The notes under the pieces were generated by a model. That model had not been told where the DNA came from. It ran no database searches and was given only the letters and a program-made list of their open reading frames with translations. A stretch of DNA of 64,000 nucleotides, taken from Eledone cirrhosa (lineage: Eukaryota). The stretch is from NCBI GenBank assembly GCA_964016885.1, contig OZ024742.1, forward strand, positions 142,414,001 to 142,478,000. The letters are read 5' to 3'. Shown in pieces: positions 1-64,000 of the stretch. The position numbers were made by a program, and so were the translations under genes. Each line of letters begins with the position of its first letter. Positions within the stretch are counted from its first letter, which is position 1.

Positions 1-499
1 ATTTTAAAAATATGAAAGAAAGAGAGAGAGTGAGAGACATATATAGTGAGAAAGAGATATAGTGATAGAAAGAGTCATCATGTTTACATCCAATCTTCTA
101 TGGTTGCACAGGTTGGACAAAGGCTGGAGTTAATCTCGGTTTCATATGGCGTTAAGCAACTGAGAGTACATGACTCTTTCCGACATGGGAAGCTAGTCAA
201 TCCATCATAGGGTTTATCCCCAGCTGTTGCTGCTGGAGCAATATGGAATGAAGTATATTATTCAAGGACACAATGTGTCACCTCGTCTTAGAAGGAATCA
301 CTCCCCAGACCTTACTTATAATCATGAGACCAACACTCTAACCACTTGGCCACACGCATTAACAGTTTATTTGATATTCTCTTCTAAATATGATAACAAA
401 TTCTAGTTTTTCAAAATACAAGTATCTATGTATAAAACATATAACAATCAGATCTTTGCCAGATAACTGTAATATGAGAAGAATTATCAAAACATGATG

Positions 500-539
<40 letters not shown>

Positions 540-2422
540 AGGCTGTGGATGAAATATCAAGAGGAAGAAAGATGTAGATAAGCAAAATAAAGAACAGAGA
601 TTTTTTTCTGTTATGAAAAGCAAGATGGAAAATTTTTTTAAAAGAGCAAAAGTGGATGAGAAGGAAGAGGAGAAAAAGCATCTTAGCAAGCGTCATTGTA
701 GTGAGTTAGTGGTCCCCATTTGAGCATTCTACTCCTTAATATCTCACGTCCTTTATATTTTAATAATTCAACAAGAATTCTTTTAGTATCAACTACCAAA
801 GGCTATTATTCTTAAAGATACAGTGAATATATAATTCACCAGTACAGTTAATATAATGGAAAAAAACATTAAAATAGTCTTTCGATAATAAAAATGTCAT
901 AGGAAATTATAAGCTTTTCGATAAACTATTATTATTATTATCATTATTTTATATATATATAATCTTTACTAGATCCCAGTATTTTTACACTTCAAATGAT
1001 AACCTCTTCATTGTCCAATAAAAAAGACAAGTGGCAGGTGATTTTTTTTAACAACAAAATATAAAAATAACCAAACAAAACAGAATATTCATAGTCAAAC
1101 ACGACTTTTTTGCATGATCCTAAACACAAAGGATCTATGTCCAGTTAATATTTTATTTATTTATGTGGTGTGTGGAGTGAGAGGTATGGGTAAGGATGTC
1201 ATCTACAACAAGTCTATTCTTAAAGCAATGTCTACTAAATAGGCAAAAAATTATTGATATATAATACATTCATGAGCTATATAATATAATGTTCATGAGC
1301 TCAATTCAGAGTTGCCTTTTTAATGGTGGTTTTTAATTTAGGTACAAGTTGAGTAATTTTAGGAGAGAAAGGAAGTCAAATCGACCCCAATACTCAACTG
1401 GTACTTTATTTTATTGACCCCAGAAGGATAAATGGCAAAGTTTACCTTGAGAGGATATGAACTCTAAACCTAGCCTAGTTAATAAGACATATCATAGCCT
1501 TTAATGCAGCTGCTGACTGGTTGACTAATGCTTCAAAAGAGTTTGCCTTGACGCAATAGACTAATAACTTTCACTAAAGCTAACACTTCCACAGCAGTTA
1601 ATCTATATTTCATACATAAAAGATTAGTTAAAAGTCTTTCTTGAGTCCAGAAGCTCATCATCAGAGCTTATCCCAGTTTTTAATGAGGTGTTAGGCAACT
1701 AAGTGTACATGACTCCATCTCTATGATGGGACCAGCTTGCTAGTCCATTTCAGTCACAGGGCTAACTCCCAGCTCTTGATGGTATTCATTTTCAGCTGAG
1801 TAAACTGGAGCAACATGAAATAAAGTATCTGGCACTCATTCTTTTTTCTGATATCTCTATTACTTACTAGCAATGAATTACCATAATTTAAAAAATTTAA
1901 AAAAGGTGGAAACTCTGACAAATCTATTTGCAGGTTTTATACACACACACACACACACACACATACACACATATATATATATATATTGAACTTCATCCAT
2001 ATGATCTGCCTTACCACATATTAAAATTCCACCACACAGTTTGTCAACAAACTGTATGCCCCACCCCCTCCCAGAAATGTATAAATAAACTCTTTCATTT
2101 ATTGCAGCCAATAGAACTTTTCTAGTTATCAGATGGTGGCAGCAGAGTGGGAAGTAATGTTTTGTCGTATTTTTTGTTGTTTTTTGTTTGTTTGTTGTTG
2201 TTGTTGTTGTTGTTGTTATTGTTTTTGAGGGAGGGAGGGTGGGGTGCTTTCCTTTTATTTTGACTTTGTTGTTTTGTTTTTTCTTATTTTTGTCATTTAA
2301 AAAAAAAAAAAAAATTGATAATAATTGAAGAGGGAGAATATAACTACATTCTCCAGCTGATTGATCCAAAAACAGCTCCCAAGAGGGAGCTGTTTTCCAT
2401 GATTGCATAAATTGGGTGAAGC

Positions 2423-2685
2423 CTGGAGTTCATCTCAATTTCATGGGCAGTAAGCAACTGAGAATACAAGGACCCCACTCTTCCCAGACAAGACATCAGT
2501 CTAGTCAGTAGCAGGGTTAACCTCCCAGCAGCTGTTAGTACTCATTTTTAGCAGAGTGAACTGGAGCAACATGAAATGAAATCCTTGCTCAAGGACACAA
2601 TGCATCACCCAGTCTGGGAGGAAATCAAACTCCCAACTTTATGATTGTGAACCTAACACCCTAACTACTAGGCCACGCACCTTCA
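2423..2685 (-). mobile_element. tRNA-head SINE family C (also about 126-357, 1660-1835, 13960-14130, 55370-55610)
   Basis: Shared ctggagcaa-tgaaatgaa...ttgctcaaggacacaa body and tRNA-like head; tail differs from the 23797 family. Confidence 0.7.
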
Positions 2686-2899
2686 CTTAGCTTCAAAGAA
2701 AACAACTGCAGTTATTTTTGTTTAAAGAGCTGAAACTGTATTCCCAGAACCAAGTATGGTGAATAAATTAGGAACATAAAGGACTAGATATAAGTATATC
2801 AAAGTCCTTAACAGTTTGTATTTAACATTGATGTAATATATTTTAACTTTTTGTTCTGAGTTATAAAATCGAAAAAGAAGTAATAATAATTGCAATTAT

Positions 2900-3240
2900 C
2901 ATGGTGATAACAGCGATGGTGGTGGTGGTGGTGGTGGTGGTGATCGTCATCATTGTGATAGTAGTGGTGATGAGAGTGATGATTGTTGTTGGTGGTGGTG
3001 GTGATGGTGTTGTTTGTGGTGGTCGTTGTCATCATCATTGCAATATTTATGATAATGGTGATGACAGTGATGCTGGTTATTAAAGTTGTTGTTGTTGTGG
3101 TGGTGGTGGTTATGGTGATGTTGGTGGTGGTCGTCATCATCATCATCATCATCATCATCATTGCAATATTTATGGTAGCAGTGATGACAATGCTGTTGGT
3201 TGGTGGTGGTGGTGGTGGTGGTGGTGGTGGTAATGGTGGA
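2900..3240. repeat. Compound trinucleotide repeat (GGT/GAT/GTT/CAT)n
   Basis: Direct inspection. Confidence 0.9.
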
Positions 3241-3838
3241 AATAGAAGTAGCTTTCTGTTAATGTCATTGGCTTAAGTTATTCCCAGTTTTCTCCAGTGA
3301 GGGAATGAAGGTTATGTCCAGCACAGCCCTACCTTCCTGCTAGATTAACACACACACACATACATACATACATACATACATACATACATACACACTTGTA
3401 TACACACACAAGACCAAAGGAAGGGTAAAACTGGGCAGTGAGGTAAAGGAGGAGAAGTAGTAGTAGTAGTAATAGTAGAGTAGCCAAGGTTGATGTGACA
3501 TGAGCCAGCTGGCTCCCACAGCGATGTTAGTCAAAAAACAAGGGTCGACAGAAATACTTTAGGTGTATTTGGCATCAGGGTCAGGCTCCACAGTATATTT
3601 ACCTGAAATACAAGCAGGAGTGATTTGTTCATTTACTGCACGCATACATATATATATTCACACATCACACACATGTAATATACATTCACACATCCCACAC
3701 ATAATATATATCATATCGCATCATATACATCATTCATATACAGCACATTTAATGTATATCATACCACATACATGTAATATATATACATATACCACACGTT
3801 ATATATATCATATCACACAAATGTAATATATATTTATG

Positions 3839-4006
3839 TCACACACATGTAATATATATTTATGTCACACACATGTAATATATATTTATGTCACACACAT
3901 GTAATATATATTCATATCACACACATATAAAATATATTTATGTCACACACATGTAATATATATTTATGTCACACACATGTTATATATATTCATATCACAC
4001 ACATAT
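3839..4006. repeat. 26-bp minisatellite (tcacacacatgtaatatatatttatg) x about 6
   Basis: Direct tandem copies visible. Confidence 0.85.
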
Positions 4007-4156
4007 AATAAGTATTACATTACAACATGTAATAAGCATCATATCATACACAAGTAACACTCATCATGCTCTACAAGGACTTTGTGGACGCTACAACAAC
4101 AACATGTGCATGAGGATAAAAGCAGCATAGCAAAGCAAATAGAATGAAGAGGTAAA

Positions 4157-4356
4157 TTAACACTTTCATAACCATATTTTTAATAAAAGACATTAACTAT
4201 CACATTATCAACCTGGTGTTTGGAACATAACTTAAGAAAGGTTCTTTCATAAAATTATAATGGAAGGTTTTAGATAATTATAAACATTTAAAAATAAACA
4301 GTTATGTCACATAAAACCAAAGGCAGTTTCAGATGGTTTGATATCAAAAGGGTTAA
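4157..4356. mobile_element. piggyBac-like MITE (about 200-260 bp; further copies near 4930-5184, 5267-5457, 6400-6610, 20985-21200, 46298-46548, 46910-47357, 63165-63363)
   Basis: Consensus ends TTAA CCCTTT...AAAGGG TTAA (TTAA target site); shared AT-rich internal sequence. Confidence 0.7.
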
Positions 4357-7300
4357 TAACAACAAAGAAAAATGTAAAATACACGCATTCATGCACTCAC
4401 TCACACATTCATAGACACACATTGTTTTACAAGTTCCTTATATATATATTAAAATAACAGATTAAAATTTAAGCAAAGAATCGCTGCTTTCACCCTTAAC
4501 GGGATCTTTATTTATCCTTCTTTGGATTTTAATCTTCACATTTATTATTATTACTATATATATATATACTCACAACTTGTTGCTGTATTAAGCCCTATGA
4601 TATAGTGAAAGTTCAACTTCCAATCAAATTAACAGATAATAAACTCTACTACAACAAAATATTGAGTACTCTCTACATCCTTAGTTTACATACACTTCAC
4701 ACATATATTGCAGAAAAGCAAGCTAAAAGGCAAAGCAATAAGGTGGTGGTTATTAGAACTTTAAGTATATATAAAGACTTGGAAATGAAGCTGTATTGTA
4801 TTAATAAGGCAGTTAGTAAAGAATTAATTGCCAAATATTCTTCATTATTCAATGCAACAGTAATGTAAAGTTAATGGTTTAGTGTTTTATTCAATGGGAA
4901 ATACAAAACAAATGCCAGTAACAAAAAATGTAACCCTTTTGTTATCATGAAAACACTGCCAAGGATTTTCAAATATTTTTTTTAATATTCAGCAATTTGA
5001 AGGGATTTAGTAAAATAACTAAATTTATCATTATTTATCTCAAATTTAAAACATGACTTCACAAAAGCTCTGACATAAAATTATGATGGAAAGTCCTTGG
5101 ATAAATGTAAACAATTTAAAATAAACAGCTTTATATCATAGAGCTAGGGACAGGTTTAGGCAGGTGTGATATCAAAAGGATTAAACAGAGTTGAGAACCA
5201 ATCTTGAAATATAAAACAAACAAAAAATGTTTCTTTTTAATATATTTAATACTGTTGAGATTATATTTAAGCCTTTCATAACCATATTTCTAATAAAATA
5301 TTCTATCTATGCATTTGGGTTAATTTTTAAAATAATGAAACATTTTGTAAAATAACTAACATTTTCATTATTAAGTTAAAGTTGATTTTTTGAAACATAT
5401 ATTAATAACAAAAAGTTCTTACATAAAACTATGATAGTGGTTTAGTAACAAAAGGGAAAAATAAACAAAAACCAAAAAAGTATAATGTTACCTAAAATAT
5501 AGTAAATCTATATAAATGATTGTAAAAAAAATTAAAAATTAAATGAATGGAGTGATCTGAAGTTATAAACCTGAGAGAGAAAGACTGGAAAGAAAAGTAT
5601 CAGGGTGTTATGTATTTGAGATGATGCTTGAATGTAAATACATTACTAACCTAACAGACAGGATATATACAACTTCACACACACAAACATTCATATATAC
5701 ATACACAACAAAACTATTGATAAAATGAATAAATTTACATGATTATATATAAATATATAATATATGCTCAAAATAACTGATTACAATTATTTCAATAAAT
5801 GAATATACAAAAGATTGTAGAAAGGCACAATCAATGTGGTTCAGGTGTTAGAGCTATTCCTCAAATGGTCATGGAGAAGGTAAACTTAACTACAGTATGA
5901 TCTTTCCATTGATAAGATAAATTACAGTCTACCACTTTCAACAATAGGCTCCACTCACACAACAGGTAAAGTGGTTAGCATTCTAAGAGTTTAAAGCCAC
6001 TCTGTAGCATTTCGATTGAAGTTAACAGTTAACAATGCCTTACCATATATAGGTATGGAACTAAGAAAATGAAAATGGTATATTGTGGTTATACTATAAA
6101 GTGTTCCATAGCCATTTCTAATTCAGGTACATGGCTAGCAATTTGAAGGGAGATGAAAGTTGATTAAAAACATCTGCAGCTGACTGGTACTTTATTTTCA
6201 TTGATCTCAGAGAGATGAAAAACAAAGTTGACCTCGGTGGAAACTGAACTCAGAACTTAGAATAATTACGTGTTCCATAAAGACAAAAAACAGAAACACA
6301 AAAGAAACTAGGAATCTAAAATGATAATGTAGTACTATCCTACCATTATAAAAAAATGGTAAATTGCTAATTATGTCTTCAAAAACCAGAGGTTAATAAC
6401 TAACCTTTTGATTTTCAAATAATTTTGAAAATAATCAAGAATTTGAAGGGGTTTAATAATATAACTTTTTGCTTTTACAGCTGGTGTTTGTAATATACCA
6501 AAGGTTCTTACATAAAATTATAATGGAAGATAAATATAAACACTTTAAAATATATAGCTTTGTATCATAGAACCAGAGATGGTTTATGGGGCTTAATATC
6601 AAAAAGGTTAGAGTAATTGCATCCTATCAAAACATGGAATAATAAAATGGATGAGAGATGAGATGCCAGTCTTTCATAAGTGATATTACTAGACAATCTG
6701 GGTTCATTTCGTTTTAGTTGTCTGGTGCCAGAGAAAATGCAGTACTCAGAATTAAGTGTATGGCCTACCGAGTGGCAAAATTAGGTGCCTGAAGTGGATT
6801 TGCACTCAGTGTCCATGATCTAGTTGCTTAACACCTTATCTATTAAGCCATTTTATCAGCTCCAAAAAAATTATACTTTTCAAAATTGTTTGAGGAAAGC
6901 CAGTACAAATAAAGGAGTGAAAATGGCATTGAAGTAAAACTGTAACTTCATTCCTTTATTTGTATTTTACTGGCTTTCTCATATTTCACAATGCTTCGTA
7001 TATAAACTATACTACTCAATACTTTATTTTTGTTCTTTATATAATTTGTTAGAATTTAACAATGGGCTGAAACTGAATGGAATTAATAGCATACAAGAAT
7101 TATCTTGTACACAATGATATATAACATTATTTAATAATCATGATATATATATATTTTACTGTTGAAGTAACTTCTACAGCACTATAACCATTTCATTCAT
7201 AAGAAATCATCAGGAAAGTCTAGATGATTTCTTAGGAATAAAACAGTTCTAGTCATTTCTTTAATAAAATAGCCCTATAATCTAACAAACTGATTACCTT

Positions 7301-7562
7301 TTTTAACTTTGACCACCTCCCAATATACATCGGAAATCCCCTAATTATAATTAATATTATTTGTTACATGTAACAAATAATATTTCCAAATGTATAATTA
7401 AAATTCTCATTTTACAGGTGATATTACCTGCTTCAACCTAGGAGACTAATAAATATCAGCCATAAAACAAAAATTGTAATAAAATGTAGACTCAACATCT
7501 TAACATGCATTGAGTACTTGCTTTTTAACTAAGAACATCCGATGTATGTATACATATATGTA

Positions 7563-7606
<44 letters not shown>

Positions 7607-7944
7607 GCTATTTGAATGTATTTTGTATTATGAAAAGAATGAGTCCTAGGTATATAAACATAAAAGTAAAATATATATATACATTAGAATAAAATAACCA
7701 AGAGGAGAGCTTTTCTTTTAATTCTTACATGAAAATATGAAAAATAGAAGTACATAATGGTGGGTGTGATCAGAGCTTAACTTTAAAATTGATTTTCTAT
7801 TTGTTTTTAGTCGTATTTTATTTTATTTTATTTTTTGTATTTTTTAGAAAGAAAACAAAACAAAAATATTTCCGAAAATTACCAAAATAAAAAATGTTTC
7901 CTTTCTTTTTAATATTTAATAATTATAATTAATTTCTTTATAAA

Positions 7945-7985
7945 TTTATATATATATACACACACATATACATCTGCATACATGC

Positions 7986-8018
<33 letters not shown>

Positions 8019-8494
8019 TACATGCACATATATTTATATGCATACACATATATATATGCATAAATGTGTGTGTATATATAAATATATATACATAAATATA
8101 CATACATAAATATATATACATACATACATATATAAATATACATTACATACATATATAAATATACATTACATATATAAATATACATATATATACATACATA
8201 TAAATATATATTTATACATATAAATATATATACATACATATAAATATATATACATACATATATATACATATATATATATATACATATATATATATACATA
8301 CATACATATACATACATACATATACATACATACATATACATACATACATATACATACATATATATACATACATATAAATACATATACATACATATATAAT
8401 ATATATACATATATATATATATATACATACATATATATACAAACATATATATATATATTCGGCGGGGTAGCACAAATTCAATTTGTCTGATTCG

Positions 8495-8558
<64 letters not shown>

Positions 8559-8560
8559 AC
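7945..8560. repeat. Compound (TA)n/(TACA)n microsatellite, about 420 nt downstream of the FCHO stop (probable 3' UTR)
   Basis: Direct inspection. Confidence 0.95.
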
Positions 8561-8982
8561 ATACATAAATACATACACATTTACAAAAAGGTATTCAAGA
8601 TGCATTTCAAGAAAACAATTGGTAGTTATATGATTAATGGTTATATGGAGGGTTGGGAAATAAATAAATGAAAAACAAATATAAAAAACATAACAAAACA
8701 AAACAGTTACAGTAACATGAGTATTATCTCAAAGACAAAGTAGTATCATGGTGGGTTGTGTTGATCAGTGAGGATTGAGATGGTGATAGTTTTATTTCAT
8801 TTTTTCTTAATGGGATGGTGGTGCAAGCGAATGTGAGGGACTAACTAAATAAAAGCTTGCATTAGGATATTGTCTGCAGGGGTCTACTTGGAATTATTGT
8901 TTTAAAACAAATCTCTACAATTAATACTTTTCTTCGTGCGTTTTCTAATGGAAAACAGTTTAAAGAAAGGACATTCCAAGTT

Positions 8983-9235
8983 TCACACAGCTATAGTATA
9001 CGAACCTGCTCCAAATCGTTTTTTCGCCAGTGACAGCCGGTAGCCTAAGCCAACAAGTTCAAAATCGAGACCAGATAACGTGGCCCCTTCAGCAATGAAA
9101 TGCAAGGCAGTAGGTGAAGGGGTGCTAGGTCCACCAGAGGTTTCGAATTTCGCACGGATGTTCCCTTGGGTGCCATTTTCACTCATCTCAGAAATATCAT
9201 CTAATTTCCACGTGGCGCGCTTCTCTTCAGCATTC
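8983..9235 (-). CDS. FCHO2: FCHO-like terminal coding exon (NAEEKRATWKL...GYRLSLAKKRFGAGSYTIAV stop)
   Basis: cctcag|G AAT...; TGA at 8983-8985; LSG-DFELVG-GYRLSL-KKRF C-terminal motif of FCHO/SGIP1. Confidence 0.95.
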
Positions 9236-10060
9236 CTGAGGAAACAGATTGAAATCATGTAGAATGAATTGAAATACCAAATCACCTGGTAATGAACAGT
9301 GTGTATGTGCATACATATGATGTGTTTATGTCTGTGTGTACATGAGCATGAGAGTGTGTGTGTGTGTGTGTGTGTGACATGAGGAGGGTATTCATGTAGT
9401 TATTCTACATGTTTGTGTATTACAGAACACTCCTGCCCAAGCTTAACTGACTTCCAATAAGATTGCATTTCACAGAAGGCTTCTTGGGTGTTTTAATGGT
9501 AATGTCCTGAGTTCCAATTGATGCAGCATGGCCAAATCATTAAGAAATTTGCTTTACAATTGAATAGACTGTAACTAGAATTCAAATGCCAGCCTTGTCA
9601 CACACTATATCATGCTGAATCTACCTGGAAATGACATTTAAGTACACATTTTTAGAATGCTCAACCAAATTGAACAATCATCTTTAAAACAGATGGAGGT
9701 CTGTTTACCTTACATCCAGTAATGCACTGGATAATTGCTGGCCTTGTGCCAACAGTAGAAACAATTATTTACCTCAACTACAAAAGGATGAAAAACAAGG
9801 TTGAACTCAGTAATATGTATGCTTATATCAGTGGTGAGGTGTAAGTTCACCACCATTTAACATCTGCTTTTCCATGTTGACATGTATGTATTAATGAGTG
9901 CCAATGTCACTGTGTGTGGATATGTGTCTCAAAGTGTGGGTATGTGTCTATGTCAATCTGTGTGTGTGTGTTTGTGCCAATGTGTATGTTTGCGTATTAT
10001 TTTTATAATGAAATAACATTCAATATAAAGTTGTGGAGATATTCAAATAGGATACTTTAC

Positions 10061-10263
10061 CAGTTTCCTGAAGGGATGCTTTGCATGTTGGTCACAGCTC
10101 CATTGACTGGAACTGTCACTTGAATATTCTTTAGTGCAACAGGCTTTGACATGGAACAAGGGTTGTATTTATAATCCAGTCTGAAGTTGGTAACTGTTGA
10201 AGTGCACTTCCAGTAGACTACCAAAGGCAGTGGTGTGTTGTCTACGCCAGGCAGTGGTTTTAC
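10061..10263 (-). CDS. FCHO2: FCHO-like muHD exon (VKPLPGVDNTPLPLVVYWKC...RLDYKYNP...)
   Basis: tttcag|GTA...AAC TG|gtaaag; 203 nt; TPL-L-YWKC and DYKYNP motifs. Confidence 0.95.
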
Positions 10264-11761
10264 CTGAAAACCATTTAGAAACAAAACTAATAACTCAAAA
10301 ACATTAGAATTATGTTGTGTGTCTAAATACTGCTGTCTTTAAGCATTGGACAATTACCTGGGGTCTTTTATGTCTAAGAGTCCAATGCTAATCTATGTAT
10401 GCTGCAGTTATGTAAGGTCCCCAAGACATTCCTTTGCCCAGAGGCCACCAGATCCAGGGGCCTGTAATGCTGTTAAGATGGCTTTAGTTCTAACATTTGG
10501 CAACAGAATGAGCTCAAGGGAACAAATCAACAAGATAGGCTCAACAGCAGTAGCTCTTGACCCTTTGTTTTCTTACTCCATGCCCCACTACAATATCTCA
10601 AATAAATCTGATGCCCCACCCTGTTCAATTTAAAATCATGTTTGGTGTTAAAAATGTATAATGAAAAATCGAGAGAAGGAAAGGTAAGAAGCTGATCATC
10701 AGATCTAACCAATGAATCCATGTTTCTGATGGTTTCTCATTCATTGATACTATCAGCCAGTCACAACTACTGACAGAAGCAGCACTGCTTTTCTGGTGAC
10801 AGGAGGCAGTATTTGAACTCAGAATGCACAGAGCAAGAACAGATACTACAAGACATCCTATCTGACTCTAACAATTTTGCCAATACACCTCCCATGGACT
10901 GGTACTTTAACTCATTTTCCCCTTGTGACCCTTGTGGTAGTATATGATTACTTCCTTTAATATTTGACACCTTTTGTTTTCACACTACCTCCCTAGCTAA
11001 ATAGTGAGAATTGATAGGTTTTTAACATGACCATATCGAAATTGCTGTAAGTTTATAAATTATTGAAATAAAAATATGACATTTTCAGTGAAGATTCCAT
11101 ACTGAATTTTCTGAAGGCTATTACAAAACATTTCATTAATATTTACAGATTATTATATAAAATATAAGCAAAACATGAAAAAAATATTTATTTACATAAC
11201 AACATACCTTTAAGTGAAATGTTCCAGATGATAGGGCTTGAAACAATTAATACAGAGATTTACCTTGCATTGCTCACAGCCTGCTTTTGGTTCCCTTCTA
11301 ATATTTTGTTTGGAACACTACTTGTAAGTTCTTTTGCCCAAAGTTTACAGGCCAGTGCATGGCACCCTGAATCTGGGGAATTTCTTCCAGGGCATCTTCG
11401 TTTTATAGGAATAGCCCCCAATAAGTTGATGGGCCAGGTTCATTATGAAACTCAACTGGGTACATTTTTTTCCTTGCCTTTTTTAGACATGGTTTTATGG
11501 TTTGGAGGCAAGGGGTTATTTATCAACCATGGAAGGATGAAAGGCAAAGTTGACCCTAGAGTGCAGAGAGCTGGAATAAATACTGAGGTATTTCATCAGA
11601 CATTCTAATGACTGTACCAATTCAACCCCAAAAGCAATCAAATTTCCTATGAAGTCTTTGTCCCACATTCAGAATCATTGCACTTCAAGGTATTTTGTCT
11701 GACAACTTAACTACTCTGCCAATCAACTGTTATTAACAATAACAATAATTATATGCACATA

Positions 11762-12861
11762 AGTTATGTAGGAAAGGTGTAGGTAGGAACTCCATTCTCT
11801 GCCCCAAATGCAAACAATGGGTACACAAGAGATGTAGTGGGATCTCAGGAAGCTTAACTAAGAATGTAGGCTTTACATGTAGCAGCTGTGCTGGGACAGC
11901 AAGCAGCAAACAGCCACAGGAAACAAGCACCACCAAACTCTGGGAGGGCTCTGTAGAAACAGTAGACAGCTTCTGCTACCTAGGTGACCGAATTAGCAGT
12001 GGAGGTGGGTGTTCGGAAAGTACAATAACTAGGGTAAGAATGGGATAGAAGAAGTTCAGGGAGCTACTGCCACTGCTAGCTGCAAAAGGCTTTTCCCTCA
12101 AAATGAAAGGCAGACTGTATGATGAATGTATACGAACAGCAATGTTACATGGTAGTGAGACCTGAGCACTGACTGCGGAAGACTTACGTAGATTAGAAAG
12201 AAACGAAGACTGCATGCTCCGATGGATGTGTAATAGTAATATACACGAACGGCAAAGCATAAATGAATTGAGAGAGAGACTGAGCATAAGAGGAATCAAA
12301 TGCTGTGTGCAGGAGAGGCGGTTGCGTTGGTATGGACATGTGATGCGTATGAAGGATGACAGCTGCATAAAAAGGTGCAGATCACTAGAAGTCGATGGAA
12401 ACCGCGGAGTGGGGAGACCAAAGAAGACCTGGGATGAGGTGATAAAAGCCGACCATACCCAATTACACCTCTCAAAGGCGATGACACACGACCATGACCT
12501 CTGGCGTCACGCAGTAATACAGAAGACCTGAACCCCCCACGGGTACAAGCCGAAGCTGAAGCATATAGACAATATGCCCCCCACACCCTCCCACTGCAAA
12601 GTGGTCATGGAGGTGCCACGGCAAAAAAGCACCCAGCCGACACTGTAAAGTGAACGTGTAGGCGCCACGGAAAAAACCACCCAGCACTCACTGTAAATGA
12701 GGTTGGTGTTAGGAAGGGCATCCAGCTGTAGAAATCAAGCCAGAATCAGTTCCCGTATGAGCAAGACAAGGTCAGCCGACCGGAGACTGCCAACAACAGG
12801 ACAACCCGTCTAACCCATGCTAGCGTGGAAGAATGGACGTAAAACGGTGATGATGATGATG
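11762..12861 (+). mobile_element. 5'-truncated RTE-clade LINE (Cys-rich finger, RT C-terminus, 3' UTR, (TGA)n tail)
   Basis: Translates to CRKGVGRNSILCPKCKQWVHKRC, YLG, MLHGSET, RRLRWYGHVMR, GRPKKTW with stops; tandem ~40-bp units in the 3' UTR; gatgatgat tail. Confidence 0.92.
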
Positions 12862-13025
12862 TTATTTACAAAAGAAAAATCCCAAAATAATTTTTTTGTT
12901 TTAAATCAGTGCTGCATTTTGTTTCTTCCCATATTTAGTTTCAGACAATAACAATCATGGCTATGTTTGTATTACAAACAATATAAGAGAAGAAAATCCC
13001 AAAGTGGAAAGTCAAGTTTATCTAC

Positions 13026-13158
13026 CTGATATTTCAGTATATCGACATTAAAATAAGAAGCTGTCTTATTGATCTCTCCTTGAGCACGAAGGTGTTCTGT
13101 TAGAGCAGTCATATCAAATATATATATTGAACTATTGGATGTGCTCTGTTGAGTGTCC
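13026..13158 (-). CDS. FCHO2: FCHO-like muHD exon (...FDMTALTEHLRAQGEINKTASYFNVDILKYQ)
   Basis: tttcag|G GAC...TAT CAG|gtaga; 133 nt; Y(Y/F)NVD-LKYQ motif. Confidence 0.95.
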
Positions 13159-14214
13159 CTGAAAACAACAGATAGAAAAAAATGCCAGTTAAAAGTGTTG
13201 ATTGATTCATGGTTTAGAAAAAGAAATGGTATAGAAATAAACAATAAATGATAAGAATTAAATACCACAATAAAATTCACCCAGCATACTTTGTAAAGTA
13301 GTAGTGCTGGTGACATTATAAAATACATCCAGCACACTCTGTAAAGTAGTAGTGTTGGTGACATGAGAAAATTCACCTAGTACATTCTGTAAAGCAGTTG
13401 GAGTTAGGAAGGGCATCCAGCCATATAGATCTAGCTAAATATGTAATATATTAGCAAGAGTATGATGACCTTTCCAAACAATACTGGCATGGAAACTGAC
13501 ATAAAACAATGATGGTAAGGAGGAGTAAATAGTTTGTTTTTTTAGAATACATTCAGTAAATATACTTCACCTTTAATTTAATCAATACTTCTAAACAAGT
13601 GACAACTACTATTCTCCTCCAGGGCATGTCCCTTCACATTCTACATACATTATCATCACTATTCTCAGCCAAGACTTCCCCAAGCAAGTGTCAATTATTC
13701 TTTATCCTATGTCGCTCTCATGCATGTAACACCCATAAACAAATAGACCTCATCTTAGACTATATCAACCTGCCTACCCTCAGTCTCCAACTCATCTTCT
13801 GTTTTCTTTAACTAAATCAGCCTGCTTCCCCTTAATCTCCATTCTGAACACAACTTTATCCATCTTTTAGGATTTAGTCATGTAGCGTACCCTGCTCACT
13901 TTCATTTTCTCTTTTTAATATGTTTTATGATGTCTTATAAGTACTTGTTGAATGTACATAGCCTAGTGGTTAGAGCATTGATTACACAATTGTGGGTTTG
14001 ATCCCCAGATGAAGCAGTAGGTTGTGCCCTTCAACAAGACACTTCATTTCACATTGCTCTAGTTAATTCAGCTGGAAAATGAGTACAAACAGTATCAGCA
14101 GCTGGGAGTTAACCCTATGATGGACTGGTCACATAAAATCAGTTCTAGACTGAAGAGCACCTATGCCTGAAAACAGTAAAAAAAGAGAGAGGGAGAGAGA
14201 AACAAGATACTTAC

Positions 14215-14370
14215 TGAGATATGAGTTGGGAATTGATTCTGATGCTATCTAGACGTGTTGTACCATTCAAACGAAAACTTAACATGGATGGAGATGGGTT
14301 TTCTATCAACACTTTAATGATACCTGCAGGAAAGGACATCATCAAATTTCCAGACAAAGTCACTGTACAC
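14215..14370 (-). CDS. FCHO2: FCHO-like muHD exon (CTVTLSGNLMMSFPAGIIKVLIENPSPSMLSFRL...)
   Basis: tttcag|G TGT...TCT CA|gtaagt; 156 nt, phase 2-2; MSFPAGI motif of the muniscin muHD. Confidence 0.95.
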
Positions 14371-14467
14371 CTGAAAGTAAAGAGATACAAATATAAGACT
14401 TGGATATTCTGAAAAAATATCTAATAATGTCATTGCTGCAAAAAGAATGAGTGTATGTGTGTGTGTG

Positions 14468-14506
<39 letters not shown>

Positions 14507-14509
<3 letters not shown>

Positions 14510-14690
14510 TTTAATATAGAAATGGCTTCTACAGTACTAGAACTGTTTCATTCGAAGGAAATCATTTCCTGATGATTTCCTTCGAATGAAACACTTCTAG
14601 TCCTGTAGAAACCATTTCTATATTAAATATTTATACTCTGCTATGTATTGAGTACCTTACTTACTGTGGTTACTCCTGATTGAACCCGGG
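14507..14690 (+). repeat. About 124-bp foldback palindrome plus tail (related copies at about 7165-7265 and 57578-57705)
   Basis: atatttaatatagaaatggcttctacag...ctgtagaaaccatttctatattaaatat; next to (TA)n. Confidence 0.75.
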
Positions 14691-14774
14691 ATACACACAC
14701 ACATACATATATAGACCACTGATGATGGATAGTCCTGGCTTCTATTTCTAATTCTTCATTTTAATTTATATATA

Positions 14775-15112
14775 TCATCATCATTTCATTTTACGTCCGC
14801 TTTTTCCCTGCTTGCAAGGGTGGGACGGGAACTGATGCTGGCTTGATTTCTACAGCTGGATGCCCTTCCTAACACCAACCTCATTTACAGTGAGTGCTGG
14901 GTGCTTTTTTGCCGTGGCACCTCCACGACCACTTTGCAGTGGAATGGTATGGACCCCAGTCCCTATCATCTCATTTCTACAGCTGAGTAAACTGGAGCAA
15001 TGTGAAATAAAGTGTCTTGCTCAAGGAAACAACACATCACCCGGTCTGAGAATTGAACTCACAACCTTTCGATTGCAAGGCCAATGCTCTAACCACTAAG
15101 CCATGTGCCTCC
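14775..15112 (-). mobile_element. tRNA-derived SINE with RTE-like tail (near-identical to 23797-24186, one fewer repeat unit)
   Basis: Reverse complement matches the 23797 copy over head, body and tail. Confidence 0.85.
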
Positions 15113-16032
15113 GTATATATATATATATATATACACACACATATACACACACACACACAGTTGTTGTTATTGTTGCTGTTTAACCACAGGTAATATCTAA
15201 TCGAGCAGTGTCATTCCAGCAGTCAACTTTGCCATTTATCATTTAGGGTCAATAAATGAAAGTACCAGTCTATGGCAAGGGATTGGCAAAATAGTTAGAA
15301 TGACAGATGGGTTTCTTTGCAAAATTTGTTCAGGCTCTTTGTTTTCTGAGTTAAAATTCTGCTGTGAACTAACTGTATTTACACAAACATAGATAACCAT
15401 AGATAGCATTAGAGTGGTCTGGGATATTAAACCAACTGAAAGCAGGTGATACTTGATGATGATGATGAATCTATAATAGAGTTGATTTATTATGCTGTTC
15501 ATAGGCATCATGTAACACTGCTACAACAAGCACGTTAAGGTCATTTTTTTTAGCTGGAACAGGAGGTTAGCCTTGCAAGCCTCATGACAGGTCTTATTTT
15601 CATCAATGGAGTCCTTTTTAAGACAATGTTTTACAGCCAGATATACTTCTTGTTAGTAACCATTTTTGTCTCCTCTTACATGCAGTCATACCATGTACAT
15701 ATTTTAAACAGGACACAAACAGTATACATTATATTATACTATTAAAGGGCAGTGGATTGGCAGTATCAGTAGAGCATCAAACAACGTTTTGTGGCACATA
15801 GTTATGTCCCTTTACGTTCTGAGTTCAAATCCCACTGAGGTTAGCTTTGCATTTCACCTTTCGGGATCAACAAAAGTACTAGTAACGCACTAGGGTCGAT
15901 ATAATTGACTTTCCCCTCTCCTAAAATTGTTGGCCTTGATCCTAAATCAGAAACAATTATATTACACAATTATCAAGAATATAATAATTTCAAGCATAAA
16001 GAGGACAGTCAAGCCAATGACAACTTCTCTAG

Positions 16033-16179
16033 CAGTGACAGATTAAGGGAAGGGGTGTTGTAGCCAGGACCTTCGCAATATTTAAAGGACACTCAAATTT
16101 ATTTTTTGTTACAATAAATATGCAAGGGCCCTAATGAAATTTTCAGCCAGAGGGCCTATGCAAACTTAATCTACCCTTG
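16033..16179. mobile_element. hAT-type MITE with 8-bp TSD
   Basis: cagtgacagattaag...cttaatctacccttg TIRs; flanks ttctctag / ctctctag. Confidence 0.55.
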
Positions 16180-16731
16180 CTCTCTAGTGCTAGTGCCATG
16201 ATCAGTTTATTCTGTGAAGTGGTTGATGTTAGAACATCCAACCAAAGAAAGCATGCCTATATGGGCTGAGTGGACTCTTCAACCACATCAAGGGCATGGC
16301 AACATCTCTAGTGCTGGCACCACAATAAAATTTACCCGGAACACTCTATAAAGCAGTTGGCATTAGAAAGTGCATCCAGTCTTAAAAAGCATGCCAAAAC
16401 AGGGTTGGGAGGACTTTTCAGCTGTGTTAAGGACATGGCAACTTCCCTAGAGCTATTGCTGCAATAAAATGCACCCAATACACTCCATAAAGTGGTTTAT
16501 ATTAAGAAGGTCATTTAATTGTGGAAACGATGCCGAAATTGGATCATATGTAAGCAGATCATGGCCCCAGCCCAACTAAAACAATAGCTCTGATTAAGTA
16601 ATAACTTGGTCTGTAACAATCCATCCAACAAATGGAAAAGCAAACATAAAATTATGACTATGGTGTTGACAACTTTAAGCAGATGGTCCAAACAAGTTTC
16701 CTAATCAAACAGAACACATCTAAGGACTTAC

Positions 16732-16934
16732 TTGGTAGCATCTGTTCCTTTGAAAAAGGCATTTATATTTTCTGTAAAGGCCACTGCCATGGGAACAGTA
16801 TCTGCCATACCAAGTGTTAGAGGACTGGAACCACGCGATGATCCAAGAGAAGCTGTAGTCGTGAACAAGGAGCCTGTGCTATCAGGAGGTGAGATCAGAG
16901 TTGCGGGACTTGTCCGGCCCGGCCGTAAAGGAAT
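16732..16934 (-). CDS. FCHO2: FCHO-like exon, start of mu-homology domain ([36 protein letters not shown])
   Basis: tgtcag|ATT...ACC AA|gtaagt; 203 nt; similar to FCHO/SGIP1 SRGPSPL...DTLPVAVAFTE-VNAYFKG. Confidence 0.95.
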
Positions 16935-18126
16935 CTGACAGAAAAAATATATATATAAAGCATATCAAAAATCAAAATTTTAAGGGACAAAATAAACTTC
17001 AAAAATCCCTTCAGAGTATCCAACTTCAAATTTTAATACCAAACCTCATAAAACTACCCTGGTTCTATGATATGAAATAGTTTGTTTTAAAAAAATTCCT
17101 TTCATAAATTTATGTAAAAGATTTTATAAAGTTATGTTCTACACACCAGCTTAAAAGTTATTTTACAAACTTGTTTCAAATTCTTGATTATTTTAAGAAT
17201 TGCTTGAAATTCATAGACAGTGCATTCCATTAGAAATACAATGTTTATATGGTTAACAAAATGACTGAAACATTCAAATATCTGTATAATTAGCTTTTAA
17301 ATATTATTAATGATAAAGTATGGATGATGACAAATGAAGAAATGCTAAGTCATCCATGAAGAAGGTAGATGTGGAAAAGGAAGACCAAGAAGATATGGGG
17401 AGAAGTGGTGAAAGCTGATCTCAGGATGACTGAACTTTATAAAGGAGAGCACAAAGGAACACAACAAGTGGTGAGATGTTGTGTTAGAGAGGACACAACT
17501 GGCCCATGAAAGTATGGCAGAGCAGGCATAAACATAAAGGTGATAATGATGATTGAGGTGTTGATGATGATAAACAATGACATCATATAGTTCCTGTTAG
17601 GAACTATCATTAGAAAGAATAAGAAAATTACTGATAAGAAAAATAGATAAACTTGTAGGAATTATGTTTTATAGCCCCTTTAATAGCCATAGCAGACTGA
17701 CCAAATCTGAATAGACTGAGGCACTATTAGTACACTTGCCTACTTTCCCCTCTTACCACCACCACAGAAGCTCCCACTCCTCTATCTTTAGCTGAAAAAA
17801 ATGGTAGCATGATGTAGCATATACCTGGTGTGACCTGACTGAACAATATCACTTCAACAGCAGGCATATCAAAAACAAAAACATTGTTTACATTTTCAGC
17901 CTCTGTTTGATGACAATGCATTAGATAACTACTACATACAGACATTTTAATGCCTTTGAAATGTATATAATGGGTGTGATGAAGACAATAAACTGAAGCG
18001 GAATATTTAAAACCACCCCTCTTCTTATTTAATATTGATACCATATACATAATACCTTATGGATAACCATGAATGGAGTGCTTATGCTTGATTACACCAC
18101 TTGATAAACCAGCACCGCTTACTGAA

Positions 18127-18261
<135 letters not shown>

Positions 18262-19302
18262 AAAAAGTTGAAAATGCAATTGGAGTCTTTAAAAAAGTAT
18301 ATTTACAATAACTGATAACTTTACTGGTTTCACAAGTTTTATGATTATATATATATATATATATATATATATCACACTGTAAAATGGTAATGTAGGTATC
18401 ACAACAAAAAACATTCAACCCACACTGTAAAGTGGTCGTGTAGATGTCACGACTAAAAGTACTCAGCCAATACTGTAAAGTGGTCTTGTAAGAGACACAA
18501 CAAAAAGTACCCAGCAACACTGTAAATGTGGTTGGCATTAAGAAGGGCATCCAGCCTTAGAAATCTACCCAGAAACAGTCCTATATGAGCAAGACACAGT
18601 CACCTGACCCAACTTGCCTCTAATAGAACAAACTCATCTAACCCATGCTAGTGTGGAAAATAGACATTAAATGATGATGATATAGATTAAGAAGTTTACT
18701 TCACAACCCTATTATTTTAGGTGTGATCCCACTGAGTGGTACCTTAGGCAGCTATCTTCTACTATAGTATCATGCTAACTAATGTTTTGTGAGTGAACTT
18801 TGATAGACAGAAACATACAAATGTGATATGGACCTTCGACCTCTCTATAAGGGCAGCAACTCCAAATAAGAACCGATTCAGACCATATAGACTCACCCAA
18901 CATATGCCAGCATGGATGCAGATATATGATGGTGGTGGTGGTAATGATGATGATGGTGGTGATATATGAAATAGATTTTTTTAAATAATGAAGCATTGTG
19001 CACGTTAGCCATGGTGTCTATGGTATGACAATGATATACACCTGTTAATGGCTTACCTGGTTAAAAGCATACCAGCTCGGAGAAGAAGGTACAGACTGAG
19101 GTCGGTAGCTGTGAGATATAGGACTATCAGTAAAACTGGTTGTGGGAGTATCGAAACAATCATAATTGATAATCTGAGGCAGAGAACCTCGACTGCGGTT
19201 GTGTTTTGGAAGAGAAGGCGGAGGCTGAATGGGGCAATCGAAGAAGCTAAGAGGAGAGTTAATCAAGCAGGGGGTGGAACTGAAATAACTGGAGCTACTC
19301 AC

Positions 19303-19496
19303 CTGTGGTAAAGGAGTTTTAGTGCGTGATGGTGGCCTAGGAGGATGAGGAAAGGTAGTGTGTAGGGCAGCAGTAGTCCCCAGACTAACTGGAGATGTGG
19401 TTTGACTAGAAGTGCCAGCTACTTTGGTATTAGTGGGTAAGGATAATGCACATAAATCTTGATTAGGTTGGCTAGTAATGGCTGCATCACTGGCAT
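19303..19496 (-). CDS. FCHO2: FCHO-like Pro-rich linker exon (...HPPRPPSRTKTPLPQ); may extend to 19057 via alternative donor
   Basis: tttcag|AT...CCA CAG|gtgagt; 194 nt, phase 1-0; PPRPPSR resembles the FCHO2 PPRPASR segment. Confidence 0.82.
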
Positions 19497-20183
19497 CTGA
19501 AAATAGAATAACAGAAAAACAAAACATTTAAGTTTCAAAGCAACAAAACAAGAGTGCTTCAAAGAGTTAGAGTTATTGTTTTATGACCATTTTTCCATAC
19601 TTGCACAGGATGGATGAAGCCCAGACTGATTCCTTTCATCTTTTAGCAATGTATTAATCATTTAAAAGCCATTTTTAATGAAAAGATGGGTTAAGTTGAT
19701 TATATCAACCCCAGTACTTAAACAATACTATCATTTTAATGACCTTGGAAGAACGAAAGGCAAAGTTGACTATGGTGGGATTTAAACTCAAAACATAGAA
19801 ATTCCTAACTAAATGCTGCAAAGCATTTTGTCCAACATTCTATCGATACTGCCAATCCACCACCCATAGCAAACTAATAATAACAACAATTAATCTAATG
19901 TAGATATAACTAAAATTTTTGAATTAGAAGTTTCATTGTGAAAAGAAGGAAGTAAACATATTTTGTACCATTCCCTCTGTACAGAGCAAAACATAAGAGA
20001 TTATTTTTACCCGTTTCAAACATTATTGTCTCCTCATCAAAAGATAACTATTACTATACAGAAGGAACTTTATACACCCCTGTTTATGTCAAACAGGCTA
20101 TAGAACTTAACTGAAATGGCCACTTCAATTTGCATGACAGGCATTTGTTTAACAATGTAACAAAATTAAATAATAAATAACTA

Positions 20184-20384
20184 CCAAATATACTCAAATA
20201 TAAGCTGAAGAATATGTGACACCCCCCCCCCCCCAATCAATGTTAAAATGGAGGGTTGGCTTGTATTCAACATCTTAACATGATGTGTTGATTAGCTACC
20301 TCAGCTTATAAACAGGGTTTAGATTTTTGCCCACTTTTCAGACATAAATTGGGGGGGGTCCGGCTTATATTTGAGTACATACAG
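20184..20384. mobile_element. pogo/Tc2-type MITE
   Basis: ta|ccaaatatactcaaatataagctg ... cggcttatatttgagtacatacag|ta imperfect TIRs with TA flanks. Confidence 0.6.
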
Positions 20385-20733
20385 TACATTGAATTTATTT
20401 AAATCTAATATACACCATGTCCTTATAAACATTTATAACATAATTATGTTGTCAAACAAATGCATGTCATGCAAACTGATTGATCATTTCAGTTATGTTG
20501 ACATAAATAGTAATGCTATAAAAATATCCCTTTGTAGACAATCATTGGTGGTGTTGGTTGTTGTAATGATGGTAATAATAGTGGTAGTGATGGTTGTGGT
20601 AGGTTTGGTGGCAATGTTAATGTTGGTTGTTGCAATGATGGTAATAATAGTGGCGGTAGTGGTAGGTTTGGTGGCAATGTTAGTGTTGTTGGTGATGGTG
20701 GATTTGGTGATAATGGTGATGATATAAACTTAC

Positions 20734-20909
20734 TAGAACTTGAAAGAGTTGTTGTTGAACCACTGTCTGATGTTTGGAGTGTGACATCTGTCTGTGAAGA
20801 GGGGGCAAATGGTGACGGTAAATTGTAATTATTTCCACCAGTTGGCGTAGAAGCAGCACTTGTGTTAAATAGATCCAGTTTCAAAAGATCATGACTTGGT
20901 TTCCCAGGG
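20734..20909 (-). CDS. FCHO2: FCHO-like Ser/Pro-rich linker exon (PGKPSHDLLKLDLFNTSAASTPTGG...)
   Basis: ttctag|C CCT...TCT A|gtaagt; 176 nt, phase 2-1. Confidence 0.82.
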
Positions 20910-21294
20910 CTAGAAACAAAATTTATATTTATATTTCAATAAAATGAAAAACAAGTTTGCTTCATATTCTGCTAATCTACAAAACAACCCTTTTCTTACA
21001 ATATTTCTAATGAAAAGTTGTGCTTATGATTTTCAAATCATTTTGAAAATAATAAAAAAAGATTTAGTAATTTAAATAACTTTGTCATTATTCAGCCAGT
21101 GCATAACTTAAAGGTTCTTATATAAAATTTATAATTGAAGGGTTTTATATAAATGCAAAAAAATTTGAAACAAAACAGTTTCATATCATAGAACCACAAC
21201 CAGTGAAGAGCCAGACCAATGCATTTTGTCTGACACTTTCACAATTCTACCAATCCTCTGCCCTAGACCAGTACTTTATCAATCCTGAAATAAT

Positions 21295-21482
21295 TGTTTC
21301 TACTTTTAGCACAAGGCCAGCAATTATCCCAGTGCATTACTGGTACTTTATTTTATCGACCCCGTAAGGATGAAAGGCAAAGTTAACCTCGGCGAGATTT
21401 GAACTCAGAATGGCAAGGGCCGTAACTCTATGCGTCAAAACATGGCATCAGACCCTCTACCAATACTGCCAATCCACCACCC
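21295..21482 (-). mobile_element. SINE family B copy with 17-bp TSD, nested in an older SINE
   Basis: atcaatcctgaaataat at 21278-21294 and 21483-21499. Confidence 0.85.
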
Positions 21483-21897
21483 ATCAATCCTGAAATAATG
21501 AAAGACAAAGTTTGCGTTGAAGTGATTTGAAATCATAGTGCAGAGAACCAGAACAAACACTACAAGGTATCTAACCCTATCCTTTAATGACTCAAATCTG
21601 CCTGAAAATTTTTTTTTTACAATTTTAATATGTAATAAATTATATTAATTAATGCACTACACACTGCATGTATCCAGTTTAGAATATGTACATTGTATAT
21701 CTGCATATCACAAGAGATGAATAAACTGGTTGACACCAAGAAGAGCATTCTGATCATTAAATATAACCTCAAAAAGGACCCCATGATGGATAAGATTAAA
21801 TCTCGTTATGGGGTACACAAGGCTAACTCCTGCTTTAGCTGGGAAAATGGCCTTAAAATGCTTGTTGTGTTGTTGTAATTAATAAATATATACTCAC

Positions 21898-21965
21898 TCT
21901 AGTGTATCAGATTCAGACTGGGATCGTTTCATTTTCTTGTCCACTGGTGTTTGACAGCGACGTTT
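21898..21965 (-). CDS. FCHO2: FCHO-like linker exon (KRRCQTPVDKKMKRSQSESDTL)
   Basis: tttcag|AAA...CTA GA|gtgagt; 68 nt, phase 0-2. Confidence 0.8.
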
Positions 21966-23796
21966 CTGAAAAGTAAAAGAAACAAAATAACATTTTGAAA
22001 ATAACATGAAAATCAATTTTATGACAATATTTAAAAAAAATACAATATAAATACAAATATAGTGTGAGTAATGAGGTTGTATATCTATTACTTGGATGTT
22101 AGGCATTGTATATCTAGGACTACATAATCCAATATGCAATGGATGCAGGCATGGCTGAGGAGTTAAGAAGTTCGGGGAAGATCCCACTGATTAGCATCAT
22201 GGGTAAATGTCTTTAGCGTAGCGTCAGTTCAACACAAGCCTTATGGGTGAAATTTGGTAGAGAGAAACTGTATGGAAGCCTGTCAGATTGATTGTATTAA
22301 TCCTTCCAAGGGTCAGCCATGCTATATATTGTGTCATGTTGCTTCAGGATTCATGTGTCTATGGAATACTCAACCACTTATATGCTAATTCATGAGATAA
22401 ACTGTCAGCTGATCAAACACCTGAATGCTCACCACTGAAACTGACAAAGAATCCCACCATTTCCAAGACAGTAGGGTGTGGTCTGAAAGAGATTTGGCTG
22501 TTATTTTTAGCAGATCAGGCAACTACAATGGGGATCACTAGTTAATTTCTTGAGCAAAGCAAAAGGAACCATTATAGCAATGATAGAAGAGATAGTGAAA
22601 GAATATAACATGCCAGTGTTCAAGTTGTTGTGTGCATGCATGTGTACATGTGTTTTGTGATGGAGCAGTCTAACAAAAAACTTCAAAGGGAGTTCATAAG
22701 TTGGTCAAAATCTATTGGAAGTTTTGTATGTCACATATGGTTGAAGGCTCAATGGGGCCAGAAACATAATGCAAATTCTCTAGCACACTGGTGTGTAATG
22801 TATGAATGTAGCTCTCCATTAAATATGGCTATATTACAAAAATACACCGATGGCTACTATGGACAGAAAGAAACTCAAAATTATAATTGAGGTGGCTGTT
22901 TATGACTATCATCATACATGAAATGGTACACAATATAAAACATTTCCACATGTTTTCTGATTTATGATGCCACAATAAAATGCACCCAGTAAACTCTGCA
23001 AAATAGTTTGTGTTAAGAAGAACATGCCAAAAAAAAGATATAAAATATCCTTTAGTTAAGTCAAAGACATGACCTCTCTAGTGCTAGTGCCACAATAAAA
23101 TGTAGCCAATTTAATGTGTAAAGTGGCTGACATTAGGAAGAGCATCCAGCTGTAGAAAATATGCCAAAAAGACTGAATGTCAACCTCAATACAGCCCTCT
23201 CATGAGGCGCTACCCCCTCTCGGAGGGAGTGGGTGTCCCTGAATCAGCTACACACAGGTGTCGGCTGATTTAATACAGCTATGCACAACTGGGGGCTGAG
23301 GCCATCACCAACTTGCCATGTGGCTCACTAGAGCAGACTGCAGAATAGATACTGAGTGAGTGTCCAGAATTTTGCCCACCTGAGATTATGGACCTCACAC
23401 ACCCTAATCTTACTACCGTGAGCTGATTACAGCACCTGGGGATGTCACGTAATTGCTGTCTCATGCAAAAGAAGAAAGAAGTCACATCAAGGTCATGACA
23501 ACCTTTTTAGTGCTGGTGACATAATAAAATACAACCACTACACTCTGCAAAGTGGATGGCATTAGGAAGGACATCCAGCCATAGGAAGCCACTGAAATAT
23601 ATCTGAGTGAAACAAGGTTCCCTGATCCACCTAGGAGGGCATTAACTCCAATTAAGTACTGACTTGGTCTGTAACAACCTATCAAACCATTCCAGAAGGG
23701 AAAAACGAAAAAAAAATTATGATTTCTGTATTAACATGAAAATTCAAACATTTGTATTTATAAGCTGAATGTGTGAATATTAAATCATATAATATG

Positions 23797-24186
23797 GAGG
23801 CACATGTCTTAGTGGTTAGAGCATTGGCTTTGCAATTGAAAGGTTGTGAGTTCAATTCTCAGACTGGGTGATGTGTTGTTTCCTTGAGCAAGACACTTTA
23901 TTTCACATTGCTCCAGTTTACTCAGCTGTAGAAATGAGATTATAGGACTGGGGTCCCTATCATTCCACTGCAAAGTGGTCGTGGAGGTGCCACAGCAATA
24001 AAGCACCCAGCCCACACTGTAAAGTGGACGTGTAGGCATCACGGTAAAAAGCACCCAGCCCTCACTGTAAATGAGGTTGGTGTTAGGAAGGGCATCCAGC
24101 TGTAGAAATCAAGCCAGAATCAGTTCCTGTCCCACCCTTGCAAGCAGGGAAAAGCAGACGTATGATGATGACGATGATGATGATAA
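23797..24186 (+). mobile_element. tRNA-derived SINE with RTE-like 3' tail
   Basis: A-box-like tagtggttagagc, B-box-like gagttcaattc; 3' part nearly identical to RTE 3' UTR at about 12590-12750; (GAT)n tail. Confidence 0.85.
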
Positions 24187-24310
24187 TATCAAAGAACCAA
24201 TCAGAACAAAAGTAGGTGTATGCACATGATACTTAAACTGGATCAACATCTCCACAAACACAATGTGCATATGTACAGAGATTAATTTAATGATGAAGTT
24301 AGTGACTTAC

Positions 24311-24447
24311 ATGTGGCACTGTTGGTGACAGCCTCAATCCTTCAATGGAGGCACGAATGTCTTCTACTGTTCCAGTCGGCGTGGAACCATTTGGGCTGAG
24401 TGGGCGGATTTCAACTTTTATTTTTTTTTTAAGATCAGAGTCACCTT
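24311..24447 (-). CDS. FCHO2: FCHO-like exon, APA segment (GDSDLKKKIKVEIRPLSPNGSTPTGTVEDIRASIEGLRLSPTVPH)
   Basis: ttctag|AA...CAT|gtaagt; 137 nt, phase 1-0; similar to FCHO2 KYRIEIKP...DELKVSIGNITLSP. Confidence 0.9.
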
Positions 24448-24599
24448 CTAGAAAGAAATAATAGCAAACTATGAGAAAAGATCAATATCATCAATAACCT
24501 TACAGACACCCTTAATTTCATTAACGAGTTTTTCTACCTACTAATACTATTTCTTTGATGTACTTTGGAATTTCTACAATTACTGCTAGTTTAAATAAT

Positions 24600-24780
24600 T
24601 GTTTCTACTTTAGGCACAAGGCCAGCAATTACCCAGTGCATTACTGGTACTTTATTTTATCGACCCCGTAAGGATGAAAGGCAAAGTCAACCTCGGCGGG
24701 ATTTGAACTCAGATCGTAAAGGGATGTAACTATGCCGGAAAGCATGGCGTCCGACCCTCTACCGATACTGCCAATCCACC
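24600..24780 (-). mobile_element. SINE family B copy with TSD gctagtttaaata
   Basis: Near-identical to the 56935 copy; flanking direct repeat visible. Confidence 0.85.
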
Positions 24781-25643
24781 GCTAGTTTAAATACTGCCAA
24801 TCCACTGCTAGTTTAAATAATATAAGACATATTGACTAAAACTAATTCTAGCCCACCACACACTTCTAGTTAACATTAAGTGTTCCTTGTTAGTGCTAGC
24901 ATATCTAATACAGGGAACTGTAAATGTGTTAACCAGAAATAATTATTATAAACCTGCCATCATAATTTTATGTTATTGTTGTACTTTTGAATTTCTACAG
25001 ATACTGCTAGTTTAAATAATGTTATATTTAAATAAAATTAATTCTATCCCACCACATAATAATTATTTCTAGTTAACATATTTATGGCTCACTGTATTAT
25101 GCTAACACTAAATAGGGGCACTAAATATGTCTTTCAATGCTGGTATAGATTGGACAGGTCACAAAAGACCAAGTCAGTGCTTTATTAGAATAACTGTCCT
25201 CCTAAATGGGACAGGAGACCATGTCTCACTTTTTTTTTTTCTGTATGGCTTCTATGGCTCTTCTTAATGCCAATCACTTTACAAGGTAAAGTGCAGTGGG
25301 TACATTTCATCACCTTGCTTGTAGGTTCTATTTTTGGAATGGTGTCTACAGCTGCATGCCTTCCTAATGCCACCCACTTTACCAAGTGTATAGGGTGTGT
25401 TTTATAATATCACTAGCAATAGAGAGGTTGACATGTTTTTGACAAGATGTGACTTATGATATATGCTTCAGTGATTTAAATTCAATTTTAATAATTATAA
25501 ACTAAGTGATAGCACCAATATTATTCTCAAGTTCAGATTATACATACTACAGCGAATTAAATATTCATTTGACCATGAGATATTATTCTGATGGATAACT
25601 GAGGTTTGACTACATCACAAAATATTTTCTGTAGTTTAATGTA

Positions 25644-25848
25644 CGAGTGTCGACTGAAAAGTTCATAGGCTGACAATGAAGGAATTATGCTAGAGCTGTG
25701 AGATCTTGCATGCATTAATTTCAACTCCTCTTATTACTAACTACAATGTTTCTTTCCAGGGACTATGTTGAAAAATAAACCTCATTTGGTAATTTTATGC
25801 AGCCTCAATCCTTCAATTGATTAGCCTATGAACATTTCAGCCAAGCCT
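25644..25848. mobile_element. Tc1/mariner-type MITE
   Basis: ta|cgagtgtcgactgaaaagttcataggctga ... ttagcctatgaacatttcagccaagcc imperfect TIRs, TA at the left flank. Confidence 0.6.
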
Positions 25849-26052
25849 AACATGCAACAATAGTGAATCATGTACTGAAATTACATATAAAAAATCCAAT
25901 TATATTAAATAATATATGTTTATATATGTCACCATGAGTGGTTATATGGAATAAAGAAAGCTGAATCAATTGGAGAGAGAATTTGAATTAATGACAACTG
26001 GTCAAATGGATCAATTATTGGTTGCTATAACAATTACAATTGAAGACATTAC

Positions 26053-26094
26053 CTGAATCACTATCACTTTCAGTAGAGCACCAGCTTGTTTTGT
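26053..26094 (-). CDS. FCHO2: FCHO-like exon (KTSWCSTESDSDS); acceptor uncertain (26094, 26100 or 26103)
   Basis: Ends TCA G|gtaat; corresponds to FCHO2 FYSSSDSDSE; preceded by U12 branch site TCCTTAAC. Confidence 0.75.
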
Positions 26095-27077
26095 CTCCAT
26101 TTAATACAAAGTGTTAAGGAGCAATACAAATCGATATATTCAACACAATACATACAGATTTCCATTATCAAAGGGAAATTTTTATTAGCACTTAATTTTT
26201 GTATTTTCACAAAAGCATCAAAAAGAGGCTGTCTGTTACTCTGTGGCAATACATATAATATACAAATATAATAAGTTAACACTTTAACCCTTTTGTTACC
26301 ATATTTCTAAGAAGAATATATTCTGTCTTTGTGTTTTAATTATGAAAATAATTTAACTTTATAAAATACAAATAATTAAGAACTGAAGATCTAATGTCAT
26401 GTAATAGTGAGATTTCAATCAAAAGTTTGAATTTAAATTCCATAATTTTTAAGCAAAGTGGGGTAGTTAAAAATATAGTTAAAAATACAAGAAGATTATT
26501 TAGAAACAACCAGACAGAATTATAGAATAGAATAAATATGAATGAATGAACCGATAGGCTGGAGAGAGATCAGAAAAATGGCATTTACATTATAATTCGC
26601 AGGAACGAGGTCTCACCATTTTTGAGCGTTGACAAATTCTGGGATTCTTACCTCGCTACAGGTTTATTTATATTTGGAGAGAGAGAAGAGAGCTTTTTGA
26701 AACCAATCAGTCTGAAACAGACCCTAGTTTTATGATACAAAATTGCTCCTTAAAAAGTGTTTGTTCATATTTATATTAAAACATTTCATCATAATTTTGT
26801 GAGATCTTTTTTGTCAAATTATGTTCCAAACATTAGCTTAATGAAAACAGTTATTTTATTAAATTCTTCCAAATTAATTGAAACATAGAAAAAGTGTATT
26901 CCATTGGGAGTATGGAATATGGTAATGAATAGAGCTGTGAGTGTGTATGTGTGTGTGTGGGGGGGGGGGGGGGGGTAAATGGAATATCAGCAACAATAAC
27001 AGCAATACCACCAACAACAATAGTAACAACAATAACACCATCACCAACAACAATAATAGCAATAGTAATAAGGATAC
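26095..27077 (-). other. Probable U12-type (minor spliceosome) intron
   Basis: 5' splice site GTATCCTT (27077-27070) and branch site TCCTTAAC (26120-26113) 10-19 nt from candidate acceptors; no long polypyrimidine tract. Confidence 0.85.
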
Positions 27078-27135
27078 TGTCTAAAAGAGTATCTGGCTGT
27101 TTACTGTAACCTTCTTCATCAACATCAGGTATCAC
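27078..27135 (-). CDS. FCHO2: FCHO-like exon, start of AP2-activating (APA) segment (VIPDVDEEGYSKQPDTLLD)
   Basis: tattag|GTG...GAC A|GTATCCTT; the DVDEEGYS motif is diagnostic of FCHO/SGIP1. Confidence 0.9.
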
Positions 27136-27149
27136 CTAATAAGATATAA

Positions 27150-27415
27150 GTAAATTATAATTAACATCAATTATTAATCAACCATCAATCATTAATTAAC
27201 TAACAATTTAGCCATCAACTATTAATTAATCATCCATTTTAATAAAGTCAACTATTGATTAACCATCAACTATTAATTTGTCAACAATTATAATTAATCA
27301 TGAATTAATCATTAACCATCAATTAGAATTAACCATCAACTATCAGTTAACAACCAATTAGAATTAAGATCAAGTACAAATTAAATTAACAATTAATTAT
27401 AATTAACATAAATCA
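27150..27415. repeat. Irregular AT-rich minisatellite (aattaattaaccatcaact-like units)
   Basis: Repeated ttaaccatcaa / attaat units. Confidence 0.7.
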
Positions 27416-27417
27416 TC

Positions 27418-27945
27418 ATCATTTAACATTCACTTTCCCTGCTGGCAAGGGTCAGAGAAGTCTGTACTGAAACAGAGTCATTGACCTCGCAGACAGGCTG
27501 GGAGTCTGTATTGTATGGTTCCACATTATACCAAGTGCATTTTATTATGGCACCAGCACTAGAGAGGTTGTCATGCCTTTGACACAACTGGAGGGTCCTC
27601 CCAACCTTTTGTTTGACAAACTTTCTACAACTGAGTGCTTTTCCTATTACCAACGACTTTACAGCATTTACTGGGTGCTTTTATCATCTAGATCACAAAC
27701 ACTATGGAGGTTGTCATGTCCTTGAGATAAGTGAAGAGTCCTTCCAACCCCTTGTCTGGCAAGCTTTCTATGACTGGATGCCCTTCCTGTCACCAACCAC
27801 TTTACATCATTTACTGGGTGCATTTATTGTGTAGATCACCAACACTAGAGAGGTTGTCAAGTCCTTGACAAAACTGGGGGGGTCCTCCCAACCCTCAGTT
27901 TGGCAAGTTTTCTACACCTTGATGCCCTTCTTATCACCAACCACT
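27418..27945 (-). repeat. Tandem array of about 125-bp RTE/SINE-tail-derived units (similar arrays at 16180-16660, 22965-23170, 40250-40770)
   Basis: Repeated cactagagaggttgtcatg-ccttg...ggatgcccttc-tatcaccaaccactttaca units ending in a (GAT)n-type tail. Confidence 0.7.
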
Positions 27946-29006
27946 AAGGAAAAATACAATTCATGACAACCAAATTGATTCTTTAATCAGAAAAATAAAT
28001 TTCATTTGTTTTTTTCTTCTCTTTAAATAATAATTATATCATTATTATTATTATTATTTGCCATGCCATAACCATCTTTTTCCCAGGCACAGTACAGGCA
28101 GAACCACATTATATAATGTGGTCTTTGTTTTCCTACTATCGTAGTGTAGGACTTGAGGGAGATCTGATTGCTATTTCTAGCAGTGAAAGTCAGTGATTAT
28201 GGAAGGTAGCAATGACAATATTGAAGGGTGTTCTCAGATCTTATCTTTAAATTCTATGCACAATATAACTTTATAAATCCAAATATTCTATTTATATTAT
28301 GTGTATCTGATTCTGAATAGGTATACCACGCCTCTGTGTACCATAAGAGGTGACTAAAAGAGTTGGTACAAGGAAAAGTATCAGATCATAAAATAATATC
28401 TTAAATAGAACCCCATGATGTGTATGTAACCTGTTATAGGGCTCAAAGCTATAACTTGCATTTGCAGGTAAAATGTTCTTAAAATATTTGTATAAGTAAG
28501 CTATTGAAGTAAGAAGTTACAGAAATACAAAATATTGATGCATTTTATTTTTATTTTATTTTATTTTATTTTATTTTATTTTATTTTATTGGGGAGGGGG
28601 ATGAGTACAAAGACAATTTTTCAATAATTATATTTTATTGATAATTACAGGTATTGTATATTGATTCTACTAGGATGAAATATATGAAATCTATTTTGTA
28701 AAAAGAGAAAAGGCTGTTTTATTAGGTGCAGTCATGGCTGCATGGTTATGAAGATTGTTTTCCAACCAAGTGGCTTTGAATGCAGTAAGGGCAGCTGGCC
28801 ATAACACACTGTTTCCCAGAAGGGCCCCATGATAGGTATAAAGTCTGTCATGAGGCCTGCAAAGCTGAGTTCAGCTTTAGCATGGAAAGGGGCCTTAAAA
28901 CATGTTGTTTTGTTGTCTTTAAATTTAATTTTTGTTATATATGATCAAAACAAATCAAAATTTTTCTACAAGAATTTACCAAAGAATCACTAAAGAAGTT
29001 ACTTAC

Positions 29007-29028
29007 ACCATTGCTACCGGTACTTTCT
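29007..29028 (-). CDS. FCHO2: FCHO-like 22-nt micro-exon (ESTGSNG)
   Basis: Pyrimidine tract, atacag|A GAA AGT ACC GGT AGC AAT GGT|gtaagt; needed to convert phase 2 to phase 0. Confidence 0.75.
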
Positions 29029-29738
29029 CTGTATATAATGAAAGAAAAAGAAAAAAAGAAACAAAAAATAGTCAATAAATATCTGATATAGTATGGTATT
29101 TATGTATTTAAAAAAAAAAAAAACGAACCAAGCACCAAATAAGATCAAGGAAACTATGATTGCATTGCTGACTATCTGCCAATTGTAACTCCTGGCAGGA
29201 GGCAGATCAGATACCGCAACGCATCCTGTCCCACTTTTTAACAACTCTGCTAATCTACCACCCCTAGACTGGTACTTATATCAAACCTGAAAGGATCAAA
29301 GGCAAAGTTGACCTTGGCAGGATTTGAACTCAAGAGTGCAAAGAGCTGAAACAAATACCAAGCCATTTAATCCAATGCTCTAACAACTGCTAAAACATTA
29401 AATAGTACAAAATATTTGAAATTCTTAACATATTTTGATGCTACAACAATATGATTAACAAAACAGTTTTATCCACCCCACCTTCATTTTAACTAACAGT
29501 TCCATTTCAACTGAGGCATAACAAGAGCCCTCAATATCAGGGGGTAAATAAACTTTAGACATCGCCACCTTAATAAGCATAAAAAGCAGCTCTCGTCAAG
29601 ACATTCATGTTACACCTCTGCTTTTCAAAGAGAACAGTATTGTAAATAATTGGGCAAAGTGATTCAATTGTTCCTTGTGATGGCTCAAAGGCTAATTGAA
29701 ATCATTTAATCTTTTTTAAATTTCAAACTTATCAAATT

Positions 29739-32700
29739 TCATCATCATCATCACCGTTTTACGTCCATTCTTCCACGCTAGCATGGGTTAGATGATTTGT
29801 CCTGTTGTGGGCAGTGTCCGGAAACTGATTCTGGCTTGATTTCTACAGCTGGATGCCCTTTCTAACACCAACCTCATTTACAGTTGAGTATTGGGTGCTT
29901 TTTTTCCCGTGGTGCCTACACGTCCACTTTACAATGGGGGCATATAGTCTATATGCTTCAGCTTCGGCTTGTACCCGTGGGGGGTTGAGTCTTCTGTATT
30001 ACTGTATGACACCAGAGGTCACAGTCATGTGTCATCACCTTTGAGAGGTGTAATTGGGTAAGGTCGGCTTTTATCACCTCATCCCAGGTCTTCTTTGATC
30101 TCCTCACTCCGCGGCTTCTATCAACTTCTAGTGCTCTGCACCTTTTTATGCAGCTGTCATCCTTCATACGCATCACATGTCCATACCAGCGCAACCGCCT
30201 CTCCTGCACACAGCATTTGATTCCTCTTATGCTCAGTCTCTCTCTCAATTCATTTATGCTTTGTCGTTCACGTATATTACTGTTACACATCCATCGGAGC
30301 AAGCAAGGCTTCGTTTCTCTCTAATCTACGTAAGTCTTCCACCTTCAGCGCCCAAGTCTCACTACCATGCAACATCACTGTTCGGATACACGCATCATAC
30401 AGTCTGCCTTTCATTCTGAGGGAGAAGCCTTTTGCAGCTAGCAGTGGTAGTAGTTCCCTAAACTTCTTCCATCCCGTTCTTACCCTAGTTATTGTACTTT
30501 CTGAACACCCACCTCCGCTGCTAATTCGGTCACCTAGGTAGCAGAAGCTGTCTACTGTTTCTACAGAGCCCTCTTAGAGTTTGGTGGTGCTTGTTTCCTG
30601 TGGTTGTTTGCTGCTTGCTGTCCCAGCACAGCTGCTACATGTGAAGCCTACATTCTTAGTTAAGCTTCCTGAGATCCCACTACATCTCTTGTGTACCCAT
30701 TTGGGGCAGAAGATGGAGTTCCTACCTACACCTTTCCTACATACTGAGCAAGGCCATTTCCCTGAGGGGATCTGGGTTCTGTTTTCTCGTCTACTTATAA
30801 GGACCTTAGTCTTTGTCAGGTTGACTTTGAGACCCTTTCTTTCTAGTCCCTGCTTCCATGTTTGGAAATTGTTCTCTAGTTCTACCATAGATTCAGCTAT
30901 AAGTGCGAGGTCATCTGCATACAGGAGTTCCTAAGGGCATCCAGTCTTAAACTCCTCCGTTATTGCCTGCAAAACTATGATGAACAGGAGAGGGCTAAGA
31001 ACAGAGCCCTGGTGGACACCGACCTGTATGCTAAATTCCTCGTTATAGTCATTGCTAATCCTAACTTTGCTGACTGCTCCCCTATACATGGCTTGTACAG
31101 CTTTCACAAGCCATTCATCTACTCCTAGTTTTCTAAGAGCTCACCAGATTATAGTACGGGGGACTCTGTCAAAAGCTTTCTCCAGATCGACGAATGCCAG
31201 GTAGAGCGGCTTACTTTTAGCTAGGTACTTTTCCTGTAACTGCCTCACAAGGAAGAGGACATCAGTGGTGCCTTTTCCTGGCACAAACCCAAATTGCATC
31301 TCATCTAGTTTCACCCAGTCCCTAGTCAACTGTGCTATAACTCTTTCCATTAGTTTCATGACCTGGTCCATCAGCTTTATACCTCTATAGTTTCCTCTAT
31401 CTAGTGCATCACCTTTACCCTTGTAGCAGTTGACAATGATGCTACTGCACCAATCCTTTGGTATGACACTGGTTAACAAAACGTATGGTTATGGTGTGAC
31501 CTACCGACCCAGATGCCTTCAGCATCTCGGCAGCTATACCCAATGGACCGGTTGCCTTCCCCATCTTCATATCTTTGATTGCCTTACTTACTACGCTGCT
31601 GCTGACTTGTACTGCTGGCCCCTCTATAGGGTCTACTTGGGGTAGGGTCTCTTTTTCCCATGCATTCTCCTCATTTAGTAATCTTTCATAATGGCTCTTC
31701 CAAGCATCTTTCTTCTTAGCACTTGTGAGGGCAAGCTCACCATTATCATTCCAGATACACTTCTCTTCAATGACAACACAATTCCCTCTGACACACTGCC
31801 TCGCAATCTTGAACACCTGTTTTTGGTCCTCACGTTGCAAAACATGCTTGAATTTTCTATCCTCTGCTTCCCTTCTAGCTATGTATACTTGCCGCCTAGC
31901 TTCCCTACTGGTCTCTATGTAATGTACCCTGCTTCCCTACCAAATCACTCTCCTCCTGCCAGTGGTCTTGCTCCAACCACAGATCTCATCCGTCGCCTTT
32001 AGTAAGTTATTTTTTAGGAACTCCCACTGGTCTTCTACATTGAATGTCTCTATCTGTTCTTCTTCACTGTCATAGGCGTCGAGTAAAATATCTTTAAATC
32101 TGTTACTGGCTGAGGGGTCTTTCAGCTTCCAGATCTTTCTTCTCCAGGTTGCCTTCTGTTTCCAAGTTCATCTAGTTCTGACAGTGAGGTCGCTGACAAC
32201 TAAGTTATGTTGGGAGGTACATTCCTCACTAGAGAAGGCTTTTGTGTTTACGACCGTCCATCTATCACGTCCTCTGATGAGGATAAAATCTATCTGACTA
32301 GAATGCTCCCTTGATCTATAGGTGATCAGATGGTTGTCGGGTTTTTTGAAGTTTGTGTTACATATCGACATGTCATTGGCGTCGTAGAAGCCTGAAGCCT
32401 TCTTCATTTCTTGTGCCAAACCTGTGGCCTCCATGGACTCTATAAGCCGTCACGGTGTTTACCAACATGTCCGTTAAAATCTCCTGCAATGATTAGGAAG
32501 TCATTGTCATTTGTTAGGGTAGTAGTGTGCATTAGGGATTTGTAAAACCTATCCTTAAGTTCGTCTGGCAACCCTGATTGGGGTGCGTAAGCTGATATTA
32601 TTGTGGCAATATTCAGGACTAGTCTGAGTTTAATGATTCTTGCGTTCACTCTGTTCACTGAGATTACCTTATCTACCTATTTGTCAGCTAATAGTATACC

Positions 32701-32836
32701 TACACCACCCATCCTATTGTCATTTCCCACCCAGAAAAATTTGTAGCACTGACTTTTGCCTATAAGGACTCTAGTGGACTCCCCTTTCCATCTAGTCTGT
32801 TGCACACAGCATACATCAATTTCCTTTCGCTCTAGC
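29739..32836 (-). mobile_element. Near full-length degenerate RTE LINE (AP endonuclease + RT), same subfamily as 11762-12861
   Basis: ORF fragments with DVCCVQ-TRW, SAYAPQ, GDFNGHVG, NYRGIKL, QFGF, FVDLEKAFDRV, YADD; (TGA)n tail at about 29740. Confidence 0.95.
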
Positions 32837-33118
32837 GAAATTACTTCAGCATACAAATAAATTACATTATTATGATACAGCATTAAAAATTCTGTTGTTA
32901 TTGTTATTGTCAGGTAGACAATTGCATAAACATGGTCACACAGGTTAGTGGTTTGACATAAAGACCAGTGGAATGAGGGCATCTTATTTATCAACTCTGA
33001 AAAGATCAATAACAAAGTTGATCGTGGTGGAATTTGAACTGAGAGCGCATGATGAATAATACTAGTTGATATGATGATAATGATTTACCATAGTAACAAA
33101 CAATATTGATGCACTTAC

Positions 33119-33191
33119 TGATTTTCTTCTTTATCACGTTTTTTCTTTTTCTTGAGGTCTTTTTTCTTGTCCCTCTTAGATTTTAAGAACC
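33119..33191 (-). CDS. FCHO2: FCHO-like basic linker exon (FLKSKRDKKKDLKKKKKRDKEEN)
   Basis: tggcag|GG...AAT CA|gtaagt; 73 nt, phase 1-2; Lys-rich segment as in FCHO linkers. Confidence 0.82.
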
Positions 33192-34024
33192 CTGCCAAAA
33201 CAAATACGTAACAATATAAATCAAAAGAATCTTGAAATAATTTTTATCTTTATTTTGTTTTGTTTCAAAAATTAAATAGAAAGTAATACAGCTATAATCT
33301 GAACAACTTCATATAAAATATCACTTCAGAAATATATAACTAGTAATAAATAGGAACTATGTGTGAAGTGAGAGAAATATTTAGAAACAAGTTGAAAGAG
33401 TTACCAGAATGAGGGAACAGGTTTAGTTCAGTATATACTTACTCAAAAGAATCCAAATAGACCAACAAACCTATAAGGGTCTAAGGTTACTGATAATTAT
33501 AAAATTAATTGGGAAAAAATAACGTTTAATAAGTATTCTACCCAAGCAATAATAGAGATAAGGTAAAAAAAAAAAAAACGTTGCGTCATATTTTTTTTAA
33601 AAAACTAACTAATCTTAAAACAAGATAAAGTAAGCTACTTAATATCTTGTTAAAACAGCTCATAATACTTATATTTTATAATTCAGTTAAGATTGCCAAT
33701 AACTAAGAAACATATTGTAGTAAATATTTCTTGCCTTAATTAATGGTTTCATGAATTAAATACTAATGCTATGCAACAACAAATTGAAATATGTTTTTAC
33801 ATGCAATAAATAACTTATGCTTCAATATTTTTGTGAATAGCATTTCATAAACCACTAGTGCTAATGAACTGAAGCATAGGTTAAGAACAGACTAAATCAA
33901 ATTACAACTACCTGCAATTAGGAAGAAGAAAATACAAAAAAGAACAAACAGGTGTGCAATCACCTTGCAGATAGTGTGTGTGTGTTTTGACAAATTGCCA
34001 CTGTGCTTGCAGGAAGCATAAACT

Positions 34025-34298
<274 letters not shown>

Positions 34299-34632
34299 GT
34301 ACTTAGCATTACTAAAATTAGCTGTGCGTGGAAGGATAGCAAAACCCCGAGAATTAATGAAAAAAAAAATCTCGCTATTTATATCAGAAAAAAGCATGAG
34401 CAGAATAATGAAATATTTCTTATTTGTATTTTTGTATTTTTATGTGCACCTAAAAGGGTTAGTAAGGTTAAATATTCTTTTTCGGTCAGGTAATTAAAAC
34501 ATTTCCAGAAGGAATCAGCAAGTTATTGACTAACAAAGCAATACAACTAATACAACTAACTATGCTACTAAATGAAAGATTGAGCAAACAATGTGTTTTA
34601 ATTTCTAAACATAAAGGAAAAAAATTCAAAAA

Positions 34633-34661
<29 letters not shown>

Positions 34662-34665
<4 letters not shown>

Positions 34666-34825
34666 AACCAGTAAGACCCCGACGGCTGAGCTGAAGCTGT
34701 TTCGTCGAAACGGCTTGAGCTCAGCCGTCGGGGTTTTACTGGTTCCTATTACCCACTCTACTACCCCAAGTATTGAGTACTTTGGTGCGTTATGGTCCAC
34801 CTGGTTCCTTACCACATTTCCTTCG

Positions 34826-34826
<1 letters not shown>
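34662..34826 (+). mobile_element. Foldback palindrome plus tail element in (TA)n (probable Penelope-like remnant), copy 1
   Basis: About 88-bp near-perfect palindrome 34661-34749 followed by a 77-bp tail; flanked by TA tracts. Confidence 0.65.
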
Positions 34827-34866
<40 letters not shown>

Positions 34867-34927
34867 TATATATATATGTACATATATATATATGTACATA
34901 TATATATATATAAAAGAACCAATGTTT

Positions 34928-34993
<66 letters not shown>

Positions 34994-36394
34994 AGCAATA
35001 TTTTGCAGCAATGAACTTTCCAAAAAAATCCAAGTGATTTACCATTATGAGTTAATTTTTTTAAATTACTATTAGTATTATTTCCTCATTCTATCAAACA
35101 GAAAGGAGGAATAAGGTCCATGATATTAAGGTTTCAGAAGGCATCTTATACTACTTATGTCTGGATAATTTATGGGGAAATAATTTCCATCAGTAATACC
35201 ATCACAATAATTGCCATCGATAATAGAATATAGTAGCCAAGTCTTCACAAAGGACTATTCCCAATAATAGAATATTACGAACCAGTAAAAGAAAGTATGT
35301 AAAAATTTAACTGATAAAGAAATTGAAACTAGAGTTTTACTTTGGAATAATGAAAGATCTGTCATGAGTATGCTATTTACTTAAACTACACTATTTAGAA
35401 AAATATGACACTATTTTAATTTTAATTTTATATATATATATAATTAATATTATTATATATGTATATATATATATAAAATTAAAATTATTATATATATATA
35501 TATATATATCATCTTCATCACCATTTAACATCTTATTTTCCATGAGTCAGACGGGGTCCACGCCATGAGACATGTCTGCCCAGTTGGCCACTCCGAATCT
35601 TGTTCAAGTGTGACTGCATTTTTGCTGGGTTTTTTTACAGCTGGATGCCCTTCTTAACACCAACTGCATTTACAGTGTGGAACTATGTGTGTGTGTGTGA
35701 GTGTGTGAGTGTGTGTGTGTAGATTCTATGAAAATTTGTCATATGTTACTGTGTATTTTGGTTGACAGGTACTCAAGTTTCACATGAATGGATTAGTGCT
35801 TAGCTTAGCAAAACTCAAATACCAGCTAAGCGAGATGCATATGATAATAAATCCAACTGTGTTACATGTATCAAATCACCCCCTCAATAACAGTTTGTTG
35901 TTACTTTTATATCTATAAATCTAGAACTCAACATTAACATCTATATTTATAAAATGAAATATTAACTTTCAAAACATTATTTCTTTATTTAATCCTTTTT
36001 ATATCAATCAAGACAAAAGTGGCTCTGGTTCTGTGAATCAAAGTTACCCGTTTTAAAGGGTTCCTATTTAAATTAACATCTTCCAACTTAATTTCATATA
36101 AGAACCATATGTAAAGTTACTATCTTAGTAATGAAACAATAATTTTAGTAAATCCCTTAAAATTATTCATTAATAAATTGAAATAGAGTGTATTTTATTA
36201 GAGATATGATTTTGAATGGGTTACAAGATCTAGAATAACCAACTGGAAACTAAAGTACAGATGACATGATCTAAACTAACAAATTAGATGAGTGCTGTAA
36301 GATGTAAGAAATGGTGAAAGCAACATAAACACGGCAGGAAGAGGAAAGTAATCCAGTGGATGTTATATTATCAACAAGTGCAAAATACACATAC

Positions 36395-36454
36395 CAGAGA
36401 ATGTAAAAATGTCAAGAACACTTTTGGGTGAACTTGGGCTAGATGAGTCACTGT
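36395..36454 (-). CDS. FCHO2: FCHO-like linker exon, probable cassette (SDSSSPSSPKSVLDIFTFS)
   Basis: Long pyrimidine tract then aaacag|AC...TCT G|gtatgt; 60 nt, symmetric phase 1-1. Confidence 0.6.
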
Positions 36455-37343
36455 CTGTTTTAAAGAAAATCAAGAAATACAAGGAAAAAGAAAAAAAGCA
36501 GAGAAATGAGCTGTAGAAATATGTAATGAGAATTAAAATGAAAAGAAAAAAATATATATGTATTGTTGAAGCTAACTTTGGTGTAATATAAAGCATGGAA
36601 ACATGATTTAAGCAGCTAGTGATAATGATAATGAGAGATGTTTTATTGTTGTTGGAGGGAGGGCGTGATTATATATATATATAATGGAATATTTAAAGTA
36701 GAAAAAAATTAGTGAAAGTTGACAGTTTTGAGAGCAGTGTGATATATAAACGAAGATATCAGATGTTAGATAAAAGACAAGATAAAGATTGATATGCAGA
36801 ATCTAAGTATAGAATTAGGTGGTAGGTGGGCTGGGGAAAGAAGTAGAGTTTAGAGTTCCACTGAATTAATAAGATACGAAGGCACAGTAAAATATCTTAG
36901 ATGATAATAATAATAATAATAACAACTTATAACAGAGAAAGATGTATTGAAAGGAATGATGATGATGATAGGCAAAATGATACATGCAATAGACAAAAGA
37001 GAGAGAGATATGGAAATACATGAAATATACTCAAGCAGAATACAGGTGATATATCCATGCAACAGTGAGATAACAGCAGAATACCAATATATATATATAT
37101 GAGAGAAAGGCAGAGGAGAGAGATATGGAGGGAAGAATGAAAGAGTTTATCAGATAACAAGTATGGTGACACACAGCTCATGGATTGGCTTCTGTAGTAA
37201 TTCCAAATATCTAGTATATGAGACTTCTCCTCAATGAGAAACTAACTTAAGAACCACATGATGGTACACCTATCTGTTTAAAAAAATTCTCCTTCCAATC
37301 TACACATGAAAATGCAGTTGAATACAAATTCACACACACACAC

Positions 37344-37402
<59 letters not shown>

Positions 37403-37429
37403 TGTGTGTATGTGTGTGTGTAGGGTTAG

Positions 37430-37990
37430 TCGATACTGTTTTTTCAATTTCCTGAAGAGATGGTTCACTTGGGATCTTGCTAAGATGTGTCTCACATCCT
37501 TTTTCTTATCATAACTAAAACCGTGATGATTGGGACTGTTTTCGTTTTAAGGTGCTACATCTAGGTCTTTCTATTTACTTCAAATCCTTTTACTGACTTG
37601 TTTTTACGATCGAATACTCATATAATTTAGTTCACAATTTTTGTATTTCCTGTCTTTGATGATGATATCTGGTCTGTCCACTTAAATTATCTGGTCTATG
37701 TTAACTGAGAAATCCCAAAATATTGTTACATTATCTCCTTCCATCACGAGCTCTAGGTGGTGTTTATACCAGTTGATGGCCGTTTTTATTTTGTAGTGGT
37801 TGCATAACTTCCAGAGCAGGGATTAGCCTACTCAATCATGATGGCTCTTATACTCATTACCAGATAGTACCAGACAGCCTGAAATAAGATAGTCTATTGT
37901 CTTATCATTATTGGTGACAAAAACCTGCATTTTGGGTCTGTACCATTTTTTTTAAGTTGATACTTTCTGGTAAGGTGCCTCTATCCACTG
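37430..37990 (-). mobile_element. Relic of an R4/Dong-type (restriction-like endonuclease) non-LTR retrotransposon 3' end
   Basis: Minus-strand translation: CRF..KTIDYLISGC..EYKSHHD..WKLCNHY..WYKH..EGDNVTIFWDF..RPDIIIKD (CCHC knuckle, RHD, PD motif), with stops. Confidence 0.8.
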
Positions 37991-38444
37991 TTTTCCATCT
38001 CGATGGGTACTTTACCTGATTTGCTCAATTATTACTGTGATCATTTGGTTTTAGATGCACATTTTAAATAAATATGAATTGAAATTTTCAAAAGTTATGC
38101 TACCAAATTATTATGACAAAAAAAAAAAGAAACTTAGTACCTAATAAACAAATAATGATTAGTAATTAATAATCTAATAAAATTACATATTAGTAATAAT
38201 TGACAAAAAATAACAACTAACAATTTGCCATGGTTATTCTAATTAATCTCAGAGTAAATGTTGTAAAGAAATAGGCACAATAAAGAACTCTTGGCACATG
38301 AGTAAATTTATGATACTAAACATAAAAATAAGGCCCCTTCAGTCATTACTGGCCATAGTTTTGCACCTAGAAAGTTCTTCTCCAAGCCTAGCAAAGGTGT
38401 TTAGTGGAAAACCAGCAGTTTCCTGTGCATACCATTACTGCTAT

Positions 38445-38680
38445 TATAGTTCAGGCCAAGGAGGGTAAACTCTCCAAATATTGGTCGCTTTCCGACAGGT
38501 TTGTGGTCGAGCCTGTGGCAGTGGAGACTTCTGGCGTAAATGGCCCTAAGGCCCCTCCTTGCTCACCACCATTGGCACAGAGTTGACCACACGCAGGTGG
38601 AATGGCTCTTCCAGTGCATCTCCCTCACCATCCTATCAGGTCCGCCAGGCCGTGGCCAGCGTGTGGACCTCCATTTGCTC
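38445..38680 (+). mobile_element. Relic of a CRE-like (RLE) non-LTR retrotransposon C-terminus
   Basis: QAKEGKLSKYWSLSDRFVVEPVAVETSGVNGP...EWLFQCISLTIL resembles the K--KY...F-PVAVET-G..G...WLFQRISL RLE tail. Confidence 0.65.
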
Positions 38681-41359
38681 ACACAATAATTGTTTCTACT
38701 TTTGGCACAAGGCCAGCAATTATCCCAGTGTATTACTGGTACTTTATTTTATCGACCCTGTAAGGAAGAAAAGCAAAGTTAACCTCGGCGGGATTTGACC
38801 TCAGACCATAAAGGACTGTAACTCTTTGCTGCAAAACATGGCGTCCGACCCTCTGAGAGATGGAGGCAGTGACAGTGGGAGTTTGGTTCTTTTGTATTTG
38901 GACCTGGTGTATATATGTGTAATTAAGAGAGAATGTTTAATGGTAGAGTCTCTGTCAATCTCAACAATATGCATTCAGTTGTTTAATCAACTGTAATTTG
39001 ACTAGCACTCATGCTGTATGATGAAAGACAATATCATTTATATGGAATTTTGTAAACAAAGTATTCTTGAGGGATGCTTATTTACATATAGTGCAAGCTT
39101 AACCAGCTAGTATAAATTAGCAATAGCACTAACACAGTGTGATTCAAAATAAAGTGTATATGAAACCATATACAATAGTTTAATATGTAATAAACAAACA
39201 TTTAGTCTTACACTAAGTATTTTTAGCTGTGACAAGATCACAGCTACCTCGGCATGACACGGTAACATCAGCATTATGTAGAATGTTCTAACTGCCTAAC
39301 ACATCTTGCTTATCATCATCACTATTTAGCATCTATTTTCCATGCTTGTATGGGTTAGACAGGCAATCTCGTTATGAGGTCAGACAGGTCATGTGATCAC
39401 ATCTTGATCATGTAGCTCATTTTTGGCTTGGTTCTCTATGGCTGAATACCCTCCATAATGCTAACTGCCTTACTGTGAGGAATGAGAGTTCTTTTTTGGT
39501 TTTTTTTGTGGCACTAATACTACCACCATACAGGGTTAATAAAGAAATAATTATTTTAATGTATACACCCATTATCACTATACCTTACTCTCTTACCATC
39601 ATCCTTCTATTACTACACCTAACTCTCATCATGACATGTAAGTAAAGAGGGATGACTTTTGAATATGTCCATATTCAATATTATCATGCACACTCTTTCT
39701 CTCTGATATCTTAGGTGATACTTACCATTCTCAATATCACTCATATCCATCATTTGAGCCCATATCTAATATTAACACTCTCTACCAGTAACCATGATTC
39801 TCTGTCCTCTATGAAATTTTTAGCTGACATTTTCTACTCTCACCATTACATTTCTCTCCTAACATAACACATTCCTATTGATATTCCATTACATTGCTTC
39901 TTTCCAAAGAACATTAACAACAATTCCAGGTGAACAATTAACTTACATAAAATTTGAACCAAGGGAACAGTGGGTCAACATGCTAGAACTAGCTGTGAAA
40001 TTTCCCTACAATCACACACTATCATCTTCAAAATTAGGATACATTGGCAAATGTATTATTAGATATACACAATGTCTGAATAAAACTGGGATGGTCATGG
40101 GAGGGAACCTTTTATGATAGTTTTGCTCAATCAAGACAGAAAGGTGTGGCTAAACAACAAGAGTAACAATTAGAAAATAACAGTTATATGACAATACTAC
40201 TACAACTGCAGCAGGAAATTCTATTACTGGTTTTAACCACCATCATCGTCACCATTTTACATCCATTTTCCATGCTGGCACGTATTGGATAAGTTGTTAC
40301 AACCTATGCCAGTTCTTATCTGAAGTTACTACCTTCCTATACAGACTCATATATTCCATTATTGGCATGGCTTCTACAGCTGGATTCCCTTCTTAATACC
40401 AAACACTTTACAAAATGTATTGGATGCAATATATTTACAAGAGAGCTTGTTATGTCTTTGATTTTACTGGAGAATGCTTTCTTCCCTATACCCAAACACT
40501 TTACAGAGTCCATTTTATCATGGCACCAACACTAGGGAGGTTGTCATGCTCATTACATAACCGAAGAGTCCTCTCTTCCCGACATTGTTACCATACAATC
40601 ATCAACAGAGTCAACTGGGTGAATTATTATTGTGGTCCCAGCAATGGAGAGGTTGTCATGTCTTTGACTTAACTGAAGATTCATCTCTACTCTATGTTTT
40701 TACTATTAAATCAACAAGCACTCCAGAAAGTGTACTGGGTGTATTTTATTGTAGCACCAACACTTGAGTTTTTAAAAAATACTACTGTTTAAAATTCATA
40801 ATATTTAGTTAAAATTAAAATTAAAATGTAAGAGTTGAAAACAATTACTAATAATTCAGGTGTAGGTAAGTTAAAGGAGACTACAATTTCTATCAAAAAT
40901 AAAATCTTATTAGTACCAACAGTACATTGTGGTTGGTGTTAACAAAATCACAAACAAAAATCAGTTAGTTATATTTTTAATAAATAGTAATAATAAACAA
41001 AACATAGGTAATAAAAAAAAATGCATATTATTTATTGTTAAATTATCAAACAAATAATTGTTTATGAAGATGAAGCCATACCATCACCACTGCCACACAA
41101 TTTGCTGATATTAAGAACTGGTCACCAAAAGTGATAAAAAATAAATAATGAATAATTAAGCATGCATATGGCTACGATATTAATTGCAGCAGTATTACAG
41201 TAAAGAAGCCAATTAAAAAAAAAAAGGAAAGAAAGAAAAAAAAACAGAAAAAGAAAGAAAGAAAGAAAAGCCAAACAGAAAAAAAGGAAAAAAAGCTTAA
41301 ATCCTCCAAGAAAAGCCAGAAAAGAGAATATTGTATTGTAAAGGTAATGATGGTATTAC

Positions 41360-41446
41360 ATGTTCGAGACACTCTCAGCTTGACACTGCGGCTCAAGGGT
41401 CCTGGCTGGGCCTCAGCTAACACAGGACTGGGACTCCCACCGGAGT
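41360..41446 (-). CDS. FCHO2: FCHO-like linker exon, probable cassette (SGGSPSPVLAEAQPGPLSRSVKLRVSRT)
   Basis: ttgcag|AC...ACA T|gtaat; 87 nt, symmetric phase 1-1; GC-rich open island in an AT-rich intron. Confidence 0.7.
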
Positions 41447-43674
41447 CTGCAAAGCAATGGTACTGACATCTCACAAAACTAGCCAATTAACAAAATTAAC
41501 AGTTTCAGCATCTATACACTGACATAGTATTGCTGCTACTGCTGCTTTGTACTAAGAGACACAAAATCACAAATAATTAAATGGAAGAGATATATATATA
41601 TATATATATATATGTTTATTTATCCAGAGGAGGTAAACCTGATGTAAATATGTGTGCCTGTATATATACGAGTGAGTACTAAAAGATCTTAAACCATTGC
41701 CCAATTTTGTTTTCAGTTCACCATCACCCTCATATATATAAGGGGGAGGTGTAAGATATTTTGGAAAATTGGTCAAGTCGAGAACTTTTAAGCACTCCAA
41801 CATGTGTGTGCGTGTGTGTGTATCTATATGTTTATATAAATGTGTGTGTGTGTATATATATATATATATAATCACGAGAATACACATCATTATGTCAGGC
41901 TGCGATTTGGTTTCATATCAGAACATATTTTACTTAAGATAATATATCCTTATGTCTGCTCAAAAATCTTCAGGCCTGAATATTTACAGATGTGTGTGTG
42001 TGTTATTTCTGTATTCATGTATATATGTGTATATATTTCTAAGAGTTCTTGTAATAAATCCTTAGCAAATTACAACTGTGATTCATATACAGTCCAGTCA
42101 TGTAATGATCAAAATATAGTATTGTTAAAAAGAAATATCACAACCAATTTGCAGATGTGTTGTAGATGTTGCTAATAAAATATTTCTTGAAATGTTTTGA
42201 CATTAACTATACACACAAAATTAAATTTGTTTATAAAACTCACGAATAAATTATGAAAAAGCTGATTTTGAAAATATCAATATAAAGCAGTTGATTCAAG
42301 AAACATTGGGAAAGTTTGAAATTTGAAATGTATGTACACCAACGTAAATGATTATAACAATAGTTAATCACTATACATAATAATTGAGAAAATCAGGTAA
42401 AGTACTCCTTAAGAGAGAGAGAAAAGTGGAGTGAAGCACCTGCAAGGAAGGTAGTTTTTTCTGTCTCCCGGAGTACCTGATTTTCTTTATTATTATGATC
42501 ATTTGCATTGGGGCACATACCTTTCAAATTTTATATACTTTTTTCTAAAATATACTTTAATATACTTGTAAATGTAAACAAAATATACTCATATACTCTC
42601 CAACTCTATTCTAAACCAAGATATTTGTAATAAGAATACTTTTCTTTTATACAATACTATAAAATAAGGTTGAAATGCGTGAAAAATGTTCTTGTCTAAA
42701 AGAGCAGTAGCAGCAGTAGTAGTCTGTAATAATGAAACAAGAAATTTTAAATAGAAACTTTCAAACAATTTAGAATGACTAGTTTAAAATAATGAGACGT
42801 TAGAGTAGTAGTAGGCAGTTGCCAAAGATCATCAAACATTTACTTCAAGTCAAAGGGACTGAGAAAAAAATTAGGAATTAAGGGGAAAAAAATCAAAATA
42901 ATTGAGATATTCTGAAGTCACAAGAAGAATCTTATGTCTGTCATTAACTTTTTAGTTTTTATTCTTAAAGCATCCTTAGAGGAAACAAACAAATTGGTTT
43001 ACATTCATTGCATAATCACTGCACTACTAACTGCAATATTCTAATATGAAAAAATAAATAAATAGGATTAGCTATATATTGTGAATAAAGAATCTGGTTG
43101 CACTTGGTTGCAAGATCATGAGAAAAAAATTTTAATGCTGAATATAAATATATATAAATGGTCAAACATAAGAGTCAAAAGAATTCTGAAGAATATTGTC
43201 CTTTTACTATGGAAAGCAATTGAAGGGAACAAATACTCAAGGAAAAGAAAAAGGAGGCAGTACTAAATATGTTCCCCAGAGTGTAATATAAGAGTATAAT
43301 AAAACAGGCATCATTCCATCAAGAGAAAAAACAAAAAAAAATAAAAGGAAGACGACAAAAGTGTGATAAAGGAAGAAGAAAAAAATATATATGAAACAAG
43401 CAAGAGCTTTAGTGTGGTGGAAGCAGGGTCAAATAAATGATACCAGCTGTGTAAATTATATGAAAAAATAAAATATTTGTATGAAATAGGATATCTTTAG
43501 ATCCTAATCACAACTAGGATATTATCAGGGGTAAGAGCTGTTATATTACATCTTGAAATGAGAATGATAATAGTTGAAATTGTTGCAATAAAGACAATTC
43601 ACAGAAATTTCAGTTTCTTATGCAAACTATTATTTGGTCTTATGTACTAATCAATTTCTACCCATTTAATTATA

Positions 43675-43741
<67 letters not shown>

Positions 43742-44241
43742 TAATCTTTCGTTTTAAGTATCATTAAAGTGAAAGAAGAAATTTAACAATATTTGTAAAT
43801 AATCATTACTTTGTAAATTGTTTATATATTGAAGAAACAGCTAAGTGTATTAGATGACATATATGTGAGAATCGAACAAAAGATCTTTGTTAGAGTTCAA
43901 TTCCTACATGATATGAACCTCATAACTCATTAATATCAATTACAAACATTTTCTTCCATATTATACTAATCAATTATTTAGAATTTATATATTCAGGTAA
44001 ATTAGATTCATTTGATTACTAATTGTTACAGATTTGTTTCATTTTGTTCTTTTACTTGTTATATTTACTCTGATACTTAAATGTTTACCACATATCTGAT
44101 ACTTAAATGTTTACCACATATTCATGTATACACATATGTATATATACGGTAGACATAGATGCAATTCAATTGAAGCATTCAACGTCATGTTACTTATTCA
44201 AAATAAGAATGACGGAGTATGATTAGAATTAAAAAAATGCC

Positions 44242-44387
44242 AAGTTGTAGATGTTAAAGAGTCCTTTATTAACAAAGCTGTGATACATATTTCAATGACA
44301 ATCATGGTCACTTGATTGTGACCATGATCGTTATTGAAATATGTATCACAGCTTTGTTAATAAAGGGCTCTTTAACATCTACAACTT
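44242..44387. repeat. 146-bp near-perfect inverted repeat (70-bp arms, 6-nt loop)
   Basis: aagttgtagatgttaaagag...ggtcac ttgatt gtgacc...ctctttaacatctacaactt. Confidence 0.9.
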
Positions 44388-44510
44388 CACGTTTTCCACT
44401 CTCTCTCCCCTTATATATATATATATTTATATATATGTCTAATGGTAGCTAAGATGTTTCCATAGGCGGTATGCCGGTTGAGCACTCTATGCTCCTATGG
44501 AGCAGAGTAT

Positions 44511-44804
44511 TATAGAATGGAAAACGAAAAATCAGTGATGCATCGGAACTCAATTTATTATGTTACAATTGTTTCCCCGGCAAACAGCTTGAGGTGCGAT
44601 CTGTGTGTGGATCGACCCGACTCTAAACTCGCAGGCTCCTCGGACATGCTCCGAAATCAATAGCCATATCCGAGGAACCTGCAAGTTTAGAGTCAGGTCG
44701 ATCCACACACAGATCGCACCTCGAGCTGTTCGCCGGAGAAACAATTGTAACACACAATAAATCGAGTTCCGATGCATCACTGATTTTTCGTTTTCCATTC
44801 TATA
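44511..44804. repeat. 294-bp inverted repeat / foldback MITE-like element
   Basis: tatagaatggaaaacgaaaaatcagtgatgcatcgg...ccgatgcatcactgatttttcgttttccattctata; arms about 138 bp. Confidence 0.9.
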
Positions 44805-44825
44805 TATATATGGACACACACACAC

Positions 44826-44858
<33 letters not shown>

Positions 44859-46121
44859 TACACATGTGTATACACTATTCTCACTAATGTTAATAAGGTT
44901 AATTAGTCATTGCTAAAATAAAATTACACATTTCTGAAATAAAATAAAATCTCACAAATACATAACAGTATTAAAATAATTAAATAATAATTAAACTTTT
45001 TAAAAATAAATTTCAATCAGACTCAAAAGCCCAACAATGCATGTGATAAAAACATGTTTGTATTCTAAATTTTCAAACTAACAGATCCTTTTCAAAGAGA
45101 ACAGAAATAAATATATTGAAATATCAACGAAATATTCTTTTCTTTTCTTTCTTATTCCTTCTCTTGAGAACATAAAACACTCGAGAAATCAGTCACCATT
45201 ATTACACTTCATACAAATAGAACGTATTTTACAGAATTAGTTATACCAAAGTAGTGCTGAAATCAGGACATTCCCACCACAGTGTAGATTAAATGAAGGC
45301 AAAGAGATAATTATTTAGATTTCTGTTAGTTATAGAAGTAATAAAAAAAATATTTTCTTCTTATTTTTTTTAATAGCAAAATAGAGAAAAAGGGACAATA
45401 AATTATTACAAAAAAAAAAAATTTTAATTGTATATATGCAGTTTTTTAACCGTGTTAAAGTGTTTAGAGTTAGTAAGAAATGTAAGCAAGTGAATTGCTT
45501 ACCAAGACTACAACACTGAGGTAAAGTCAATCACAAATCTCATAAGAAAGACTCCCCCATAAAGTGATAGTAGCAAGTAGAAATAGCAGTGGCGGTAACA
45601 GCAACAGCATGCACCCAGACCCAGACAAGCCCATAGTTAGCAATCAAGTAGAGGGACAAAGAACAGTCAAATTGACCAAAAATAAATAAATTTAAAAAAA
45701 CAGATGTGTATATGGAGTTGAATAAACCTCATATACACACATCAGGGGAAGAATTAGCAAATAATCCTTTTTCATGATTAGCAACCACATCTTTTGATTA
45801 TTATTATTAATATAATATTTTCTTTTCTCTTACATCTTAAAATAATAAGGGCAATAAAAACAATAAGACAATAGAAGGACATAACAGATATACATAAATC
45901 CCTAACTCAATTTTTTTTTCAGGTAGATAGACAGTAAAAACTAGTAGTCCCTGTCATCATAGAGAGGGTCAGGAAATTATAACTTCCAAAACCCCAAAAT
46001 ACAATCAATTCTAAAAAACAGTTATAGTAATTACAAATAAAATTAGAAGTTACAAAGTAACCTTTAATTAAAAGGATAACTGATAATAATAAAATTCCAA
46101 TTAATTTTTACTTCTCTTTAC

Positions 46122-46229
46122 CTTCCTTTTTCTTCTCTAATGAACCATCTTTTTTCTCCAGTATTTCAGGAGACATGGGTCTCGTCACAGGTAAACACGA
46201 AAGGTCTGGTTCAACAAATTCTTTTGGAC
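46122..46229 (-). CDS. FCHO2: FCHO1/2-like exon (PKEFVEPDLSCLPVTRPMSPEILEKKDGSLEKKKE)
   Basis: ttgtag|GT CCA...GAA G|gtaaag; 108 nt, phase 1-1; EF-E motif that follows the F-BAR domain in FCHO proteins. Confidence 0.85.
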
Positions 46230-47425
46230 CTACAAATATTAAATCATTAACCTTTTAACTTCAGTGAGCAAAATAAGATCATAGCAAAATGATTTCATTA
46301 ACATTTTTGTTAACATATTTCTAATGAAAAACACCTAGTGTTCAAATAATTTTGAAAATAATCAAGAATTTACAGGGATTTAGTAATATAATTTTTTCAT
46401 TATTAAGCTGGTATTAGGAATATAACAAAGGTTTTTACATAAAAATTATGATGGAAAGGATTTAGATAAACATAAACACTTTAAAACAAACAGCTTTGTA
46501 TTGCTAAACGACAACTAGTTTCAGATGGTTTAGAATCAAATGGGTCAAAATTTAGAAGTCACCTCTCTTTTTAATTCAACAAGTACAAAAGAGTCTGTTA
46601 GCCATACCACAGTCTCTTTCAAGCAATGAGACTAAAGAAATACGAAGAATGTATGCTTTTGCCTACTTAAACTACCACAAAGTCTTTGAATGGTTTCAAA
46701 TAACTTTACAAAATAGACCTTATTTGCTGTATACTGAAAAATAAATCTGAATCCTTTGCTATTAAAACTACCGTGTCGGATCTATAGACCTTCAAATTAC
46801 TGGTATAGTGCATGTGATGGACTTCCTCATCGATGCAGTTTCAATCACAAGGCTTGTGACAACCATAGGCTATGATAGAAAACACTAAATGTACAACCTA
46901 TGTACTACCTGTGTTTTAACTTTGAAAATAATCAGGAATTTGAAGGGATTTAGTAAAATTACTAATTTTTTAATTAAGTTGATTTTTTTAAAAATATATA
47001 TGAACTAACGATTCTTGCATAAAATTATAATGGAAGGTTTTAATTTAAATACAGATGCTTTAAAATAAGGAGGTTTATATTAACAAGAAGTAGTCTTGTA
47101 TGGTTCAGTATGAAAAGTTTTAAAAGACTGAAGCAAATTTCTTGAAAAACACTGCCTATGATTTTCAAAAAATTTCGAAAATAATCAGGAATTTGAAGGG
47201 ATTTACTAAGCTGGTGTTTGGAGCATAACTTAACAAGGTTCTTATAAAGGATTTTGATGGAAATTACTTTTAGATAAATATAAACACACTAAAATAAACA
47301 GTTTGGTCAAATAGAATTTGCAGTGTATTTCAGACAGTTTGATATCAAAAGGCTTAACCACTGTCATGTATCCATGAAACTCACTCTCTCTCTCTATATA
47401 TATACATTATATATATATATATATA

Positions 47426-47583
47426 GCGAGGGAAAAGTGGCAAGGAACCAGGTGGACCATAACGCACCAAAGTACTCAATACTTAGGGTAGTAGAGTGGG
47501 TAATAGGAGTAAGTAAGACCCCGACGGCTGAGCTCAAGCCGTTTCGAAACGGCTTGAGCTCAGCCGTCGGGGTCTTACTTACT

Positions 47584-47588
<5 letters not shown>
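47426..47588 (-). mobile_element. Foldback palindrome plus tail element in (TA)n, copy 2
   Basis: Perfect 86-bp palindrome 47503-47588; tail is the reverse complement of the copy 1 tail. Confidence 0.65.
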
Positions 47589-47652
<64 letters not shown>

Positions 47653-47663
47653 ACACACACACA

Positions 47664-49257
47664 CACCGTGCCAGATGCCTTCAGCATCTCAGCAACTATT
47701 TCCGAAGGCCCAGCTCCTTAACCGTCTTCATATCCTTGATTGCCTTACTTATTATACTCCCCTCGACTAACACTGCTGGTCCCTTTATTGGGTCGATATG
47801 GGGGAGACTGTCTTTCTCCCATTTATTCTCCTCATTTAGTAGCCTTTCATAGTGACACTTCCAAGCTACCTTCTTATCAGCGTCGGTGATGGCAAGTGTG
47901 CCATCATCGTTAAGTACACACTTCTCCCCGACAATATCACGGTTTTCCTTGATGCATTGCCTAGCAATCCTGAACACCTCACGTTTTTGGTCCTCGCGTT
48001 GTAGAACATGCTTGAACTTTCTTTCCTCTGCTTCCCTTCTTGCTAAGTACACTTGTCTCCTAGCTTCCCTCCTGGCCACTTGATAGTCTTCTCTACTTCC
48101 CCCATCCCGCCATACTTTCCAAGCCTGCTTTTTGGCCTTAATTGACCCCTCCACCTTACTGTTCCACCACCATGTTACTCTCCTCCTGCCTACAGGCCTG
48201 CTCCAGCCACAGACTTCGTCTGTCGCCATCAGCAGGTTTGCTTTCAGAAATTCCCACTGTCCCTCTATATTTTCCGACTCTAAATGTTCTTCCTTACTGT
48301 CGAAAGCATCAAGTAATATGCTTTGAAATTTATTTCTGGCTGTGGGGTCCTTTAGCTTCCATATTTTTCTCCTGAGGATAGTCCTCTTCTGCTGTCGAGT
48401 ACGTCTCGTCCTGACTATGAGGTCGCTAATTATCAGTCTATGTTGGGAGGTGCATTCTTCATGGGGGAGGGATTTAGTGTTTACAACAGACACTCTGTCA
48501 CGTCTTCTGGTAAGGATATAATCTACCTGGCTTGTGTGTTCCCCGGATCTATAGGTGATCAGGTGATTGTCACGTTTTTTGAAGTTAGTGTTACAGATAG
48601 TTAGGTTATTTGCATCACAGAATTCCAGGATTCTGGAGCCTTCCTCATTTCTAGTACCAAACCCATAGCCTCCATGGATTTCGTCGTAGCCGTCACAATG
48701 TTGTCCAACGTGACCATTTAGGTCGCCTGCAATAATTATATAGTCACTGTCGGATATTTGGGAGGTAGTTAGCATCAGTGTCTCATAGAATCTGTCTTTT
48801 ATAGTGCCGGGCAGTCCGGATTGGGGTGCGTACGCAGATATTACTGTCACCGTAGTTCTATTGAGGACAAGTCGTATTTTAATTATTGTCGTTCACTCTA
48901 TTTACGTCTATTATCTTATCTGCCCACTTTTCTGCTACCATGATTCCTACTCCACCCAGCCCATCGTCGTTTCCCACCCAGAAAAGCTTATAACATCGTT
49001 TTTTACCCTCAATGAATCTAGCAGACCCGCCCCTCCACCTGGTCTCTTGAATACAACAAACATCGACCCCCTTACGTTCAAGCATTTCTACAACCTCGTT
49101 AGCGCGACCCTTTAGGGTGCCTACATTTATGGTACCAACTCTGAAGTTTTGGATTGCGTTTGGAGGGTGGGGTCGGTGGGGGGCGGGGGGAGATGGGGTT
49201 ATGTTAGCCGTCCGCGGTCGAAACAAAGAGGGGTGCTCGCATTCTCGTCCACGAGGT
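47664..49257 (-). mobile_element. Inverted 5' part of an RTE LINE (5' region, AP endonuclease, linker)
   Basis: ORFs 48879-49409 and 47696-48850: GTINVGTL, CIQETRW, SAYAPQ, GDLNGHVG, QVDYIL, SQHR, WWWN. Confidence 0.95.
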
Positions 49258-51266
49258 GATATGAAGACGGGTAAGGCGGCTGGGCCTTTGGAAATAGTTG
49301 CTGAGATGCTGAAGGCATCTGGCACGGTGGGACACACCATGGTCACCCGCATAGTTAACCAAGTCGTACAGAATGGGGTTGTTCCGAAGGACTGGCATAG
49401 CAGCATCATCGTTAACTGTTATAAGGGTAAAGGAGACGCCCTAGATAAGAGTAACTATAGAGGCATTAAACTAATCGACCAGGTCATGAAGGTCACGGAA
49501 AAAGTAATAGCGCAACTAATCAGAGAGAGAATTGACCTAGATGAAATGCAGTTCGGGTTTGTGTCAGGCAAAAGTACCACAGACGCTCTTTTCATTGTAC
49601 GACAACTACAGGAGAAGTACCTAGCTAAAGGTAAACCCCTCTACTTAGCTTTTGTCGACTTGGAGAAAGCCTTCGACAGAGTCCCCCGCTCCATTATCTG
49701 GTGGGCTCTTAGAAAACTAGGCGTTGACGAATGGCTTGTGAGGGCTATTCAAGCCATGTATAAAGAAACAGTCAGCAAGGTTAGAATTAACAACGAATAT
49801 AGTGAAGAGTTTAGTGTAAAAGTTGGCGTCCATCAGGGCTCTGTTCTCTATTTATTATTGCCCTTCAGGCTATAACAGAGGAGTTCAAGACCGGCTGCCC
49901 ATGGGAACTCCTATACGCAGACGACCTGACACTCATAGCGGAATCAATGGCCGAGCTAGAGAAGAAATTCCAAACATGGAAGCACGGCCTAGAATCAAAA
50001 GGACTTAAAATTAACCTGGCTAAGACTAAAGTTCTAGTTTGTAGGAAAAAAAATAAAGGCGGCGGTCCCTTCTGGGAAATGGTCGTGCTCGGTGTGTAGG
50101 AAAGGCGTAGGTAGAAACTCCATTTTATGTCCTAAATGCAAAGTATGGGTGCATAAAAGATGTAGTGGGATCACAGGTAAGCTAACTAAGAACATAGATT
50201 TTACATGTGGCCGGTGCTCTGGTGCAATAAGTAGCAGCAAGTGCCCACAAAATACTAGCTCTTTCAATTGCGCAGAGGGTTCTATAGAAATAGTGGACAG
50301 CTTCCGTTACCTGGGCGATAAAATCAGCAGTGGAGGAGGGTGCTCTGAAAGTACAGTAGCTAGAGTCAGAACTGGATGGAAAAAGTTCAGAGAGCTTATA
50401 CCACTATTAGCTGCTAAAGGGTTCTCCCTAAAAATGAAAGGCAGGTTGTACGATGCCTGCATACGAACAGCAATGTTGCATGGCAGTGAGACCTGGGCAT
50501 TGTGTGCAGAGGATATACGCAGACTAGAGAGGAACGAAGCTTGCATGCTCCGCTGGATGTGTAACAGTAATATACGTGAATGGCAAAGCATAAACGAACT
50601 AAGGAAAAAATTAGAAATAAGAGGGATCAGATGTTGTTTACTCGAGAGAAGGCTACGTTGGTATGGACACGTGATGCGCATGAAAGTCGATAGCTGTATA
50701 ACAAAGTGCAGGGCAATAAAGATAGACGGTAGCCACGGAATAGGCAGACCTAGAAAAACCTGGGACGAGCTGATAAACACCGACCTCACACACTTACACC
50801 TCTCCAAGACAATGTCACTGGACCGAGACCTTTGGCGGTACTCAGTAACAGAGAAAACCCGCCTTACCTAAATACATAGTAAAACCTACTACAGCCAGTA
50901 GGCATCTCTAACAAAATACACCCCGTCCCACCACCCCCACCCCATCCACACCACCCCGTTCTATGTAAAGTTATGTTGGTGCCACGCCATCCAGGCCGAA
51001 ACAAATGAGATCGTGTAGGTGTCACGACAAAAAAACACACAGTCCACGCTGTAATGTAGCCGTGTAGGCAACACGGTAAAAACCTCCCAGACCCACACTG
51101 TAAATGTAGTTGGTGTTAGGAAGGGCATCCAACTGTAGAAAACCTGCCAGACAGTCCTATGCGAGCAAGACAATCACTCTTGCCTCAAGTGGGACTATCC
51201 CCGTCCAAACCCATGCAAGCGTGGAACACGGACGTTAAACGTTGATGATGATGATGATGATGATGA
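49258..51266 (+). mobile_element. Forward 3' part of the same RTE LINE (RT, PHD-like finger, 3' UTR, (TGA)n tail)
   Basis: ORFs 49117-49875 and 50092-50871: NYRGIKL, QFGF, FVDLEKAFD, GVHQG, YADD, YLG, RLRWYGH; (GAT)n tail 51243-51266. Confidence 0.95.
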
Positions 51267-51766
51267 CACATATATATACACATATATGTACATCATAATC
51301 TAGCATGGGTTAGACGGGTTGTCCCATTTGAGGCAAGTTGGGTCGTGTGACCGTGTCTTGCCCACAGAGAACTGCTTCTCGCTTGATTTCTACGGCGGGA
51401 TGCCCTTCCTAATGCCAGCCACATTTACATTGTGTTGGGTACTTTTTGTTGTGACTCCTACACAACCAATTTATAGTGTGAGCTGGGTGTTTTTTGTTGT
51501 GATAACTACACAACTTTACAGTGTAAGGGTGGTTATGAAGTTCACCAGAAGGGTGGGGGGAAGGAGAGGATGAAAGATTCGGGAGGGGAAGGAGAGTGGG
51601 AGATGAATTTGTGTTGGTTTTAGTTTTCCATGCCTGAAATAAAGAAGAATGTTTCCAAGGTCGTCCAGAGACGGGAGGTAAATTCATATTTGTACATATA
51701 TATGTCTACATATGCACACGCACACACACACACACACACAGAAGCAATGACAATGAGGATACTGAC

Positions 51767-51863
51767 CTGGGCGTACTCTACCTGAAGCTTTAGCATGTAC
51801 AAATTTTTGTATCAGATACTGTACAGTCATGTCATTACAGTTATCTTTAAATTCATTATGTAC
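51767..51863 (-). CDS. FCHO2: FCHO1/2-like exon (F-BAR end: VHNEFKDNCNDMTVQYLIQKFVHAKASGRVRP)
   Basis: tgccag|GTA...CCA G|gtcagt; 97 nt, phase 0-1; similar to FCHO2 VHEEF...VESLIQKFAESKGTGKERPG. Confidence 0.92.
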
Positions 51864-51944
51864 CTGGCAATAAGAAATATTATTCATTGAACACAAAACA
51901 ACAAACATTCTAAGGTAATTTTCCATGTAAAAATAGGGGTTATC

Positions 51945-52375
51945 TTTCATGGTCCCATGTCAAGCTTCTTCATTTTTCCCTATTTGCATCCTTCCTCACC
52001 AACCTCCACTTTCCTTCTCCATCAATTTAGCCATATCTTTCTTGGTGTTCCCCTTCCTCCTCTACCTCCTACATTTCCATCAATCCTCTCACCTAGTCAC
52101 TTTACTCTTTTCTCAATACATAACCCAACCATCTCAATCTATTTCTCTTCACAACATTCATGACTGGTTCTATTCCCATTACTCCTCTCACCCAATCACT
52201 TGTATACTTCCAAAACACATAACCCAACCATTTCATTTTTCTTCACGACATCCATCTCTGGCTCTATTTCCATCATCTTTTCATTCATCTTCTGCTCTCT
52301 GAGCAATACTCTGCTCATGCACCAAATCATCCTCATGTCCATTCTTCCCAGCCTTCAATGCTGCTTAATATTCAT
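51945..52375 (-). mobile_element. Degenerate LINE RT C-terminal fragment (RTE-like, different family)
   Basis: Minus-strand translation gives RMDMRMI...GIEPVMNVVKRNRLRWLGYVLRK...GRGTPRKIW. Confidence 0.6.
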
Positions 52376-54188
52376 CACATAATTCATTGAAAATAATACA
52401 TATAAAAGAAAGGAGCTGATTATTAGATCATACCAAGAAAGCTATGTTCCTATTCCCCTTTCCACTGCTGATACTATCCACAAGTCACGACTCCTGCCAT
52501 AAGTGTCACTGCTTTTTCAACAAGAGGCAGGAATAGTAGTCGAAATGCACAGAGATGGAACAAATACCACAAAGCATCCCATCTATGTCTTTCATAATTC
52601 TTCCAAGCTACTGCCACTGGACTGGTACTTTATTGACCCCAAAAAGAGGAAAGTCAGACAGGATTTGAACTCAAAGTGCCGATACAAATACTGAAGACTT
52701 TAACCCAACACTCTAATGACTCTGCCAATTTGCCAGTAGGTTGATGTATCTCAAATAGTTTCAACAATGAGTGTTCCAGTTGTTCAATGAACAGAATTGA
52801 CTACTCAACAAATTAACTTGTAAATGACTAGACACATATACCTTTAATGCAATTCTCAGAAAGATTCAAAATAACACAATGTGTGACAAAACTGACTCTT
52901 TGAGTTAGGGGTATAGTCCCTCCAACAGGCTTCCTAACAGCTGTCGTCAACCCAATTTTACATAATAAGCTTGAGTTAATTCATGGCTATAGTAAAAGAA
53001 ATTTGCCCATGATCTCATGCAGTGGGATCAAACTCAGAACTTTATGAGTGCAAAGCAAACTTAACTATTTGGCCATACTGTATCCGAATGATAATGCTAA
53101 AAATATTGATTTAGGATGCTATGTTTACACTGATTGGTGAAGACTACAAAGAAGAAGGGTGAATATTTTGTTGTCATTGTCACAACTCACACCTGCATAG
53201 GTTAAGCCAGTCTTCTATGAGGTTGCTTAGGCGCTTTAACAATAGCAGCCCTAACCCTATCATGTTACCATTTTTCCAGTGACAGGATTTGAACCTAGAA
53301 CGTACAATATTGCAAGTCATCTCATCCGACATTCTAACATTCCCACTAATCCATCACCTAGGATTGGTAATATATTTTATCAACCTTGAAAGAATGAAAG
53401 GCAGATTTGAACTCAGAGCGCAGAAAATGGGAACAAATACCACAAGGCATTTAATGATTTAGTCAATTTACTGCCCGTCATCATGACAGATTGTAAGGTG
53501 GTTGTAGAGGTCCCATGACAAAAAGCACCCAGTCCATCCTGTATGGTGATTGGCATTAGGAAGGGAATCCAACCATAGAAAACCAAGCTAAAAACAGAAC
53601 ATATGAGCAAGAGCATCTGAGATGCCTGGCCTCATAATGTGATAGCCTATCTAATGCATGCAAGATGGAAAACAGATATTAAACTGTAATGATGATGATG
53701 ATGATGATATACTTATTTTATTTATTACATTTTTCATCATTCATGGCAAGCATTTTATGTATTTGCAAATTCAATTCAGTTACTCTCGCGTCTTGAATAA
53801 TCGATCACCCCCACCACCTCATGCCGCTTTATTAATTTTTCAGATTTTTTCCAATCATCCCACTCTTACTCCAACCCCTCTACTTATTAAATTTTGGTAA
53901 TATAACTCTGGCGAACTTTTATTTTAAGTGGCAGCATTCCTGTGACAGTTGATTTTCTTTATACATTAAAAACCTTATATATGCCAAAAACGTACATTAC
54001 TAGAAATCCCATACATTATAAAATATATAGGATGGTTGGGGGTCTCAATATGTAAACTAAACGACTAATTCTATTTTTTTTTTTTTAAAATCAATGGAGA
54101 TAACCTAGAAAAATTACTGATTTTCCAACACCTTACTGATTTTCCAGGTAATACTGAATGACAAAGTATTAAGAACTGACAAACTCAC

Positions 54189-54287
54189 CTGTCCAAGTAA
54201 GATGTGTTCGTTTACCCATGCTTTAGAATATATGTCTATGAATTTTTTCATCTGAGATGCATGTTCCTCTTCTAACTTTTGAAATTG
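54189..54287 (-). CDS. FCHO2: FCHO1/2-like exon (F-BAR: QFQKLEEEHASQMKKFIDIYSKAWVNEHILLGQ)
   Basis: ttccag|CAA...GGA CAG|gtgagt; 99 nt, phase 0-0; similar to FCHO2 KFQDIEETHL...LQIGQ. Confidence 0.92.
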
Positions 54288-54435
54288 CTGGAATCAAAAA
54301 TAGACCAAAATTATCATTTAAATAAAAAAAAGGATAACATTGATCATTATTATCATCGGTACTCAAGTGAAGACTCAGAACTCCAGGTGAGCTGGGGGCC
54401 TGATATACAATCCTGTATGCATTTTATCATGGTAC

Positions 54436-55109
54436 CTACAGATTAAAAAGAAACGAAGCTTGCATGCTCCGATGGATATGTAATAGTAATATACGTGAAT
54501 GGCAAAGCATAAATGAATTAAGAGAGACATTAAGCATAAGAGGAATCAAATGTTGTGTGCAGGAGAGGAGATTACACTGGTATGGACATGTGATGCATAT
54601 GAAGGATGACAGTTGCATAAAAAGGTGCAGAGCACTAAAAATCGACGGAATCCTTGAAGTGGGAGACCCAAGAAGACCTGGAATGAGGGGATAAAAACCG
54701 ACCTTGCCCAATTGCACCTCTCAAAGGTGATGACACGGGACTGAGACCTCTGGCGTTACGCAGTAATACAGAATACCCAAGTTCCCACGGGTACAAGCTG
54801 AAGCTGAAGTATATAGACAGTATGCCTCTACGCCCCTCCCACTGTAAAATGGTCGTGGAGGTGTCACGACAAAAAGCACCCAGTCCACACTGTAAAATGG
54901 TCGTGTAGGTACCACGGTAAAAAAGCACCCAGTACGCACTGTAAATGAAGTTGGTGTTAGGAAGGGCATCCAACTGTAGAAACCAAGCCAAAATCAGTCT
55001 TATATGAGCAAGACATGGTCACCTGACCTGGCATTGCCCACAACAGGACAACTCGTCTAACCCATGCTTGTGTGGAGACATTGACGTAAAACGGTGATGA
55101 TGATGATGA
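54436..55109 (+). mobile_element. 5'-truncated RTE LINE 3' fragment
   Basis: MLRWICNSNIRE...RRLHWYGHVM; 3' UTR repeats and (TGA)n tail like 12200-12860. Confidence 0.9.
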
Positions 55110-55974
55110 CCTACACTAGGAAATTTGTCATGTCTTTGACATGACTGAAGAACTTTCCCAACCCTTTGTTTGGTAGGTTTTCTACAGCTGGATACCCTTC
55201 CTATAACCAACCACTTTACAGTGTGTACTGTGTACATTTATTGTGTAAATCATCAACAGTAGGGAGGTGGTCATGTCTAGGACAGTGAAGGAAAAAATAG
55301 GATTCAATTTTTTGAAAAGCATGTAAGATCAAATGTCAGTCCCAAATCTGGAGACTCATTAAGCCAAAGTTTATTTTATTTTCATGTAGTGTTAAGCAAC
55401 TGAGAACACAAAACTCCGCTTTCTCCCTGGGCAGGACAGCAGTCCATTGCAGGGGTAACTCCTAACTTCTACTGGTACTCATATTTTTCCAGGTAAGAAA
55501 ACTGGAACAATATGGAATGAACTGTCTTGCTCAAAGAAACAATGTGTCGTTTAGTCCAGGAATCATACTCACAACCATAAGACCATGAGCCAAACATCCT
55601 AACAACTAGATAGCAAAAGAAAGAAGAAAACATTTATTAAAGTTTTGAATTTTTATATTTTGGATAAATTACCAAAATATACTAAAGTACAACAGTCATT
55701 CACAATTAAGGATGAATTGGTAGCATTTGCTAATGGTTTTAGGTGCTTGTATAATCTAGAGCAGACAGACTGCCACTCAACCATCCGTCCTTGACCCAGT
55801 GGAATAATCCAGAATGTTATAGCAGAAAGGAGAGAAGGTTTCACTAGTACTAGAGTAGTACTTTTGTTTATCAACCTTGAAAGAAGGAGAAACAAAGATA
55901 ACCTCAGCAGGATTTGAACCCTGACTACTGTAAGCTGGAACAAATATTGTACTACATTCAAAGCAAATAGTTCT

Positions 55975-56125
55975 GAGGTTAAGAAGCTTGCTTTGCAACC
56001 ACATCACTTTGAATTGTATTCCATTGTGTATCACCTTGGGCAGGTGTTTTCAAGTATAGCTCCAAAAAAGCCCATACCTTGTGAGTGAATTTGGTATATA
56101 GAAACTGTATAAAGCCTGTCATATA
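55975..56125 (+). mobile_element. SINE family D (also about 18685-18830, 22145-22290, 52925-53080)
   Basis: ggttaagaag-ttgct...caccttgggca-gtgt...tatagc...ccttgtgagtgaatttggta-a-agaaactg recurring. Confidence 0.65.
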
Positions 56126-56128
56126 CAA

Positions 56129-56163
<35 letters not shown>

Positions 56164-56934
56164 TGTTTGAGTGCATGCATGTTCCAGTGTATGTATGCCA
56201 GCAACCAAAAATGACATAGCACTATTTATAAAGCCTGCGGTGACAGTTCTTTATGTCCTCCATAGATAATACATCCTGCAGCATAGTAGTTCAACAATTA
56301 CCAACAACATGTACAGTACTTAGAATAGAGTATCAGTTGGTATAAGGAAGGACACCTAACAATTGAAAAGAAATCTCATGATGGTGACGATGAGGAGGGG
56401 TAGGAGGAGGAGAGAATAATGATAGTGGTGATGAAGGGGCTGATTGTGATGATAATACTATATAATCCAGGAAACATTCTAACAACTCAGCCAGCCTTTA
56501 CTCTAAACTTTCTTTAAGTGTTCACCTTGAGTGTATTAATATTAAAAAGACATAATTTTCTTCTCCTGTTGATATAAACCTTATTCAGATATATAAGAAT
56601 AAAAGGAGGTTATTTATGAATAAAATAGTTATAAATTCAAAGTTAGAATTAAATAGAAGAAAGAGAGGGCACAGAACATGGACAACCCTTCATGTTCTTT
56701 CAATGCCATCTGGTGTGTTAGCATTGAGAGTGATCAACTGAAATACATGGGGACTTGCTTAAGGGCTTTCCAAGCCTATTAGTATCTCTCTGCTGAGTCC
56801 TTTGGTTACCTATTTCTTGGTTACCTATTTCTAAAATGTACACAGTCTATGCTGTAAAGTGGTTGGTGATAGGAAGAGCATCCAGTTAGAAAACTTCCCA
56901 AAAATCCATGACTAGCACATCATTATTATTATCT

Positions 56935-57112
56935 GGCAGTATCGGTAGAGGGTCGGACGCCATGCTTCCCAGCATAGTTACGTCCCTTTACGATCTGAGT
57001 TCAAATACCGCCGAGGTTGACTTTGCCTTTCATCCTTACGGGGTCCATAAAATAAAGTACCAGTAATGCACTGGGTAATTGCTGGCCTTGTGCCTAAAGT
57101 AGAAACAATTAT
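56935..57112 (+). mobile_element. SINE family B (other copies on minus strand at 21295-21482, 24600-24780, 38690-38854; many degraded copies)
   Basis: B-box gagttcaaat, central gaggttgactttgcctttcatccttacggggtc-ataaaataaagtaccag; short direct repeat attattatc on both flanks. Confidence 0.8.
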
Positions 57113-57929
57113 TATCATTTTAACATCTGCTTTCCCTACTAGCAAGGGTTGGAGAGGTCCATGACAACTCATCCAACCTTTGCTAGCAGAGAAATTTAAT
57201 GTTAAATGATTGTTTCATTTATATATATATATATCATCATCATCACCATTTTACATCCGTTCTTCCACGCTAGCATAGGTTAGATGGGTTGTCCTGTTGT
57301 GGGTAGTAGCCACTCAGCTGACCATGCCTTGTTCATACGGGAACTGATATATATATATAAACACACAGTCCACGCTGTAATGTGGCCGTGTAGGTCCACA
57401 CTGTAAACGTTGGTTGGTGTTAGGAAGGGCATCCAGCCGTAGAAAACCCGCCAGACAGTCCTATACGAGCAAGACAACCAATCTTGCCTCAAGTGGGAAA
57501 ATTCCCGTCCAAACCCATGCTAGCGTGGAAGATGGACGTTAAACGATGATGATGATGATGATGATATATATATATATCATTCCTGATGATTTCTTTTGAA
57601 TAAAACAGTTCTAGTCTTATAAAAGCCATTTCTATATTAAACTTGATGTTTACACTCTAATGATGTACTTATAACTTTACTAACTGTGGTTACCCGCGAT
57701 AAACCTTCAGTCTCCCATATATTCTTGAGTAACTCTAGCAAAAATTCAGTAAAAATGTCAGTAAAGATTCAATAAAAATTATGAAACAGTGTTATCATCT
57801 AATGACTTAAAATTAGCTAATAGGAAGTTCAATTGATGAGAGCAATATGAAAGATTTTTGTTAAGGGATACAGTAGACTGTTGTAATATGAAACAAAGAC
57901 AGAAGTTAAGCACTCCCAGAAAATAAAGA

Positions 57930-58215
57930 GTGGCCTAATCGAGTTCGCTCAAGGTTAAGCTGGTCAAGACATTTTCCTCGTCCTGAAGTCCCCAGATAAA
58001 TTGAACAAGGAGGTATAGATTTCCCTGTCCCTGAGTCTGAAGGACTATATATGACGATCAAACCTTCCCTTGAAGGCATTGGCTGTGTATTTCATGCAGT
58101 TTCTCAGGATACCTTTATGTAGAATGAGAGCCACCCTATAAACCACTGTTTTGGAAAGGTGGATTATTTTCAGTGGACAAGATTTTGACAATTACAGGTC
58201 AGCATCTTGGATATG
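57930..58215 (+). mobile_element. Possible degenerate DIRS-type tyrosine recombinase fragment
   Basis: Across frameshifts: LVKT...PV-SLKDYI...FHAVSQDTL...SVDKILTITG, reminiscent of CPV-ALK-Y / AVSKDT / I---AGW motifs. Confidence 0.35.
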
Positions 58216-58545
58216 GGCTGTGTATATGTATACTTTTTTTTCTGTCATAACATGCAATTTTGAAAGTAATGTAATCCAGACAGAAATAACTAACCATAAC
58301 ATTATGAACATTAAAAAAGCCTGTGGTATTTATATGTCTTGGAAATGATAACTATTGAAGAATAAAAAGCTCTTGGTTATTTTCATAGAGACATCTAGGT
58401 TGAGTGGAAGATTGAACCAAGTTCATTTCCCTTCCCTCAGGGGTGGGTGGAAGATCCTTTGTACACACTAATAACTCACTAAAGTCACTACTCACTAATA
58501 CCTCATTTTGACAGAAAAGTGCAGTGATGGCAATGTTTTACTTAC

Positions 58546-58625
58546 ATCACAAGATTGAGACATTTTACTCTCAAAATCATCCCGTACTGTTGCATATTTA
58601 TCAACTAGATTTTGGTACTCATCAT
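58546..58625 (-). CDS. FCHO2: FCHO1/2-like exon (F-BAR: DEYQNLVDKYATVRDDFESKMSQSCD)
   Basis: tgtcag|AT...TGT GAT|gtaagt; 80 nt, phase 1-0; similar to FCHO2 [21 protein letters not shown]. Confidence 0.9.
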
Positions 58626-59149
58626 CTGACAGAAATTAAGAACAGAACAGAGATTAAATTAATAGAGATAATCATATAGAAGCAACTGTAAATACCATTA
58701 CCAAAAATTAACAATTCACAAAAAAATATATATATAGTTTTTATATTCTAGTAGGTTTTACTTTCATAAATAATAATGAATAATAAAATAACAAATATTT
58801 AATTAAGGAAAAAAATGCTAAGATAAAAAAAATATTTAAATTAAATAAACTCCAGCCCTTGCTAGCAGGGAAAATGGATATTAAATGATGATGAATCACT
58901 CCTATCCACCACCATTCGACTAGCTGTCTGATAGACACGGTCCTGTGCTCCCGCCTTTTTCCTTTTCCTTTCTGCTTACACACTTACACACATCAATACA
59001 TATCCTCCTAGATCATGAATCTCAATTCACTACTCTGCGAATCGTTTAACGACTGCACAGGGCAGACGTGGACTCCATAAGCTGTAGTGAAAGCAACCCA
59101 TCTAGGAGAGCAGTGACCCCAATATAAAAATGACTGCAGAGCATAGATA

Positions 59150-62100
59150 GGCTCTGTATGCCATAGTGAAGGCCACCCCTCTAGGAAAGTAGACACCCCA
59201 AATAAAAACTGACACAGGGTGGAGAGGACACTTAAGTCTGGTAAGACAACCTCTCTAGTGCTGGTGGCATGAACAATGCGCCCAAGCCACGCTGTAAAGT
59301 GATTGGTGATATGAAGGGCATCCAGCCAGTAAAACCCTACCAAAATTATGAAAAACATGACCAATATGATTTCCACTAGTTGCAAACATAGGGCTAACAC
59401 AAGTCATGTTAGTGCTGCACATAGTAGTGGGGTGGCTAGATTAGCCATGTGCGAGAACCTCTCGACCGTCATCAAGCATTCACACAGCCACTTTCCCTTT
59501 CAGGTACATAGAACCTCTAACCAAAGAAGTAACAACAACTATCAATGTACAAATCTCAGTACTGCCACCCTCAATGTTGGTACTCTGAAAGGCAGATCAG
59601 GTGAAATTGTGGAACTGTTAGAGAGAAGAGGAGTAGATGTATGCTGTGTACAAGAAGTGAGATGGAGGCATGCCTCAGTGAGACTAATAACAGGCAAGGA
59701 ACTTAAATATAAACTATTGGATAGGAAATGACAATGGGGTAGTAGGTAGAGGCATCCTACAAGCTGAGAAATGGATAGATAAGGTGATAGAGGTAGTTAG
59801 AGTAAGTGACAGAATCATCAAGCTTAGATTAACTGTAGGAAATAGACTGGTGACAATCACATCTACCTATGCTCTGCAAGTAGGACTGGGTAAAGAATAA
59901 AAGGACAGGTTCTATGAGGAACTTTTACAGACAACTTCAGGTATTGATGAAAGAGACCTCATCATCCTGGCAGGCGACTTTAATGGACATGTGGGACAGT
60001 ACCAGGATGGATTCAGCAAAGTTCATGGTGGCTATGGTTATGGCTCAAGGAATGAAGAGGGGCTGAGACTCCTGCAAGTTTGTGATGCAAATGAACTAAC
60101 CATCGGCAACACAAATTTCTGGAAATCAACCAACCACCTGATTTCATATCAATCTGGTGAACACACAAGCTAAATTGATTACTTACTTGTTAGACAACAA
60201 GACAAACAGACTGTAATAAATACTAAGGTCTTCCCTGGGGAAGAATGCACTGCTCAGCACAAGTTAGTTATTAGTGACATCAAAATAAACAAATGACAGA
60301 ACAAGACATACAGGAAAATATAGAGATGGGGGGTGTCGAAGCTAAAGGTCCTCTCGGTTAAATACAGGTTTAGAAAGGCCCTACAAGATGCACTTGATGA
60401 GAGGTGTGTGTGTGACAACCTAGATACATACAACGTAGAGAACAAATTCTTATGTGATAACCTTTTGCAAATTACTGGTGAGACTTGTGACTGGAGTAAA
60501 GCACTAGCCAGACAGGGCATGACCTGGTGGTGGAACAGCACAGTAGATGCAGCCATTAAAGCCAAGAGACAGACATGAAAAAACTGGAAAAATGGGGGTG
60601 GCAGAGACCGAAACCAAGTAGTTGAGAAAGAAGCTAGGTGACAGGTATACACAGCTCAGAGAGAGGCTGAAGAAAGTAAATTTGCCAATGTTTTGAGACG
60701 TGAGGATCAGAGGCATGAAGTGTTCCATATTGCAAGGCAGTGTGTTAGTGTGAATCAAGATGTTGTTAAGAAAAAATGTGCTAGAAATGACGTTGATGCA
60801 CTTAGCACCACTGAGGCCCAAAAGAAAGAGGCCTGGAAATGTTACTATGAGATTGATGAATGTAGAGAATGAATGGGAAGAAGAAGAGAAACTACCCACA
60901 ACTTACCCAAAGGAAGGACCAGCTATTGAAGTGATAGTTTTATAGTGAAAAACGCAATCAAGGAAATGAAAAATGGACCATCAGAAATAGTTGCTGAGAT
61001 GCTAAAAGCATTGGGAGAGGTAAGAGTCAAACTAGTAACCCGTATAGTAAATTCAAATAATACATGACAGAGTCATACCCAATGACTGGTACACCAGTAC
61101 AATCATAAATTGCTACAAGGGCAAAGGTGATGCTCTAGAAAAGAGCAGCTATAGAGAAATAAAACGTTATGAAAGTGACTGAAAAAGTTATAGCGCAGCT
61201 AATTAGGGAAAGAGTTAAAATAGATGAGATGCAGTTTGGTTTCATGTCTGGAAAAAGTACTATAGATGCCCTCTTCTTAATGAGGCAACTACAAGAGAAG
61301 TTCCTAACCAAAAAATAAATCACTATATTTAGCTTTTGCTGATCTAGAAGAAAGCTTCTGACAGAGTACCTTGATTTACCATCTGGTGGTTCTTGAGCAA
61401 ATTAGGTGCAGAAGAATGGCTTGTGAGAACAGTGCAAGCCATGTACAGAGAAACTGTCAGAAAAGTGAGAGTAAGAAATGAGTTCATCATAGTTCTTCAA
61501 GCCATAACAGAGGCGTTTAAAATGGGCTGCCAATAGGAGCTTCTCTATGCAGACGATTTCGTCCTTATAGCTGAAACCAAAAAAGAGCTAGAAAATAAAT
61601 TCCAATTATGGAACCTGAATTTGGAATCAAAAGGCCTAAGAGTAAACTTAGCCAAAACTAAAGTGATAGTGAGTAGGTGAGAAGACAGGACCCAGATTCC
61701 CTCAGAGAAGTGGCTATGTTCAATATGCAGAAAAGGAGTAGGTATGAACTCCATACAATGTAAATATTGGGTACACAAAAGATGTTGTGGGATAACGAGT
61801 AGACCAACAGGAAGGGAGAACTTTGCTTGTAGAAGATGCACAGGAGAAATCAAGAGGAAGACTAAAAATGATATAAACGTTTTCCAGTCACAGGAAGGAT
61901 CCAGACGTGGTTGATAGCTTCTTCTATCTAGGTGACCTAATTCGCAGTGGAGGAGCGTGCGACTAGAGTATAATAGCTAGAATAAGGCTAGGATGGAAAA
62001 AGTTTAGAGAACAAAAGGTTTCTTCCTACGTACAAAAGGAAGGCTATATGACACCTGCGTGCAGTGCACGATGCTGCATGTTAGTGAAACAAGGGCTGTG

Positions 62101-62497
62101 ACCGCAGAGGCCATGCGTAGACTGGGGAGAAATGAAGCAACCATGTTTCGTTGGATGTGCAATGTGAAAGAAAGGCAAAGCTTGGACAAGCTGAGAGAAG
62201 CTGAGCTTAAGAGGAATCCAAGATGGCATGCAGGAGAGAAGGCTACGTTGGTATGGACATATGATGCACATGGACTATGACTGATGGGTGAAGAAATGCC
62301 ATTAAATCGCAGTGGAAGGAAACCACAATAGAGGACACCCCAAAAAGACCTGGTCAGAGGTTGAGAGCAGACCTCAAATCACTAAGACTGGCAGAGGATA
62401 TGACGAAGGAATGCAGCAAGTGGAGAGATGCCATGCTGAGAAGAACTCGTCCAACCATGCATGGAAAAGTGGACGTAGAAACGATGATGATGATGAT
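59150..62497 (+). mobile_element. Older full-length degenerate RTE LINE (5' boundary approximate)
   Basis: ATLNVGTL, CCVQEVRW, GDFNGHVG, WWWN, QFGF, YADD, RLRWYGH with many stops and frameshifts; (GAT)n tail at about 62483-62497. Confidence 0.92.
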
Positions 62498-63445
62498 ATA
62501 TAGTGTATGTGATTCAGTGAATTACTGTACTTCTTTTAATCACCAATTGAGTCGGGTCCATAACTTCTATGAGACAATCTGATGAAGATAAAAGATCAAC
62601 TAAGGTCCCAGCAAAACAGAGAGTGACATTACAGTGGAATGATAGGACTGATACGGCCACAAAAGCAAAGTGATAGGTCTAGAAAGACTAAAAAAAGTGA
62701 GGGACAAACAACAATACCAAATAGCTAGAAGAAAGGCTAAGAAGCATCAGATATACTTAGCAAGGGAAGAGACAAAAAAGAAGTTTGCACATGCTCAACA
62801 ACCTAAGCTTTATGAGTAAAATTGTGTAGATGGAAACTGTGTGGAAATATATTGGATGGATTGTACCTGTAATCCTTGACACACGTGCCATGCTGATTCA
62901 GTCTAAGGATTACAATAAGGGTAGCTGTGTGGAATACTCAGCCACTTTACATGCTAATTCAATAAGCAGGACAGTTGATCAACCAACTGAACATTCAAAT
63001 ATTCTCAACATGAGAGCCTCTTATTATCATCATGTATGTTTTGTAACAGATACGATTTTAAATTGACCGAGATTATATTTCCAATATTAAAATATTTGGG
63101 AAGGTCAAACTAACATGTAATTTATTAACCTACATAATATCTACTGTTCCTGAATGGATTTTCAGGTCATCAATGGGTCATAAAACACAATTCTATCACA
63201 TATAAATTTAGATTATTTACATTTATCTAAAAAAAAATTTCATATAATTTTATGTAAGAACTTTTGTTAAGTTAATTATAGTAGTAAATCCCTCCTAATT
63301 CTTAATTATTTCCAAAAATTATAGGCTATATATTTATTAGAAATATGATAACAAATGGGTTAAGACATATATAAATATCCAAGATTAGAAACATTCAAAA
63401 TTAAATTAAATAATGTAAACAGATAAACATATAAATGTAACTAAC

Positions 63446-63470
63446 TTGCTTTCCGGAACTTGCTTTCAGC
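63446..63470 (-). CDS. FCHO2: FCHO1/2-like gene, first visible exon (F-BAR, AESKFRKA); gene continues beyond window
   Basis: ttgcag|GCT GAA AGC AAG TTC CGG AAA GCA A|gttag; 25 nt, phase 0-1; joins next exon in frame; resembles vertebrate FCHO2 AAVKSKKA. Confidence 0.8.
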
Positions 63471-64000
63471 CTGCAATTTGATAGAAAAAAAAAAAAAAAG
63501 TTATGAATGAAACTGAAAATATCAAGAAAAACATAATAAAATAATACATTATTGGTACATTAGCAGTGTTTTTTTTTTATGCTCTAGGAAACTATAAAAT
63601 AAACATACAAATTTTAACCATCATTGTCTGTGCCATCAACATCATTATTTTACACCTAATTTTCCATGCTGGCATGGGTCAGACAGGTCATTATAGACCA
63701 AGTCAGTGCTTTATCAGAGTCAGTCCTCCTAGATGGGTTGGAGGACCTGTTTCATGTGAATATGTTCCTTTTTTGGCATAATTTCTATGGCTTTTTATAT
63801 GACTTGACATGACTGGACAGTCCTAATTAAAATTAATTAGTTTCAGTGGACAGTCATAAACTGTCACAGATATATCAAATATTAAAATCAATGTACCTAA
63901 TTTAATAAAGTGCTTTATAATAGTGGTTTTAAATACAATTTCACAGTGATCAGTTAAGAACAAGGTAAAAAGATGCTGATGAGAATGTTAATAATATTAA

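What the first reader, a model, noticed from the sequence alone, without database searches (positions are those of the whole stretch)
47426..47588. Foldback elements with co-varying arms and a half hammerhead ribozyme (copies at 34662-34826 and 47426-47588)
Seen: two copies of a about 165-bp element, each embedded in (TA)n, made of a spacerless palindrome plus a unique tail. Where the copies differ, both arms change together (copy 1 taggaaccagtaa...ttactggttccta; copy 2 taggagtaagtaa...ttacttactccta), so each hairpin was regenerated from its own template. The arm reads CGAA-ACGGCT-tgagctc-AGCCGT-C-ggggt, i.e. GAAA + stem III + GUC cleavage triplet + stem I strand of a type I hammerhead, while the CUGAnGA half is replaced by the inverted copy. 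Known: Penelope-like elements carry hammerheads in their pLTRs and often leave inverted 5'-truncated ends. Inference: these are products of fold-back or self-primed insertion of a PLE or retrozyme-like RNA, with the turn-around point at the ribozyme core, possibly an undescribed non-autonomous family.
Basis: partly seen in the sequence, partly recalled or inferred. Interest (0 to 1): 0.72.

Follow-up and report, generated by a model that had tools for sequence, protein, structure and literature searches.

The report
Back-to-back Penelope retroelement stubs
Both hairpins are short back-to-back stubs of a young Penelope-like jumping gene, among more than 11,000 in this genome, and they likely form when each cut DNA end primes its own copy of the element's RNA and both copies run off the RNA's predicted start, which would make an open question about how these elements insert directly testable.

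Summary
Both copies are real. They are stubs of a young Hydra-type Penelope-like element (PLE): 3.53-kb unit, 717-aa ORF with telomerase-like RT and C-terminal GIY-YIG, and a complete U3:A8 hammerhead in the pseudo-LTR. At least 11,127 such head-to-head centres exist. In 99 of 104 pairs one arm ends 20 nt and the other 100 nt past the predicted ribozyme cut, both at TAT in (TA)n. The turn is usually not at the ribozyme core: 157 of 198 arms stop at -45..-34, and 87% of arms genome-wide stop between -35 and -48, about 30 nt below a TATA-like box; a second family stops at TATA+30. Either arm may be the longer and junctions are blunt, which argues against fold-back self-priming. Short and long copies share haplotypes, so this is not a separate non-autonomous family. 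Best reading (inferred, no RNA seen): both target ends prime, run off the RNA start, and are joined. Inverted ends, tails and hammerheads are known for PLEs; the start-bounded stub is not in the papers I found. This scan noted the same architecture on other DNA of this genome.

The parts
47426..47588 (-). Copy 2: whole head-to-head PLE stub (tail-less arm + tailed arm + tail)
   Evidence: (row W2)
47544..47588 (+). Copy 2 tail-less arm, positions -25 to +20 of the pseudo-LTR; GAAA at 47546-47549, predicted cleavage after 47568; ends in TAT shared with the (TA)n tract
47503..47547 (-). Copy 2 tailed arm, -25 to +20; 3' half of the hammerhead, predicted cleavage after 47523; shares the 4-nt centre 47544-47547 with the other arm
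47426..47502 (-). Copy 2 tail = 5' leader of the parent unit (+21 to +97), followed by TAT
47586..47653 (.). (TA)n target tract, tail-less side of copy 2
47395..47425 (.). Interrupted (TA)n target tract, tail side of copy 2
34661..34829 (+). Copy 1: whole head-to-head PLE stub
   Evidence: row L006
34661..34704 (-). Copy 1 tail-less arm, -24 to +20, with two private substitutions
34703..34749 (+). Copy 1 tailed arm, -27 to +20; GAAA at 34707-34710, predicted cleavage after 34729
34750..34829 (+). Copy 1 tail = 80-nt 5' leader of the parent unit, last 3 nt shared with (TA)n
34635..34663 (.). (TA)n target tract, tail-less side of copy 1
34827..34989 (.). (TA)n target tract, tail side of copy 1

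Best explanation
The two hairpins are short head-to-head insertions of a Hydra-type Penelope-like retroelement, likely made when the element's enzyme cuts both strands of a (TA)n tract and each free 3' end primes reverse transcription in the RNA leader, one at +20 and one at +100, after which both cDNAs likely run off the RNA's predicted 5' end and are blunt-joined. Shown: parent element, ORF, full hammerhead in long copies, the two fixed outer ends, the one-tail-per-insertion rule, the sharp inner stop zone (-45..-35), blunt junctions, 12-16-nt duplications where the target is interrupted. Inferred: double priming, that the stop zone is a transcription start about 30 nt below a TATA-like box, and end-joining. 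The hammerhead is halved because the predicted start lies inside its long loop II, not because the ribozyme directs the fold; these two window copies, which turn at -24 to -27, would be further-trimmed members. Long and tandem copies would come from read-through or circular templates (inferred). Confidence in PLE origin alone is about 0.98; the figure given is for the mechanism.
For: Parent: full unit with 784-codon open frame in L031; Hydra motifs conserved in 17 aligned homologues; profile match to a canonical PLE, probability 97%; model pLDDT 92.7, top fold hit TERT. Outer ends: 99 of 104 close pairs are tailed + tail-less, 1 tail-less on both sides, 4 unclassified. Independence of the arms: tail-less longer 40, tailed longer 43, equal 16; longer by 3 nt or more 26 vs 27; in long insertions too the tail-less arm can be much the longer (about 2.0 kb vs 0.55 kb in L034). 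Overlaps 0:21, 1:23, 2:2 of 46 match blunt-join simulations. Stop zone: 157 of 198 arms at -45..-34, 1 beyond; genome-wide 35,249 arms reach -35, 4,608 reach -48, 2,842 reach -89, loss per nt 0.157 then at most 0.012. TATA-like 8-mer at -70, main peak at A-41. Second family: 18 arms start at exactly TATA+30 and 16 at +31, 87 of 96 at +30 or later. 7 of 8 one-base junction inserts are C, as a copied cap would give (p 0.035 if either arm's cap counts). In vitro a PLE enzyme nicks and extends both strands and starts at two internal sites whose distance is the tail (PMC11167929).
Against: No RNA was seen; the start site is inferred from DNA only. Arms do not start on purines more than chance (20 of 46; null means 13.5-17.5, p 0.03-0.27). 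Of 70 arms that run on into the ORF leader, 33 extend beyond the fetched flank and only 3 of the other 37 stop at -45..-35 (Poisson p 0.025), so most long cDNAs do not stop there. The TATA-like box has a substitution in one subfamily, and the Drosophila Penelope promoter is TATA-less (PMC2377424). A weak predicted hairpin in loop II has its apex at -46..-49, so structure could also set the ceiling. All one-base C inserts fall on one arm's side, unexplained. No ORF was found for the second family in 4 longer copies. The 99 pairs are not a random sample (see full report).
Confidence: 0.68

Rival explanations
1. Double priming as above, but the inner ends are set by RNA structure or processing (stalling or cleavage in the apical hairpin of loop II), not by a capped start.
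For: MFE fold puts a small stem with its 3' strand at about -45..-37 and its loop just beyond; purine-start test negative; long cDNAs mostly pass the zone.
Against: The fold is no more stable than shuffles (z 0.16); stalls are expected at the foot of a stem (recalled), not after it; long arms pass it freely; the second family stops at TATA+30 with different sequence.
Confidence: 0.14
2. Fold-back self-priming: one cDNA primed at the tail snaps back on itself and copies itself to +20.
For: Arms concordant in 94 of 99; the natural sequence at -30..-15 is itself a hairpin and 1 of 99 pairs (L159) has exactly the junction this predicts; 3 of 99 share a perfect 4-nt centre, as window copy 2 does.
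Against: Predicts the tailed arm is always the longer; the tail-less arm is longer in 40 of 99 and by kilobases in long copies. Needs pairing at the junction; overlaps are at chance level. At least one pair has arms of different subfamilies at a multi-base site (L137).
Confidence: 0.07
3. A self-propagating non-autonomous family: the short palindrome is itself transcribed and recopied whole.
For: Very high copy number; 16 junction classes recur.
Against: 75 junction classes in 99 pairs; recurrent ones cross subfamilies and occur in mirror image; the main haplotypes are shared by short and long copies; no A-to-G clusters.
Confidence: 0.06
4. A DNA transposon (MITE or foldback) with terminal inverted repeats.
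For: Palindrome bounded by TA.
Against: Tail lies outside the repeat, centre varies, sequence is the pseudo-LTR of an RT element, duplications are 12-16 nt and not always present.
Confidence: 0.01

Closest known systems
Hydra clade of C-terminal EN+ Penelope-like elements (Craig et al. 2021, PMC8557442; passages, sections 11 and 15, supplement part 2 of 59 and term searches seen)
   Same: Single ORF, RT then GIY-YIG; DKT, RW(R/K), CxCx5C linker, CxxC and CxH around E and N, no CCHH; (TA)n target; hammerhead in the pseudo-LTR; inverted 5'-truncated copy and a tail at one end.
   Different: Unit is 3.53 kb (theirs generally under 3 kb); tail 80 nt (30-40 described); hammerhead is U3:A8 with a 6-7-bp stem III and about 45-nt loop II, unlike all Hydra rows in their table including Hydra-1_Obim; most copies are start-bounded mini-palindromes, which the parts I read do not describe.
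PAc / Poseidon of Anolis in vitro (Frangieh et al. 2024, PMC11167929; parts 1-2 of 4 read)
   Same: Both strands nicked and extended, AT-rich target, two internal start sites that define the tail, uncleaved RNA used as template.
   Different: They report start sites not homologous to the cut DNA and no strand difference; here both sites end in TAT matching the target and each insertion uses one of each site. They do not explain inverted ends or inner junctions.
PLE minimal hammerheads (Cervera and de la Pena 2014, PMC4209133; abstract and Results read)
   Same: Type I hammerhead in pLTRs, U3-A8 covariant (Schistosoma Cercyon), pairs of motifs on opposite strands 100-700 bp apart, palindromic loop III.
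   Different: Here helix III is long enough to fold as a monomer in prediction and loop II holds the predicted transcription start; the stubs keep only the 3' half.
L1 twin priming (recalled; only search listings seen)
   Same: Both target strands prime; the two cDNA ends are joined, giving an inversion.
   Different: In L1 the two pieces cover adjacent parts of the RNA at variable sites; here both cover the same stretch from two fixed sites 80 nt apart.
Non-LTR retrozymes (bioRxiv 10.64898/2026.07.22.740005; part 1 of 5 read)
   Same: Type I hammerhead, PLE link, non-coding.
   Different: Retrozymes are tandem direct repeats with complete hammerheads; these stubs are single inverted units with half a hammerhead.

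Membership tests
Penelope-like element (EN+) | Single ORF with telomerase-like RT | tested here: met
   717 aa from ATG, YRDD motif invariant DD; top Foldseek hit TERT E 1.8e-8. Pfam gave no hit for this protein.
Penelope-like element (EN+) | C-terminal GIY-YIG endonuclease | tested here: met
   Profile alignment to a Pfam-positive canonical PLE through RT, thumb and EN, probability 97%, E 6e-11; 1 of 10 close homologues has a sub-threshold GIY-YIG hit.
Penelope-like element (EN+) | Pseudo-LTR from partial tandems, direct or inverted, with a tail at one end | tested here: met
Penelope-like element (EN+) | Hammerhead motif in the pseudo-LTR | tested here: met
   Three-way junction in MFE fold; 2,842 exact matches to the 5' half. 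Rfam did not detect it.
Hydra clade | DKT, RWK-like motif, CxCx5C linker, CxxC/CxH, no CCHH | tested here: met
   Motif list; alignment (RWR here, RWK/RWR in homologues); missing internal CxxC seen.
Hydra clade | (TA)n insertion preference | tested here: met
Hydra clade | Placement in the Hydra clade by RT phylogeny with named references | not testable with these tools
   No named Hydra reference proteins could be brought into a tree; homologues are unnamed.
Type I hammerhead ribozyme (active) | Self-cleavage | not testable with these tools
   Only indirect: 4 of 37 long arms stop at -3..+2, which a stall at stem III would also give. The window copies lack the 5' half and cannot cleave in cis.
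Non-LTR retrozyme | Tandem direct repeats each with a complete hammerhead | tested here: not met
   Stubs are single inverted units with half a core.
MITE / foldback DNA transposon | Terminal inverted repeats at both ends, fixed short duplication | tested here: not met

The most novel reading that the evidence does not exclude
The commonest product of this PLE is a twin-primed stub whose centre records the RNA's capped start, and that start lies inside loop II of the hammerhead: the promoter splits the ribozyme, so the mRNA's 5' end carries only a substrate half that cannot cut off its own cap but can be cut in trans by the 5' half from a downstream pseudo-LTR, switching the RNA between a capped template (stubs, translation) and a processed or circular template (long and tandem copies). 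The two halves cofold into the hammerhead in prediction (-27.7 kcal/mol).
Probability: 0.25. Interest if true: 0.78.

Novelty: new variant of a known kind. Interest (0 to 1): 0.5.

Why it matters
How PLEs make their tandem/inverted ends, and what their hammerheads do, are named as open questions in PMC8557442 (section 15). A young family with intact ORFs and over 11,000 near-identical stubs gives exact predictions: two priming sites, one used per strand; a transcription start at -45..-35; blunt joining; about 14-nt stagger. All can be tested with the published in vitro system or 5' mapping. The stubs also seed the genome with thousands of perfect hairpins and would be mis-annotated as MITEs or miRNA precursors.

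Tried and rejected
Rfam found no hammerhead in the window or in the parent; its above-threshold Plastid-psbJ-2 hit on copy 2 is a hairpin + (TA)n artefact. Pfam and PDB sequence searches missed the protein. Idea that a T/C difference at +5 marks 5' versus 3' pseudo-LTR templates: rejected, the variant is rare and symmetric (85 tail-less, 80 tailed) and its prominence came from my query. Microhomology joining: not above chance. Purine-start test: not significant. A-to-G editing marks: none in 99 pairs. Splice acceptor at -41/-40 as the boundary: rejected because arms continue to -45 in genomic sequence. No ORF found for the second family. Literature: Penelope + twin priming (3 papers, listings only, none on PLE mechanism by title or abstract start), Penelope + pLTR + transcription start + promoter + inverted, Penelope + palindrom + octopus + retrotranspos, six-term search, MITE-like search, 2024+ structure search gave no description of start-bounded stubs; subscription papers, Repbase/Dfam and most of the Craig supplement (cut file) were not seen and may hold this family. 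Sequence and near-place look-ups in the scan's notes were empty.

Full report
Coordinates below: 0 is the first base after the predicted hammerhead cleavage triplet in the parent element.

Observation. Copy 2 is a perfect 43-bp palindrome; copy 1 has 44-bp arms with 3 mismatches. Rfam reports no hammerhead. The window is G000:C3:142414001-142478000 of a 3.0-Gb genome. That the host is an octopod is my recall from its SINEs and was not tested.

The parent. A search with one arm plus tail gave 863 candidates, 40 scored, all 98-100% identical. Four of the 30 fetched loci ran on upstream. Extending them gave a full unit in L031: period 3,531 bp, ATG at +190, 717-aa ORF, 1.2-kb 3' region, and a last pseudo-LTR that stops at +20 in (TA)n. 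The 'unique tail' is the leader between +20 and +100 of the next unit. The protein has no Pfam hit but aligns by profile to a canonical PLE, folds confidently with telomerase RT as top hit, and carries the Hydra-clade motifs listed in PMC8557442 section 11. A tandem array holds 4 full units differing by 2-7 substitutions, each with an open frame, so the family is young. The parent hammerhead is complete: stem I, UUGAGAA core (U3:A8, a variant reported in PMC4209133), stem II with a long loop, GAAA, stem III with a palindromic loop, GUC. The fold is the right shape but no more stable than shuffles (z 0.16).

Anatomy of the stubs. I parsed loci L001-L030 and L036-L165 plus the two window copies. 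This sample is mixed: 30 loci chosen by likeness to copy 1, 60 chosen for a rare variant, 70 taken in chromosome order. Arms without a partner within 140 nt were left out of the pair counts (88 solo rows with duplicates, many of them long copies). Of 104 close head-to-head pairs, 99 have one arm ending at +20 and one carrying the tail, 1 has two tail-less arms, 4 were unclassified. BLAST printed the tail end as +103 because it extends into (TA)n; the true end is +97, or +100 with the shared TAT. Both outer ends finish in TAT that matches the target. Where the microsatellite is interrupted near the insertion, 7 loci show an exact 12-16-nt duplication (5 of 14 nt) and 1 of 26 nt, among 75 rows with an interruption within 25 nt; most rows are uninformative and several with a close interruption show none.

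Where the turn lies. 157 of 198 arms start at -45..-34, 40 are shorter, 1 reads -47 within an ambiguous overlap. Genome-wide, free of my sampling: 35,249 arms reach -35, 4,608 reach -48 and 2,842 reach -89 (the patterns cover somewhat different subfamilies, the last fewest). 11,127 centres have both arms reaching -34 with 24 nt or less between. A TATA-like 8-mer begins at -70; the main peak, A-41, is 29 nt below it in an initiator-like context, and the ceiling, A-45, is in another (consensus and spacing recalled). A second, unrelated hammerhead family found at window 14507-14695 has the same form, and of 96 arms 18 start exactly 30 nt below a TATAAATA box, 16 at 31, and 87 at 30 or later. I found no ORF for it.

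How the arms are made. Fold-back of the tailed cDNA requires the tailed arm to be the longer. It is in 43 pairs; the tail-less arm is longer in 40, 16 are equal; in the 42 pairs taken in chromosome order, 20 vs 14. Long insertions show the same freedom. Overlaps at 46 insert-free junctions equal blunt-join simulations. Only L159 has the junction that snap-back at the natural -30..-15 hairpin predicts. Three pairs mix subfamilies (L137 at several bases, L112, L062); this may mean two RNA molecules or later conversion, so one versus two templates stays open. There are 75 junction classes in 99 pairs, repeats cross subfamilies and appear mirrored, and the main haplotypes occur in both short and long copies: stubs are made afresh from autonomous lineages.

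Against my reading. No RNA evidence. Purine-start test not significant. Among 70 arms that continue into the ORF leader, 33 pass the fetched flank and only 3 of 37 stop in the zone; 4 of 37 stop at -3..+2, which could be ribozyme-cut templates or stalls at stem III; one of the 37 borders unreadable sequence. So long copies need templates that begin further upstream or are circular. The TATA-like box is altered in one subfamily and Drosophila Penelope has a TATA-less internal promoter (PMC2377424 passages and Discussion). A weak hairpin apex coincides with the ceiling.

Comparison with what is known. Inverted 5'-truncated copies, tails, (TA)n targeting and hammerheads are described for PLEs, and a different Hydra family is listed for Octopus bimaculoides (PMC8557442). 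Two-strand extension and two internal start sites are shown in vitro (PMC11167929). The mechanism of the inverted ends is stated as open. My searches found no account of start-bounded mini-palindromes; unseen supplements and repeat databases may hold one. I recorded my reading before opening the scan's notes; one search then showed several unchecked notes with the same architecture and the same run-off idea on other DNA of this genome. They are not independent support. One suggested editing marks; I found none in my 99 pairs.

Verdict. A real, very abundant product of a known class. New family, and a sharply defined variant of the known inverted end that yields testable predictions. Interest 0.5.

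Noticed in passing
window 14507-14695: Second hammerhead-bearing head-to-head family with tail, canonical CUGAUGA core, (CA)n on the tail side; 623 exact matches to a 35-nt pattern; inner ends pile at TATA+30; no ORF found.
   Followed up: partly
window 44242-44415: Palindrome with 70-nt arms and a short tail ending in (TA)n; probably another family of the same form.
   Followed up: no
window 44420-44805: Palindrome of about 150-nt arms with an 80-90-nt tail between (TA)n tracts; same form, no hammerhead core identified.
   Followed up: no
window 14645, 34770, 47482 (also 4659): An 11-nt motif in a small predicted stem-loop is shared by the tails of both families; candidate enzyme-binding or priming signal.
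   Followed up: no
L226-L228 (G000:C1:91469500-91496900): Four full tandem units with 2-7 differences; at the inner junction a 55-bp piece of the ORF is repeated about 64 times, as if the enzyme stuttered.
   Followed up: partly
G000:C2:356030071-356031890: Seven matches to the leader/ORF junction at a 299-bp period: a short tandem derived from the element, possibly a retrozyme-like array in the making.
   Followed up: no
L033:7573-8859 and 3524-4746: Other PLE ORFs of the canonical type (Pfam GIY-YIG, weak RVT_1) next to a long copy.
   Followed up: no
L111, L152: 23-nt deletions of stem III between two identical 7-mers, likely template slippage.
   Followed up: no
window 1386, 19711, 21328, 24632, 29253, 38724, 55843: Dispersed SINE-like repeat family (D18).
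   Followed up: no
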